The position numbers and the translations under genes are program-made. A stretch of 57,047 nucleotides of DNA from a virus (taxonomy: Duplodnaviria; Caudoviricetes): IMG/VR virus record IMGVR_UViG_3300021077_000161, positions 1 through 57,047 of that record; one strand, written 5' to 3'. Numbering within the stretch: position 1 is the stretch's first letter; each line of letters opens with the position of its first letter. This document shows, piece after piece, positions 1-57,047 of this stretch. Below the pieces are notes generated by a model that was not told the DNA's origin, ran no database searches, and was given only the letters and a program-made list of their open reading frames with translations.

Positions 1-273
1 AATGCTTGGGCCTTTGAGAACGCTCGGGTCTCTGATAACGCTCGGGTCTATGGGGATGCTTCGGTCTGTGGGGAGGCTCAGGTCTATGATAATGCTTCGG
101 TATCTGGGTATGTCGTAGTCAAAGATCAAACCCACCTAACCGAAGGGAACCATAGTGGTGAAGTTAGTAAAGAAAACCAAGCAGCCCCAACTGAAGAAGT
201 TGTCAAGTTGCGTCAAGAAGTTGTAGAACTAAAAGCTAAACTAAAGAAACTGTCGGATATTGTTAACAATTAA
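1..273 (+). CDS. Hexapeptide-repeat (left-handed beta-helix-like) phage protein, 5'-truncated, with C-terminal coiled coil
   Basis: Frame 1 open from window edge to TAA 271-273: NARVSD/NARVYG/DASVCG/EAQVYD repeats; DNA paralog of 40002-40349 and 56680-57047. Confidence 0.75.
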   Translation, partial: NAWAFENARVSDNARVYGDASVCGEAQVYDNASVSGYVVVKDQTHLTEGNHSGEVSKENQAAPTEEVVKLRQEVVELKAKLKKLSDIVNN

Positions 274-416
274 GGAGAAAAATGGGAAAACGAGTTCGTT
301 AAGTCAACTTAAGAGAAATGACAAGGTGCGTAAATTTCCAGAACTTACGAAACCTCTGACAAAGGAAGATAAAGAAGCCCTGGATGTTTTACTAAAAACA
401 ATCCATCTAACTACAA

Positions 417-632
417 TTGATAACTAAGGAAAACATGTCAAGAATTTCTGTGAAAGATGTGGAAAAACGAGAAGAAGAGTCTTTGGTTGCGTTTAGGAGC
501 GGCTCTAGTGTACGAAAGGTCAATGAAGCGCTTAAGCTGAAGTATGGGAAGACAATGTCTCTAAAGAGGTTATATGAATTAAAGAAAATGATTGATAGCG
601 AAAATTCAGAGGAACCAAAGGTGGAACAATGA
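417..632 (+). CDS. Small hypothetical protein (likely start ATG 435)
   Basis: ORF; AAGGA upstream of ATG 435; stop overlaps next start. Confidence 0.55.
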   Translation: MITKENMSRISVKDVEKREEESLVAFRSGSSVRKVNEALKLKYGKTMSLKRLYELKKMIDSENSEEPKVEQ

Positions 633-883
633 AAATGAAAAATGTAATTGTCCTGTGCGTCTTAGCGGCTATTTTGAATCTTGGGTGCGGCGAGCCAAGG
701 GTACTTGATGGAAAATATTTTCCTACCTATGGGCTTTTGAATAAGGAAGACAATAAAGATTCAACCGTTCAATATGAGGTTTCTTCTGGTAATATTTTCT
801 GGGCTGTTGTTCTTTCGGAAACTGTAGTTGCCCCGATTTATTTTCTTGGGTTTTCAATGTATAACCCAATCACTAAGAAGTAG
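629..883 (+). CDS. Putative lipoprotein/membrane protein
   Basis: Basic N-terminus, hydrophobic stretch, lipobox-like LGC; hydrophobic C-terminal segment. Confidence 0.6.
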   Translation: MKMKNVIVLCVLAAILNLGCGEPRVLDGKYFPTYGLLNKEDNKDSTVQYEVSSGNIFWAVVLSETVVAPIYFLGFSMYNPITKK

Positions 884-897
884 CTTATACTAAGCAT

Positions 898-1011
898 GCG
901 GCAGTGGCGAAAGTTATACGCAGCGTCCTTTAGGGGCGCTGGTAGACGGTAAGGAATACTAGTCAACTTCCGGGAAGATCTATCATGTAGGTTCGTATCC
1001 TACCTGCCGCA
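898..1011 (+). tRNA. Atypical tRNA-like gene: Leu-type body, anticodon TTA by stem register, 46-nt branched variable arm
   Basis: Acceptor GCGGCAG/CTGCCGC+A; D stem GCG/CGC; anticodon stem GCGTC/GGCGC with loop CTTTAGG; T arm GTAGG-TTCGTAT-CCTAC; no encoded CCA. Confidence 0.7.
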
Positions 1012-1015
1012 CTGT

Positions 1016-1184
1016 GCTGAAACCCGAAGATACCGCTATTAGTTGCTAGCAAACTAATAATAGTTAAGAGGGACTTTTGTCTTAATAACTGCTTTAGTAT
1101 TGACAGGCCCAAGAAATTGGTAGTATCCAATCAAGAAACAGCAGGTAAACAACAAATTTGTAGGTGCAATTCCTACTTTCAGGA
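1016..1184 (+). ncRNA. Putative tRNA-like structured RNA (acceptor + T arm closing a ~135-nt structured insert)
   Basis: CTGAAA 1017-1022 pairs with TTTCAG 1177-1182 directly after hairpin GTAGG-TGCAATT-CCTAC; internal hairpins TATTAGTT/AACTAATA and TTGG/CCAA; no ORF in the track. Confidence 0.4.
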
Positions 1185-1207
1185 TTTTAAAAACAAAGGA
1201 GAATGTT

Positions 1208-1432
1208 ATGAAGAAAAGGCCGTATTGGATCATTGATTTTGACTATAATGTTCATTGGTGGGTGGATTCAGCAATTAACGCCAATGATGCGTTGTTGCAA
1301 TATTTAACTGAGCGTAACTTAAACGGAGATAAGGGAAGTACGACAATTCAGGTGGTTCCTGTGTCAAAATATTATGAGTTTTCTGTAGAGACCTTTCCTA
1401 AGGTTAAGATTGAGGAAAACGAAGTTGGTTAA
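1208..1432 (+). CDS. Hypothetical protein
   Basis: ORF with AAGGAG RBS. Confidence 0.6.
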   Translation: MKKRPYWIIDFDYNVHWWVDSAINANDALLQYLTERNLNGDKGSTTIQVVPVSKYYEFSVETFPKVKIEENEVG

Positions 1433-1877
1433 GTCTAAATTAACAAATAATCCTGTAGATCATCCTTCTCATTACACTACACACCCATCTGGCATTGAGG
1501 CAATTGAGGTGTGTGGTAGAATGGGTTTTTGCACGGGAAATGCCTTTAAATATGTTTTTCGCTTTAAAAATAAATGGAGCCCCCTAGAGGACCTAAAAAA
1601 AGCGATCTGGTACATAGACAGAGAGGCTTTTCAACGGGGAGTAAGCACAAAAGACAAACCTACTGTCTCGTCAAGAGTCTTAGCCGCCCATTGGAGAGTC
1701 GAAAGGGTCAAGACCGGAGAACTTATTGATAGAATTGTAGGGAGTCGGCCTGGAAACGCTGAGAAAGCTTTGTTTTATATATGGCTAGCAGATAATAATT
1801 CTGAAAATGGAACATTCCTTTTGTTAGCTAGAGCACACATTAATAAAAAAATTCTTGAATTAAAGAAGGTAAAATGA
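1410..1877 (+). CDS. DUF3310 (SaV-like) domain protein
   Basis: VDHPSHYT..GIEAIEV..GFCTGNAFKY..R..K..EDLKKAIWYI signature. Confidence 0.85.
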   Translation: MRKTKLVKSKLTNNPVDHPSHYTTHPSGIEAIEVCGRMGFCTGNAFKYVFRFKNKWSPLEDLKKAIWYIDREAFQRGVSTKDKPTVSSRVLAAHWRVERVKTGELIDRIVGSRPGNAEKALFYIWLADNNSENGTFLLLARAHINKKILELKKVK

Positions 1878-3085
1878 CCCAAAAATTCCCTATTTTATAT
1901 AAAAAGACTAATCTCGGAGCAATGCAGCAATGGAGAGTCTGGGTAGAAGAAGCTACAATTCATACCGAGTTTGGCCAAGTTAACGGAAAGCTACAAACAA
2001 CAAAGGATACAATTTTAGAGGGGAAGAACGCTGGTAAGGCCAACGAAACGACTGTAATTGATCAAGCAGAAAAAGAGGCCGCTAGCAAGTTCCAAAAACA
2101 GCTTAAAAAGGGGTATTGCACATCGGAAGAGGATGCCTTAGCCAATAAAACGGATGCCGTTATTGAAGGTGGTATTTTTCCAATGCTTTCAATAAACAAA
2201 AGCCACCCCAAAGACCCTATCTTAAACAAATATTTAAAGTTTCCTTGTATCGTTCAAGCAAAACTGGACGGAGTATGCTGCATTGCAATGATTAAAGATG
2301 GTAAAGCTACTCTTTGGAGTCGTACTAGAAAATCTATTAAATCAATGCCGCATATTGTTGAAATTTTAGAAAGCAAATTCGGGGATAGGGGATACTTAGT
2401 TTTACACGGAGAGTTATACAACCACGATTACTGTGATCGTTTCCAAGATCTGATTTCAATTATTAGAAGCGACGAACCAGACGAAGAGGGGCTTTACAAA
2501 GAAGTTCAGTTTCATGTTTATGACTGTCCACAATCAGAAGAATTCAACATCGCCTATGAATCACCATATGAAGACAGATATCATGCCTACAGAACTCTGC
2601 TTGGTAAAACTGACAAGGGCAGTGTTTTACAATCAGTAAAAGGGTATTGGTGTGACAATCTACAAGAGCTTTTAACTTATTATGAAGGGTTTCTTTTAGA
2701 TGGGTACGAAGGGAGCATGGCAAAGAATGCTAGGGCTCCTTATGAAGCTGGGAAGAGAAGCTCAAACATTCTTAAGATGAAAGAATTTCAGGATGGCGAG
2801 GCTCTTATTGCAGGTATGGAAGTTGGTCGTGGTAAAGAATGTAACGCAGCGGCAAAGTTTGTTGTGCAATACAGTGTTGTTGATGGTGTCTGCGTTCCTC
2901 CAGCACAAGGCAAGGTTGTATATGAAGCAAAGCCTAGAATGAAATGTTCTTTTAAAGACAAGGTTCGGTATCTTAAAGAAAAAGATGCAATTGTTGGGAA
3001 AATAATCACCTTGGTGTTCAAGAGGTTTACTGACGACAACTCACTTTATATTCCTACAGGAAAAAGCATACGAGACTATGAGTAA
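1874..3085 (+). CDS. lig: ATP-dependent DNA ligase with N-terminal WGR-like domain
   Basis: KLDG adenylation motif, GELY, FHVYD, EGSM, KRSSNILKMK; C-terminal OB fold. Confidence 0.9.
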   Translation: MTQKFPILYKKTNLGAMQQWRVWVEEATIHTEFGQVNGKLQTTKDTILEGKNAGKANETTVIDQAEKEAASKFQKQLKKGYCTSEEDALANKTDAVIEGGIFPMLSINKSHPKDPILNKYLKFPCIVQAKLDGVCCIAMIKDGKATLWSRTRKSIKSMPHIVEILESKFGDRGYLVLHGELYNHDYCDRFQDLISIIRSDEPDEEGLYKEVQFHVYDCPQSEEFNIAYESPYEDRYHAYRTLLGKTDKGSVLQSVKGYWCDNLQELLTYYEGFLLDGYEGSMAKNARAPYEAGKRSSNILKMKEFQDGEALIAGMEVGRGKECNAAAKFVVQYSVVDGVCVPPAQGKVVYEAKPRMKCSFKDKVRYLKEKDAIVGKIITLVFKRFTDDNSLYIPTGKSIRDYE

Positions 3086-3086
3086 C

Positions 3087-3115
3087 TTGACAAATGATTG
3101 AGTTAGGAGCACAAT
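3087..3115 (+). promoter_or_regulatory. Sigma70-like promoter, near-leaderless start at 3122
   Basis: TTGACA-N17-CACAAT; ATG 6 nt downstream without SD. Confidence 0.55.
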
Positions 3116-3121
3116 ATCTAT

Positions 3122-3535
3122 ATGCCACTATCGAAAGGTAAACGACTAGCTATTTTGAAGGCAAGCGAGCTTAAAAGCCAAGAAATTTCTTCATCAGAAG
3201 ATGCTCAAAACTTTCAAAAAGATTACAACGAAATAATTACAGAATTAAACGAAAAGATTGAAAATAGGCTAGACAGTTTTACAAGCGAAGCAATTCCTAT
3301 TTTGAGAGAGGCATATCCATCGCGCCCTAGTGGGATTTTAGTAGTAATAAAAGAAGAAGTAGACAGAATTAGAGGACTTGCTCAAGAAGCAATGACTAAT
3401 TTAGAAGTAATCAAATACGCTCCTTTTAGGCAATGTGCGTCAGAGTGTATAAAAGATATTGTTGATATTTGTACTGAATCTATAATTAAACAATGCATAA
3501 AAGCAGATCTTAGAGCTGGAGTTAAGCAACAATGA
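3122..3535 (+). CDS. Hypothetical helical protein
   Basis: 137-aa ORF after promoter. Confidence 0.6.
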   Translation: MPLSKGKRLAILKASELKSQEISSSEDAQNFQKDYNEIITELNEKIENRLDSFTSEAIPILREAYPSRPSGILVVIKEEVDRIRGLAQEAMTNLEVIKYAPFRQCASECIKDIVDICTESIIKQCIKADLRAGVKQQ

Positions 3536-4017
3536 CACAATACAGAGCTTTAGGCAATGAAGAACTCTTAAGGGACGGAGATGAGTGTCGTTATCTTTCA
3601 AAAACAGAGTGGAAAAAGGTAGATCTATGGCCAACAGAAGAGCGAACTCCCCGATCCTTACCAGAATACTCTTTTCGTCGCAGAATTCACAGAAAAGGAT
3701 CGGCTAAGAAGAAAGAGATTGAGAAAGTTCTTTCAGTTGACGGATATCGACTGCTTGATATTGGAGAAGAAATCAAAGAAGGTGATGAGTGGAGCAATCA
3801 TAATGGCAAAATATGGGATTTAACTGTCCTTGCTGGAGATAAATACAAGAGATTTCCTAATCAAATTTATCGTCGCAAGATGGATTCCTCAGAAGGACTT
3901 ACGTTCCTGAATGAACTAAAAACCTTGATTGAAAAATATAAAGACACTCCAGAAGTAGTTGCCCCTCTGTATAAACAATTGGTTGCGACCCTTACCCTTG
4001 TTGGTGAAAATGTCTAA
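3532..4017 (+). CDS. Protein with two copies of the dispersed YRxLxxGExIxxGD..W..YRR domain
   Basis: YRALGNEELLRDGDE..W..FRRR and YRLLDIGEEIKEGDE..W..YRRK. Confidence 0.7.
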   Translation: MTQYRALGNEELLRDGDECRYLSKTEWKKVDLWPTEERTPRSLPEYSFRRRIHRKGSAKKKEIEKVLSVDGYRLLDIGEEIKEGDEWSNHNGKIWDLTVLAGDKYKRFPNQIYRRKMDSSEGLTFLNELKTLIEKYKDTPEVVAPLYKQLVATLTLVGENV

Positions 4018-4408
4018 ACGAAGTAGAACAAGGCCCGGCCATTCAAATCCTACTACAGAAAGAAGGCGAAGGACAATTAGGTCTTGGCGTGTGTTGGACA
4101 ACCCATATACCAATAAAATGGAAGCTAGGGATGTTCTATTGCTTGCGGCTATTGACGCTTTAAGACTTAACTACAGTTTTAAAGAAATAGAAAGGGTAGC
4201 TAAGCTCTGCCCTAATGTCACCCAAGCAAAATGGTATCAAACGGCTGGGCCATCTACAATTGCCTTGATAATTAAAGGCAAAGACGGCAAAGCTCCTGGC
4301 AATGGAACGATTTTTTATTGTGGTTCTTATGTAAAGAACGGTCTGCCTGCTGGCGTAACTTTACGTGTCGCTGGGAGTCTTAGCTCTAAGGCTTTTCAAA
4401 CGTTCTAG
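3959..4408 (+). CDS. Hypothetical basic protein (likely start 4010)
   Basis: ORF overlapping previous stop. Confidence 0.5.
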   Translation: MPLCINNWLRPLPLLVKMSKRSRTRPGHSNPTTERRRRTIRSWRVLDNPYTNKMEARDVLLLAAIDALRLNYSFKEIERVAKLCPNVTQAKWYQTAGPSTIALIIKGKDGKAPGNGTIFYCGSYVKNGLPAGVTLRVAGSLSSKAFQTF

Positions 4409-4846
4409 CAACTGAAGCGTTTTGTTTTCAGGAGGGGCTTCTGTCCCTGGAATCTCTACTTTAGGAACAAAGAATCCGTCGGCTTGGTGGGCTTTGAAAC
4501 TGTAGGGGTTCTTTTCAATGTTTTTAGCTCTATCCAATATTTCTTTGGAAGGGGTATCTGTTGGATTTAACCCTAAGTGTTTTACTGCTAAAGAATATGC
4601 CTGTCCATGTCTTTTAGCAGCTGGTTCGTGGCCGGTCGCTGTTGATGCGCGCATACCTAATAGATGATGTGCTGCACTGTCAATTGCATGATTTTTTAAA
4701 TAATCCTTATGAGCTTCCGATTCAGCCTGTTCTTTAGATAAACCGCCTCGAAACTCCTTGACACTACTGTTAGTATCTAATAAGTCATGGTCTTCTAAAG
4801 CAAGTACGGGATATGTGTTTCGCCATTTAGGAGTTTTATCGTCCAT
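4361..4846 (-). CDS. Hypothetical protein (late cluster)
   Basis: 161-aa ORF coupled to upstream gene. Confidence 0.65.
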   Translation of the reverse strand: MDDKTPKWRNTYPVLALEDHDLLDTNSSVKEFRGGLSKEQAESEAHKDYLKNHAIDSAAHHLLGMRASTATGHEPAAKRHGQAYSLAVKHLGLNPTDTPSKEILDRAKNIEKNPYSFKAHQADGFFVPKVEIPGTEAPPENKTLQLLERLKSLRAKTPSDT

Positions 4847-5594
4847 TTTTAAACACTTCCACCAAGGTCAAATAGGCCTCTTGATCCCAGGTGTCATCGA
4901 ATGTAAGTTGCAGTGAGTCATTTAGAACATTTGTCTTTACGTTTTTTGCTAAGGGCTTGAAACAAATGCAGCCGATAAAGGTATTGCTAAAAAACATTTC
5001 CTGTCCACAAACCCCACACTTTTTTTGGCTTTCAGATTTTGTTATTTTAAGTGGCTTTGGGACTTGGTCAAAAGGCTTTTTTACTTTAGGGATTTTAAGT
5101 GGTTTTTTAGACTTTGTTTGAACTCGATTTGGTTCAGTTGCTGTTGGCGCTATTGGTTCATCAGGTTGAATGTTTGATGCGGTAGAGGTACGTTCATATT
5201 GATTAGCTGGAGCCTTTGGAGCCATTTTAACCAAAGCGTCAATGCTTTTAGCTAACTTGGCTAAATCAATGTCTTTAGTACCAGCTAGATCTATTTTTTG
5301 GTTTGACGCAACTGCAACTATTGCCGCAACATGTTCTTCTGTAGAGTTGTCAAATGAATAATTAAACCCATCAATATCCGCTACCCCAGAATACCCATAC
5401 CCACTTTTTGTTAACTTGCTTAAAGGACAAGGGCTAGGTGTTTTAATTTCTCCATAGTTCGATTGCCTAAGCCAACTTACAACAACCCTAGGGAAAACAT
5501 AGCTCCCCAAACTTTCACTTGATTTAACAAAGGTTTCCATGACAGAATACCCATGGACTCCTAGTATGTTTGCAAAAAATTTGGGAAGCATCAA
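4836..5594 (-). CDS. Hypothetical protein with C-terminal Cys cluster (CGVC..CIC)
   Basis: 252-aa ORF in operon downstream of AACAATCT motif. Confidence 0.65.
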   Translation of the reverse strand: MMLPKFFANILGVHGYSVMETFVKSSESLGSYVFPRVVVSWLRQSNYGEIKTPSPCPLSKLTKSGYGYSGVADIDGFNYSFDNSTEEHVAAIVAVASNQKIDLAGTKDIDLAKLAKSIDALVKMAPKAPANQYERTSTASNIQPDEPIAPTATEPNRVQTKSKKPLKIPKVKKPFDQVPKPLKITKSESQKKCGVCGQEMFFSNTFIGCICFKPLAKNVKTNVLNDSLQLTFDDTWDQEAYLTLVEVFKNGR

Positions 5595-6092
5595 TTACTT
5601 TAGAATTAGAACGCTAACTACACCAACGATTACTCCAATAGCAACTAAAACAATTGCAGAAATCACAGGATGATCCTTGACTTCTTTTTGTTCTAATGCT
5701 ACAACTTTGTCGGCCTCTTTTTCTACAAATTTAACAACTTCTTTTACTTCACCTTCTGATACTTCAGCGAGTTTGCTAATAACAAGTTTAGTTTCAGCGG
5801 CTTTTTGCTCAAGTTCTTTTTCTAACTCGGCTTTAATTTCTTTAACTTTGCTTCTTGCGTCACTAAGGGCTTTTTCAGCGATTTTAACGCTTTGAATCGC
5901 AATTTCAGAATTTAAAAGCTTTTCAACTTCATTTATAGAAATTTTTTCAATTTTCACAGTAGTTTGTTCAACCGCTTTGGCCGCTGTTTCAACGCCTTGC
6001 GCTACCGTTTCTGCAACTTTTACGGTTTCTTGAGACACATCTTTTGCCATCGTCTCAACACTTTGGGTTACTGTTTCTACAATTTCAGACAT
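5595..6092 (-). CDS. Coiled-coil protein with C-terminal membrane anchor
   Basis: E/K/V/A-rich helices; terminal hydrophobic helix; GGAGG RBS. Confidence 0.7.
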   Translation of the reverse strand: MSEIVETVTQSVETMAKDVSQETVKVAETVAQGVETAAKAVEQTTVKIEKISINEVEKLLNSEIAIQSVKIAEKALSDARSKVKEIKAELEKELEQKAAETKLVISKLAEVSEGEVKEVVKFVEKEADKVVALEQKEVKDHPVISAIVLVAIGVIVGVVSVLILK

Positions 6093-6120
6093 TTTGCTTC
6101 CTCCATTAGGTATAAAATAT

Positions 6121-6157
6121 AGATTGTTGTTGACAGACGTTTCGTTTATGGTATATT
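6121..6157. promoter_or_regulatory. Back-to-back promoter: putative late motif AACAATCT (minus) abutting sigma70 -35 TTGACA (plus)
   Basis: AGATTGTTGTTGACA followed by TGGTATATT; similar arrangement at 8178, 10711, 20058, 51278. Confidence 0.65.
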
Positions 6158-6180
6158 AGTTTTAACAAACAGGAGAAAAC

Positions 6181-6975
6181 ATGAGTGTAAATATCAAAGA
6201 GAAAACACATACTTATTGCGATCTTAATACAGGGATGACAATCACAGAAAAATTGCCTCCAGGAAGATTTCTTGAGCTAGGAGAAAAGCTTGAAAAAGGA
6301 GACCTTGCTTTAAACGACTATGAGAAGTCGTTTAAAACCCGAACTCTTCCAGGATCTCCAAGCGGAGGAGCTAAAAATTACTATCGCCCTTACCCCAAAG
6401 ACCATGTAGGAGTCGGATACCGTCTTATTGAAGATGGAGAGATTTTTCAAACAGGAGACGAGTGTTGTTCGCCACCAAACACAGTGTGGACTTCTTGTAA
6501 CTATATGAATGGATACGAAAAGGATGGCCTTGCCTGCCTTTATCGTCGTAAGATTGATCAGCCAGTAATAAATAAACGAACCTATTTTGTAACCGAGACG
6601 ATTACTAAAGAGGTTGAAGAGGTTTTATCTCCCGGCAGATATCTTGTCCCAGGAGATGTTCTTCGATCTGGAGACCTTTATGTTGCAGACAAAAACATGA
6701 AAGCAACTCCGGTTGTTGATTTCAATTTTGGGCTCAAGGTCAGTACAGGGCAATACGATATTAACGCATGGTATCGTCCAACCCCAGTAGAGCCACCTAA
6801 ATCTATCAAAACTAAGGCTAAAGCTAAGAAGACTTACAGTATTTTAAAGTGGGGGACAGCTCTTCAAAAAGGAGATCAGGTCTACAATTCAAAAACTAGA
6901 GGGTGGTCTAATATTTCGTATGGCATTATTGGCTGGATTTACTATACAGGAAAGTATCGCCGCCCAACTACTTAG
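6181..6975 (+). CDS. Protein of four tandem YRxLxxGExIxxGD..YRR domains
   Basis: RFLELGEKLEKGD, YRLIEDGEIFQTGD, RYLVPGDVLRSGD, YSILKWGTALQKGD, each ending YR(P/R). Confidence 0.75.
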   Translation: MSVNIKEKTHTYCDLNTGMTITEKLPPGRFLELGEKLEKGDLALNDYEKSFKTRTLPGSPSGGAKNYYRPYPKDHVGVGYRLIEDGEIFQTGDECCSPPNTVWTSCNYMNGYEKDGLACLYRRKIDQPVINKRTYFVTETITKEVEEVLSPGRYLVPGDVLRSGDLYVADKNMKATPVVDFNFGLKVSTGQYDINAWYRPTPVEPPKSIKTKAKAKKTYSILKWGTALQKGDQVYNSKTRGWSNISYGIIGWIYYTGKYRRPTT

Positions 6976-7795
6976 CTGTAAATTGACCGTCGGCAGGCCC
7001 CTCTTCAGAAGCCCTTGATCCAGAATCAGCTGCTTCGCTTTCAAAATAGTATTCACGATTTATCAAAGCTGACTGAGGGGCTTGCCGCATAGTTGTAATC
7101 CCTGTCACAAAGTTTTCTTGCTGTACCATCCTGATTTCATGAATTAATCGAACAACTATCCAGTAGGGTCTATAAACATAACGCATTGCATAGACACAGC
7201 CTTTTCCCGTATCTATTTCCTGTCCAGGTCTACGGTCTTTCCAAATGATCTGCCCACTTAAACCTATGTCAAAATCCTCAGATTGATGATATTCTAGTCC
7301 TTTAGAGTCAATGCAATCTAAGACTTCTACCACTGGGAATTTAGGTCTATCAATACCTGTAGGAGAGGCTTCGATTAGTTCGTGCCTAGTTACTAAAACT
7401 GATTCTTCTTTGAGCATCAGTTTATCATAAGGAGCTAAAAAGACTCTTTTCCCTGTATCCATATAAGTAATTAAAGGAGTAAATTGTGCAGTGCTTGAGT
7501 CTACCAAACCAGCGTCAGAAGCTTTTGTTTCTTTAGTGTTTCCAAGACAAAGCGCTTTTACAACCCCCGCTTTTGTATACACCATCCCATTGGTAGCTTT
7601 TGGTGTATCAGGGTTTGGTCGACGTGCGTCATGTTTTTCTATTAAACCAATCGGGTTACGCATTGCGCGATAGTGATAGAAAAATAACCCATGAGCTTTG
7701 ATAGCATCCTCAAATGCATCTAAATCAAAGGTTACACTTGTAGCTGTAGGAAAAAGTATGGGCTGAACTCTTGGATCAAGACCTGGGTTTGACAT
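6968..7795 (-). CDS. Putative virion neck/head-closure protein
   Basis: Late-motif operon; beta-rich pattern with YAMRYVYRPYWIVVRLIHEIR recalling large-myovirus neck proteins (recognition only). Confidence 0.5.
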   Translation of the reverse strand: MSNPGLDPRVQPILFPTATSVTFDLDAFEDAIKAHGLFFYHYRAMRNPIGLIEKHDARRPNPDTPKATNGMVYTKAGVVKALCLGNTKETKASDAGLVDSSTAQFTPLITYMDTGKRVFLAPYDKLMLKEESVLVTRHELIEASPTGIDRPKFPVVEVLDCIDSKGLEYHQSEDFDIGLSGQIIWKDRRPGQEIDTGKGCVYAMRYVYRPYWIVVRLIHEIRMVQQENFVTGITTMRQAPQSALINREYYFESEAADSGSRASEEGPADGQFTAK

Positions 7796-8100
7796 TAACT
7801 TAATTTCTTTTGGGCTCTATCGACTACTTCAATCCAAAAAGGCAAAATGTCTTCTACGTCTCTAGGATCCACTTCGGCATGCTTCTCTAGAACTGACCAC
7901 TCGATATCTGGGTGCATTCTGCTGGCTGTCATCTTTGCTACAGCGCGGTGCGATCCGGCACCGATTACCTGTTTGCTTCCATCTTCAGAATGTGCCTCAA
8001 CTAAGTGCAGCCCACCAATAGTTCCGCACCCGTACAGTGTTTTTTTGCCCCATTTACCAATAATTGACTTATAGCAAAGTTCATCGGCTGGTATAATCAT
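7795..8100 (-). CDS. Hypothetical protein
   Basis: ORF with AGGA RBS, coupled to next gene. Confidence 0.6.
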   Translation of the reverse strand: MIIPADELCYKSIIGKWGKKTLYGCGTIGGLHLVEAHSEDGSKQVIGAGSHRAVAKMTASRMHPDIEWSVLEKHAEVDPRDVEDILPFWIEVVDRAQKKLS

Positions 8101-8236
8101 CTTGCAATCCTATTTGTGTCCTTGGAAATATTTTAAGCGTCTTTAACGCAATTAGTCTTTATAAACCTATATTTAATAGATTGTTGTTGACTTCTCCTTT
8201 ATTCATGATAAAGTCTTATCTAAAGGAGCAAAAACA

Positions 8237-8644
8237 ATGACAAAAATCTTCTTCATCTTTATTATTCTTTCAGGATGTTCAAACACGGCTTTCGTAGTAA
8301 AAGAGCCTATAGCTAGTTCTCCGTACAGGTGGAGAGATATAAGGTCTAAGGGAATGCTTGGAGACGACTTGCTGTTGTCGGTTGGCAGCCCTGTTGGTGT
8401 TTGTAACACTGCAGAATGTTACAGAAAGGTGTACAAGGAGCAATCCGCAAAAAACAAAAAAGCAAGTAAAGATCCATTTGAGGACTTTTCTCATAACGAT
8501 CTTGTTCTTGATGAGGCTTTTAGATCTGCAAACAAGGCGTCTAAAAAGAAAACTTTGGTATTTCCAGATGATGGACTTGAGGATCAGCTTCTGTTTGAAA
8601 ACATAGCTGGGCAGTTGGATCTTAGCCCCCTGGTTAAACCATAG
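8237..8644 (+). CDS. Putative lipoprotein
   Basis: MTKIFFIFIILSGC lipobox; AAGGAG RBS. Confidence 0.6.
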   Translation: MTKIFFIFIILSGCSNTAFVVKEPIASSPYRWRDIRSKGMLGDDLLLSVGSPVGVCNTAECYRKVYKEQSAKNKKASKDPFEDFSHNDLVLDEAFRSANKASKKKTLVFPDDGLEDQLLFENIAGQLDLSPLVKP

Positions 8645-8653
8645 TCTTTTAGA

Positions 8654-8974
8654 ATGCTCTCACCTAGAAAAAGAAACTATCACGCTGAGTGGCTGAAGAC
8701 AAAATCTAGGCTTAACGTAAGGCGCAATTTTCTTATTATCAAGCTTGGTGGGCAATGTCGGCTTTGTAGATCTACTAAAAATCTAGAGCTAGACCATCCT
8801 GACGGAAAGAACTGGGAGGCAAGGAAGTTTAGTCCACAAATGAGAATGAAACGGTACGAAGAAGATTATGAAAACGGTCAATTAGATTTGCTGTGCAAGA
8901 GCTGTAATTGTAGAGACGGTGCGTTAAACAAAGATTTTTATGGCGCAGTAAGACATAATAAAGCTCCGTTTTGA
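8654..8974 (+). CDS. Small HNH endonuclease-like protein
   Basis: CRLC..LELDH..LLCKSCN. Confidence 0.75.
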   Translation: MLSPRKRNYHAEWLKTKSRLNVRRNFLIIKLGGQCRLCRSTKNLELDHPDGKNWEARKFSPQMRMKRYEEDYENGQLDLLCKSCNCRDGALNKDFYGAVRHNKAPF

Positions 8975-10021
8975 AAGACAAAATGAACCGACCAAAAGAT
9001 ATAGAAAACCGAAAACTACCAGATAACCCTAAATGGATTAAGGATCATGTCATCTTTCTAACCGTATCAGGTAGTAAAAGTTACGGGACAGATATAGAAG
9101 GAAGTGACACTGATCTAAAAGGAGTTTGTACACTACCTCCTGACGTTGTTTTTGGGTTTCAAGAAAAATTCGAACAAGTACAAACGAAAACCCCAGACGA
9201 TTTAGAAATCTTTAGCCTGTTAAAGTTCGCCAAGCTTGCTGTAGATAACAACCCCAATATATTAGATATCCTGTTTGTCGACGATAGTTCTATACTGGTT
9301 TCTACTTCAGAGTGGAACAAAATCAGAGACATCAAAGAGAAGTTCTTGTCTAAACGAATTGCTTCTACCTTTGCTGGTTATGCAAGATCTCAGCTACATA
9401 AAATAAAAGGTCATAGAGGATATCTATTAAATCAGGTTAAAACAATTCCCACAAGGGAAGAGTTTGGCTTACCAGCTAGATGTTTAGTCCCAAAATTGCA
9501 TGCCGCTGACTCAGCTGTTCAAAAGCAGCTTGATAGTTTAGCTGGAGATTGGTCTATAGATAAAAACAAACAAATTGATCTATATAAAGATGTCGCTAAG
9601 GGCCTGGGGGTTTGATTCTAATTTTATAGAGCTTTTGTACAAAGAAAAGAAGTATGCTGTTTTGATAGCAGAGCAAGAAGCCTATAACAATTGGGCTAAG
9701 TCAAGGAACCCTAAGAGAAAAGCTTTAGAAGAAAAATACGGGTATGACACAAAGCATCTGATGCATCTTGTTAGAATCTATAGAGAATGCCTAGAATGCC
9801 TACAAACAGGGACACTTGAAGTAAAAAGACACGACGCTAAAGAGCTAGTGGAAATTCGACAAGGCGGTTGGCCATTTGAAAAAGTCGAGGCTTGGGCAAG
9901 TGACGCAGAGAAACAAGTTCAAATTGCCCTAAAAGAAACTAAATTACCTGCTAGACCTGACTTAGAAACAATAAATAGCGTAGTACAGCAAATAGTTAGA
10001 ACTGCTGCTACTAGGAATTAA
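8971..10021 (+). CDS. Pol-beta-superfamily nucleotidyltransferase, split by a one-base frameshift at ~9606-9615
   Basis: GSKSYG..SDTDLKG motif in ORF 8971-9615; YDTKHLMHLVR helical domain in ORF ending 10021; removing one G from CTGGGGGTTTGA joins them. Confidence 0.8.
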
Positions 10022-10709
10022 CCGTTTTGCACAAATTTTTACATGCTGCCAAATATGGAGTTAATTGAAAGGTTCCAGCTTTAAGCTCTTGTAATTTTTG
10101 GGAAAAGTATAATCTTACCCATTTTTTAAAAGGCCACATCCAGTAGTATGAAGAATCGCTAAAATTACCAACAATCCAATCCAGATAATCAGACTCATTC
10201 CCTAAGGTGCCCGACCAATAATCAACAGCAATTGACACAGTGTACCCTCTGATTTCAATATACGCTCTACCAAAGGCCGGGATGGGGGCCAAAAACAAAA
10301 GAGACAGCAACCCCCACAGCAACCACAAAGGCCCACCCAACAGCAAGATAGGAAGAATGGTGATAGAATAAAGGACCCCTAAGATACCTATTAGTTGAGG
10401 AAGCAAATATCCAACATCAAAAACAATATTAGATATTTTTTGGGCATCTTGGGCGTGTTGAATTTCATGTAATGCGATCTGCCAAATGTAAGGTTCGTTC
10501 CCTGTTAACCAAGCATCAGGAAAGGCAGTTGTTTGATGTATTGTGGTTCCGTAATTGGTCATGTAATCTTTATTACCTATCTTACTAAAGATCCACCCAA
10601 TTGTTTTATGTAACGTTGAGTTATTTTTAGGAACAATTTTATAGGTAGGGCAAAAGAGCTTACCTAAATCAATAGCTTTTTGGAGTTTTTCTTTTTCGAT
10701 CATAAACAA
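10011..10709 (-). CDS. Membrane protein with HExxH (zincin-like) motif (likely start ATG 10703)
   Basis: HEIQH, two hydrophobic helices, downstream EIRGY. Confidence 0.65.
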   Translation of the reverse strand: MFMIEKEKLQKAIDLGKLFCPTYKIVPKNNSTLHKTIGWIFSKIGNKDYMTNYGTTIHQTTAFPDAWLTGNEPYIWQIALHEIQHAQDAQKISNIVFDVGYLLPQLIGILGVLYSITILPILLLGGPLWLLWGLLSLLFLAPIPAFGRAYIEIRGYTVSIAVDYWSGTLGNESDYLDWIVGNFSDSSYYWMWPFKKWVRLYFSQKLQELKAGTFQLTPYLAACKNLCKTVNS

Positions 10710-10753
10710 AAGATTGTGCTTGATTTAAAATTAAACCGGAGTATCCTATAGAT

Positions 10754-11521
10754 ATGAGTCAAATTATCCTAAGTTCAGAAGCAAAAGACGTATTAAAGAA
10801 CGCTGTGATTGATAGCGTTAAAAATACGTTAACCTTACCAGAGGGGCAGTTGAATAGAAAGCTGTACCTAGAAATCAACGGTTTTCTAGAAGTTTTGGGA
10901 GGTAAGTGGAACAAGAAACAAAAATGCCATATCTACCCTAACGGAGATTGGATCCCTGTTTTTACTTCTTCTGTTAAAGAAAGTGAGATTGAGTACGTAG
11001 ACCTTAAGAAAGATCTAGAATTCTTTGAAACACCGCCAGAACTAGCCCAAGAAATGGTAGACTTAGCGGGAGTAGATAAAGACAGCCGCATTTTAGAGCC
11101 TAGCATTGGTATGGGAGGAATCGCGAAATTTTGCCCTAATAGGAATAACGTTGTCGGACTAGATATTCACCAACCATTTGTTGACGCAATGCTTAAGAAA
11201 GAATACAACGTCTATAATGTAGATTTCTTGACGCAAAGGGCCTCGGAGTTAGGCATGTTTGACGCAGTCTTAATGAACCCACCGTTTTCAAATGGACAGG
11301 ACGTTAAACACTGTACGCACGCTCTTAGTTTTCTGAAAGCTGGAGGGTTTGTAGTTGCCCTTACTTCTAAATCTTGGACGTTCAGAAAAGGGAAGGTGTG
11401 GGAGGAGTTTAGAAACTTAGTAAAGAAAGACGGCGTTTATAGCAGAGACATTCCAGAAGGTACATTTAAAGCAGCAGGAACCAACATAGGGACCGTTTTA
11501 TTGGTCATTAGGAAGAACTAG
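10754..11521 (+). CDS. Amino (N6-adenine) DNA methyltransferase
   Basis: FFETP, ILEPSIGMGGI (motif I), NPPF (motif IV). Confidence 0.85.
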   Translation: MSQIILSSEAKDVLKNAVIDSVKNTLTLPEGQLNRKLYLEINGFLEVLGGKWNKKQKCHIYPNGDWIPVFTSSVKESEIEYVDLKKDLEFFETPPELAQEMVDLAGVDKDSRILEPSIGMGGIAKFCPNRNNVVGLDIHQPFVDAMLKKEYNVYNVDFLTQRASELGMFDAVLMNPPFSNGQDVKHCTHALSFLKAGGFVVALTSKSWTFRKGKVWEEFRNLVKKDGVYSRDIPEGTFKAAGTNIGTVLLVIRKN

Positions 11522-11523
11522 CC

Positions 11524-11994
11524 GTGAATCAACAACTACAAGAAAAATGTGTAAAGGAACAGCTTAAAGATCCTGAAGTTATTAAGGGATTCTTTATCAA
11601 ATATTCGTTTTTAAGTAACTTTTACCTATGCCCGGTTTATTACGAAGGACTAACTTATCCTAGTTCAGAAAACGCGTTTCAGGCAGCTAAGTTCGATCCA
11701 GCGACGCGAGAGGCTTTCTGCAACATCTCTCCGTCTGAGGCTAAAAGGCTTGGAAAAGCACTGAAGATTAAGGATATTGCCACGTGGGAAAACACTAAGG
11801 ATATCGTAATGTACAGGGTTCTTCTTTTCAAGTTTTCTAAAAACAAAGATCTTAGAGCAAAGCTGGTAAATACAGCCCCTAAAAAACTACAAGAAACAAA
11901 CTGGTGGGGGGATAAATACTGGGGGATTTGTGACGGAGCGGGAGAAAATGCTCTCGGAAATATTTTGATGGAAGTGAGGGCTATTTTAATTTAA
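11524..11994 (+). CDS. NADAR family (YbiA-like) protein
   Basis: FLSNFY, SSENAFQAAKF, WGDKYWG, GENALGNILMEVR. Confidence 0.9.
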   Translation: MNQQLQEKCVKEQLKDPEVIKGFFIKYSFLSNFYLCPVYYEGLTYPSSENAFQAAKFDPATREAFCNISPSEAKRLGKALKIKDIATWENTKDIVMYRVLLFKFSKNKDLRAKLVNTAPKKLQETNWWGDKYWGICDGAGENALGNILMEVRAILI

Positions 11995-12466
11995 GCCAGG
12001 TAATTATAGCCGCTGAAACAATACTTGCTATTGCTGTACCAGCTAAGGTAAAGATTCGATTGCGACGTTCTTTTTTGGCTACCCTGGCTTCTTCTAGAAC
12101 AGCTTCTGCTTTTATTCTGGATTCTTCTAAGACGGCTTCGGCTTTTAACTTAGCTTTTTCTAAATCTTCTAGTTCTTGAGTATCGTGCTTATTCGCCTTA
12201 CACTCTAAACTGCTAAGCCTAGTTCCATAATTCGATGTGTCAATTCTCATGGTTGTAAACCCGGCAACCATACCTTTTATATCAGCCTTCATGTCCTCGA
12301 ACCCAACATTTAAGTTGTCTACAGCCTCTGCTACTCTACCCAATATTGGTAACATTTGAGTTGTTTGCATCTCTAATCTCCCCAAACGTTTTATTGTATC
12401 TGACACAATAATTGAGTTAGTGTCTGAACTTTTGTCCTCTGACGTGCCTATCCGGTTGACGCCCAT
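11981..12466 (-). CDS. Coiled-coil protein with C-terminal TM helix; first 8 aa (MGVNRIGT) supplied by the TnpB element end
   Basis: ATG overlaps tnpB TAA; same 8-aa start as 43985-44188. Confidence 0.7.
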   Translation of the reverse strand: MGVNRIGTSEDKSSDTNSIIVSDTIKRLGRLEMQTTQMLPILGRVAEAVDNLNVGFEDMKADIKGMVAGFTTMRIDTSNYGTRLSSLECKANKHDTQELEDLEKAKLKAEAVLEESRIKAEAVLEEARVAKKERRNRIFTLAGTAIASIVSAAIITWLKLK

Positions 12467-13565
12467 TAGCTTACCCGGCTTTCGTCAACACGAGGCGCGG
12501 CACTGCGCCCGATCATGAGGATGTTCCGGGCCGCGTTTACATCGCGGTCGTGGCTTGCGCCACAATCAGAACACACCCACTCTCTTATTCCAAGACCTGC
12601 GATACCTTTCGGCCTCGACTCGGGGCGTGAGCCACAAGTCGAACAGGTTTGGGTTGTAAAACTTTCGTCGACTTCTAGAAACGTAGCTCCGTGCCTGCTG
12701 GCTTTGTAGCGGAGCATGTCCCTGAACGTTGACCATCCCGCGTCAAGCACGGACTTTGCCATCCGTGTCTTCGCCAGGCCAGCCGCGTTCACGTTGCCGA
12801 CGACGATCAATCTGTTTGCGTCGGCCAGTTTGGCTGACGCCTTGTGTAAATAGTCCTTTCGTTGGTTCTTTATTTTTGTGTGAATAGCCTTTGCTCTTTT
12901 AGAATTATTTGCTCTTTGAGCTATCGACAATTTCTCTTCGAGCTTTCGATAGCTTGTTGGGTTTTCAATCTTCTCACCGTCACTTGTTGTTGCTAAGGTC
13001 TTCAGACCTAAATCAACCCCAACTTCTCCAACGCCAGTAGGCAACCCACCAACCTTAACATAAAAACAAACCCACCATTTACCAGAAGAATCTTCAACAA
13101 AACAGCCACCTGTAGCATTACTGGGAAGTGGACTGCGCTTCGCGCCAAAGAACTTATAGGTATGACCTAGATAGGTTATTGAATTCATTGATACTTGTCT
13201 AGATTGTTCTTTAAAAGGCACCCAACCTAAAGATCTCTTTGATCCTGAAGACTTACGAAACTTTGGACATTTTTTGTGTTGATCACGGCTCTTCGAGAAC
13301 TGTTCATCAACGCACTGTACCGTCTGAGCATGTAATCCAAGCTCTTTAGAAGTTCCTTTAGTTAATTTTTGTAAATCAAAGTGGCTTGGCCATTTCTTGT
13401 AAGATCCTAGTTTGTAAATTTCTTGGACCTTCCTCTGCGAAGCAGTACAGAAATTCCAGACCTGATTGACCGCCCAAGAAAATTCTCGAAGAGACCTAGC
13501 TACCCTATGGCCCTTGAGTCTATATTTATAAGTTAAAATCATAATTTGTTACCTAACCGGAGAAG
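12443..13565 (-). mobile_element. Transposase-free TnpB cassette 1
   Basis: Left end CTTCTCCGGTTAG, right end TGGGCGTCAACCGGATAGGCACG identical to cassette 2. Confidence 0.75.
12466..13542 (-). CDS. tnpB: TnpB RNA-guided endonuclease (rearranged RuvC-II type)
   Basis: YKYRL N-terminus, GVDLGLK, VVGNV, VDESFTTQTCS, CxxC zinc finger, HDRDVNAA. Confidence 0.93.
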   Translation of the reverse strand: MILTYKYRLKGHRVARSLREFSWAVNQVWNFCTASQRKVQEIYKLGSYKKWPSHFDLQKLTKGTSKELGLHAQTVQCVDEQFSKSRDQHKKCPKFRKSSGSKRSLGWVPFKEQSRQVSMNSITYLGHTYKFFGAKRSPLPSNATGGCFVEDSSGKWWVCFYVKVGGLPTGVGEVGVDLGLKTLATTSDGEKIENPTSYRKLEEKLSIAQRANNSKRAKAIHTKIKNQRKDYLHKASAKLADANRLIVVGNVNAAGLAKTRMAKSVLDAGWSTFRDMLRYKASRHGATFLEVDESFTTQTCSTCGSRPESRPKGIAGLGIREWVCSDCGASHDRDVNAARNILMIGRSAAPRVDESRVS

Positions 13566-14047
13566 TATGTGCTATTGTAGAGAGCGTTTATCTTTAAAAT
13601 GTCTTGCTGCGAAATTTGTTCCGGTGAGTCGCAACTTTCTATATAACTAACCCCTAACAAATGACAAATTTCTTCAAGGGTTACTTGTAGCGTTAAGCAA
13701 GGGCTAGTTTCCGACTCAGGAAGCTCCACAATTGCTGATATAGGGGATTCGTCTTCTTTGTAGAAGGTAACGACTCCCTTTGTTGCGTTGTGTTGTTTGC
13801 AGTCCTTTATGTAGACAACGCCTTTAGGGGGTATCAGGCCTTCCCTTTCTATACCTACAGCTAATTTGTTTGTGGCCTCTTGCGGCTCCCTTAGTATCTT
13901 TTTGTGGCCCGCCGAGTTAACCTGATAGCAGCAACAGGAAAAAGCAGCTCTAAACCTAAGCCTTAAAATTGGGCTGTAAAGGACTGTTAAAGGCAGGAGT
14001 TCATTAGCCCAAATACGGCCAAGGCTATCTTGAGTAGTTCCAATCAC
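13553..14047 (-). CDS. Degenerate matrixin/metzincin-like protein
   Basis: EEICHLLG (HExxH-like, first His lost) and terminal SQQDILKINALY; stop lies in the TnpB left end. Confidence 0.45.
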   Translation of the reverse strand: MIGTTQDSLGRIWANELLPLTVLYSPILRLRFRAAFSCCCYQVNSAGHKKILREPQEATNKLAVGIEREGLIPPKGVVYIKDCKQHNATKGVVTFYKEDESPISAIVELPESETSPCLTLQVTLEEICHLLGVSYIESCDSPEQISQQDILKINALYNSTYFSG

Positions 14048-14249
14048 TTTCTATAGATTGGATTGGGGTGGATACTAATGGCTATTGATTGTGCCGTGAT
14101 TGGGACACGTTTCAGGAGGATTAATCCCATATCCAGAAACAACCAAACCACACCTAGCACATTCCCATTTAGGATCTGGTTTGTTTTTGCTAACTGCGTT
14201 ATCTTTTGAAAAATCTACGTAAAAAATCCAACCATCCATATCTAACTCC

Positions 14250-14564
14250 TATCTTGGATAACTACGTATCCTAATTTTGAGAAATGTTGTTTAAACCGTT
14301 TTTCTTCTATTCCAAAATAAACCAAAGCGCAGTCAAACGTACCTCCACTAATTTTTCCGTCTAGGCCTTTACAGGGGCTTCCGTTTTCCCAAAATAGAAC
14401 CATTTCTCTTTAAGCCCATCTTGAGGTAGAATTATTTCTTTCTCGGCTTTTACTAAACTGTATTCGTTGCTACAAGGGTCTAAATCGATTTTACCTACCC
14501 AAAACTCCTTTATAGGTTGGACTAATTCAGGTGGGGTGTTAAAACTGTTGTTTTGGTTTGACAT
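14250..14564 (-). pseudogene. Phage DNA N6-adenine methyltransferase remnant with internal deletion
   Basis: NTPPELV..IDLDPCS..DGLKEKW, then no NPPY motif; C-terminal GTFDCALVYFG..RFKQHFSKLG in another frame. Confidence 0.65.
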
Positions 14565-14856
14565 TTTCGTGTTTTTGCTTTAATTGGTGTTCTAACTCCG
14601 ATATTCTATCTGCGTCAAACGAAGATAGAAACCCCAAGAAACTTTTGTCTTCAGTATCTACAACTTTAATTTCATTGTCAACTGTTTCCATATAAACGAT
14701 TTCTCTTGTAGAACATCTTTCGATAATTGCAAGACAGGTGGGTGGATAGATTTGTAAAAGCCCTTCGTTGTCATAGGCGATTCTAACGTCTGGCTCACAG
14801 GGGCAAATTTGAATGATTTTTTCAGACATTGAAATCAGCAAAAGGGTAATTTTCAC
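14539..14856 (-). CDS. Hypothetical protein (likely start 14829)
   Basis: ORF in minus-strand run. Confidence 0.55.
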   Translation of the reverse strand: MKITLLLISMSEKIIQICPCEPDVRIAYDNEGLLQIYPPTCLAIIERCSTREIVYMETVDNEIKVVDTEDKSFLGFLSSFDADRISELEHQLKQKHENVKPKQQF

Positions 14857-15271
14857 GCTTTATAATAGAAAAGGGACTTGGGTTTGACCTAACGGTCCAG
14901 TCTTTAATATTGCTTGAAGCCCAAGTATACGGATAATATGTAGGATATGTAGGATATGTAGGATATGTGTCTTCCACTTCAGTTCCCCAAACGATTCCTG
15001 TCCCCTTACAGGACCTACATTTTTCTTTTGTTTTAGGGATTGAACGACGATAGTACCCTACAAAAACATCACGAACCGACGTTCCAACACTGTTGGCTCT
15101 AATCCAGTCGTCCCCTAAAATCTTGTCTCCGGCGTTATATTCGTCCCCCTCTTTTATAATTTCTCCTACTTCTAAAAACCGATAGGTTGTTTCTTGTAAG
15201 TCTTTAGAAAAAGAATCTTCGCCGGTTCCATGACACACTGGGCAAGCATATGGGATCATTTTTGTTACCAT
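14822..15271 (-). CDS. DnaJ-type zinc-finger protein with inserted YRxLxxGExIxxGD domain
   Basis: CPVCHGTG ... YRFLEVGEIIKEGDE..W..YYRR ... CRSCKGTG; (YPT)n from ATATGTAGG tandem repeat. Confidence 0.7.
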   Translation of the reverse strand: MVTKMIPYACPVCHGTGEDSFSKDLQETTYRFLEVGEIIKEGDEYNAGDKILGDDWIRANSVGTSVRDVFVGYYRRSIPKTKEKCRSCKGTGIVWGTEVEDTYPTYPTYPTYYPYTWASSNIKDWTVRSNPSPFSIIKRENYPFADFNV

Positions 15272-15361
15272 TTGTTCTCCTATTTTATAGTTGTTTTTAA
15301 GATTGCTTTCTTAAACAAACAGTATATCATCGTCTTAAAGATTGTCAATCTAAAATAACAG

Positions 15362-15389
15362 TTGACAAAGAACAAAAGTCTGGTAAAAT
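15362..15389 (+). promoter_or_regulatory. Sigma70-like promoter
   Basis: TTGACA ... TGGTAAAAT upstream of AAGGAG and ATG 15414. Confidence 0.65.
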
Positions 15390-15413
15390 TCTTAAACAAC
15401 CAAGGAGAAACGA

Positions 15414-16463
15414 ATGCAATATCAAATGTTCAAGAACCTAAAAAACGATGACGTAATTCAAGCTGGAGACGAGATAGTAGGAGGGTATATCAACAAATGG
15501 ACCTCTCTAGAACCTGGGGCAAACGCTATAAATTACAAGGCCTCTTTTTACGACAAAACTTCTTTTAGATTTCGTCGGAAGGTAGATTCCGCCCCCAAAT
15601 TTAAACAGCACGATACCGTTAAGATTTGCAATAAAGATTCTAAGTTTTTTGGAGTTACCGGAAGGATCGTTGGTATTCGATTTGAACCACTAGGGTTTGT
15701 GTATCGCATTAAGTATGACGTTCCACAAGATGTAGAGCAATATAAATATTCTTGGTACATTGAGTCAGAATTAGATAATATTTATTATGATCCTCGTAAC
15801 ATTAAGTTAGGGCAAAGAGTTAGAGTAAACAGTCTTGCTCCCATCTTTAAAGGCAGGGAAGGGGAAATTGCTAAAGTCGATTGTAAGGCGTTTGACTATT
15901 GTGTGTCTTTTGGGGATTCTTCAAACGGAGGACCTATTTGTTTCAATGAGAATGAACTAGATCTAATTGAGGAAACGAAATTAAACTTTAAAGTTGGGCA
16001 GAGGGTTGTCATTTCAAAACAGATATGGCTTCCTACGCAAGGTGACAGCCATTCAGGAGTAATTGAACGAACCCTAGGTAACGGAGAGCGCCTTTGGGAT
16101 TATGTTGTAAGACTTGATAACGGAATGAATGCCCCTTTTAAAGAAAACGAAATCGAACTTGAGGTTAGTTTCTTTGAAGGGCTAAGCAAAGACCTGGAAG
16201 AGGCGACAAAAAGACTGACCAAAAAAATTAACAAATTGTACTGGGAACAAACTCCGGCATACGTCCCCATTAATTTGAATCTAAACGTAAAATACGCAGA
16301 CCTACCCGTAAGTAAATACCGCTATCTTAAAATTGGGGAAAAAATTCAAAAGGGAGACGAATATAACTCTATTCTCTGCGGATGGATTCCTAGCCTTTTT
16401 GTTGGAGGAGCTGTTACTTCATATGACGACAAAAATAATGTGTATAGAAGGAAGACTGCTTAG
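15414..16463 (+). CDS. Protein with terminal YRxLxxGExIxxGD domains and three internal SH3/KOW-like repeats
   Basis: FKQHDTVKI..G..G.I, LGQRVRV..G..G.I, FKVGQRVVI..G.I, each ending ExEL/ExEI. Confidence 0.7.
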   Translation: MQYQMFKNLKNDDVIQAGDEIVGGYINKWTSLEPGANAINYKASFYDKTSFRFRRKVDSAPKFKQHDTVKICNKDSKFFGVTGRIVGIRFEPLGFVYRIKYDVPQDVEQYKYSWYIESELDNIYYDPRNIKLGQRVRVNSLAPIFKGREGEIAKVDCKAFDYCVSFGDSSNGGPICFNENELDLIEETKLNFKVGQRVVISKQIWLPTQGDSHSGVIERTLGNGERLWDYVVRLDNGMNAPFKENEIELEVSFFEGLSKDLEEATKRLTKKINKLYWEQTPAYVPINLNLNVKYADLPVSKYRYLKIGEKIQKGDEYNSILCGWIPSLFVGGAVTSYDDKNNVYRRKTA

Positions 16464-16469
16464 CCGTTA

Positions 16470-16886
16470 ATGAAACCCAAATCCGAAAAACGCAAGAAAA
16501 TATACCAAAAATTCGGTGGTAGATGTGCTTATTGCGGGCATCTACCACCGGAACTTACTTTAGACCACATAAAACCTGTATCTAAAGGAGGGACCTGGAG
16601 ACTAGAGAATCTTTACCCAGCGTGTTATGATTGCAACAAAGCAAAAAGCAGCTTGTCAATCGAACAATTTAGAGAAGCGATAAATTCTAATTTAATTAAG
16701 AAAAACAAACGCTTAAACAGACACTGGGAAGTCACTTTAAATAGATTTAACTGCCCAGTTTATTTTTATTTTGAGAGACCTTTTGGTACTTTTAAAGAAG
16801 ATAAGGTAAAATTAACAAAATATTGCTCGATGGGTGGGTTTGGTTGTGTAGAGCGGGATTTGTTTGATAAATGTGTACTATTTTAA
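16470..16886 (+). CDS. HNH endonuclease
   Basis: CAYCG..TLDHIKPVSKGG..NLYPACYDCNKAK. Confidence 0.9.
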   Translation: MKPKSEKRKKIYQKFGGRCAYCGHLPPELTLDHIKPVSKGGTWRLENLYPACYDCNKAKSSLSIEQFREAINSNLIKKNKRLNRHWEVTLNRFNCPVYFYFERPFGTFKEDKVKLTKYCSMGGFGCVERDLFDKCVLF

Positions 16887-16988
16887 AATAGCCTTATCTA
16901 AACAAGAATCCAGCGTGGGCGCGTGCATGCTCTCGCCGATCAATGCGACGGCGCCGTGAAGGCCGGGGTCGTGACCGAGGAAGATCAT
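16878..16988 (-). pseudogene. 5' fragment of a RuvC-like resolvase gene
   Basis: GC-rich, reads MIFLGHDPGLHGAVALI (cf. ILGIDPG..GA), then runs into AT-rich DNA and stops. Confidence 0.55.
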
Positions 16989-17007
16989 GCTGAATAACTG
17001 ACAATTA

Positions 17008-19329
17008 CTATGGAATCATTTGCGACATGGTACGAATGGTCACGTCTTGATTGACAACATATTCCAAAAACTCGACCAAATCATATTGATTGATTTCTTG
17101 CCCACTGGACGCAGTAGTAACCACGTTGTGAAGATTGAAAATCCCCCAATGCCTACCCGCTTTTATAGCATCGATCCACGCGTGTCGTGAGCCCACTGAA
17201 TTCCCGTTATAAGACAACGCGACGAGCTTTCCCGGAGACACTGGCGGGTACATCTCCCAAAATGCAGCTGTTGATGTGTACATGCCATATGTGGTTCGAC
17301 CGTATAGCCCCGCTGACAAAACAGAGGCCACAGTCGGTCCATCGAATCTACCTTCAGGATAAGCACAGTGTCGAGTGTCCCATCCGCGTGCTGCATGAAA
17401 CGCAACGGACCGAGCCAGCATGGCATCACGGTCAGTAGGAGACATAGCCACCCATCCTGACACATGAGCAGCGTACTCGCCATGAATCGCGGCGTCCCAT
17501 CCATTGGCCACCATTTCATTGACGTGCGCGGTGGTCACAAAACCATCGGTATCGATCACGTCGTTAATCAGAAACGCAGTGGCCGCGATGTTTCGCGACG
17601 CGAAGATAGGGAAGGCTCGCGAATATACGTTTGACAATCCGTCGTCAAGGCAGAACGTGACAACGCCGTTTGGAAATTCTTGCTTTGTATCCCTGGCAAT
17701 CCCGACAAAACCCACCCTTACTTGAGCCTGTGCTACTGGGTTTCCTGAAATCCAAGCGTCGTTCAGGCGGAATCGAATGGCTTTGATCGACGTCCAATCA
17801 ATTGTACCGAAAGCAGCATCATATGTGTTCCGATACAGTGACAGCAAAATCCACGTTCCGTCTGGACCGATCCATCTCTGCGTGGACACATCGTTGGTGT
17901 TTCCGATAGACCAAGACACTCCATTGGTATACGCGGAAGCGTTGGTATCTGATCCGGCATAGACGGTGGCCCACGCAAAGGGCACGGTTCCGTTATTTTT
18001 CAAAGCTGTGGTGTCCGTCACCTTGACAGCTATCACCAGGTGAGAGTTAGAGAGATCCCACGGTTTCCCGGTGTAGGCGGGAGAGTTGATGTACGGAGCA
18101 CCTCCCGTTCCGCTCGAAGTGATTACCGCGCAGTCAGTTCCAGAACCGTAGTGATCGGGATCGTTGAGCGCAATACTAGCTGCCCCTGTGATGCCGCCCG
18201 TGGACCACGTGGATACGGCGGCAGAAGTTGAGCTGAAGCCGCGTTCGATGGGCAACGGCGTCAACACACGCGCTCGGCGGGCCGTAAAATCTGACGTCTG
18301 AAACCTGCGCATCCCCGGAGAGCTAGCAATTCCGTCGATTATCGCTTCCTTAATTGTCGCCCCGCCTGAAGCAATCGCTTGGGCGTTGGTTTTCGTCGCG
18401 TCGTCTAGGTAGCGTCTGTCTGCGCTGTCTGTGATGTCGGAAGTAGTTGCGTCTGCCCCTCCGGTGACGAGTCCTTTTGCGTCGTAGGTGACCTTGGTCT
18501 TGGTGGCCCCGGTGATCGCTGAGTTGGCCGCGACGCCTCCAAGCTGGGAAAGGGTCGGAGCGGACGGGTAAATCATCTGGAGCCAAGACCCGATCTGCGT
18601 TGGGTCGGCGCCAACAATGGTCCATATCGTGCCCGAGTCAGAGCGCGAGCAGAAATCTCCCTTCTGTCCCGTCAATCCGAGCATCGCCACCTGACTTGAG
18701 ACTGATCCAAGATAGTCTTGGATCGCGATGTCTGGCACTTGCGAAGCGGTTAACTTCCCATCGCTCCCAAGAGTAGCAGCTCCGTTTGGAGCCCCAAGCG
18801 CAGCGCTGGCCACTACCCCACCGTGCGCTGCAGTAGTTAGTCCAGCGTGCGTGTCTAGGTGGCCCTGGACGACAGACGCAGCGCCAGCCGCATCGAAATC
18901 AGTAGCCGCGTGAGTTGCAGCCGTACCGAGTGTAGCGATGGCAGCAGCAGCGGCAGCGACCGGGGCGTCTCCTGTCGCCACGGTGCTCGACGTTGTACCT
19001 GTGGGAAGTTGTGCGACAGGAACCTTAATGTCTGTTCCAAGCGAGGCTACGCCACTAGCCGCGCCCTTCTGCGCTGATGGGATGGCAGCGTTGGCCGTGG
19101 ACTGCGCGGACGAAGCAGCTGACGCCGCCGAGCTAGCAGCGTCCCGCGCCGTTTGGTCAATGGCTGCGGAATACGCAAGATCGTTCCATGTCGTGGACCC
19201 GTCTCCTACCTTCCTTTTTTTCGTGTCTGTCTCGTAGCCTTCTTCACCGGCCAGAAGTACCAAGTTTGCTGCTGTCCACTGCGCGGCCGTGCCGCGAGAC
19301 AATCGAATATGTACGGTTTCAATCGACAT
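17008..19329 (-). CDS. Tail fibre/spike with C-terminal polysaccharide deacetylase (NodB/CE4) domain
   Basis: N-terminal RGTAAQWTAANLVLLAGEEGYETDT..KVGDG..W..L fibre module; FCLDDG, HG..H, AYPEG, H motifs; GC-rich. Confidence 0.8.
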   Translation of the reverse strand: MSIETVHIRLSRGTAAQWTAANLVLLAGEEGYETDTKKRKVGDGSTTWNDLAYSAAIDQTARDAASSAASAASSAQSTANAAIPSAQKGAASGVASLGTDIKVPVAQLPTGTTSSTVATGDAPVAAAAAAIATLGTAATHAATDFDAAGAASVVQGHLDTHAGLTTAAHGGVVASAALGAPNGAATLGSDGKLTASQVPDIAIQDYLGSVSSQVAMLGLTGQKGDFCSRSDSGTIWTIVGADPTQIGSWLQMIYPSAPTLSQLGGVAANSAITGATKTKVTYDAKGLVTGGADATTSDITDSADRRYLDDATKTNAQAIASGGATIKEAIIDGIASSPGMRRFQTSDFTARRARVLTPLPIERGFSSTSAAVSTWSTGGITGAASIALNDPDHYGSGTDCAVITSSGTGGAPYINSPAYTGKPWDLSNSHLVIAVKVTDTTALKNNGTVPFAWATVYAGSDTNASAYTNGVSWSIGNTNDVSTQRWIGPDGTWILLSLYRNTYDAAFGTIDWTSIKAIRFRLNDAWISGNPVAQAQVRVGFVGIARDTKQEFPNGVVTFCLDDGLSNVYSRAFPIFASRNIAATAFLINDVIDTDGFVTTAHVNEMVANGWDAAIHGEYAAHVSGWVAMSPTDRDAMLARSVAFHAARGWDTRHCAYPEGRFDGPTVASVLSAGLYGRTTYGMYTSTAAFWEMYPPVSPGKLVALSYNGNSVGSRHAWIDAIKAGRHWGIFNLHNVVTTASSGQEINQYDLVEFLEYVVNQDVTIRTMSQMIP

Positions 19330-19694
19330 TAGAGAGATCCTCCATCAAGGGTGTTGGCTTCGCTGTAGTCCGTTCCAGGTCCACCACCATCAAACACGTC
19401 CGCGCTCACGTAATCGATTCCGGGGCCACCTCCATCCAGGATGCGGCTAAGCCCTTCACTTCCCGCGTCCATGAACGCCATTTTCCCGCCTGCAACCCTG
19501 GTCAATACTTGTCCAGGCGTCGACACCCTTGACCCCGACATGACAACGGTCTCCATGGGAGTAGCCAGCGCCGTCGCAAGCCCGTCTCCTCTAGGCCCCT
19601 GGTTAATTACCACTGTTTTTATTAGAGCTGCCTCTACTTTTACATTAATTGTGTCAGGAGGCTGTATTGCCACATTAAATTCTTTTACGTCCAA
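19329..19694 (-). CDS. Putative tail-fibre-associated virion protein
   Basis: QGPRG and DGGGP repeats; operon with fibre gene. Confidence 0.6.
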   Translation of the reverse strand: MDVKEFNVAIQPPDTINVKVEAALIKTVVINQGPRGDGLATALATPMETVVMSGSRVSTPGQVLTRVAGGKMAFMDAGSEGLSRILDGGGPGIDYVSADVFDGGGPGTDYSEANTLDGGSL

Positions 19695-20050
19695 TGCGTT
19701 ACTCCTGCTTCTACAATTACGTCACCTTTAATGATCTTATAAACCTTAGATTTATCTGAATTACCAATAAGAACATCCCAAGTAGGCAAAGGAGGTTTGG
19801 GAGGCAAGGCAGTAGATGTAGGTTTTAGTAAAGCAGTTTGTTCTAAAGGAATAAATATTTTTAATTGACCAGCAGCAGCGTCTATGATTGTGATTACTGG
19901 AGTGGCCAATACTGTAGCTCCATCGGCTGTTTTTATTTGACTTTCCCCAGTATAATCGAGAAGATTAAATGGGGTTCCGTCCGCTTGCGTTATAGTTATA
20001 GTAGCTTCCCACGTTGCATTATTTTGTATAGTAGGAGAATACGAAGCCAT
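19685..20050 (-). CDS. Putative fibre adaptor (BppU/LtfC-like beta-sandwich)
   Basis: ATW..TIT..DGTPFNL..Y...QIK..G.L.I...T..L..WDV...G pattern; AACAATCT motif upstream. Confidence 0.6.
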   Translation of the reverse strand: MASYSPTIQNNATWEATITITQADGTPFNLLDYTGESQIKTADGATVLATPVITIIDAAAGQLKIFIPLEQTALLKPTSTALPPKPPLPTWDVLIGNSDKSKVYKIIKGDVIVEAGVTHWT

Positions 20051-20099
20051 ATTTTAAAGATTGTTATTGACAAAAGAAAAATAAATGTTAATGTAAAGC

Positions 20100-20381
20100 A
20101 TGTCCGATACAAATCTATATAAATGTCACACCTATGATGGAGGCGGTACCTTAAACTTTGTCGACGTGTGTCAAACTGTATTTACATCTCCAAATGCATT
20201 AGAGATGATGAGCTGGGCCATTTTACGCAATGAGTTTGGCCCTAAGACGGCTCAAAAATTTACGGAAAAGTTTGCCGAGTATTTGACTTCTAGATCAACT
20301 CCTGAATTTATCTTAACCTCTGGATTGATTGCTTTTATTATTAATAGATTGGAAAGAAATGAATACAGCTCAAAAGCTTAA
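20100..20381 (+). CDS. Hypothetical protein, near-leaderless
   Basis: Follows TTGACA (20067) promoter. Confidence 0.55.
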   Translation: MSDTNLYKCHTYDGGGTLNFVDVCQTVFTSPNALEMMSWAILRNEFGPKTAQKFTEKFAEYLTSRSTPEFILTSGLIAFIINRLERNEYSSKA

Positions 20382-20705
20382 CGCAATGGCTAAAAAGACA
20401 ACAGAAGACACTAATTCTAAAACCAAAAGTATATTAAATACTGGACTTCCGAAATCTTGACACAATGCAAAAAAAGAAGCTAAAGACGGAAAATTTAATA
20501 CAAAAATCTTTTTAAGGCAAGATCTACAATCGTTTTGGCTTACTCCCATTTATATCAGTAACGAAGCGGCTCAAAAAGCTGTTTTGAAAATAAAAGAAAA
20601 TCTTGAGAATGATGGGTTCGTTTTTGTTGAAATTAAAGACGGTTTTATGATTCCTTGTATTTTTGAATATATGGCAAGATTTAATATGGCAAGATTTAAA
20701 ATCTC

Positions 20706-21512
20706 TTGGTAAACATGACTGATTTAGAACTTTTTACCCCACCTAAAGATATAACCGTTTTAAACTTACCGTTCCCTAAGGGCAGGCTAATCGCTATAGG
20801 AGACGTTCATGGTTGCTTAGAGGAACTTAACTCACTTTTAGCAAATCTTCAAATAACAAATAATGATACTGTTGTTTTTTTGGGTGATTTAGTAGATCGA
20901 GGGCCAGACCCTGAAGGCGTAGTCCAAAAGATCCTACACCTTGCTAACTATTATAGTTTTTATAACGTATTGGGTAACCATGATGAAAAGCTTCTAAGAT
21001 ACCATTATCATTCACTAAAAAAGCATGTTGACCCAAATTACAAAATTCCTATGAGAGTTAACTCAACTTATAGCCAAATGAGTCAAACAAGTTTAGAGTT
21101 TTTAGCAAAATGCCCTCATGCAATCTTTTTTGATAATAAAGGAACTGAAGAGCTGTATCCAGTAGTTTGCGTTCATGCGGGGCTTGCACCTTCTTTATTT
21201 AAACAAGATCCAAAAGCGTTTATACGTAACAGGTATTTTACTAAAAACGTAAAAGACAACAAGTTAACTCCTGTAAAGTCAATTGAAATTAACGGGGTGT
21301 GGCATGTTCCTGAAAACTCTTACCCATGGAGTCATTTTTGGGATGGTCGCTACACGGTCGTATATGGTCATGCAGTTTATCCTCAACCAGAAATAGTCAA
21401 TAATACAATAGGGTGTGATGGAGGATGCTGTTTTGGAGGCGTATTAAGGGCTTGGGTTAAACCTAGCGGATTAAATTCTTTTTTTGTTGAAATCAAATCA
21501 AATTTAAGGTAA
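20706..21512 (+). CDS. PPP-family metallophosphoesterase (ApaH/PrpE-like)
   Basis: GDVHG, GDLVDRG, GNHD, VHAG, YGH, DGGCCFGG. Confidence 0.9.
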   Translation: MVNMTDLELFTPPKDITVLNLPFPKGRLIAIGDVHGCLEELNSLLANLQITNNDTVVFLGDLVDRGPDPEGVVQKILHLANYYSFYNVLGNHDEKLLRYHYHSLKKHVDPNYKIPMRVNSTYSQMSQTSLEFLAKCPHAIFFDNKGTEELYPVVCVHAGLAPSLFKQDPKAFIRNRYFTKNVKDNKLTPVKSIEINGVWHVPENSYPWSHFWDGRYTVVYGHAVYPQPEIVNNTIGCDGGCCFGGVLRAWVKPSGLNSFFVEIKSNLR

Positions 21513-21788
21513 GGTGTAAGTATGAATAGAAAACAACTAATATATGTGACTTCGGGTATAAACCTGTTTGGTATGCTAACCGTTCTTTTCCTACCAGGTA
21601 TCCTACTATCAGAAAAGTGGGCAATCGTAGCGGTACAGTTTTTTATGCGTTGCGTTTGATGGAATTTTACAAAGAAACCAAACCATAGAAGATCAAGAAA
21701 ACGAAATTAAAAAGCTAAGCAAAGCCCTGGAGGTTTCTACGTGGACGATTTGCGCTCTAAGGCAAACCTCAGCTTTTAAACGCAAAAG

Positions 21789-22073
21789 ATGTTGAGTTTG
21801 GAGAAGAACTTCTTAAAAAGGTCAACCATGAATAATTTGAAACATACCTATGGTAAAAATAGACACCCACCACTTCCAATCATAAAGGGTCATTTTGTTA
21901 GGCCCACTGCCCCAGCTGAATTAAAACCGTCTTTGTGGGAATCAGAAATGTGTCTACACCCAGAACATAAATTTCCAAGCATGATGTATGTTCCTCCAGG
22001 CAAGACTTACGAACATGTCTGCCCTGGATGTGGAACTAAATTTTATTGCAAAGGCAGCTCTATTGTTTGTTGA
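21789..22073 (+). CDS. Small Cys/His zinc-binding protein
   Basis: CLHPEH..HVCPGCG. Confidence 0.55.
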   Translation: MLSLEKNFLKRSTMNNLKHTYGKNRHPPLPIIKGHFVRPTAPAELKPSLWESEMCLHPEHKFPSMMYVPPGKTYEHVCPGCGTKFYCKGSSIVC

Positions 22074-22083
22074 GGCAAAAGCA

Positions 22084-22287
22084 ATGAAAGTTAAAGATCT
22101 AAAAGAAATTCTTTCTACATGCGATGATAACGCGGAAATTGTTGTTTATTCTGACTCAAACAGTCGAGACAATGAAGTCACTGGTTATAGAAAAATCCCG
22201 TTAGGATCTTGCTACTTTGGTGGTTCAGAACCAGATTCTCCATTAGATGAAGACTGTTTGATCTTAGAAATTTTTGTAGAGGCATAA
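22084..22287 (+). CDS. Small hypothetical protein (MKVKDLKEIL type)
   Basis: ATG 22084 after GAGG within ORF 21988-22287. Confidence 0.55.
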   Translation: MKVKDLKEILSTCDDNAEIVVYSDSNSRDNEVTGYRKIPLGSCYFGGSEPDSPLDEDCLILEIFVEA

Positions 22288-22476
22288 ATGTTTCCTATTC
22301 GTTCTTTTAACAAAAAATTAGCCTCAAAACTAAGACGAGACATTTACTTATACGGAGTCTGTTTTGTAGAAATTATAACAATTAACGAAAAGCTTAACTT
22401 AAGACAGGTTACGTACAAACATCCGTCAAAAATGATCTATGACTTAGAAACGCGTCAATTCAAAGCCATAGAATAA
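22288..22476 (+). CDS. Hypothetical protein
   Basis: ORF abutting previous stop. Confidence 0.45.
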   Translation: MFPIRSFNKKLASKLRRDIYLYGVCFVEIITINEKLNLRQVTYKHPSKMIYDLETRQFKAIE

Positions 22477-25091
22477 GACAAAGGTAGTGGGGCAGTTGTT
22501 CCAGCTACCAAAGCACTTAGGTCTATACTCACTGCACTACCGTTTTGTTTTACTGAGACTTTATCTATTCTACTGAACATAGAGCTTTGGGTAAGTTGTG
22601 TTCTTATTGCGTTTACAACGTCTTGGGCGTTAAAGTCAGCCAAACTCAACCCAATTGAAAGAGGCATACCTATAGTTCTGTGTTGGACCAATTCGCCTTT
22701 TTCAATTGACAGTACGGTTTTGACCCACTGTATAATATTAGCTAAACCAACGGCATAACGCAAATCGTCATTGACTAAAATCAAGTCCATATCAGATCCC
22801 AAAAGTAGATCTACCCCACCAATGCTAACCATGGGGTCCATTGCATTTATTCCTGGAATGTCTTTGGTTATGACTGAATCTAAATCTAATGGCTCTATGT
22901 CACTGGGTATCCAAACAAGGTTCCTAGAGCAAATGGTGCCACTCAGGAACGCTTCTAAGACTGCGTTGTCAGCTACCCGGTAACTATCTACCGATGAGTC
23001 CATTTTAAGATATGACACACCGTTTAAAGTTCGTATGCTTTCTACCGTAAACTGAACTCGATTTGCTGCGTTAGATGACAACCAGATCTTCTTACCTACG
23101 AATAAATCATCTGATTGGTTCACAACAACAGTTTTTTCTTTACCGTTGACTAAGATAGGGATAGAATACCCGATTTCATCAATATATGGAGAGCGTAGCC
23201 CGTTTAAAGCTATTATCTCCATATATCTATTTGGATCCTTTAGGTAACTAGAAGCAAGTCCCTCTAAAGTAGCTCCAAAGGGGAATGGAATGGCAAATTT
23301 AGATATTGGTTGTTTCCACGCAATCCCAGAAGAAACAGCTAGTCCACCAAATCTTTCTAAGAAAGTCGGTTGTTCTGCGGGTTCTCCGTCAGCTGTAGCG
23401 GCAAATTGCTGTAAAACAATAACCGATTCATTTAACGCGTTAAGACTATCCCAATCACTTTGGGTAGGGGTTTCTTTAATTGGTGCTATGTTTATTCCAT
23501 AGGTTTCAGCGTAAGTAGGATCTCCAGCTCCTACTAGAAAAGCTATTTTATCGGCTGTGTTTCTAATTGTGTTAGCGTAGTCTTCAAAATCTTTCCTACG
23601 TAGGGTCCTAACTCTAGAAATATCACTTAAAATATCTTTTTTGACATCTTGAGGCAATGAAAGAGCCGAGATCGGTATTTGACTTGCTAAATCATCAGGA
23701 ATGTCTTTTAGCGCCAGTTTATTTGACTTGCCCCCCATAGGAGTTGTCGTTGCCGCTCTATTTGTTCCCTGCCCAGACGTAGTTGTATTCACCCTTCCCG
23801 CCATAGAAGTATCTTGATAATGAGAAGAATTGTCTAATGAGTATTTAACAGCCTTTATGGAAGAATCAGAGGTTTGTCCAGAGGATAACTGGTTCCATAA
23901 TTGAGAACTATTGTTTTTTAGATCTAAAACGTTTATTGTTACTCTGTCTTTTACGGCTTGAGGGATATCTGACAAAGACATCGACGCACCAAGCAAATCC
24001 TTACCCAAAAGAATGGTGTCGTGGAATGGTTTGAACAAATAATCAACATCCCCCAACACTGCTTGCTTCAACGTCCCAATTTTTTGTACTGCCTGCCTAG
24101 CCGCCGTTAATGTATTTATAGCTCTTGCAATTAAATTAGGACTGTGCCTAATAGGGGTAACTACAACATCATCTAAATTACCTGCTTCTAAACTTATTCT
24201 TTTCCAAGCTTTAAAATCTAGCGAATATTTGTATTCTAAAGGAGAAGAAACATCTTTAGATACAACAAATGAGGCTGGACTGACTAAAAATACTTGGCTC
24301 TCTTTCCAAATAGCAACGGCCAATCTAAGGCCTTTAGCTTCATCGTCGTTTAACTTCTTCTTTGCTACATAAGATTCTAAAAAATCTCTCAACAAAGCTA
24401 TTTGTTTGAATCCAGTTGTTTGAGCTAGATTTTTATCATAGTTAGGTAGGTCTGTATTAAACTCAGCTTCTTGATGAACGTTATAGGCCTTAGGAGCGTT
24501 GTTTAAAGCAGACCCAATGGCTTTTTGAGCACTGCTATAGGCAGATCTAGCCGTGTTTACAGTACCGGCAAATATAGATACAGCTTGATCTTCTAATTTG
24601 CTTAAAGCCCCTGTTCCAGACCTAGAAGCTCCAGAAGATCGATATGGTAAAAATCCTGTAGTACCATGGAAAGAAATGTACCTTATAGGCGCTGCATTAT
24701 GTTCTTCAACTATGCCACCAAGCGTTACAGTCGTCTGAACAGCAAAAGGAGTTGAAATAGACATTGACTCAGGGGGTAGCGGTAAAGTATACTTCCAGTC
24801 TTTGTATTGCTTGTAATAAACAGCTCCCGTATCGCTTTTGTTCGTATTGACTACAAGAAGTTCGTAGGGGCAATACTTATCCCATTTTTTTATATCTAGA
24901 TTAGGTCTAAGCCAAAACCCGTCTTCTACATAGCTTTTTTGTTCGTTTAAAGCCGCTTGGGTTAAGTTCTGCTCAATACTAATAGGTCCCTGAATAGGCA
25001 GGTCACCTTCATTTGTTTCAGGTTCTTGGGACAGAGCAGACGCAGACGCAGCTTGAAAATTAACCACACCAGCTGTGTTAAAAATACCCAC
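22455..25091 (-). CDS. Baseplate protein: tube-initiator-like N-terminus, LysM, gp25-like wedge C-terminus
   Basis: LPLPPESMSISTP..TLGG; TLEGLASSYLKDPNRYMEIIALNGLRSPY (LysM); VGLANIIQ..LSIEKGELVQH..IG (gp25-like). Confidence 0.7.
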   Translation of the reverse strand: MGIFNTAGVVNFQAASASALSQEPETNEGDLPIQGPISIEQNLTQAALNEQKSYVEDGFWLRPNLDIKKWDKYCPYELLVVNTNKSDTGAVYYKQYKDWKYTLPLPPESMSISTPFAVQTTVTLGGIVEEHNAAPIRYISFHGTTGFLPYRSSGASRSGTGALSKLEDQAVSIFAGTVNTARSAYSSAQKAIGSALNNAPKAYNVHQEAEFNTDLPNYDKNLAQTTGFKQIALLRDFLESYVAKKKLNDDEAKGLRLAVAIWKESQVFLVSPASFVVSKDVSSPLEYKYSLDFKAWKRISLEAGNLDDVVVTPIRHSPNLIARAINTLTAARQAVQKIGTLKQAVLGDVDYLFKPFHDTILLGKDLLGASMSLSDIPQAVKDRVTINVLDLKNNSSQLWNQLSSGQTSDSSIKAVKYSLDNSSHYQDTSMAGRVNTTTSGQGTNRAATTTPMGGKSNKLALKDIPDDLASQIPISALSLPQDVKKDILSDISRVRTLRRKDFEDYANTIRNTADKIAFLVGAGDPTYAETYGINIAPIKETPTQSDWDSLNALNESVIVLQQFAATADGEPAEQPTFLERFGGLAVSSGIAWKQPISKFAIPFPFGATLEGLASSYLKDPNRYMEIIALNGLRSPYIDEIGYSIPILVNGKEKTVVVNQSDDLFVGKKIWLSSNAANRVQFTVESIRTLNGVSYLKMDSSVDSYRVADNAVLEAFLSGTICSRNLVWIPSDIEPLDLDSVITKDIPGINAMDPMVSIGGVDLLLGSDMDLILVNDDLRYAVGLANIIQWVKTVLSIEKGELVQHRTIGMPLSIGLSLADFNAQDVVNAIRTQLTQSSMFSRIDKVSVKQNGSAVSIDLSALVAGTTAPLPLSYSMALN

Positions 25092-25520
25092 TTATTTAAC
25101 TTGTAGAGTTACGGTTTCTTTAGTAGTTTCTTCGGTCTTTTTGGTGACTTCAATTTCATCAGGATCGTCTAGAAACTTATCTTTAACTCCAATTGCACTT
25201 GAAAGTCTTTTAATAATAGCATGGTAAACGGCTAAACTAATACCACTTGCAATAATGCCTATGATCAATCTGTCAAAGTATCTAGTTCCAACCAAATAAG
25301 TTTTAGGAATAGCAGCAAGGAAGCCTCCTATTAGATAAGAAAGAGTGAACCAACCGTGGGTACTAGACTTACTATAAAAAGTAGGAGAAAATTGACTCGT
25401 TGCTCTCTTAAGTGTCAAGATTAAAATAGCTAGACACAGACAACAGGAAATAAACGACCAATTGTAAAGAGGTGCCCACATACTTGGATGAATTTTGTCT
25501 ATAATATTTTGAGTTTCCAT
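25092..25520 (-). CDS. Three-TM membrane protein, possible holin
   Basis: Three hydrophobic helices, charged C-terminus; late operon. Confidence 0.5.
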   Translation of the reverse strand: METQNIIDKIHPSMWAPLYNWSFISCCLCLAILILTLKRATSQFSPTFYSKSSTHGWFTLSYLIGGFLAAIPKTYLVGTRYFDRLIIGIIASGISLAVYHAIIKRLSSAIGVKDKFLDDPDEIEVTKKTEETTKETVTLQVK

Positions 25521-25542
25521 TTGTATCTCCTAGTTAAGATTA

Positions 25543-26346
25543 CTATTCTTTTATGTTTCTTTGGTAAATTAAAGGCGGGTTAGAACCTGAAAACATCACT
25601 TGAAAATAACGCCCCGTATCAACAAAATCATTAGCGTTTAAATACTGGGTGTCTAAAAGCGGCACTCCATTTGTTTTAGGAGCCCTAGTTCTGTGTTCTA
25701 ACCCACCTCCAGAATGACCATACATGACCACATCTGCTGTTTCGTCTACAACCTCAAACAAATCATTTGCGTCCTGTAACTCCATTACCTTGTTTTCAGG
25801 AAACGACAAGGGGAACGGCCTATGATGACAATAAACCAATTTAGGTAGGTCCATATTGGTAGATTTGTTAAAAACCTCTCTAACTTTGTCTAGCTGATCT
25901 TCTCCAATCATTCCACAAGCAAAATCAAAGTTTTTGTATGTCAAAAGGCAGCTGTTCAACCCCATAGTCAAAACCTTTGTGTCTTTGTATTCTAATAGAA
26001 TTTCTACGGGGTTTTTAGTTGTATAGTCAACATTATTAATAGTAAAAGGCTGAAAATATTTCTTCCAGTAATTGATAGAATCAGGGCTGTACAAATTGCC
26101 TAAGATTCCACAGTCATGATTCCCTAAGGATAGTAGTAATTTGTGGGAAAAAGGGGCTAGTATCTTTTGGGCCTTTTGATACTGAAACTCTAACGCGCTG
26201 TCTACAATATCTCCAGTAACCGCTAAATAGACGCCTTGAGCGTTGTTAAAGTGCCTGTTGTAAATTTTGGTTAATAATTGAGATACAGTTTTATCACTAT
26301 CATTGCCTTTTATATGAGTATCTGAGATATGTATTATTTGTATCAT
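25543..26346 (-). CDS. Calcineurin-like metallophosphoesterase (CpdA-like)
   Basis: HISDTH, TGD, GNHD, HHRP, GH motifs. Confidence 0.85.
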   Translation of the reverse strand: MIQIIHISDTHIKGNDSDKTVSQLLTKIYNRHFNNAQGVYLAVTGDIVDSALEFQYQKAQKILAPFSHKLLLSLGNHDCGILGNLYSPDSINYWKKYFQPFTINNVDYTTKNPVEILLEYKDTKVLTMGLNSCLLTYKNFDFACGMIGEDQLDKVREVFNKSTNMDLPKLVYCHHRPFPLSFPENKVMELQDANDLFEVVDETADVVMYGHSGGGLEHRTRAPKTNGVPLLDTQYLNANDFVDTGRYFQVMFSGSNPPLIYQRNIKE

Positions 26347-26464
26347 TTGTTCTTCTTACAAAATTGGGTTGTTGGTGGTCGCTTAATAGGATTCCCCGCG
26401 ACCACCCACACGAAAACGGCCAGGGCGGCGAGGGCTAGGATGGTTGCGGGGACGGTTGGCATGG

Positions 26465-29400
26465 TCAGAACTTGCTTGCGGTCAGGACGGCGTTGTTAAC
26501 ATCGACCGTGCATGTTCCGCCGTCTCCCGTGACGGGTTCATCTGCGGCCATCTGCAGCTCTATGGTGCTACTAGTCCCCACGGAGCCAACGCGGCTAAGC
26601 GACCATCTTTTGCGATATAGATTTTCCAGCTGACTAACATCTATTTCTATCTGCGGTCCTACCAGGGAGCCGGCCACGAGAATACGTGCGTAGACGCGAA
26701 ATGGTGACGAGCTTGTGGCAAACGTGCAAAAGAAAGTGGCATCCCCGGTAATGTGCATATACGCTCCCGCCGCCGTGTACGAAGCCACCGTTACCCAGCC
26801 TGAGCTGTGATGAATGCTTGTTGCGGAGGCAGGGCCTGTGTACATCACAGGCAGCGGTCCTCCGCTCAACGACACTTGCACCTGCCTGTTTGGCGCGCTT
26901 CCTATGATATTTGTCGATATCCCCGCACCGGCTACGACGCGGTTGTAGAGCACGTCAGGAGTATCACCTGACACGGCAACCACCTTTCCGGCGACTGCGG
27001 CCAGATTACTCTGCACCGCCGCCGCTGCACCTGACTGGTCCGCTCCCACGCTTGACCACGTTGGGGCCGCGACGCCCTCTATATGTGTCGTGTCTGTGAA
27101 ACGCGCCCAATTTCCATATGTGCAAGCCCCGCCGCTGCATCCGATGCCGGAGACTGTACCGTTGGTCACGCAAGTAGGAACGCCATTGTCAGTTAGGTAG
27201 GTCATTACCTGCCCAGTGGCGCAAACCGAAGTTGGTTTCCATAGATCCGCAATTCCGTGGCCAGCAAGCGTCAAATTTGGTGCGCTTATGGGTTGATTAA
27301 ACTCAGAGTAGGTATCAGTTATGCGCAAGAATCCGATGCCGCCCTGAAGGTATAGACCAGATGCACTAAACAACTGCAATGCTTTCAGTGTGCGCGTTCC
27401 AAAATCCTCTGCAATTATTTTTGCAGTGTCGTCACTCGCGTACACAAGCACCAGGCGCTTCCCTACGGTCGGGAACGCGTCTGTCCCTTCGCCGATGGCT
27501 ACCGCAGCTTCCACATCAACCCCAGTGCTTGGGTTGTCTTTGATAGAACCCGTCCGCAGCCCGAGTAATCCATTGAACACGGCAACGCTGTCAGCACTGC
27601 CCGTGCCCGTGAGCGTATTGGTCGCCGTGTTCGTCACCGTCGAGCTGATGCCCGTCAGCGAGCCCAGCGCCGTGTTGGTAGTCGTCGACGTTGCTGTCCC
27701 AGTGCCGATTACGCCGATGATACCTCCGCCGAACGTGAGTGTCTGCGTATTCGTCACGGTGCCATTAGCCGAGATTGGCATCTGCGGGCCAAGCACAATC
27801 GCCGTGGTCGTGACCGTGCCGGTGGTCGTCTGCGTGTACGTCATCGACTGCGTGCCAGTCACCGTCTGCGTGCCCGTGGCTGTGTAGGTGTTCGAGGCAG
27901 TGTGCGTGCTTGTCGTCGTCACGGTGCCCGTGCTAGTTGCGGTGCCGGTCACGGTCTGGGTGACTGTGCCTGTGGCCGTGTAGGTGCTGGTCGTTGTGCC
28001 TGTAGCCGTCTGGGTGATCGTGCCTGTCTGTGTCCCGGTCGACGTGGTCGTCCCTGTCTCCGTATGGGTTGAGGTCGAAGTCCATGTTCCCGTGAGTGTC
28101 TGAGTTCCCAGCGCGGTGGCTGTCCAGGTGCTGGTGTCTGTTTGGGTGACGGTGATCGTGTCGGTGCCCAATGCGGTAGATGTGGCCGTGCCCGTCGAAG
28201 TAGTCGTAACAGTAGCCGTGGACGATGACGTGACTGTTGCCGTGCTGATGGCAGTCTGCGTGCCGGTTTGATACGCGGTCCCTGCGCCAGCAGCGACCAC
28301 GCCATTGAGGACCCCCGCGCCCGTTGCTGGTGTCCTGCTGACCCAAGTAGCGCCGCTGTCACCGCTCGTCTGGATTGCAGCTGTGTTGTCCGTGTTCATA
28401 CCGACGGCTACGCAATTGGTCCGCGTGGTGTCGCAGGCGACACCGATGAAGTACCCCGCGCCCGTTGCTGGTGTCCTGCTGACCCAAGTTGCTCCACCGT
28501 CACCGCTCGTCTGGATTGCAGCAGCTGTGTTGTCCGTGTTGTGCCCGACGGCGACGCAAACCCCTCCATCAGTTGTTGTCTGTGTGAGGCTACCTGTCGC
28601 GGTGTAGGTGCTGGTACCTAGTGCAGTGCTGGTCTGCAAGGCTGTCGACGTTTGAATTGCAGTTGAGGTATCCGTCCCCAACGCTGTCCACGTATACGTC
28701 CAAGTGCCAGTACCCGTTCCCGTCCCAGAAATGCTCGCCGCTGTCATAGATGCCGTCGCCGTTACCGTGGCTAGGAATGTGATGTCTGTTGATGTCGAGG
28801 TTCGCGTGACGGTGAAGGTACCACTCCCAGCGTTGGTTTTTAGGTAGGTGGCAGTCATAGTGTGCGTCGCAGTGTTCGTGTTGCTGCCCGTGCCACTCGC
28901 GGTGGCGGTTCCTGTGACTGTTCCCGACACGGTTCCTGTCCCGGTGTCTGTCCCCGTAGCTGTTCCCGTTCCAGTCCCCGTCATTGTGGCTCCAAGGGCT
29001 CCGGTGCCGCTGGCCGTTGCACTCGCCGTTCCTGACAGGGTTGCAGTGGCCGTGATCGTAGCTGTTAATGTGACCGTCGAGACGTTGGTTTTTGTCGTCG
29101 AGACTGTGGCGGTTCCGCTGCCTGTGAATGTACCAGACCGTGAAACGGTAGCGACTGCCGTTGCGGTGGCACTTCCGGTGTTTGTGCCATCTGCAGTGAC
29201 CGAGCCGGTCCCTGTTGCGGTGGATGTGCTGGTAAGGGTATTGGACACCGTGATGGTTGACGAATTTGTGACAGTTGACGAATTGGTAAGGGTATTGGAC
29301 TGAGTCACCGTTCCGGTGAGTGTGACGGTTTCGGTCACCGTACTGACTGCCGTCTCGGTGAATGTTGGCGTCGCGGTCTGCGTTTCCGTGCTTGTATTTG

Positions 29401-30142
29401 TCACCGTCTGCGTAGTGGTGACTGTACTCGTGCCAATTGCAGTCGCTGTGTGTGAGCTGGTCGAGGTGGACGAATTGGTAACAGTGACCGTGTCGTTGTG
29501 GGTGCTCGTGTTGGTCACAGTCGTGGTCGGGGTGTTGGTGACGGTCTGGGTGTTCGTCACCGTGTTAGTCACGGTCGGCGTTGTGGTGCTCGTGACCGTG
29601 TTTGTTGCCGTCAAGGTGTTGGTCACGGTTGGGGTTGTGGTGTTCGTGACCGTGTTGGTGTTCGTGACCGTGTTGGTGGCGGTAGTGGTAGGCGTCGTCG
29701 TTTCGGTGTTGGTATTCGTGACCGTCGAAGTATTGGTCACCGTGCTAGTGCTCGTTAGCGTACTGGTGTTAGTTTGTGAGCCCACGCCCTGCGTGGCACA
29801 AGCCAGGGGGGCGGCGCAGCCTATGGTCGGGTCTGGGAGCATCGTCTGGGGCCAAGCGCCCGATGGAGGCACGCAGGCAATTTGTCCTGGAGTAGGCGTG
29901 CTAGGGCAGTAGTCCGTGTCTGTCTCCGTAGCCGTCCCGCTCGCCGAAAGCGTTTGGACCGTGCCCCGTGGGGTGATGCGGTGGACATCGCGCTGCTGGA
30001 TTGGATCGATCTTGCCGTCTGCCGAGCACAGGTCAGCCGGGTTGCCGTATTCTCCACCGGGGCAGGTCTGCGTCCAAGCAACGCTTCCCCAACTTAAAGA
30101 AACCAAAAGCAACCCAACGATAATACACTTTACCTTATTCAT
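26465..30142 (-). CDS. Large Thr-rich protein with signal peptide, Asp-box repeats and fibre-like C-terminus
   Basis: MNKVKCIIVGLLLVSLSWGSVA signal; ~700 aa of T-x-T-x repeats; SGDGGATW/SGDSGATW; GC-rich. Confidence 0.75.
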   Translation of the reverse strand: MNKVKCIIVGLLLVSLSWGSVAWTQTCPGGEYGNPADLCSADGKIDPIQQRDVHRITPRGTVQTLSASGTATETDTDYCPSTPTPGQIACVPPSGAWPQTMLPDPTIGCAAPLACATQGVGSQTNTSTLTSTSTVTNTSTVTNTNTETTTPTTTATNTVTNTNTVTNTTTPTVTNTLTATNTVTSTTTPTVTNTVTNTQTVTNTPTTTVTNTSTHNDTVTVTNSSTSTSSHTATAIGTSTVTTTQTVTNTSTETQTATPTFTETAVSTVTETVTLTGTVTQSNTLTNSSTVTNSSTITVSNTLTSTSTATGTGSVTADGTNTGSATATAVATVSRSGTFTGSGTATVSTTKTNVSTVTLTATITATATLSGTASATASGTGALGATMTGTGTGTATGTDTGTGTVSGTVTGTATASGTGSNTNTATHTMTATYLKTNAGSGTFTVTRTSTSTDITFLATVTATASMTAASISGTGTGTGTWTYTWTALGTDTSTAIQTSTALQTSTALGTSTYTATGSLTQTTTDGGVCVAVGHNTDNTAAAIQTSGDGGATWVSRTPATGAGYFIGVACDTTRTNCVAVGMNTDNTAAIQTSGDSGATWVSRTPATGAGVLNGVVAAGAGTAYQTGTQTAISTATVTSSSTATVTTTSTGTATSTALGTDTITVTQTDTSTWTATALGTQTLTGTWTSTSTHTETGTTTSTGTQTGTITQTATGTTTSTYTATGTVTQTVTGTATSTGTVTTTSTHTASNTYTATGTQTVTGTQSMTYTQTTTGTVTTTAIVLGPQMPISANGTVTNTQTLTFGGGIIGVIGTGTATSTTTNTALGSLTGISSTVTNTATNTLTGTGSADSVAVFNGLLGLRTGSIKDNPSTGVDVEAAVAIGEGTDAFPTVGKRLVLVYASDDTAKIIAEDFGTRTLKALQLFSASGLYLQGGIGFLRITDTYSEFNQPISAPNLTLAGHGIADLWKPTSVCATGQVMTYLTDNGVPTCVTNGTVSGIGCSGGACTYGNWARFTDTTHIEGVAAPTWSSVGADQSGAAAAVQSNLAAVAGKVVAVSGDTPDVLYNRVVAGAGISTNIIGSAPNRQVQVSLSGGPLPVMYTGPASATSIHHSSGWVTVASYTAAGAYMHITGDATFFCTFATSSSPFRVYARILVAGSLVGPQIEIDVSQLENLYRKRWSLSRVGSVGTSSTIELQMAADEPVTGDGGTCTVDVNNAVLTASKF
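28313..28555 (-). repeat. 141-bp tandem duplication encoding BNR/Asp-box repeats
   Basis: CCCCGCGCCCGTTGCTGGTGTCCTGCTGACCCAAGT at 28313 and 28454. Confidence 0.85.
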
Positions 30143-30161
30143 ATATAATACCTCGCGTTAA

Positions 30162-32210
30162 TTATGTAGCAATTGGGTAACTTTGATAGCTAACCAATCT
30201 CCATCTGTTTTCAGTTAAATCCAAGCGATAAACAAGTTCTGTAGGATATTTAAAACCATGCATTTTACCTGTCCCAGAAGGATCAACGTCATTAGCTAAG
30301 GGCAAATAATTACTATAACCTGGGGTATTAGATCCACTATGAACGTTTATAAGATTGTTAGGGGCTGCGTTTATTATGTAAACCCCCATAGTAAAGCCAT
30401 CTGGTATACTTGTTCCATCTGACCATTTTTTAGAAATTCCATAAAAATCATTTGAAGCCGCAGTAAGTCGTATGTAGTCAGAATAGTCCCCATTTGTCTT
30501 TAAACTAGGAACCAACCACCCTCCAGACACATCTGATGCGTCAATCGCTGAATAAAGAGAACTGTTAGGATGCTGTAAGACAAAGCTTCTATGGCTTAGT
30601 TGATCATGGGCTCCTGTAGCGATTCCAGTGATGGGCATCTGGAATGGGACAGTAATTTTTGATCCCCAGTTTGGTCCACCAATTTTTGCGTGAATCGTAA
30701 CAGAGTCTGTACAAGTAGAACTTAGCTCAACCGTAGCAATTAGTTGATCCGTAGTAGATATAGCGTATGAAGCACCTAAAAACGTAAACGATATAGGGTT
30801 AGGCATTATACTGTAAATAGGAGAAGATGAAGCTTCGAATAACAATGACGTTCCAGAGCCCCAATATCGCCTTATTGCTACTTTTAAGAAAACACTCCCA
30901 TTAGGGGGATATGAATCAAGTAAAACAGACTCAAAATCAAATAGCCAAGGTCCTGCTGGAATTACGTTTACGCCAGGAGTGCCTATAATAGTTGTAAAAT
31001 CTTTAAGAATAAAGTTGTCATTGGTAACCGTTCCAGTCGCGTCATAGGTGTTTTTAGCCCCAAGAGCAGTTAACTGTGAACGAGTACATAAATCATAAAC
31101 GGGATCTATTCCAGGTGGTGCAGAATCTGAAACGGTCCAGGATTGCTCCGTTCCACCATCCTCTAAATAAACAGGCGGAGCGCTGTTAAACGTAATATAT
31201 TTGTTTCCGTATACATTACCTGTTGCAATGTAAAAAGTAAGGCCTTTAACAAATGCACTTCCCGTTATATATCCAGGCATTCTGCGTATTCGAGCATGAG
31301 TATTAACCTGAGCGTAATATGGGGTGCCGTCATCTGCTACGCGGCGCTCCATATGCAGACCTATGTCTTCTATTGTATAAGGACCGAATCTTGGTGTATC
31401 GTACTGCAAGGGCGGCGATTGCGGAGGCAGCTCATAGCCCATAAAATTTAGGCCAACAAGATTACAGCCTGTATTATCTATTACGGGAGTTATTCCATCC
31501 AAATCATCTAAGGTTAAAGCCCCTATAATAGAACGTTCATACACGCCTGGTTGGCTGGGTACAATACTCCAACCGACATCACTGCTAACAGCAGAATTAA
31601 GGTTAACAACACAAGTAAGTTTGCCTCCATAATTAGGATTGTCTAATTCAGCATAAAAAAGCTCTGTGGCCGCCTGTTCTGGGGTTATTATTTTTTCTGG
31701 ATGTTGATGTTTTGCATCACTTACTTCACCTGAATTACCAGGATCCCCAACCCCTCCATCTGTTGTAGGGATCAAATCACTTATTTTGGGCGAAGTTATC
31801 CTTACTAAAGGCTTTGCATTAGAAGAATCAACGTCTATAGTCGTCCCCCCAGACCCTTCTAATTCGTTAAATAAAGGGCCATGGGTAGTATCTGTTGAAG
31901 TGGCCTTTACTTCATGATCGTCAATACCTAAAACTAGTTGATCGATAGTTTCTAGGGTTTTTTGAACATCTGTATCTAAAATATTTAAATTTTTAGTAAA
32001 TACGGTTGAGTCTACACTAATAGCGGTAGATGGATGTTGGTCAGGTAAATCTCGGTTTATTAATTGACTATGGTCTCCTGAACCGTCATCCCAGATTAAC
32101 GCCTTAGCCACTTCCATCCAATAGCTTTGACTTCGTATGCCAGTGTCAAAACCGCCAGCGGACAAAAAATACAAGATACGTTTTGCAAGTGTTACAGGAT
32201 CCATATGCAT
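30162..32210 (-). CDS. Putative tail fibre/virion structural protein
   Basis: DHSQLINRD..DQHP repeated as HDQLSHR..QHP; SDAKHQH fibre motif; adjacent to baseplate genes. Confidence 0.6.
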   Translation of the reverse strand: MHMDPVTLAKRILYFLSAGGFDTGIRSQSYWMEVAKALIWDDGSGDHSQLINRDLPDQHPSTAISVDSTVFTKNLNILDTDVQKTLETIDQLVLGIDDHEVKATSTDTTHGPLFNELEGSGGTTIDVDSSNAKPLVRITSPKISDLIPTTDGGVGDPGNSGEVSDAKHQHPEKIITPEQAATELFYAELDNPNYGGKLTCVVNLNSAVSSDVGWSIVPSQPGVYERSIIGALTLDDLDGITPVIDNTGCNLVGLNFMGYELPPQSPPLQYDTPRFGPYTIEDIGLHMERRVADDGTPYYAQVNTHARIRRMPGYITGSAFVKGLTFYIATGNVYGNKYITFNSAPPVYLEDGGTEQSWTVSDSAPPGIDPVYDLCTRSQLTALGAKNTYDATGTVTNDNFILKDFTTIIGTPGVNVIPAGPWLFDFESVLLDSYPPNGSVFLKVAIRRYWGSGTSLLFEASSSPIYSIMPNPISFTFLGASYAISTTDQLIATVELSSTCTDSVTIHAKIGGPNWGSKITVPFQMPITGIATGAHDQLSHRSFVLQHPNSSLYSAIDASDVSGGWLVPSLKTNGDYSDYIRLTAASNDFYGISKKWSDGTSIPDGFTMGVYIINAAPNNLINVHSGSNTPGYSNYLPLANDVDPSGTGKMHGFKYPTELVYRLDLTENRWRLVSYQSYPIAT

Positions 32211-32334
32211 GGTTAGCCTGCCTCTTGTGTTTTATGGTTTGAGGTGTAGAGTTTAGAACAAACCTTTAACACAACGCTTTCTAACAAAGCAGTTTGTTCT
32301 ATAAGAGCCTCGCACATACCCGTAAGATTGTTGC

Positions 32335-33246
32335 TTAAGCTACTTTAACGCTAGGAGACAAAACAGAAATCAAAGAGCCAGAAGCGGCTGATAACGCGGC
32401 TTGTTGTGGAGGGGTGGGGAGTGTTGGTGCTATAATTCCAAAAGCCAACCCTAACACCTGTACTAAAGATTCACCCAAAACAGCAGATTGAGAAGCATTA
32501 GACCCTATATTAGTGCTTGTAGAGTTTAGGTTGGTTACGCTTGAGTTTACGTTTACGGTGTCAGCTTCTATATTTGCTTCTTTGGTTTTTACTGTAACCG
32601 AACTAGAGCTATCAATAGTTATAGAACCTTCTTTATGATTCACCAAGACAGAACACTTGTCATTAGGAGTGCTTACTTTAAAATTTCCATTAGCTTCTAC
32701 TTTAACAGTAGTACCAGAGCCTTCTTTGTCTGCGTTTTTGTCTAAGTCGCCTAAGTTGTCGGTTTTTCCCTTATTAACAATAGACCAAGACCCATCATCA
32801 AAAACCTGGAAGTTAACTCCATTGAATTCAAGTTCTTTATGAATTCCTGTAGAAGCATCTTTTCTTTGTTGAGGTCCACCGATTATAATAGCTCTAGCGT
32901 CATTGCCTTCTACGCAAAGTATAAAAACCCTAGAACCATTACCTAATTTAAAGTCTTGTTTGTCAGAAACTCTAAGGGCTGTATCTGAGTGATCTGCTAA
33001 CCCACAAAGGGAATTAAGGACCATACAGTGATGATACGTACGATGCGTTGCGCTACCACCTTCATAATGCTGCACAAGGACTTCGTATTCTCTATACAGC
33101 TTAGAATAAGACTCTTTGTCAGTAGGTAATATTTCTCTCTTGACTTCGCCAAACCTTAGCTTTATATTTCCGTTGGGTAAATTGCCACCTATAGGAATAT
33201 CCCCTAAAATATGTGTTGTGTAAATAGATGATACTGTTTCAGGCAT
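32335..33246 (-). CDS. Baseplate spike (gpV/gp5-like OB fold + beta-helix)
   Basis: GSRVFILCVEG..AIIIGG OB motif, serial beta-strands, AVLGE..L C-terminus; follows hub gene. Confidence 0.7.
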   Translation of the reverse strand: MPETVSSIYTTHILGDIPIGGNLPNGNIKLRFGEVKREILPTDKESYSKLYREYEVLVQHYEGGSATHRTYHHCMVLNSLCGLADHSDTALRVSDKQDFKLGNGSRVFILCVEGNDARAIIIGGPQQRKDASTGIHKELEFNGVNFQVFDDGSWSIVNKGKTDNLGDLDKNADKEGSGTTVKVEANGNFKVSTPNDKCSVLVNHKEGSITIDSSSSVTVKTKEANIEADTVNVNSSVTNLNSTSTNIGSNASQSAVLGESLVQVLGLAFGIIAPTLPTPPQQAALSAASGSLISVLSPSVKVA

Positions 33247-35198
33247 TAACTATTCTCCACAACCATGCCAGGGTTCAGTTTAGTAGAAAACAAGTCGTCT
33301 CCAGCTTGTTTTACACCATTGGCAAAACTCAAAGGTTTCATTCCGGCATATCTAGGAGACACTGAATTACCCTCTCCTTGGTCTACTGGGATTCCGTGAG
33401 TAACATTCAAGGTTGTGTTAAAGTATTTGATTCCTCCGTTTACTCCACAAGTATGACTCAAGCTGTTAATATGAAGAGCTATTCCATCAATTTCAATATT
33501 ATCGCCTTCAGCAATCGGGCTTTGGATTCCAAAACAATTAACAGTCCCATTTAAGGTATATTGAACCCCCATGTTCCAGTCCGCTATAGCTTCCATCCAT
33601 GCAGTTCCACGCCCTTCGGTCATAACGTCTGTAATAGATTGCATTACAGAGTGCATGTATGGCTTGATACCCGATCTAGCCATATCAACAACATCTGCTA
33701 TTGGTGGGTTATGGCTCATTTGTGCTGGAATACTATATTCTTGTTCTTGGTGATAAATATCTAAATTGCCATAAACGTGGATAAAATTCCAGTGCGCTGT
33801 GTTAGAACGCCCAAGGTCTAAATTAGTCACAAGTGCAGAAGGTATTTTCCATCTAGGCATTGACAAAAACCTAGTTAATGGCATACTAGGGTCTTCTTGT
33901 ATTGCGTTTGAACTAAAAGGTATCTGCCTAAAAACTATCGTAGGCGTTATATCGCCCCACACATCTGGTCTAAGACACGTATACATCTCATTGATAGTTG
34001 GGTTCTTAAAGGTGTTTAAAAAACCCCAGAGAGGAGTGTTTACAAATGACTGTTCAATAGGAATATAAGTGCCTTTAATTCTTTCGTGACACATAAGGCG
34101 GTTTTTAAACGACTTATAAAAGTCAATGTCTGGAACAAACCCATGGTGGAACTGATCGTCTGTGGGGCTATATTTTTGAACCCCTGTAAGTAAAGTTAAT
34201 AAATCACCGTACCCATAAGCTTGATGCCCAAACCCATCTCCCTTACGCTCATCTACAGCAGTTCTCCCTAGCGTAGTTGCTACGTTTAAGGGAACTAAAT
34301 AAGCGTAAGGAGCTTCGCCGTTTTGTTGAGGTGAGGGTTTTAGATTAGATCCTATAATTTCCGAAGGCTTGTTGACTATAGGATTCTTTGCTTTTCCAAC
34401 AACTAAATCTAAAAACCCCGTTAGAAGAGCCTCTGCATTATCTTTTATTTGCCCTGCGCTAGAATTTAGATTGCTTAACCAAGAGTTTACATCTTGGCCT
34501 ATTTGTCCCATGAACTGCCAGATATCAGTTAATGACTCTACGCTTCCTAATGCTGGATCGTAAAAGAAAATAGTTGACAATTCATCAAAACCAACTCCTT
34601 GTAAACTATAGGTAACAGTTTTTACCCCATTGGTATCTACTCTTAGGTTCTTTCTTATATCGTGAACCCTACCAACAAATTTAAGACCTGAATTAAAATC
34701 ATTGGCGGCTTCACCTTTTTGGAGAGCTTTTATAATTTTAGCAGTATCGTTGGGATTTGTGTGCATCCAGGACATTAACCAATCTCCAGGGAGCATTGCG
34801 TTAGCTGAGAGGTAGTTGGTGTCGCCCTTTAAAATAGCATTCAATGTTTTAACGCAACTGTCCTTAGCTCCAGATACTGACATTTGAATACAGTCAGAAG
34901 TAATAATAAGAGGAGGAGACTTCCTAGATATTGCCCCAGATATAGGAGTCACTGAAGAAAGAGAGCCCCTTTCTAGCCTAGAGTAGGTAATCGGACTCCC
35001 TAATCTAAAAACCGCAATACACCAAGATGGGCTAGCGTCAAATTCTTGCCCCCCCTCGTTTTTGTAATCTTTGCCGATATCATAGACAACCCCACCCTCA
35101 ACAGACGTTATTGTTTCACTGCCATCTATATCAGGCGTGTCGCTTCTAAGGTTTTCTAGAAAAAAATCTTCGCTCTCTACATCTAAAGGTATTGCCAT
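33246..35198 (-). CDS. Baseplate hub / tail protein
   Basis: Between tape measure and spike; NEMY..IVFRQIPF; C-terminal GTV..G..IAEGD..HINSLSH..TTLNVTHG. Confidence 0.65.
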   Translation of the reverse strand: MAIPLDVESEDFFLENLRSDTPDIDGSETITSVEGGVVYDIGKDYKNEGGQEFDASPSWCIAVFRLGSPITYSRLERGSLSSVTPISGAISRKSPPLIITSDCIQMSVSGAKDSCVKTLNAILKGDTNYLSANAMLPGDWLMSWMHTNPNDTAKIIKALQKGEAANDFNSGLKFVGRVHDIRKNLRVDTNGVKTVTYSLQGVGFDELSTIFFYDPALGSVESLTDIWQFMGQIGQDVNSWLSNLNSSAGQIKDNAEALLTGFLDLVVGKAKNPIVNKPSEIIGSNLKPSPQQNGEAPYAYLVPLNVATTLGRTAVDERKGDGFGHQAYGYGDLLTLLTGVQKYSPTDDQFHHGFVPDIDFYKSFKNRLMCHERIKGTYIPIEQSFVNTPLWGFLNTFKNPTINEMYTCLRPDVWGDITPTIVFRQIPFSSNAIQEDPSMPLTRFLSMPRWKIPSALVTNLDLGRSNTAHWNFIHVYGNLDIYHQEQEYSIPAQMSHNPPIADVVDMARSGIKPYMHSVMQSITDVMTEGRGTAWMEAIADWNMGVQYTLNGTVNCFGIQSPIAEGDNIEIDGIALHINSLSHTCGVNGGIKYFNTTLNVTHGIPVDQGEGNSVSPRYAGMKPLSFANGVKQAGDDLFSTKLNPGMVVENS

Positions 35199-37795
35199 TA
35201 TCTAGTACCTTGAGCCTCTTTAGGGGCTCTTTGTTTGATAGCACTAGCCAAATTAGAAGCTGCCTTTACGAAAGCGTCTGACAAAGAGCTTAGGTCATTG
35301 CCTGCTCCACGTTCTTTTATGATTTTGTCAACTTCTTTTGCCCCATACTTCTCTTCTAATTTTGCTTTGGTATCTGGATCTAGGTTCCCGCCATGTTCAG
35401 CTAGAGCTTCTTGAACCGCTTTTACCCTAGCAAGCTCCAATGCCTCTTTGCCTCCGGGAGCAGTGGCGTGTGCCCCTCTACCACTAGGCATTACAAGATC
35501 GTCCGTTGTCCTTAAGAACTCTAGTGAAAGCTTACCTGCATTAGCTAATTTATCGCCACCTAAAAATCCTCCTAAAAATTGGGCAGTTTCCCACTCCGCA
35601 TCTCTCCATTTTTTACCACCAACCTTACCTAGTGATTTGTCGGACAGCCTCTCTCTAAAAACAGCGTTAGGGTCGTTATTGTTTTCCCTAATTGTCCTTA
35701 AAGCAGCAGCATGTTTTGGAGCGTCTTGCCACTGACTGTCAACCACCTGAGCAAACGACCTGGTACGCATTGAATCGAAATACTTGACAGCTGATTCTTT
35801 GTTTATCAACTCGTCTGCCCAAAAAGGAACCTTTGCTCCCCCATAAGCAATAGAGGCAAGTAGATTCGGATCAGTTCCAGCCATTTCTTGTAATCTAATT
35901 GTACTAGCGTTAAACCTACCTCCAGTAGCATAAATAGAGTCTTGCCACGACGCAGCTTTATCAAAAGGAGACCTGGATCCAGAAGTGTATGTCTGTTCTA
36001 AGGCAGATCCTCTACTGTAAGCCATTGCTAGCCGTTGTTGCCCCGCCACATCGGCCCCTCCACCATACACGTAAGAAGCCATTTGAGAGGTAACGTACTC
36101 CAAATTACTGGCCCCATACATTCCAGACCCGACAGCACCTTGAGCTATGTTTTGGAATAAATCTCTAGCCACAGCAACGTCTAACCCACCAGTTCCTGTA
36201 AGACCGTTTTTACCGTTTATTAACTGTCTGTATGCGTTAGCGCCTTGTAGATCTCCTCCAACAACGCCCATACTCTTAACAAGCTGTCCTAAATTTCCAA
36301 ACCCCTCTATACCAGCCGAAATCAATTCATGCCCACCAAAAACCTTTCGATACCCCCTACCAATAGAAAGGAGTTGTTGATACTCTGACGCATCGTCTCC
36401 TAAATCCCACCCCCCAGCCGTATCCCTAGATTGATAGTATTCATAAGCAGACATAGGCTTTCCTTTTACCATTACGTCCGCTGTGCTTCTGCCAGACATT
36501 CTAAGGGATTTAACCCTAGACATTGCCCCGCCGCCCCCCATTGCGTTTAAAAAATACTGATCCCCGGCAGTTAGCTGAGCTTCTTTCGCTTCAGCTAGAT
36601 CTCTTAGCGCAGCCGCTTGTTTGGGGCCTATTCCTTGCTTTATTTCCGCTTCTGTCATTGCAAAGTTAGAAGGCATTTCTCCAGCTCCTAAAGCCCATTT
36701 TTTAGTTTCTAGAACAGCTGGATTAATCTTACCTCCACTAAACAGGTCTAAGGAAGAGCCGCTCATACTCATTCCAGGAACTACGCCATGTGCCAGTCCA
36801 ACTATTGACGGGCCAATGCCGCTAAACTTAGCCTTTGCTGCTCCTGTAAGGGTATTTATTCCAAGCTTTGTTTCTATTGTTTCTTTCCATAAATCCTGAC
36901 GAACTAAGTTTTTAAAAGCAGGATCCTGTAGAGCTTGCTCCATTCCATATTGCCCTACTAAGTTCCTACCAATAGTATTTTGGCCGTATGCTTTAAATGG
37001 AGAAAGAACACTTGACGCAGCTTGTTGTTGTTGAATTGGGAAGTTAATAGCAAATTGCTGTTCTCTCCCATACAAGTTATTTACGTAATTACCAGCCGCG
37101 TCAGCAATTTTATACCCACCGTAAGCAACAGCCCCGGCAATACCCAATCTACCAACAGTTGATCCCAAAAAACCACCAAGATTGCCAGCGGCTAAAGCTT
37201 CAAAGCCCCCCGCAACGCCGCCAATAGTTGGGCCATTCCATCCGCCGCCACCTTTTCCACCACCTTTTCCACCACCTCCAGGATTAGTTACAGGGACGAT
37301 AGGGTTCGAAGGTGCTCCAGAAGGGGTAAAACTACTACCAGGCAACCCACCAAACCCATTGGGGGCAGGGCCAGTAAACCCAGAAGACTGGCCTCCGGCA
37401 GAAGCCCAAGCCTTTTCCTCCATTGCGTATATTGCCTTAGAGGCCCATCCTTCACCACCGCCCATAGCTTTGGCGGTATTACCCATTCTAGCCGCTCTTT
37501 GTTCTAAGCGATCAAAACTTTTAATTATTCTGTCAGTAGCTCTTTCAGCTTGACTTGGGTCGCCAATAATCGCACCCGAAATCCCAGTAGCTGAACTTTG
37601 AGGGTTAGCTTTAATAGATCCGGGTCTGCTTTGGCCACTTTGGCTTCCAGTGTTAATTTTGTTGACGCTTTGAGATACACGGTCAGTAGCTTTGTTTAAT
37701 TTGTCAGCTAGCGTCAGCAACCCCTTAAAAGCGTTTTCAGCAACTCTTACCGAAGATGCATCTATACTTGTAGAAATTCTAATATCTTGCGGCAT
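35198..37795 (-). CDS. Tail tape measure protein
   Basis: 865 aa Ala/Gly-rich helical; downstream of chaperones, upstream of hub. Confidence 0.7.
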   Translation of the reverse strand: MPQDIRISTSIDASSVRVAENAFKGLLTLADKLNKATDRVSQSVNKINTGSQSGQSRPGSIKANPQSSATGISGAIIGDPSQAERATDRIIKSFDRLEQRAARMGNTAKAMGGGEGWASKAIYAMEEKAWASAGGQSSGFTGPAPNGFGGLPGSSFTPSGAPSNPIVPVTNPGGGGKGGGKGGGGWNGPTIGGVAGGFEALAAGNLGGFLGSTVGRLGIAGAVAYGGYKIADAAGNYVNNLYGREQQFAINFPIQQQQAASSVLSPFKAYGQNTIGRNLVGQYGMEQALQDPAFKNLVRQDLWKETIETKLGINTLTGAAKAKFSGIGPSIVGLAHGVVPGMSMSGSSLDLFSGGKINPAVLETKKWALGAGEMPSNFAMTEAEIKQGIGPKQAAALRDLAEAKEAQLTAGDQYFLNAMGGGGAMSRVKSLRMSGRSTADVMVKGKPMSAYEYYQSRDTAGGWDLGDDASEYQQLLSIGRGYRKVFGGHELISAGIEGFGNLGQLVKSMGVVGGDLQGANAYRQLINGKNGLTGTGGLDVAVARDLFQNIAQGAVGSGMYGASNLEYVTSQMASYVYGGGADVAGQQRLAMAYSRGSALEQTYTSGSRSPFDKAASWQDSIYATGGRFNASTIRLQEMAGTDPNLLASIAYGGAKVPFWADELINKESAVKYFDSMRTRSFAQVVDSQWQDAPKHAAALRTIRENNNDPNAVFRERLSDKSLGKVGGKKWRDAEWETAQFLGGFLGGDKLANAGKLSLEFLRTTDDLVMPSGRGAHATAPGGKEALELARVKAVQEALAEHGGNLDPDTKAKLEEKYGAKEVDKIIKERGAGNDLSSLSDAFVKAASNLASAIKQRAPKEAQGTR

Positions 37796-37814
37796 GTCCC
37801 CTCAAATTCATACC

Positions 37815-38306
37815 CTAAAGATTGTTGTCAAATCTAAGGCTGTCTCCAAAATCCAAGGCAAACCCCTCATCTACCGTTTGAGGAATTTTACCTAATGCTT
37901 CTCCTAATTCTTTAACGCTATCAGCTAATTTATTGCTTATGCTGGCTAGTTCTTTTTTAGGAGTTTTCTTCTTTTCTTTTAATGCCTGGTTCTGTAGAAT
38001 AGCTTCTTTCTCAAGCTTGTCCATATCGCTGTCTGAAGCTGATTTCTCTAAAGCTCTTTGTAATTCGTCTTGAGGCTGTAGGACTTCTTCGAGTTCTTTG
38101 TTTAATTCAGCTTCACCTAACCCTTCGTAATGTTCGCTAAAGTAAGCTCTATAGACATCAAGCCTTGGAAGGTCATCTACTAAATGTAACGGTGTGGCGA
38201 ATGTCTTACTGTACCAACGTGACACATAATACCATTCTTCATCAGGAGTATATTTTTCAATTACATTCCTGAGAGCTATCAGCTTTAAATTACGAATATG
38301 GTCGAT
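37815..38306 (-). CDS. Putative tail assembly chaperone (T-like part); frame open upstream of GTG 38225 to an ATC at 38306
   Basis: RWYSKTF.TP..LP..Y.EH pattern, directly before TMP; AGGAG 9 nt before ATC. Confidence 0.5.
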   Translation of the reverse strand: MDHIRNLKLIALRNVIEKYTPDEEWYYVSRWYSKTFATPLHLVDDLPRLDVYRAYFSEHYEGLGEAELNKELEEVLQPQDELQRALEKSASDSDMDKLEKEAILQNQALKEKKKTPKKELASISNKLADSVKELGEALGKIPQTVDEGFALDFGDSLRFDNNL

Positions 38307-38347
38307 TTTAGTTGACTCCTAAACAATTTAACGATAGGATTTAAATT

Positions 38348-38725
38348 ATGAAACACACATATCGAAATGCAAAAGGAAAGACCATTGCCGAAATTCTACC
38401 TAATGGACGGTTTCTTAAAATTGGAGAAAGGGTAGAAAAGGGAGATTTGAGGATTTGGGACAACGATAAATACAACGTTATATCGCCTTATCGTTATTCC
38501 TGGTGGATTAAAGAAACTGTTCCCTCAAGCTATCGCAATTCCTTCTACAGACCAACCAAACCCAAGTATCGAATTCTTAAGTCAAATGAAATTATCCGAA
38601 AGGGCGATCAAGCTTATTCCCCACATACTAGAGGTTGGGGAAAGTGTGTCAAGTCAATTGGGTTTAATGTAGGCGACTATACTACTTTGTCTATTTGTAC
38701 AAGAATCCGTCGCCCCATTAAGTAG
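38348..38725 (+). CDS. Protein with two YRxLxxGExIxxGD domains
   Basis: RFLKIGERVEKGD..FYRP; YRILKSNEIIRKGDQ..W..RRP. Confidence 0.7.
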   Translation: MKHTYRNAKGKTIAEILPNGRFLKIGERVEKGDLRIWDNDKYNVISPYRYSWWIKETVPSSYRNSFYRPTKPKYRILKSNEIIRKGDQAYSPHTRGWGKCVKSIGFNVGDYTTLSICTRIRRPIK

Positions 38726-39113
38726 CCGCTACGTCTTTCTTTAGGATATCTTCTGCTTTTTTAGCTTCATCAGCTAACTTCTTATATTCTGCGTCAATAA
38801 CTTCTTGAGCTTTGTTGTTAACTTCTGCAATTAGATTAACATCATCGCACTCTAGGCCCCCTTGCAGTTTCTTCCACCAATCAGGGCTTACAATGACGTG
38901 GGTAGCTAAATAAGAAATAGCTGCTGCAATGTTCCTAGAATTAGACGCAGCGTTACTAGGATCAGGTCCTATAATAGACCGATAAATTTCATCTTGCTTT
39001 AAGGTCTCTCTCATAGACAAAGATGTCTTTACTGTAAACGTACCTGAGTATTTGTTTCCAGTAATTTCGCCCACTACATCAACTGCAAAGTCAACCTGTG
39101 ATTTTAACGCCAT
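38718..39113 (-). CDS. Putative tail assembly chaperone (G-like part)
   Basis: YSGTFTVK..LS..SPDWW..D.NLI; late motif upstream; position before TMP. Confidence 0.55.
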   Translation of the reverse strand: MALKSQVDFAVDVVGEITGNKYSGTFTVKTSLSMRETLKQDEIYRSIIGPDPSNAASNSRNIAAAISYLATHVIVSPDWWKKLQGGLECDDVNLIAEVNNKAQEVIDAEYKKLADEAKKAEDILKKDVAAT

Positions 39114-39202
39114 TCTTTACCTCTTTCTATTTGACAAGTCCAATTTCTTAACCTAAGATTGTTATTCAACTTTTGTATCTGGAAAACTAAAGGAGACCAA
39201 AA

Positions 39203-39406
39203 ATGCCCCTAAACACACCTGTCATCTTTCAGATCTTTAGCAAGTCAGGAAACTCTATTGCCCTAGCTCAATGCGACTATAATGAACTAGAGAGCGTAGA
39301 GCCTAGAATTAAGGAAGCTTGCGTTAAAAAGAACCTTACTTACAAAATGACCGTTCCTCATACCACTTACAGCCTCTTGAAGTTTTTGGAGACAGCTAAT
39401 GCCTGA
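39203..39406 (+). CDS. Hypothetical protein
   Basis: AAGGAG RBS. Confidence 0.55.
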   Translation: MPLNTPVIFQIFSKSGNSIALAQCDYNELESVEPRIKEACVKKNLTYKMTVPHTTYSLLKFLETANA

Positions 39407-39593
39407 AAGCCCATTCCCTAAACTCAGTCCCGTAGATCAATGTTTACATGATATGAGCCATGATGTTTTTACCGCTTATCATCGGACTGAGGGGAAAGAC
39501 GCTTTTAACAACGAAAAACTAGACCAAGCGTCAACCATTACTTGGGACGCTTATGTTGCGTTGCGTAGTCTGTTAGGAGATATCATTAAGTAG
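39399..39593 (+). CDS. Hypothetical protein
   Basis: Coupled ORF. Confidence 0.5.
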   Translation: MPESPFPKLSPVDQCLHDMSHDVFTAYHRTEGKDAFNNEKLDQASTITWDAYVALRSLLGDIIK

Positions 39594-39615
39594 GTTTGTT
39601 AAACAGGAGAATAGA

Positions 39616-39912
39616 ATGAAAAAGAAAGATTTTATTATTGATATGGAAGGGTTTGATGTAGACTCTCGGGTTTCGTTTAACATTGACGGAACTGAAGAGC
39701 TTACAGGTACAGGAAAGATTTTGGGAAAGGGTATTGAAGGTTTTATGCCAATGTTTATCGTTCTATTAGATAAGCCTATTGCTGGACAAAAAGCGCTTCT
39801 AATCCAAAGATCACTAATTAAGAAAGCTGAACTAAAAATGAAAAACATATGCACAAATCCAAACCGCTCTTGCACAAATGGCGTTCATTGCGTCAAGAAA
39901 ATGAAGACCTAA
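39616..39912 (+). CDS. Hypothetical SH3-like protein
   Basis: AGGAG RBS; DSRVSF..GTGKILG..FIVLLD. Confidence 0.55.
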   Translation: MKKKDFIIDMEGFDVDSRVSFNIDGTEELTGTGKILGKGIEGFMPMFIVLLDKPIAGQKALLIQRSLIKKAELKMKNICTNPNRSCTNGVHCVKKMKT

Positions 39913-40001
39913 AAGCGAAGCTAGAAAGTCGACTTGAAATAACACTTGACAACCTCTTACTATTAAGCTATACCTAACAAATCAAATCAAGGAGCCCTAA
40001 A

Positions 40002-40349
40002 ATGACCAACCAAAAATACAAATTCACAAAAGAAACCCTACATTTTAACAAACACATCCTTCACCGAATTGTCGCTACGCGTGATTTCGGTTATATTAAG
40101 AAAGGTGACCTAGGCGGGTGGATTGAAAATGAAAACAACCTAAGTCATGAAGGTAATTGTTGGGTCTCTGATAACGCTCGGGTCTTTGATAATGCTTGGG
40201 TCTTTGGAAAGGCTCAGGTCTATGGGGGCGCTCAGGTCTTTGGGGATGCTCAGGTCTGTGGGAAGGCTGAAATCAAAAGTACAACCCACCTAACCAAAGG
40301 AGACCATAGCGGTGAAGTTGTAAAAGCCCCCCCAAACAAGCCTAAGTGA
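40002..40349 (+). CDS. Hexapeptide-repeat phage protein
   Basis: LHRIVATRDF..KKGDLGGWIE.E.NLSHEGNCWV then NARVFD/AQVYG repeats; TTGACA promoter at 39946. Confidence 0.8.
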   Translation: MTNQKYKFTKETLHFNKHILHRIVATRDFGYIKKGDLGGWIENENNLSHEGNCWVSDNARVFDNAWVFGKAQVYGGAQVFGDAQVCGKAEIKSTTHLTKGDHSGEVVKAPPNKPK

Positions 40350-40477
40350 AGAAGTTACCAAGCTGCGTCAAGAAATAAAAGAATTGAAAGCGAAGCTACA
40401 GAGGTTTCTAAATGTAGCGGATTAAATCGCTCGTTAAAAACAGTTGACAGTTTTTAAAAGTATGTTAGACTAGTTTT

Positions 40478-40713
40478 GTGCTTGTGGAGATAATGATTAT
40501 TTAAGTTGATTCCTTGAATAATCGTCCCAAGAGACTTCACAAGCATATTTGACTGGGTTGGTGAATTGGCATAGCTAGTTCCAAAGGATCGAAACCTTTC
40601 CTGGTCGCTCAGGTGATAGTTTAAATAAAAACGTTGGCACCGTTGCCCAAAGATGTGGTAGATCCTACGTACCTTTATGGGCGTAATTCGATTCCATGAT
40701 CCTGACCAATTCA
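40478..40713 (+). ncRNA. Putative structured ncRNA with own sigma70 promoter
   Basis: TTGACA 40444 / TAGACT 40466; long hairpin 40478-40546; TGAATTGG/CCAATTCA closes a multi-hairpin domain 40562-40713. Confidence 0.5.
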
Positions 40714-40771
40714 AATTTATTAAACAAAAGAAACAATATATTTTGAGAGTAATAAGTAATAAGTAGGGGTA

Positions 40772-42865
40772 ATGTTTTTGAACTTAATTTCGCTTAAAAG
40801 ACTTACTTTAAACAATTTTGGCCCTTTTGTAGGAACACATGTGGTAGAGTTCCCTACATCGGGCCTTTGTTTAATAAAAGGAAAGGTTCTGGAAACAGGC
40901 GATGGTTCTGGATCAGGTAAGAGCTATCTACTAAAAGCTATTTCACATTTGTTTGGTGGATGCCCAGATCCTGCTACAGAAATTCAAAGTTGGTTTTCAG
41001 AAGAACCACCAGAAGTTTCAGCAATTATTGAAACTCCTAATGGAGAAATTACCGTAAAGCGTCGTAAGGGGCTTTCTATATCTGGGGCTAGTTACAAAGA
41101 AATTCTTAAAGGTAAGTCAGCCGAGCCAGAACTAGATAAAATCTTTGGTATAGATGAACGGTCTAGGGCTATCATAACTTATAGAGGACAGCGTCAGCCC
41201 GGTCTTTTTCTATCTTTGAATGATGAAAAGAAAAAGAGTTTCCTTTGGGGGCTGTTAGATTTAAGCCCTTACGAAAAGGTAGCTAAAGAGGCTCAAGATA
41301 AAGCGGGCAGACTTGAAGAAGAGGTAACGTCTCTAACTCAGCAAGTTAGTTTTATTTACTCGAATCTTGAAACAGCAAAGACGTCTCTTCAAAGGGCTGA
41401 AAAAGAACTTGAAGAAACTCCTGCCAAAGAATTTGACGCTACTAGTTGTAAAAAAAGAATTATTGAAATTAAGACCAACATAAAAAACCTTCAGTCTGAT
41501 ATAGAAGCCCTAAGAAAAGCCTCTCAGAATGAGCTGGATGCTGTTCTAGGAACGATTAAGAGTAAGTCTAAGTTAGTGTACCAAAAGCAGGAACCGATTG
41601 AAGTAACCGCTTTAAGATCTGAATTAGAAAAACAGCGCAAGCAGTTAGAGAGTTTAAAAGAGAAAGATGCTGCGCTAAGACTAGAAGCTGAGAAGAAGCG
41701 CAATGAGTTAAGAATAGTTATACAGGCCAATCAAAAAGATATTTCTAGAAAGCCTAAACTATTAGCAGATCTTGCCTCCGCTAAAAAGAGAGAAACCCTT
41801 TTAGTTGAACAAAAATGTTCTGAGTGTAAACGAGAGTGGGTCGGGGCAGAAGCTGAAAAGACTCTAGTTACTGTCAGAGAGTTTATTGAGTCAGCCAACT
41901 TTCAGCTAGAAACTATTGTGTCTATGGAAGAAAGCGTAAGGGAGAAAACTTTACAACTACAAAGAATAAAAGATCCTGAAGTTAGTCCGTTAACAAAAGA
42001 AACACAAGATAAGATTGTTTCTATTAACGCAGATATAAAAACAAAAGTAGAAGCCTTCGAGTCCAAGAAGCGTCAGGCGATTAACGTACTAGACCAAGAA
42101 GAAAAAACAACTAAAAAGCAGTTTCAAGATAAACTGGCATTAGATTTGCAAGAGTTTAGTAAAGAGGGACAATCTCTACAAGCTGAACTAGATCGCGATT
42201 TAAAAGATGAAAAAGACTTCTTGGAAGCTCAAGCTCAGCTAAAGGCAAAACATGCTGTAGTTGAAGAACGAAGAAAACAGGTATCTAATACTGAGGTTTC
42301 TTATAAAGACACTTTGAGTAGGAAGCTTGAGGTAGAAAAAGCTTGGAATCTAGAAAAAGACATAATTGCCCTAGTAGGCCGTAGTGGGTTCTTAGGGACA
42401 ATAATTGAAGAAGTGTTAAATGAAATTTCTTCTGTGGCAAATGATATATTGGGTCAAATTGCCAACGTGCGGCATCTTTCGTTGGATTTTGAAACTGAAA
42501 AAGTGTCTAAAACTACAGACAATACCCAAGTTAAAATTACTCCTGTTATTTACAGTAGAGGTCGTAGAGTTAGTTTGACTTCGGGTATTTCTGGAGGTAT
42601 GCAAGTGGCCATTGAGTTGTCCGTGGACCTAGCTGTAGGAGAGGTAATTTCTAGACGCAGAGGAACGTATCCTGGATGGATTGTTTTAGACGAATGCTTT
42701 GATGGATTGGGGAGTATTGCTAAAGAAGCGGTTCTTGAGATGTTAAAAAACCATGCTGGAGACAGGCTAGTTTTGGTTGTAGACCATGACGCTACGTTCC
42801 AAGCCCTTTTCGATACGGTTATAAACGTAGAGATGTCTGACGGAAAATCAAATATTGTGGTATAG
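40772..42865 (+). CDS. sbcC: SbcC/Rad50/gp46-like SMC ATPase
   Basis: Walker A GSGSGKS, coiled coils, CSEC hook, ISGG signature, IVLDE Walker B, VDH. Confidence 0.92.
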   Translation: MFLNLISLKRLTLNNFGPFVGTHVVEFPTSGLCLIKGKVLETGDGSGSGKSYLLKAISHLFGGCPDPATEIQSWFSEEPPEVSAIIETPNGEITVKRRKGLSISGASYKEILKGKSAEPELDKIFGIDERSRAIITYRGQRQPGLFLSLNDEKKKSFLWGLLDLSPYEKVAKEAQDKAGRLEEEVTSLTQQVSFIYSNLETAKTSLQRAEKELEETPAKEFDATSCKKRIIEIKTNIKNLQSDIEALRKASQNELDAVLGTIKSKSKLVYQKQEPIEVTALRSELEKQRKQLESLKEKDAALRLEAEKKRNELRIVIQANQKDISRKPKLLADLASAKKRETLLVEQKCSECKREWVGAEAEKTLVTVREFIESANFQLETIVSMEESVREKTLQLQRIKDPEVSPLTKETQDKIVSINADIKTKVEAFESKKRQAINVLDQEEKTTKKQFQDKLALDLQEFSKEGQSLQAELDRDLKDEKDFLEAQAQLKAKHAVVEERRKQVSNTEVSYKDTLSRKLEVEKAWNLEKDIIALVGRSGFLGTIIEEVLNEISSVANDILGQIANVRHLSLDFETEKVSKTTDNTQVKITPVIYSRGRRVSLTSGISGGMQVAIELSVDLAVGEVISRRRGTYPGWIVLDECFDGLGSIAKEAVLEMLKNHAGDRLVLVVDHDATFQALFDTVINVEMSDGKSNIVV

Positions 42866-42876
42866 TTGAAAGCATG

Positions 42877-44008
42877 CTTATCCGGTTGATGCCCACAGAA
42901 CCCAAATGATTATCACCTACAAATACCGTCTCAAAGGATCTCGCGTTGCGAGAACGTTGAGGCACCATGCATGGGCAGTCAACCAAGTGTGGAATTTCTG
43001 CACGGCATCCCAACGGAAAGCTCAGGAAATCTACCGTCTGGGTTCCACTAGTAAGTGGCCGTCTCGGTACGCTTTACAGGGTCTAGCCAATGGCACTTCC
43101 AAAGAACTCGGGGTACACGCCCAGACCGTTCAAGGTGCCTGTGAGCGCTTCGCGCGTAGCCGCGACCAACACAAGAAGTGTCCTAAGTTTCGTCGCTCTT
43201 CGGGATCGAAACGATCTCTAGGCTGGGTTCCCTTTCAAGAACAGTCCCGTCAAATCACGCCTTCTTCGGTAACCTACCTAGGACGCACTTACCGATTCTT
43301 CGGAGCAAAGCGGCGTCCGCTTCCTAGCAACGCAAAGGGTGGTTGTTTTGCCGAGGATTCTTCCGGGAAGTGGTACGCGTGTTTTCAGGTTGAGGTAGGT
43401 ACCCTTCCTACCGGCACCGGCCAGGTCGGAATCGACCTTGGGCTGAAAACCCTCGCCACTACTAGCGACGGGGAGAAGATAGCGCATCCGGCTTTCTTCC
43501 GAGCTACCGAAGAGAATCTCGCAATCGCCCAAAGGGCTCACAACACTTCCAGAGTCAAAGCACTTCATGCGAAGGCTAAGAATCAACGAAAGGACTACCT
43601 ACACAAAGTATCGGCGAAGCTCGCCGACGCAAACCGTTTGATCGTAGTTGGCAACGTGTCGGCATCAAAACTGGCGAAGACAAGCATGGCAAAGTCCGTA
43701 CTTGATGCCGGTTGGAGTATGCTGAGAGGGTTTCTTGCTTATAAAGCCAGTAGGCATCAAGCGACCTTCATCGAAGTCAATGAAGCATTTACGACCCAAA
43801 CCTGTTCCGCTTGTGGGGATCGATCCTCCGAGGGGAGGCCGAAAGGTATCGCAGGGCTTGGAATAAGAGAGTGGAGATGTTCAGCTTGTGGGGTGACCCA
43901 CGACCGTGATCGTAACGCGGCCCTGAATATCTTGAATCTCGGGCTGAGTGCTCAGCCTCGTGTTGACGAAAGCCGGGCCGCCTAATGGGCGTCAACCGGA
44001 TAGGCACG
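42877..44008 (+). mobile_element. Transposase-free TnpB cassette 2
   Basis: 42873-42895 complementary to 43986-44008; GC-richer than flanks. Confidence 0.8.
42906..43985 (+). CDS. tnpB: TnpB RNA-guided endonuclease (rearranged RuvC-II type)
   Basis: GIDLGLK, VVGNV, VNEAFTTQTCS, CxxC finger, HDRDRNAA; close paralog of 12466-13542. Confidence 0.93.
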   Translation: MIITYKYRLKGSRVARTLRHHAWAVNQVWNFCTASQRKAQEIYRLGSTSKWPSRYALQGLANGTSKELGVHAQTVQGACERFARSRDQHKKCPKFRRSSGSKRSLGWVPFQEQSRQITPSSVTYLGRTYRFFGAKRRPLPSNAKGGCFAEDSSGKWYACFQVEVGTLPTGTGQVGIDLGLKTLATTSDGEKIAHPAFFRATEENLAIAQRAHNTSRVKALHAKAKNQRKDYLHKVSAKLADANRLIVVGNVSASKLAKTSMAKSVLDAGWSMLRGFLAYKASRHQATFIEVNEAFTTQTCSACGDRSSEGRPKGIAGLGIREWRCSACGVTHDRDRNAALNILNLGLSAQPRVDESRAA

Positions 44009-44188
44009 GTTGGTGCCCTTACCGAAGCTGAGAATCCTAAGGTTAAGGAATATGCAGACCAGCGTCGTGAAGAAATGAAGAACCCGGTTGATGAACACAG
44101 TAAAAATTATCATGAACGAAGGTTAAATAAAAATAAAACTGAAGCAAAAGCGTCATTGATTAGACAAATTAAAGGAGAAACAGAATGA
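43985..44188 (+). CDS. Small hypothetical protein; first 8 aa (MGVNRIGT) supplied by the TnpB element end
   Basis: ATG overlaps tnpB TAA; stop overlaps next ATG. Confidence 0.6.
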   Translation: MGVNRIGTVGALTEAENPKVKEYADQRREEMKNPVDEHSKNYHERRLNKNKTEAKASLIRQIKGETE

Positions 44189-44535
44189 GTGTAGAAAAAG
44201 ACAAACGACAAAAGCAACTGGAAAAATGGGGAAAGAAACTTCCTGATGAATGGCGTCAAAACCAACTCGGTGCATCAACCCCAGACCTTTACAAGTCAAT
44301 TCTAAAATCAGCTATCAATATTGTTCAGCTGGCTATGGCAAAGGAATTAGATCAAGACTTAGCCAATCTAAAAGAACAGGTTAAAACAGCTGGGGCTCAG
44401 TATTCAGAAGGTGCCAAGCAAAATCATCTACAAATTGAGTTTTTGGTAGACATTTTGAGAGGCCGAGGAGAAGACGTTCCTGATCCAGAGGATTTTCTTC
44501 GTAAGGCAGCCAACGGTGAGATTGTTTCTGAATAA
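44185..44535 (+). CDS. Hypothetical helical protein
   Basis: AAGGAG RBS, 116 aa. Confidence 0.65.
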   Translation: MSVEKDKRQKQLEKWGKKLPDEWRQNQLGASTPDLYKSILKSAINIVQLAMAKELDQDLANLKEQVKTAGAQYSEGAKQNHLQIEFLVDILRGRGEDVPDPEDFLRKAANGEIVSE

Positions 44536-44544
44536 GGAGAAAAG

Positions 44545-44925
44545 ATGTCAGTAAAAACGATTAATAATAAAGTGGCCTGTTATCCGTTTGAGCCAGGGCA
44601 AATCACAGACATTAGTAAAAAGAAACTGGCTACAGTCACAGGGGAATCTAAGGTCGTAGAGCTTTTTGTTTGTTATGAGACAGAGCTTACCGACGGGCTA
44701 TATGTTGGTGAAAATGATGTGATTTTTGTCAAGACAGCTAGCATTAACTCTCCTTGGGCTAAAGAAAAATTTACTTTTCAAGGGGTAGAGGGTAGTGTAG
44801 AGTTTATTTTGGTGCCCATTAACGAAATTGTTCTAATTGATCGTAACGGAGCCTCGTGTAGTGAAGTGTGCGATGAATGCAAAGCTAAGGAAGAGGCAAA
44901 GAAAGAGCCCCCAAAGGTAAATTAA
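44545..44925 (+). CDS. Divergent GroES-like co-chaperonin
   Basis: KTINNKVACYP / VGENDVIFV / EFILVPINEIVLI parallel GroES KPLxDRVLV / VGDxVLF / EYLILxExDILA. Confidence 0.55.
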   Translation: MSVKTINNKVACYPFEPGQITDISKKKLATVTGESKVVELFVCYETELTDGLYVGENDVIFVKTASINSPWAKEKFTFQGVEGSVEFILVPINEIVLIDRNGASCSEVCDECKAKEEAKKEPPKVN

Positions 44926-44930
44926 AAGAT

Positions 44931-45140
44931 CTCTAGTTACTACAAAGGATACATATTCCAACAGGAAACCTTTGTAACTTAACGAAAAGATTAGGGTTTT
45001 CTTAATCTAACTCTTTATAAAAGTAGCCGAAAGGCAATGCTAGGTTAAAATAAGGGCAATTTAAATGCCCGAGCGGAGTGTCACGCTTCTTGTAGAAGAA
45101 AGCTGGTGAAGTTAAAATAGTAACTAACCGGATAGGCACG
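44931..45140 (+). ncRNA. Stand-alone TnpB omegaRNA-like locus (no tnpB ORF)
   Basis: GCCGAAAGG, CGAGCGGAGTGTCACGCTTCTTGTAGAAGAAAGCTGG and AACCGGATAGGCACG align with the 3' ends of both tnpB cassettes. Confidence 0.75.
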
Positions 45141-45142
45141 GA

Positions 45143-46117
45143 GTGGATAAAACGTTAGTTGTAGGTGATGTGCATGCGGTTCCACAGGAGCTTCCTGATT
45201 GTGAGGCTCTTGTGGAACTTATTGTCGATAGTGTAAAAAAGCATAAATGTGAAACCGTTTTGTTTTTAGGAGATAGCTTTCACACTCACGACATTTTGAA
45301 TAGTCGCGTTATTGATTTTTGGCTCAGAGCGTTTAAAAGAATGTGTAGTAGTGGGGTTAACGTTATAACCATTTGCGGCAATCATGACCAGCTCACTCCT
45401 ACAATCAGAAGCCCTCATGCGCTAGAAGCTTTTAAAAATTCGTGCATCGTTGTTGATTCTCCAATTCAACATAACGATTGCTGCTTTATGCCATACTATT
45501 GGAACCCGGAAGAGTTTGTAGAAGAAGCAGTAAAGCTAAAAGATCAAAATCCAGATGTAGACACTTTGTTTTGTCACCAGACCTTTATGGGAGTAGGATA
45601 CCTGTCTAAAGACTCTGTAGAACCTTCTGCTGTGCCGTTTAAACGTGTCTTAAGTGGCCATATCCACACTCCTATGAAGCTAGGTAAAGTGTGGTATATT
45701 GGGGCTCCTCGTTGGCGTACACTATCCGATGCAGACATAGAAACAAGAAACCTGTATGTTTTAGAGCAGGGCAAAGCTCCTGTAGCAATCCCTACAAATA
45801 CACATTGTGTTAAAATTTATAAGTTTGAGGATTCTGAAGAACAACCTCTTAGCATTAACTTGACTCAAGACGAATTAACTAGGTCTGATATTAGAATAAC
45901 CATAAATGGTAGCTCAGCTTACATCTCTAAACGTATGCTTGAGTTAAAAGCACAATACAACGCAAAGTGTCGTGGGGTTCCTATTAGAAATAAATTAGCC
46001 AAAGCCTCAGAGTCAGAAGGTATTCAAAACGCCTTTATTCGCTTTGGAAGTAATTTCAACCCACCGAATGGAACAGATAGAGAGTTTTTGTTGAAGGAAA
46101 CTTATGGAAGAATGTAG
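45143..46117 (+). CDS. sbcD: SbcD/Mre11/gp47-like nuclease
   Basis: GDVH, GDSFH, GNHD, CHQ, SGHIH, YIGAP; near sbcC. Confidence 0.9.
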   Translation: MDKTLVVGDVHAVPQELPDCEALVELIVDSVKKHKCETVLFLGDSFHTHDILNSRVIDFWLRAFKRMCSSGVNVITICGNHDQLTPTIRSPHALEAFKNSCIVVDSPIQHNDCCFMPYYWNPEEFVEEAVKLKDQNPDVDTLFCHQTFMGVGYLSKDSVEPSAVPFKRVLSGHIHTPMKLGKVWYIGAPRWRTLSDADIETRNLYVLEQGKAPVAIPTNTHCVKIYKFEDSEEQPLSINLTQDELTRSDIRITINGSSAYISKRMLELKAQYNAKCRGVPIRNKLAKASESEGIQNAFIRFGSNFNPPNGTDREFLLKETYGRM

Positions 46118-46119
46118 TA

Positions 46120-46320
46120 ATGCTTAAAAAAATTGAAAATGGCGAATTTGTTCAAGATGAAGACAGAAAGAACGTTGTTGTAGTTATTTATGATAGCGAC
46201 ATTGAAGATACCATGGAAGACGTACAAGAAGCGTTAGATTCGATTGGGGCAGGTGTTCGAATTACCATTCTTGCCTCTGACAGAGAACGCACTGATTTTA
46301 TTTTTGAAAAGGCAAGGTAA
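46120..46320 (+). CDS. Small acidic hypothetical protein
   Basis: ORF in operon. Confidence 0.55.
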   Translation: MLKKIENGEFVQDEDRKNVVVVIYDSDIEDTMEDVQEALDSIGAGVRITILASDRERTDFIFEKAR

Positions 46321-46758
46321 ATGACAGACAATAAACCCAAGCCTCTTGACTGGTCTGCGCAGCTAGTTTTACTTCGAGGGCTTACACAGCGCTTTGGTTC
46401 TTTACATTCCGCTCAAGTGTTACAGTTGCGCCTTTGGCCGTTCGTAGTTGACTCTTCTCTAGATAAAACAGAAGCCCATGTAGACATTGAAGGCAAATTT
46501 GTTAATTTTATTTGGATTGGTTCTAAGAAAAAGATTGACGCAAAATACCAATATAGACTTAAGACTTTGGACTCTAACGTTAAATTTTTGCTAGGTGAGG
46601 ACTGGTCTATGTCGGTTGTTTGTGACGGTGTAACAATCTTTCCTTTGGATACAAATAATGGAACCCGAAATAATCGAAGCCGAAGTGGTAAGCCAAGAGT
46701 CAACAAAAATAGAAAAACAAGAACCAAAAAATCAAGAGCTAACAGAAAGAAAAAATAA
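46321..46758 (+). CDS. Hypothetical protein with basic tail
   Basis: ORF in operon. Confidence 0.6.
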   Translation: MTDNKPKPLDWSAQLVLLRGLTQRFGSLHSAQVLQLRLWPFVVDSSLDKTEAHVDIEGKFVNFIWIGSKKKIDAKYQYRLKTLDSNVKFLLGEDWSMSVVCDGVTIFPLDTNNGTRNNRSRSGKPRVNKNRKTRTKKSRANRKKK

Positions 46759-47371
46759 GGTAACTTGGCTTAGTGAGTCAGAAAACCACGCTTTAGAGTA
46801 TTTTAGAAACAATAAAGCCGGAGATCTAAAACTAGGTAGCAATTCGTTTTCTATAGCCCCTTCAGTTCAAGCCCAGCTGTTTGCTTTGTATCTAAACGGT
46901 AAGTCTTGTACTGAAATCAGAAAACTGAACCCTAATTTTTCTTTAGGACAAGTTGTTGACGCAGCTGTTCAAGGAGACTGGGAAACTCAAAAACAAGAAT
47001 ACCTAAATGGCTTAATGAAAAAAGCCAGAGACCGCCTACAACAAACTGGATGCGAAGCCATAAGCTTCCTTGCAGATCAATTAGCCGCTGCGCACAAAAT
47101 GCATGGTGATTCAGTAGCTAAATATCTACAAACTGGCGATCCAGCTGACCTAGGTTCGTTTGGCATTGGGTCTATGAAACAATATAGAGATGCGTTAGAG
47201 TTATTGCTTAGTGCGTCAGGAGCTAACAAAACCTCTACACTCAACGTTCAAGGTGAAGTCTTACATACCTCTAACATGAATACCCCTCCAGCTTCTTCGG
47301 TTTCTACTGGTAATCCTGGGTTGTCTTTGAGAGAATTAGCTGCTCAAAAGAAAAACAAAGAGGTTAAGTAA
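46658..47371 (+). CDS. Putative terminase small subunit
   Basis: HTH-like FALYLNGKSCTEI..W, helical body, upstream of TerL. Confidence 0.5.
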   Translation: MEPEIIEAEVVSQESTKIEKQEPKNQELTERKNKVTWLSESENHALEYFRNNKAGDLKLGSNSFSIAPSVQAQLFALYLNGKSCTEIRKLNPNFSLGQVVDAAVQGDWETQKQEYLNGLMKKARDRLQQTGCEAISFLADQLAAAHKMHGDSVAKYLQTGDPADLGSFGIGSMKQYRDALELLLSASGANKTSTLNVQGEVLHTSNMNTPPASSVSTGNPGLSLRELAAQKKNKEVK

Positions 47372-47583
47372 TGGAAGAAGTAAAAACAAAGAAGTGTGCT
47401 ATTTGCGGAATTCAGGTTGAGGGGAGATTTGTTCACATAGATCACAATCACGTTACAGGCATGATAAGAGGAGTCCTTTGTAGATCTTGCAATATTGGAA
47501 TAGGAGCCTTCAAGGACTCTTCCCAAACAATAAGGAAAGCTTTTTCTTATTTGAGCACGTATGGTGAAGGTAATGCCAATTAA
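47371..47583 (+). CDS. Endonuclease VII-like HNH protein
   Basis: CAIC..HIDHNHVTGMIRGVLCRSCNIGIG.FKD. Confidence 0.85.
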   Translation: MEEVKTKKCAICGIQVEGRFVHIDHNHVTGMIRGVLCRSCNIGIGAFKDSSQTIRKAFSYLSTYGEGNAN

Positions 47584-49585
47584 TTTATCTTCAGAAGAAG
47601 AAGCTTTAAGACGCCTTTTATTTAAGCCATGTACTACAATCCAAGAGCTTCATGACTGGGTGTATATATATTGTGACGTAGATCTCCCTGGATGTCACGT
47701 TGATCCTGATTCTACAGGCAGTCCTTTAGAGATGTGTTATGAGACCTATGATTTGTTAGTTAATGGCGGGCCTGAAAACATCAGTAGGGTTTTGTACTAT
47801 GCTAGCCGAGGCGGTTTCAAGACTCTTGTAGAAAGTATCGTAGAGGTTCTTTTGTTGCTTCACTTTAGAAGCAATGTTATTCATTTGAGTGCAATCGAGG
47901 AGCAAAGTAAAAACTGTCAAGAGTATTTAAAGAACTTTTTTGCTTTTCCAGCTCTTAGAGGGTTTGTTGAAGGAGATAACAAGAGAGCTACTTCAACTGT
48001 TTTTTACGAACCTCTTGATAAAAATGGACTGAACCTTACTAAAGCAGAATGGAAAGACCTCCCTTGGAATGAGCAACAACAGTATAAATTAGTAACAAAT
48101 AAGGTAGAAGTTATTGTTGCTACAGTCAAGAGTACAAATGGGAAGCATGGCGTCATGTTTTTGGACGAGCTTGATATTATTGACTCTCCTCGTGTTTTAG
48201 CTCAAACAGTTAATATTCCAACTCCTTGTAGAAGGGCAAATGGAGAAGTAGCGTTACCCGTTACGGTGATCACGTCCACAAGGAAGACTAGCCATGGCCC
48301 AGTGCAGGATGCTATTAACAAGGCCGATAAAACAGGACTGTTAATACGTCACTGGAATGCAATTGATGTTACTGAAAGGTGTCCTAAGACTAGACATAGA
48401 CCAGATCTTCCTCGTATAACTGTATATCGTTCTGATGAATTGGTATCTGCTATTACTGAAGAAAACTATAATGCTCTACCTAAAAAAGATCAAGAGCCCT
48501 ACGTAAAAGATGAGTGCTATTCGGGGTGCCTAAAAAATTGCTCTTTGTTTGCTGCTTGTAAAGGAAATCTAATTGACAAGCAGACTTCTGATTCAAAACT
48601 TCTTAAGCCAATCAGTTTTCAGATAAATCAGTTTAAAGACAGCCCTCTAGATATTGTTCAATCTGAACTTTTGTGCAGAAAACCTTCATCTGAAGGGCTT
48701 ATATATCCAAGATTAGATAAAGTGAAACATTTGTTAACCCCTGCTCAAGCATATGAAAAGATATCGGGGGAAAGGTGTCCATTACGTAATTTTAGTAAAG
48801 CAGAACTAGTAGAGTGGCTAATGGGTAAGGGTGAATGGTATGGTGCATTAGACTGGGGTTGGAGCCATTTTTTCGCATATTGTCAAGGAATAGACATAAA
48901 CAATGTTATGTATATAATTTTTTCGTTTGCCGGATCTGAGTTAGAACGATCTCAACAACTTGAGGAGATGGAAAAATTTAGAAGATTTGAGCCTACTATT
49001 TGGCCAGATTTGGAAGATCCATTAGCTGTTAGGGAATTTAAAAAAGCTGGATTTAGATTAAAAACATGGAATAAAAACCAAGGGAGTGTTGTTGGAGGAA
49101 TAAATATAGTTAGAAAAAAACTAAGCCCAACGTTAGGAAGACCTCCTGAGTTATATTTTGTTAGGGACCTAGGCAAAGATCCTCATATAGATCTTTTATT
49201 TCAACACCTTAGCGAACACCACTGGAAATTGGGAGCAACCGGAGAGCCTACCAATCAAGTGTCAGATACTAAGAAAGACTTGCCCGACTCATTGCGCTAT
49301 TTAGTGATGAATAAGTACTCAGATAAAGGCTCCTTTGCAATATCTCAAGAAGCTGAAAGTCAACCAAAGATATTGTCTCAAGATGGGCAGCCGGTTTATC
49401 ATGCTGGAAGTTGGATGTCTCAAAAAATAAGTGAATTAACTGGAGGGGAGATCCGCCCCCCACAAACTAGTAGACCTTTAATGACCATTGAAGAAATCGG
49501 GCACAGCTATTACGGTGAAGTCAATGAGAAAGAGAAAAAAGACCGTAAAGGAAAATCTAGAAATATCGTATGGGACTTTGAATAA
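47561..49585 (+). CDS. terL: Terminase large subunit
   Basis: ASRGGFKT Walker A, MFLDE Walker B, TST motif III, nuclease LDWG and DLPDSLRY. Confidence 0.88.
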   Translation: MVKVMPINLSSEEEALRRLLFKPCTTIQELHDWVYIYCDVDLPGCHVDPDSTGSPLEMCYETYDLLVNGGPENISRVLYYASRGGFKTLVESIVEVLLLLHFRSNVIHLSAIEEQSKNCQEYLKNFFAFPALRGFVEGDNKRATSTVFYEPLDKNGLNLTKAEWKDLPWNEQQQYKLVTNKVEVIVATVKSTNGKHGVMFLDELDIIDSPRVLAQTVNIPTPCRRANGEVALPVTVITSTRKTSHGPVQDAINKADKTGLLIRHWNAIDVTERCPKTRHRPDLPRITVYRSDELVSAITEENYNALPKKDQEPYVKDECYSGCLKNCSLFAACKGNLIDKQTSDSKLLKPISFQINQFKDSPLDIVQSELLCRKPSSEGLIYPRLDKVKHLLTPAQAYEKISGERCPLRNFSKAELVEWLMGKGEWYGALDWGWSHFFAYCQGIDINNVMYIIFSFAGSELERSQQLEEMEKFRRFEPTIWPDLEDPLAVREFKKAGFRLKTWNKNQGSVVGGINIVRKKLSPTLGRPPELYFVRDLGKDPHIDLLFQHLSEHHWKLGATGEPTNQVSDTKKDLPDSLRYLVMNKYSDKGSFAISQEAESQPKILSQDGQPVYHAGSWMSQKISELTGGEIRPPQTSRPLMTIEEIGHSYYGEVNEKEKKDRKGKSRNIVWDFE

Positions 49586-49605
49586 CGAACAACAATCTTT
49601 AAGGT

Positions 49606-50427
49606 ATGTTCAAAATTGTCGAAGATTCTAAAATAAAGATGTGCAGTAGGTGCGGCAGAGGTTTGCCATTGACGGAATTTAGTAAGGCAAACAACTACAA
49701 AGGTGGCGTTCGTTCTTGGTGCAAAGAGTGTGTTGTCGACTATACTATGGTTTTGTACGAAAAGAACAAAGCTAGAAAAATTATAATTATCCCAGAATTA
49801 AAAACGTGTGCTGGTTGCAAGATTAAAAAACCGGGAGTAGATTTTAGTAAAAATAACGGAGCTAAGGACGGTCTTCAGGTCTATTGTAAAAAATGCAAGG
49901 TTATTGAAAAGAGGTGTTTAAGATATGGTGTCACCGAAGAGTGGTGTCAGACAACTTTAAGGGCTCAAGGCGGGGCTTGTGCAATATGCAAGTGGATACC
50001 TGGACCTGGAGATAAGGCTTTAGATTTGGATCATAGACACGGTGGGGGTCCTAGAGGTTTTTTAGACAACAAATGTAATTTTGGTATTGGGCTCTTCAAA
50101 GATGATGTGGAGATTATTCGTAAGGCGATAGAATATATGAACGGTCCAACAACTGGTATACTATATAAGAAAACGTGGGGTAAGCATGGAGTTCCGGAAT
50201 TAGTAAGGGATAAAATATTGATTGATCAAAATTACATGTGCAAAATCTGTTCTACTGACTTGCACAACAAGAAGATTTGTATTGATCACGACCATCTTAC
50301 GATGGCAATTAGAGGTGCCTTGTGTCATTTTTGCAATGTAGGGCTGGGTAAGTTTGACGATTCTGTAGAGTTGTTAGCTAACGCAATTCGCTATTTAATA
50401 TCAACATCTCTGCCATTAACCGATTGA
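49606..50427 (+). CDS. Homing-type endonuclease with two zinc-finger repeats and two EndoVII domains
   Basis: CSRC..F..WCKEC x2; LDHRH..RGFL..CN and IDHDH..RGALCHFCN. Confidence 0.8.
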   Translation: MFKIVEDSKIKMCSRCGRGLPLTEFSKANNYKGGVRSWCKECVVDYTMVLYEKNKARKIIIIPELKTCAGCKIKKPGVDFSKNNGAKDGLQVYCKKCKVIEKRCLRYGVTEEWCQTTLRAQGGACAICKWIPGPGDKALDLDHRHGGGPRGFLDNKCNFGIGLFKDDVEIIRKAIEYMNGPTTGILYKKTWGKHGVPELVRDKILIDQNYMCKICSTDLHNKKICIDHDHLTMAIRGALCHFCNVGLGKFDDSVELLANAIRYLISTSLPLTD

Positions 50428-50441
50428 TGCTTGACTTTAAG

Positions 50442-50885
50442 TTACATAAGACCCAGCTTAACTAAAAGCTTGTAACCTGAGAGCATAAGAAGTAAGTGGA
50501 AGGTATTATCTACAACGCAATAAACCAAAGAAGTAAACCCGCCTCTCAAAATTCTATAGTTACCAATGTGATTCCCTTTGATGCTTGTAGGTATGTTTTT
50601 GTGTCCGTAGTTCAGGAAGCCTGCCAAAGTTCTTCCTTCGATTAGTTTTAGCCATTTGTCAGCAAGATAGTACCTGTCTACGGGGAAATGAGAAATAAAG
50701 ACGACAAGAGCCCAATAGAAGTTAAAGCCTTTAGAAACCGAAATACAAAGACACAGCGTGTAAATTAAGCAATGGACAACGCAAGGCAACAAAGAGGAAC
50801 CCTTACGTTGAGCCATCCAAGAATTTTGAAAAACATAATCCCCTGCAAGGTGCCCTAATAGAATAGACTCAAAGACAGTTAGCAT
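50442..50885 (-). CDS. DUF3307 membrane protein
   Basis: GHLAGDYVFQ..MA..K..HCLIY..SHFPVD..DNTFH; ATG 50885 after AAGGA. Confidence 0.85.
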   Translation of the reverse strand: MLTVFESILLGHLAGDYVFQNSWMAQRKGSSLLPCVVHCLIYTLCLCISVSKGFNFYWALVVFISHFPVDRYYLADKWLKLIEGRTLAGFLNYGHKNIPTSIKGNHIGNYRILRGGFTSLVYCVVDNTFHLLLMLSGYKLLVKLGLM

Positions 50886-51068
50886 TGTTAAATCCTTTCT
50901 ACTTTGACACGATAGTCTATCGGTTTGTCTTTTCGTCCCCATGGAGGGATATCTAACATGGTATGTCCGACTGAGTTATCAATTGCGTCTTCTAGAGTTG
51001 ATTCAACTCCGTCTACATGATCGTTGTAATCAACTTCAATCGTAATTTTGTAAGTTTTCATGTTTTCA

Positions 51069-51248
51069 TTATGTTTGCGTTTTTAGATTGGACATTGTGT
51101 CAAGAACCACAGCTTTAAGTTGTTTTAGTCTATTGAACCTTCCAGCATCACACCAACGTTCTTGTAGCATTTTGATAGCTTCTTTGTCTAGCTCTTTCCC
51201 TACTTCGACTAGTTTCTCTATGGCTTGTTCGAAAATTTGTTTGTTCAT
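51069..51248 (-). CDS. Small hypothetical protein
   Basis: 59-aa ORF MNKQIFEQ.. after AAGGA and a TTGACG/TGGTATTT promoter. Confidence 0.45.
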   Translation of the reverse strand: MNKQIFEQAIEKLVEVGKELDKEAIKMLQERWCDAGRFNRLKQLKAVVLDTMSNLKTQT

Positions 51249-51284
51249 ATCCTTTTAAATACCACAGATACAAATTTCGTCAAC

Positions 51285-51292
51285 AACAATCT
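51285..51292 (+). promoter_or_regulatory. Putative late promoter motif AACAATCT, 8 nt before ATG 51301
   Basis: Same core motif at 49591 (+) and 6121, 8178, 10711, 20058, 32325, 37819, 39156, 56670 (-). Confidence 0.65.
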
Positions 51293-51300
51293 TTAAAGCA

Positions 51301-52281
51301 ATGTCTACTCTATCAGTTACAAATCGCTTTTTAGCGTACGAAGATCAAAGCTCTACTAATAACCCACAGCAAAGACCTTTTGATTGGTCTCGTCAGATGC
51401 AGGGAGTTCCCATCGACAACCCTGCCTGTGATCCTTATAGAATCCAACCCCTTAAAAATATTCAGGTTTTTGATGGCTCTAGAACGCTTTCTTATGACAG
51501 TTTAACCCAATATTCTATTGAGCCGTTAAACACTGCGTCTAATAGATATCGGCTTAAGTGGACTGGGGTAGGGGCTTCGCCTGTTTTCAGGATTGATAGA
51601 GCTGTAGGTTTTGCTTCTGGAACGGTGACGATAACCCCTCAATTAAACCAGTGTGTGGTGGTTACAGCTTCTGCTGGAGCGATTTTTGGTAGTGTTGTGG
51701 CTGGGGACGTTGTCTATGTTCCAGGCTTGTCTACAGGTGATTCTGCTTCGGTTTTTGATCCTATGAATGAAGGGATTTGGTCTGTATTAAGTGCGACTAG
51801 TACGACTTTGGTTTTAGGTAGGAATCCTGGGGTAGTTTATTCTTCTTTAGCACAAACTGTTACTGTATCTAACAATGCTTTGTTCCAGGTTTTTTCGTCT
51901 GATGGGGTTCAGCTTGATGACACACTGAACCTTTTAGAAGGATTTTCCCCTGTGATGCAGCAGATGTATGAAATTGTAGGTGTAACCGCTACATCTATTG
52001 ATTTTGTTTCAGGAGTCACACTTCCACCTACATCAACTGTTGTTCCAGGTCTTAATTCAATCGTTATTTTTGAAAATGCTAAATCTTGGATTGCCCTCGA
52101 AACAGATCAAAACATAAATGTAGCTATTAACGGTTCGATTACCTCTTTTACAGTTGAACCTATCTTAGCTGGCGACCCAAACAAGGTAGGTTTCTTTCAG
52201 TTGATGGGTACTATTTATTCTTTGAACATTACTAACAAGTCAACTCTTCCAGCAACAATTAGAGTTTTAAGCGCTGAGTAA
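51301..52281 (+). CDS. Putative virion structural protein
   Basis: Beta-rich S/T/V composition; late motif; directly before portal. Confidence 0.6.
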   Translation: MSTLSVTNRFLAYEDQSSTNNPQQRPFDWSRQMQGVPIDNPACDPYRIQPLKNIQVFDGSRTLSYDSLTQYSIEPLNTASNRYRLKWTGVGASPVFRIDRAVGFASGTVTITPQLNQCVVVTASAGAIFGSVVAGDVVYVPGLSTGDSASVFDPMNEGIWSVLSATSTTLVLGRNPGVVYSSLAQTVTVSNNALFQVFSSDGVQLDDTLNLLEGFSPVMQQMYEIVGVTATSIDFVSGVTLPPTSTVVPGLNSIVIFENAKSWIALETDQNINVAINGSITSFTVEPILAGDPNKVGFFQLMGTIYSLNITNKSTLPATIRVLSAE

Positions 52282-52284
52282 AAA

Positions 52285-55200
52285 ATGCGTAAAACTAACA
52301 AAACTTCTAGAATTTGCTATGGTCTTGGTGAGGGCGAGGCTGAATTTCAAGAACAACTAGCTAAATCAATGGTCGAGGTCAGAACTGGCAAAGATTCTGA
52401 TAAACCAACACTTACCAAGTCTATTTTAAATATTCTTGATGGTGGCGATAATAGCAACATCTCTAGATTAGCGTTTGAAACTGATCCAAGTCAAGTTAAT
52501 AATTTTGCCGGTGTTTATCATGCTAAGTTAAGGCTGGTCCCAGATTCAGTTCTTAAACGCATTGCAATACAAGATTCATTAGTTGCGTCAATTGTAAGAG
52601 CTAGGCAAAACCATTTAACTTCCTTCGGTAGACCTAGACCAGATAGATTTAGCTCTGGTTTTATTATTAAGCCAAATACTGGCACTCTTGATAAATTAGA
52701 CGCAGAAGGTAAAAAGGAATTTGCTAAAAAAGTTGAAAGAGCAATTAAACTTCTAAATACCTGTGGGCATACCGAAGGCGTCCAAACAGAACATCAAAGA
52801 ACCTTTGCTGAATACCTAGGCCTGTCTGCTAGAAGCGCAGTTGTTTGTGGCCGTATCGCTACTGAAATTGTTTATGTAAAAGATGCCACAACTGATCAAG
52901 ATAGATTCAGCCACTTCGTTTGTACAGATGCTGGAACTATTTATAGAGCTACTATAGACAAAAGTGGACAAGAATCAATTCGTAAAGACGCTTACCACCT
53001 ACTCTGTAAATTAACTGGGAAAAAACTAGTTCCTGAACGCTGGAACGACAATGAAGAATACGCTTGGGTTCAGGTAATAGAAGGTACCCCAAAGCAGGTT
53101 TTTACCAAAGACGAAATGAAGGTTTACAATTTCTATCCAGTTCCAGACGTTGAACTAGATGGTTACCCTGTAACGCCTATTGATACCGTTATTACAGCCA
53201 TAACTACCCATATTAACATAACTACCCACAACAAGCTTTATTTTCAAAGCGGTAGAGCTACAAGGGGTATGTTAATTCTAAAATCTGATGATGCTTCACC
53301 TCAAATGATTCATCAGATTAAACAAAATTTTAACGCTTGTATAAACGGATCTAACGCATCGTGGCGTATGCCGGTTTTTGGTGTGCCTACTGATGGTGAA
53401 ATAACCTGGCAACCCATTGATACCGGTGGTGGTAGGGATATGGAGTTCCAGTACCTAACTGACATGAACGCTAGGGAGATACTTACTTCGTTCATGATGT
53501 CCCCTGATGAATTGCCAGGATGGTCTTATCTCTCTAGGGGGACAGCGTCTCAGGCGTTGTCGGAATGCGTTGCGGCTGAGTCAAGAATCGTTACGTCTAG
53601 TGGACAAATCGGTATAGGCGATTTCGTAGGCCCTGTTAAAGAAAGGGAGGGTGTGTTTTGGACTGGAACAGATTGGGGGAGGGGCCGTGCTTTTAGATCT
53701 GGAGTTAAGAAGTTAGTTGAAACCGAATTAGGGTGTGGGGTTGTTTTAAGAACCTCTCCAGATCATAGATTTAGGGTTATTAATGACAACGGGGGACTTG
53801 ATTGGAAACATCAATCAGAGCTTAAGGTTGATGATAGGGTTTTGGTCAACAAAAAGCCTATAGAGGGAAATGAAGAACTAGTTCCATCTTTTAAGGGAAG
53901 AAGGCTAACCCCTGAAGTTACAGAAGTGTTAGGGTGGATGATAGGGGATGGGTGTTTAGTTGCGGATAAAGTTAGAACCGGAGCTAAACTTCATTTATTT
54001 TACCATCCCGAGGTCGAAGAGGCTGAATGGATTCAACAGAGTGAGACCTTATCAGGTTTTGGGTTAACTGTTCATCAGGAAGAGACCTTACTTAGTGATG
54101 AAGAACGAGAGGAAGAGAAAAACCGTTATGGATTTAAGAGTATTGCTTACAGAAGGCTTCGCAATACCGTATATGACACTGACTTTTATCGTTGGTTGAT
54201 AGATCTTGGTTTTTCTCCATCAAGTAGGGGAGAGATTGGGAAGACCATTCCCTCTATTTTTCACGTTTTACCTATAAAATATAGACAAGCGTTTTTAAGG
54301 GGGCTGTTTTCTGCCGATGGAGGGAAAGTAAATGAGACTGGCGGTGTTGCTTTAACTATACAAAACGGTCGGCTTAGAGATCAGGTAAGACAGATGTTGT
54401 TGGGGCTAGGGGTTAGGACTTTGCCTTGTAAAGGGATAAAAAGGCCAAAGGACAATAGGATTTCTTTTGGATCGTCTGATTATAGCTACAAGCTTTTTAT
54501 CAAAGATCGTTTTGCTTTTTGGAATTTGATTGGTTTTATTCAGCCTCATAAACAGTTATCTAAACCTCCTCAAAGATGGAGTATTGATAGGCCCCCTATG
54601 GGAGTTATTAAAAAATGTCTAATTCCTTGTAAAGAGTCTTTAGAATTCAAGAAATTAGACAAAGTACATCGGGATATGATTAACGCAATGCTTAACGGGA
54701 AGCCTTGTTCTTACAATTCTCTGGCCTCTCTTATGTCTATGTGTAACGTTGCTCCTCCATCTTGGTTTAATGATTATCATCTTGAACCAGTTTTAGCTAT
54801 CAGAGATCTTGAGAAAAACGTTGAGATGTATGACGTTGAAATGTATGACGACGTGCATGCTTTTTTGGTAGAAGGCGTTGTAACGCACAATAGCAACGGA
54901 GAATATAAGCTCACCGCAGCACGTGATGTAGGAATTAGGCCTTTATTAGCCTCATTTGAAGATTTTATTAATAGCGAACTTTTCCCACTTATAGATCTTG
55001 AGTTATCTAAACAAGCAAGAATAAGTTTGGTAGGGTTGGACGCCAATACTCCTGAAAAAGAAAACACTGAACTACAAACATCGTCAGCGGTTTATTTAAC
55101 GTTTGATGACATTCTTCAAAAAGTAGAAAAAGAACCAGTCGGTAAATCTTGGGGTGGGCAGTTACCTTTGAACCCGGTCTTTAAGTCTTATTTAGACCAA

Positions 55201-55707
55201 TATTTTACAGTTGGAGAGATAAAAGAACATTTTATGGGTATAGCTGGGGCCTCAAAAGATCCTAACTGGGCTTTTCCTATGAATCCGTTATACTTTCAAA
55301 ACCAGCAGTTATTACAGGCAGCTCAACAAGCTCAAGCGCAGGCTCAGCAACCACAGGGAGGGCCATCAGGAGGAGCGCCGCAAGGTGGTGGGCAGGAGCA
55401 ACCAGGAGAGGGGCAAGACGAGCCAACTAGAACTAATCCGCAAGATGATGCTACTGAAAAGCAACGAAGCGATCAACCCGAGGCGTCACAGCCAGCCCCT
55501 AAAGCAACTGAGTTGGGGAAGGCATTGGATCAAGCTTTTGACTTAATGCAGAAATCTGAAAATAACTTACCGCCTGAAAAACGCAGGATCTTAGATCAAC
55601 ACAAAAAAACGGTTAGTTATTTTGTTGATGGTTTTAAAAGGGACACTTACGAAGCTACAAGAGAGATTTTGGACATAGCGCGTCAACTCTCCCCTAAAGA
55701 GAAGTAA
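52285..55707 (+). CDS. Portal protein with intein
   Basis: Portal-like YF..G..RGMLI, DMEFQ..F.M.P.E, G.RPLL..ED.IN; between TerL and gpF-like gene. Confidence 0.85.
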   Translation: MRKTNKTSRICYGLGEGEAEFQEQLAKSMVEVRTGKDSDKPTLTKSILNILDGGDNSNISRLAFETDPSQVNNFAGVYHAKLRLVPDSVLKRIAIQDSLVASIVRARQNHLTSFGRPRPDRFSSGFIIKPNTGTLDKLDAEGKKEFAKKVERAIKLLNTCGHTEGVQTEHQRTFAEYLGLSARSAVVCGRIATEIVYVKDATTDQDRFSHFVCTDAGTIYRATIDKSGQESIRKDAYHLLCKLTGKKLVPERWNDNEEYAWVQVIEGTPKQVFTKDEMKVYNFYPVPDVELDGYPVTPIDTVITAITTHINITTHNKLYFQSGRATRGMLILKSDDASPQMIHQIKQNFNACINGSNASWRMPVFGVPTDGEITWQPIDTGGGRDMEFQYLTDMNAREILTSFMMSPDELPGWSYLSRGTASQALSECVAAESRIVTSSGQIGIGDFVGPVKEREGVFWTGTDWGRGRAFRSGVKKLVETELGCGVVLRTSPDHRFRVINDNGGLDWKHQSELKVDDRVLVNKKPIEGNEELVPSFKGRRLTPEVTEVLGWMIGDGCLVADKVRTGAKLHLFYHPEVEEAEWIQQSETLSGFGLTVHQEETLLSDEEREEEKNRYGFKSIAYRRLRNTVYDTDFYRWLIDLGFSPSSRGEIGKTIPSIFHVLPIKYRQAFLRGLFSADGGKVNETGGVALTIQNGRLRDQVRQMLLGLGVRTLPCKGIKRPKDNRISFGSSDYSYKLFIKDRFAFWNLIGFIQPHKQLSKPPQRWSIDRPPMGVIKKCLIPCKESLEFKKLDKVHRDMINAMLNGKPCSYNSLASLMSMCNVAPPSWFNDYHLEPVLAIRDLEKNVEMYDVEMYDDVHAFLVEGVVTHNSNGEYKLTAARDVGIRPLLASFEDFINSELFPLIDLELSKQARISLVGLDANTPEKENTELQTSSAVYLTFDDILQKVEKEPVGKSWGGQLPLNPVFKSYLDQYFTVGEIKEHFMGIAGASKDPNWAFPMNPLYFQNQQLLQAAQQAQAQAQQPQGGPSGGAPQGGGQEQPGEGQDEPTRTNPQDDATEKQRSDQPEASQPAPKATELGKALDQAFDLMQKSENNLPPEKRRILDQHKKTVSYFVDGFKRDTYEATREILDIARQLSPKEK
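53566..54891 (+). mobile_element. 442-aa intein with LAGLIDADG homing endonuclease
   Basis: Starts CVAAES, block B TSPDHRF, LGWMIGDG and LRGLFSADG, ends VVTHN followed by Ser. Confidence 0.93.
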
Positions 55708-56492
55708 TGTTAAACTTTTTTCTAAGTAAAAAAGCTGTAAAATCTATATCACAGGCGGTGCGAGCCGTCTTTTTTAGGGCTAGAAAGCGCTTCCTAAATA
55801 CTCCTGTAGAAGAAAAAGGAATTAGGTTTGGGGTCAAGCTTCCTCAAAGAGCTGCGGATAACAGAGAAGATCTGAGTCTTAAAGGAATTTTTGATGCAGG
55901 CGCTAAAAGCGAAGGTATGGTCCCCAATCCAAAATTATATGAATCTGTAGAACGAGGTGTTTCGGATTTGTTAGAAGCTCACGAAAAACTAGCTATAGCA
56001 AGAATCTTGAACTCTGTCCAGTCCTATTTATCTGATTCTGACCTAGGAAGCTCTACCGCCAATCCAGAAAAAGAACTCGGAAAAGTCTTGCAAGACAATT
56101 TTGAGAAAGTGACTCAAGATGTTGAAAAAGTGGTAAACACAGAGGCTAATAAAGCCAAGAATATCAGTACGTTAGATGCTATTTCTAAGATATCAGCAAC
56201 TATAGGGGTTGAAGACCCTGCATTGTACTTTGCTGGACCCGTAGATAGCAATACATGTAAGAGTTGTTTAAAGATGTATTTTTTGGAAGATCAAGTAACT
56301 CCAAGGGTATGGAAGACATCGGAGTTAAAGTCGGGATATTTTAAAAGGGGTGACACTTGTCCTTGTATAGGATCTCTTCATACGAATTGCCGTCACGCAT
56401 TATGTTCTGTAATGCCCGGTTATGGTTTTAAAAACGGGAAGTTAGCTTACATAAATCCAGGGTACAGCGTCATAGACGCCCAAAGGGGATAA
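55707..56492 (+). CDS. Head morphogenesis protein (Mu gpF/SPP1 gp7-like)
   Basis: D..TCKSC..LHTNCRH; directly after portal. Confidence 0.75.
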   Translation: MLNFFLSKKAVKSISQAVRAVFFRARKRFLNTPVEEKGIRFGVKLPQRAADNREDLSLKGIFDAGAKSEGMVPNPKLYESVERGVSDLLEAHEKLAIARILNSVQSYLSDSDLGSSTANPEKELGKVLQDNFEKVTQDVEKVVNTEANKAKNISTLDAISKISATIGVEDPALYFAGPVDSNTCKSCLKMYFLEDQVTPRVWKTSELKSGYFKRGDTCPCIGSLHTNCRHALCSVMPGYGFKNGKLAYINPGYSVIDAQRG

Positions 56493-56498
56493 TTTGGT

Positions 56499-56578
56499 TG
56501 GCCGATGGGATTTTGAACCTACGTAGCCGAAGCAGCTAGTTTACAGCCAGCCCCATTTGACCTCTTTGGCACCTATCA
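56499..56578 (-). tRNA. tRNA-Tyr(GTA), defective T arm (pseudo-tRNA or read error)
   Basis: Anticodon arm GCTGG-CTGTAAA-CTAGC, long variable arm, CCA; 3' strand of T stem (CCTAC) missing. Confidence 0.65.
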
Positions 56579-56586
56579 GTAATTTG

Positions 56587-56660
56587 TCAGAGTGGGAAGA
56601 TTTGAACTTCCGACTTTCTGTTTCCAAAACAGAAGCGCTACCAGGCTGCGCTACACTCTA
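56587..56660 (-). tRNA. tRNA-Pro(TGG)
   Basis: TAGAGTG/CACTCTG acceptor, TCTGT-TTTGGAA-ACAGA anticodon arm, GGAAG-TTCAAAT-CTTCC T arm. Confidence 0.9.
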
Positions 56661-56679
56661 GTGTTTTAAAGATTGTTAT

Positions 56680-57047
56680 TTAAATTGTATCTCGTTCAGT
56701 CCCACAAGTTACAGCAGAGCATTCAGCTAGATTTATAATATGCTTAGTCCCTCTAGCGTCAGTAACTCTAACTAAGTTATATGGATATTTTAGCAGACAG
56801 TCATAAGTGTCTTTTCTTAGGTCCAAGCAAATGACATGATTGTCTGGTTTGATTAAAAAAGAAGCTGTCACATAGGTTAGTTTTTCTTGATTGACGTTGT
56901 CGTCGCAATTTGCTTTCAGCTCTTCATTTTCTTGATGCAATCGGGTCACTTTTTTAGTTAGGTCTGTTTGGGAGCTTTTTGGTTCTTTGCCATTATGGGT
57001 TCCTTCGGTTAGGTAGGTTGTACCTTTGATTTCAGCCTTCCCACAAA
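56680..57047 (-). CDS. Third hexapeptide-repeat family paralog, 5'-truncated
   Basis: Frame open to window edge: CGKAEIKGTTYLTEGTH..VTRLHQENEELKA, matching 40257-40390 and 120-250. Confidence 0.7.
   Translation of the reverse strand, partial: CGKAEIKGTTYLTEGTHNGKEPKSSQTDLTKKVTRLHQENEELKANCDDNVNQEKLTYVTASFLIKPDNHVICLDLRKDTYDCLLKYPYNLVRVTDARGTKHIINLAECSAVTCGTERDTI

Follow-up and report, generated by a model that had tools for sequence, protein, structure and literature searches.

Background

In IS200/IS605 elements such as ISDra2, the scaffold of the TnpB omegaRNA (or reRNA) shares sequence with the 3' end of tnpB and extends as far as the right end of the element, and the flanking DNA beyond that end provides the guide. 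The omegaRNA of ISDra2 contains a pseudoknot that involves bases just before the guide, a feature with a likeness in the family described here. The scaffold and guide of that family are laid out in the same manner, but terminal inverted repeats take the place of subterminal hairpins, RuvC-II has Gly for its canonical Glu, and one copy, the orphan that is the subject of this study, occurs without a tnpB gene.

Protein-free elements carrying omegaRNAs have already been published as PATEs, which often encode omegaRNAs that the TnpB of other elements would have to use in trans (Meers et al., 10.1101/2023.03.14.532601). As far as the portion of that report on which we draw describes them, PATEs resemble the miniature elements ("minis") presented below in being non-autonomous and ORF-free, in retaining a guide-RNA scaffold at the right end and in needing TnpB in trans. 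By the same portion, PATEs have IS605-type palindromic ends, Y1 TnpA and no target duplication, whereas the minis have 26-bp inverted repeats and 8-bp duplications; the mini scaffold is moreover shortened by replacement of the stem that overlaps coding sequence, and the copy studied here lacks a left end. A further comparison is offered by the DDE-associated branches of TnpB, in which inverted terminal repeats surround tnpB, solo tnpB genes carry the ends of a transposase-bearing element, no more than 250 bp separates the 3' end of tnpB from the transposon end, and rearranged clades with a Glu-to-Gly change in RuvC-II are described (main text of Altae-Tran et al. 2023, PMC10691335). The present family resembles those branches in these features, and the same main text describes no protein-free, guide-only derivatives. 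The DDE partner named there is IS630, and a 2026 review names ISL2, IS630 and IS1031 (PMC13565253); IS1595 is named neither in the main text of the former, whose supplementary tables may contain it, nor in the latter.

Results

The orphan scaffold and the resident tnpB elements

The window, by which we mean the entire 57,047-nt stretch of viral DNA that was analysed, contains two tnpB elements and a protein-free sequence related to their 3' ends:

12443-13569, minus strand: tnpB1 element, with ORF 12466-13542 and omegaRNA region 12443-12615
42873-44008, plus strand: tnpB2 element, with ORF 42906-43985, omegaRNA region 43836-44008 and inverted repeats CATGCTTATCCGGTT / AACCGGATAGGCACG
44545-44925, plus strand: phage gene upstream of the orphan, 126 aa; its C-terminal tail (about 22 residues) has no counterpart in homologues
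45025-45140, plus strand: orphan miniature omegaRNA scaffold, 116 nt, without an ORF of its own, colinear over its full length with protein-free mini scaffolds in other contigs
45143-46117, plus strand: sbcD/mre11-like phosphoesterase gene, GTG start, calcineurin-like (Pfam PF00149, 1.6e-09)

Both element ORFs encode TnpB by Pfam (PF07282 and PF01385), align to the ISDra2 TnpB chains 8bf8/8exa (E 2.4e-30) and are full length, with the RuvC-I Asp, the zinc finger and the RuvC-III Asp present; the two proteins share 75% identity. In 18/18 family members examined, Gly replaces the canonical RuvC-II Glu, and nuclease activity therefore depends on an assumed relocated Glu; Glu293 is invariant. The boundaries of the tnpB2 element, which has a GC content of 0.51-0.59 against about 0.38 for the phage, were deduced from 98%-identical copies that contigs G001 and G002 carry at a different site. 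With inverted repeats of 15-26 bp, and 8-bp duplications in the case of minis, the tnpB elements and minis do not fit IS200/IS605 or IS607; the search for TnpA consisted of Pfam scans of neighbouring ORFs.

The 116 nt at 45025-45140 are a genuine homologue of the omegaRNA scaffold at both resident tnpB 3' ends. A covariance model (R1), built from 15 full-length relatives in other contigs with the window sequence left out, scores the 3' module of the orphan (45069-45140) at 54.6 bits (rough E 5e-16) across all 73 model positions; the resident tnpB ends score 81.1 and 77.4 bits, and the next non-element match 8.3. The terminal 15-mer AACCGGATAGGCACG is exact in the window only at 12443-12457 (minus), 43994-44008 (plus) and 45126-45140 (plus). 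A fourth copy, inverted and with two mismatches, forms the left end of the tnpB2 element (42873-42887), and four matches to the 15-mer were reached in 0/100 shuffles. Near the other end of the scaffold, GCCGAAAGG is exact at 12605-12613 (minus), 43838-43846 (plus) and 45026-45034 (plus), a 9-mer that is not above chance by itself. All of the conserved blocks that a preliminary description of this DNA had assigned jointly to the orphan and both tnpB 3' ends were found in place. Of the interval 44931-45165 that it had delimited, homology holds from about 45025, and the 185 nt upstream resemble no part of an element. The nearest tnpB ends 1040 nt upstream of the orphan, which neither overlaps nor adjoins a tnpB gene.

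The scaffold matches no Rfam family, with either the gathering threshold or E 10 as cutoff, and 44100-46200 likewise found no DNA match among 50,697 phage records. An exact scan for the 15-mer yielded 25 loci, most of which were discarded as chance occurrences or as ends of other IS1595-type elements or plain MITEs without an omegaRNA (L024/L028, L029). The orphan is letter-identical in contigs of two more DNA runs from other studies, X5 (44602-45111 and 45139-45275) and X6 (44897-45128).

Conserved secondary structure and pseudoknot

The scaffold is composed of the following parts:

45026-45054, plus strand: 5' block, with a GCC-GAAA-GGC hairpin, a TAGC/GCTA stem (45024-45027 with 45040-45043) and AATAAG (45049-45054)
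45054-45070, plus strand: replacement hairpin GGGCA-ATTTAAA-TGCCC, where full-length copies hold about 70 nt of coding sequence
45072-45087, plus strand: P1 hairpin, with pairs A72-T87, G73-C86, C74-G85 and G75-C84, and G76 and A83 unpaired
45088-45099, plus strand: P2 hairpin TCTT-GTAG-AAGA
45103-45131, plus strand: P3 (CTGG with CCGG, one G-U) around the variable hairpin P4 (AGTTA-AAATAG-TAACT)
45126-45140, plus strand: right-end terminal inverted-repeat 15-mer, in which GGCAC (45135-45139) is the 3' strand of the pseudoknot

On the 15 full-length relatives the family structure is 96.6% paired, with 14 pairs changed on both sides, a result that none of 500 shuffles attained. A pseudoknot between an AGTGYY loop and the terminal GGCAC had been proposed earlier and is backed by covariation across these relatives, its helix (columns 116-120/192-196) being 100% paired with compensatory changes at 3/5 pairs. 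The orphan retains it, as GTGTC (45078-45082) in the P1 loop pairs with GGCAC, one G-U included. P1 is likewise 100% paired in the relatives, with compensatory changes at 4/5 pairs, and both sides of the third P2 pair (columns 128/135, corresponding to T90-A97 of the orphan) have changed in 9/15. For P3, compensatory changes occur in L050 and also in L099 (CTGG/CCAG); P4 is seen in the fold and, in the orphan, is a different, perfectly paired AT-rich stem in place of the variable hairpin of the relatives. Altogether the orphan forms 17/18 pairs of the 3' module, the exception being the top pair of P1, and its MFE fold holds all modules (z = -2.38). Across the 15 full-length tnpB 3' ends the 5' block hardly varies, even at third codon positions, and minis keep it; the TAGC/GCTA stem, as read from the sequence, is also present in the sister copy L099.

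Two other pairings were considered and rejected. A long-range helix of the full-length scaffold (columns 42-47 with 90-96) was dropped after third-codon changes that were not compensated, as judged by eye. An RNAalifold alternative (columns 43-46 with 192-195) was set aside in favour of the pseudoknot, because the segment is absent from minis and the pseudoknot accounts for the covariation.

The orphan differs from full-length copies at 45054-45070, where, as the preliminary description had recognized, the zinc-finger/RuvC-III coding stretch of about 70 nt has been exchanged for the hairpin GGGCA-ATTTAAA-TGCCC. The hairpin in this position differs among the other minis (GGTAG..CTACC in L099, GGTCCA..TGGATC in G004 and GGTTCC..GGAGCC in L086). 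The P2 loop TGTAGA is common to the orphan and the minis, and occurs in 0/15 full-length copies.

A lineage of miniature elements with IS1595-type ends

The shortened form is not unique to the window, and recurs elsewhere as a miniature element that has two ends and is flanked by target duplications. The viral contigs G004, G003 (L099), L101 and L085 hold protein-free scaffolds that are colinear with the orphan and share its deletion boundaries. G004 alone has 15 R1 modules, 3 attached to tnpB genes and 12 protein-free, its minis being elements of about 235 bp with 26-bp terminal inverted repeats, six of them flanked by perfect 8-bp target duplications. Relatives in G004 and L101 combine both ends with the lack of an ORF; the window copy does not. 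Protein-free modules accompany full-length tnpB in 3/6 viral contigs examined (the window, G003 and G004), and in each the terminal/pseudoknot variant of the mini is that of the resident tnpB ends (GGCACG in the window, AACACG in G003, AGCACG in G004). The internal 57 nt of the orphan are identical to the G003 mini at 47/57 positions (82%) versus 36/57 to tnpB1/2, and its terminal 15 nt are identical to the tnpB1/2 right ends at 15/15. With a colinear alignment, the same deletion boundaries and the TGTAGA loop, the orphan shares the internal architecture of the multi-copy minis found elsewhere.

The minis share their ends with an IS1595-family DDE transposon. In G004, PF12762 (DDE_Tnp_IS1595) was matched at 1.3e-34 inside L086 1873-4122, a segment with CATGCTTATCCGGTT ends and the duplication ATCGGGAT, and the right-end sequence type of the orphan also terminates this element. 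PF12762 found no match in the window, a record that is only 34% complete, and an IS1595 fragment in G002, near which no matching inverted repeat lies, is uninformative.

Truncated minis are also found in G004, including one without the outer left repeat (L088 560-809), a right-end stub of about 70 nt (L088 1200-1270) and a mini in L086 without the outer 15 nt of its left end. The sister mini in G003 lies about 50 nt from the next ATG and does not abut it. That the orphan is so well preserved may be due to nothing more than its having come recently from a mini lineage that is active.

The insertion site

The scaffold ends at 45140 and the GTG of sbcD begins at 45143, leaving 2 nt between them, as had been claimed. 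Homologues of sbcD at 46-55% identity begin at the equivalent codon, and in 3/3 relatives the start of sbcD overlaps the stop of the preceding gene, with no intergenic RNA module. The product of the upstream 126-aa gene is 29% identical (E 6e-14) to a 117-aa ORF directly upstream of sbcD in G001, and its homologue in L091 ends shortly past the ..RG position. By this gene order, the orphan is an insertion between the 126-aa gene and sbcD. Neither a left repeat nor similarity to the left part of an element was found in the 185 nt upstream, and the orphan, without a recognisable left end, is therefore an immobile solo right end. One candidate for a left target duplication was identified:

44858-44865, plus strand: candidate degenerate left target duplication, GTAGTGAA versus GGAGTGGA at 45140-45147, 6/8 match, position picked after inspection

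It falls where homologues of the upstream gene end, and the match is weak because its position was chosen post hoc.

No insertion-free allele was found in two DNA and two RNA-library runs; the assembled contigs of the four runs contain no joint across the orphan or tnpB2, and the part that they leave uncovered proves nothing. A single-protein SbcD search of the viral collection returned no relative. A metagenome scan yielded only two (55% and 47% identity), neither of them close enough to reveal whether the site for the guide of the orphan is empty or filled.

The would-be guide and its surroundings

45141-45160, plus strand: would-be guide GAGTGGATAAAACGTTAGTT, -2 to +18 of sbcD, assigned because it follows the right end immediately, which is where TnpB elements have their guide
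45016-45021, plus strand: TATAAA, a -10-like hexamer 4-5 nt before the scaffold with no -35, read from the sequence; a weak hint

The preliminary description held that the guide would cover the start of mre11/sbcD. Its position agrees (-2 to +18), but any suggestion of design falls away, because the guide covers that start as the flank of an insertion that landed there. The search that it had advised, for a guide match with a 5' TAM, disclosed no protospacer in the viral collection and no TAM consensus among 12 insertion sites, nothing being common to the 5 nt that precede 6 target duplications and 6 full-length left ends. There is no second copy of the guide 16-mer in the window or among 91 collected loci; five exact 16-mer matches in the viral collection were all dismissed as chance, and the available sbcD relatives, whose proteins are 46-55% identical, are too divergent where the guide would match.

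Contigs from the RNA libraries, which by their nature cannot show RNA ends, cover 44592-44974 and 45442-45594 and not the scaffold. A consensus scan of the plus strand detected no sigma-70-like promoter. A T4-late-type promoter was considered and rejected, the four occurrences of TATAAATA all lying within ORFs and the motif type not being enriched before genes.

Discussion

We favor, with a probability of roughly one half, the reading that the orphan is the RNA module and right end of a mini of the TnpB family, bound in trans by TnpB1/2 and directed at insertion-free alleles, which it would cut. Elements of this family are bounded by IS1595-type terminal inverted repeats, with a scaffold reaching the last base of the right repeat, such that the guide is whatever follows. 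In the miniature form, the long stem overlapping the zinc-finger/RuvC-III coding sequence has given way to a hairpin of 5-6 bp, and the scaffold measures about 116-120 nt. A mini of this kind landed between the 126-aa gene and sbcD, its left end having since become unrecognisable. Once transcribed, the orphan would be bound by TnpB1 and/or TnpB2 to give a complex whose guide matches the start of sbcD. Intact structural elements, together with a terminal 15 nt identical to those of the resident tnpB elements, suggest such binding in trans. The sole DNA that could be cut would be an allele without the insertion, for example that of a co-infecting relative, and repair templated by the genome that bears the insertion would carry over the module together with its neighbours, amounting to homing or marker exclusion. 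Loading in trans by TnpB1/2 and cutting of insertion-free alleles are plausible on the sequences at hand. The homology, the structure, the mini lineage, the IS1595-type ends and the position are demonstrated by the present analysis; transcription, loading, cleavage and a benefit are what we infer for the orphan.

The proposed outcome is like that of the free-standing homing endonucleases of T-even phages (Seg and Mob), which cut the insert-free allele of a co-infecting phage so that repair copies the insert and its flanks, a form of marker exclusion (PMC13565253). Unlike these, the orphan would rely on recognition by an RNA guide and on a nuclease encoded elsewhere in the genome. A guide used beyond transposon maintenance, possibly in gene regulation, would also recall the guide RNAs of TldRs and other domesticated TnpBs, as presented in the portion of PMC10705468 on which we draw. 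TldRs, according to that portion, are nuclease-dead and lie outside transposons, with guides matching promoters elsewhere; the orphan guide, in contrast, is its own flank, and TnpB1/2 keep the RuvC-I and RuvC-III Asp and Glu293.

It is possible, and a reading to be taken seriously, that the orphan is instead an inert relic, the surviving right end of a mini that lost its left end, and that it looks intact only through recent origin from an active lineage. The 185 nt upstream, with neither a left end nor left-part homology, are consistent with this, as are the broken top pair of P1 and the outcome of our searches for a promoter, a target and a TAM, none of which was found; the truncated and end-less minis of G004 (L088 560-809, L088 1200-1270 and L086) indicate, further, that solo ends are ordinary decay products. 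Equal neutral decay, however, would not be expected to erase a left end past recognition while leaving the right end with 15/15 terminal matches and 17/18 pairs, and the identical sequence in contigs from two further studies also argues against a relic. That the full scaffold arose on the spot, by in-situ decay of a third full-length tnpB element with deletion of its coding part, is very improbable. A left-end-like 17-mer (15/15 specified bases) does occur at 44084-44100, 1057 nt before the end of the orphan and hence near the full element length of 1127-1136 nt, but the outer 9 nt of this site are mismatched, tblastn of 44009-45142 revealed no TnpB remnant even at E 10, and the same stretch is occupied by a conserved phage gene found in synteny with sbcD in both G001 and L091. 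The deletion boundaries and TGTAGA loop, moreover, are those of the mini lineage in other contigs.

The abutment with sbcD raises another prospect, that the scaffold acts in cis as the 5' UTR of this gene. The pseudoknot strand and guide contain the sole Shine-Dalgarno-like AGG (45134-45136) as well as the start codon, and folding of such a leader, its processing or its binding by TnpB would therefore lower sbcD translation. Consistent with this role, the scaffold stops 2 nt before the GTG, the insertion broke a translational coupling present in 3/3 relatives, and the sequence offers no alternative start codon or better ribosome site. The argument is nonetheless purely positional, an arrangement of this kind following automatically from insertion at that spot, and the spacing of about 50 nt between the G003 sister mini and the next ATG also speaks against it; we consider a leader function improbable.

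An extended form of the trans-acting reading that we favor can be stated, and we hold it to be rather unlikely as a whole. The orphan would be a stand-alone, minimised guide-RNA gene, in effect a one-spacer, Cas-less "array" that re-aims two TnpBs at the sbcD start of rivals, providing RNA-guided marker exclusion with guide and nuclease passed on as two separate loci. The whole family would then be a TnpB/omegaRNA system that travels as a passenger of IS1595-type DDE transposons and has more guide-only minis than nuclease genes (12 versus 3, in one contig).

If the scaffold is used, guide and nuclease would be separately inheritable in a virus, a step between transposon-borne omegaRNAs and CRISPR-like arrays, and one that would permit RNA-guided competition among phages. 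The ends shared with an IS1595-family transposon add a DDE partner not named in the main text of PMC10691335 or in PMC13565253, and raise the question of what role a guide-directed nuclease may have in an element that moves by cut and paste and has no TAM shared by its insertion sites. The mini lineage can also be viewed as a natural experiment, directly useful for the trimming of guide scaffolds whatever the function of the orphan, in which about 70 nt of omegaRNA proved dispensable and were replaced by a hairpin of 5-6 bp in at least five sequence versions.

An omegaRNA scaffold adjoining the sbcD start codon

The 57-kb viral contig (completeness estimate, 34%), whose phage is detected in peat metagenomes, carries two intact tnpB genes, both matching Pfam PF07282 and PF01385 and encoding proteins of 75% identity, together with a protein-free scaffold, here called the orphan:

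12466-13542, minus strand, tnpB1
42906-43985, plus strand, tnpB2
45025-45140, plus strand, the orphan (116 nt)
45143-46117, plus strand, sbcD, a calcineurin-like phosphoesterase gene of SbcD/Mre11 type

Limits of the tnpB2 element (42873 and 44008) were drawn by comparison with 98%-identical copies that two further viral contigs, G001 and G002, carry at another site; its ends, CATGCTTATCCGGTT on the left and AACCGGATAGGCACG on the right, are inverted copies of each other. A third occurrence of the right-end 15-mer in the window, at 45126-45140, ends 2 nt before the GTG of sbcD. The preliminary description had recognized in this region conserved blocks shared with both tnpB 3' ends, and all were located in the window as described.

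Related tnpB 3' ends were gathered from viral and genome collections, and 15 distinct full-length ends were aligned. The proposed structure comprises a hairpin with an AGTGYY loop (P1), a small hairpin (P2) and a stem pairing CCGG with CCGG (P3) around a variable hairpin (P4), with the P1 loop forming a pseudoknot with the five bases that precede the terminal G. On this alignment, pairing holds in 96.6% of cells and both partners change in 14 pairs, values reached in none of 500 shuffles; sliding the partners by 1-3 columns lowers pairing to 34-40%. The pseudoknot helix, proposed in the preliminary description, shows 100% pairing, and three of its five pairs have compensatory changes (GTGCC/GGCAC becoming GCGTC/GACGC, GTGTT/AACAC or GTGTA/TGCAC). 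A covariance model of the 3' module, built from 15 relatives with the window sequence excluded, scores the tnpB2 and tnpB1 ends at 81.1 and 77.4 bits and the orphan at 54.6 bits over the full model length (45069-45140), the fourth-best match in the window reaching only 8.3 bits. Of the module's 18 pairs, 17 form in the orphan, the exception being G76/A83, uppermost in P1; for P4 it has a different AT-rich stem (AGTTA/TAACT), perfectly paired, and its MFE fold includes all modules (z = -2.38). Model score, pair retention and covariation thus bear out the initial observation of an omegaRNA scaffold and the pseudoknot proposed for it. No Rfam family was matched by the scaffold.

A lineage of miniature elements

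An ORF-less 235-bp element lies upstream of a tnpB gene in the viral contig G004. From 5' to 3', its left repeat CATGCTTATCCGGTTGACGCCCAATG is followed by ~90 nt of other sequence, then by GCCGAAAGG..AATAAGG and a short hairpin, and finally by the P1-P2-P3/P4 module, which extends to the right repeat; the orphan has the same architecture, with identical deletion boundaries. Pattern scans and the covariance model located further copies of these "minis". G004 holds 15 modules, 3 on tnpB genes and 12 protein-free, and other protein-free copies occur at loci L085 and L101, and, in AT-rich form, at L099 in contig G003, which also carries a full-length tnpB (L050).

Five distinct mini scaffolds are colinear with one another, the replacement site being filled in each by a different self-complementary hairpin (GGGCA..TGCCC, GGTAG..CTACC, GGTCCA..TGGATC, GGTTCC..GGAGCC and GGTCCGC..GCGGATC), and the minis have in common a P2 loop, TGTAGA, absent from all 15 full-length copies. 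Over its internal 57 nt the orphan is identical to L099 at 47 positions, but to the co-resident tnpB1/2 ends at only 36; its terminal 15 nt match the latter completely (15/15). The mini and resident tnpB of G003 likewise have a common derived terminus, GAAACACG, and a matching loop, GTGTT. Colinearity, loop and internal identity therefore argue that the orphan is a descendant of the mini lineage rather than the product of an in situ collapse of a third tnpB.

Several observations concern other minis. A 2073-nt RNA-library contig (depth 12) and a DNA contig (sequencing runs X16 and X6) carry, between unrelated AT-rich flanks, a right end closely resembling the last 53 nt of the orphan (45088-45140; six differences and one deletion); another AT-rich member of the lineage is thus present in the same habitat. 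GC-rich minis (L039 2226-2340, other G004 minis, L086, L101) conserve in their left part CTTGACAGCCACCTGGAATTTTGCTTTTCT, a TTGACA with a T-rich box 17 nt on, which may be their own promoter for the guide RNA; nothing similar occurs at the orphan. In L099 (1741-1959, minus strand), a 72-codon ORF, probably not a real gene, enters from phage sequence, crosses the mini and terminates with ..PLVEESWVS, resembling the TnpB C-terminus ..PRVDESRVS, so that this mini still leaves the old tnpB frame open.

Association with IS1595-type ends

Perfect 8-bp direct repeats flank six of nine G004 minis (CACTGGAG, GAAGGCTT, AAACATAA, AAGAGACC, CAACAAAG and the ATCGGGAT case described next) and are lacking in the other three. 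The same contig contains a 2250-bp element (L086 1873-4122) with the terminal repeats of the minis, an 8-bp duplication ATCGGGAT, and a gene for an IS1595-family DDE transposase (PF12762, 1.3e-34, with the associated zinc ribbon). Terminal inverted repeats C[A/G]TGCTTATCCGGTTGA.. are common to this element, the minis and the tnpB elements (window 42873-42887 and 43994-44008), and further 15-mer matches mark where IS1595-type elements or plain MITEs end. Since these ends occur on a transposase-bearing element as well as on the others, the tnpB elements and minis appear to be non-autonomous riders on IS1595-type ends. Assignment to IS200/IS605 or IS607 was rejected, the ends being those of an IS1595-family DDE element. 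A link between TnpB and inverted-repeat DDE transposases has already been published, with IS630 as a named partner (PMC10691335), and a 2026 review names ISL2, IS630 and IS1031 (PMC13565253). A literature search found no IS1595-TnpB link by title or abstract, and the supplements of the PNAS paper (PMC10691335) may list it.

None of the six full-length tnpB elements whose left end could be defined (window 42873/44008 and 12443/13569, L030, L032, L087 and L039 2461-3600) has a target duplication; the copies may have recombined, or the elements may spread by another route. TnpB2 is 98% identical in L030 (G001) and L031 (G002) (2501-3577, against window 42906-43985), at a different insertion site, but the SbcD proteins of G001 and the window are only 46% identical, which points to recent horizontal spread of this element among distantly related phages. 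At L039 2385-2475 (G004), a full-length tnpB element has its outer left repeat interrupted by a mini, with the duplication GAAGGCTT, so the would-be guide of this mini is the left end of that element.

Insertion of the orphan

Local alignment of the 185 nt upstream of the scaffold revealed no similarity to any mini left part or left repeat, scores being at or below shuffle means, and the orphan is accordingly a solo right end. In all three relatives compared (G001/L079, L090, L091; 46-55% identity), the gene before sbcD has a stop that overlaps the sbcD start, which argues that the orphan was inserted between a 126-aa gene and sbcD. The G001 gene before sbcD is a homologue of the window 126-aa ORF (E 6e-14), which has ~22 additional C-terminal residues. 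At the end point of the homologues, GTAGTGAA (44858-44865) agrees with GGAGTGGA (45140-45147) at 6 of 8 positions; as this position was picked after inspection, the match is a weak indication of a decayed 8-bp duplication around a ~275-bp insert. If that reading is right, the left end decayed past recognition and the right-end scaffold did not, a contrast that would suggest selection on the RNA module. Contigs of two further DNA runs from other studies carry the orphan letter for letter, and no contig joining across it was found in the runs compared.

A 697-aa P-loop protein encoded at 40772-42865 has a weak AAA_29 match and is possibly Rad50/SbcC-like; within the 2.3 kb from its gene to sbcD lie the tnpB2 element, two small ORFs and the orphan. 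Because relatives carry different small genes at the junction upstream of sbcD, this junction looks like an insertion hot spot.

Possible function in trans

We interpret the orphan as a solo, structurally intact mini-omegaRNA that, if transcribed, would be loaded in trans by TnpB1/2 and target insertion-free alleles (probability about 0.5). Its identity as a mini-omegaRNA scaffold is nearly certain; trans loading and targeting, taken by themselves, are tentative. Transcription could start from a weak -10-like site, or the module could be released by TnpB processing after read-through from upstream genes; the loaded complex would attack only alleles lacking the insertion, with homing or marker exclusion in mixed infections as the outcome. 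In favor of function are the intact scaffold, a terminus identical to that of the resident elements, both intact TnpB ORFs, and the occurrence of protein-free modules together with full-length tnpB in three of six contigs examined.

That the orphan is instead an inert relic is a serious alternative. A promoter scan found no sigma-70-like promoter for the orphan, the only promoter-like feature being a TATAAA hexamer that precedes the scaffold by 4-5 nt, and RNA-library contigs of the phage cover 44592-44974 and 45442-45594 and not the scaffold, although contigs cannot show RNA ends. The guide (45141-45160) has no match beyond its own site in the window or the collected loci, five exact hits to its 16-mer in the viral collection are chance matches, and no TAM consensus lies 5' of the six duplications or six full-length left ends. 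A cis-acting leader, hiding the ribosome site and start codon of sbcD, is improbable, and a collapsed third tnpB far more so: the orphan is closer to the L099 mini, and tblastn of 44009-45142 detected no TnpB remnant, even at E 10.

Protein-free elements keeping an omegaRNA for use in trans have already been described, as PATEs (Meers et al.). New here are a naturally trimmed scaffold that is recurrent and has compensating hairpins; a context of IS1595-type inverted repeats and duplications, in which guide-only minis outnumber tnpB genes; and a phage copy without a left end, adjoining the start codon of its Mre11-like nuclease.

Other features of the tnpB genes and contig

A point against function is that in all 18 family members the RuvC-II residue aligned to the ISDra2 Glu is Gly (..VVGNV.., TnpB1/2 residues 246-251). 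An invariant Glu293, immediately preceding the zinc finger of TnpB1/2, may be the relocated catalytic residue. TnpB clades with a RuvC-II Glu-to-Gly change and a compensating Glu are predicted to be active (PMC10691335). The tnpB1 element (12443-13575, minus strand) is a compositional mosaic, with a phage-like first ~700 nt (GC 0.34-0.45) and a last ~440 nt of GC 0.49-0.62, and its identity to tnpB2 per 100 nt climbs from 52-72% to 68-77% toward the 3' part, suggesting recombination or RNA-level constraint on that part. The inner part of the tnpB2 left end (42882-42898) recurs as CCGGTTGATGaaCACAG at 44084-44100, 76 nt beyond the right end of that element; the outer 9 nt are mismatched, and the site could be what is left of an older left end. 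A tRNA-Pro (TGG) gene lies near the contig end, at 56586-56660 on the minus strand.
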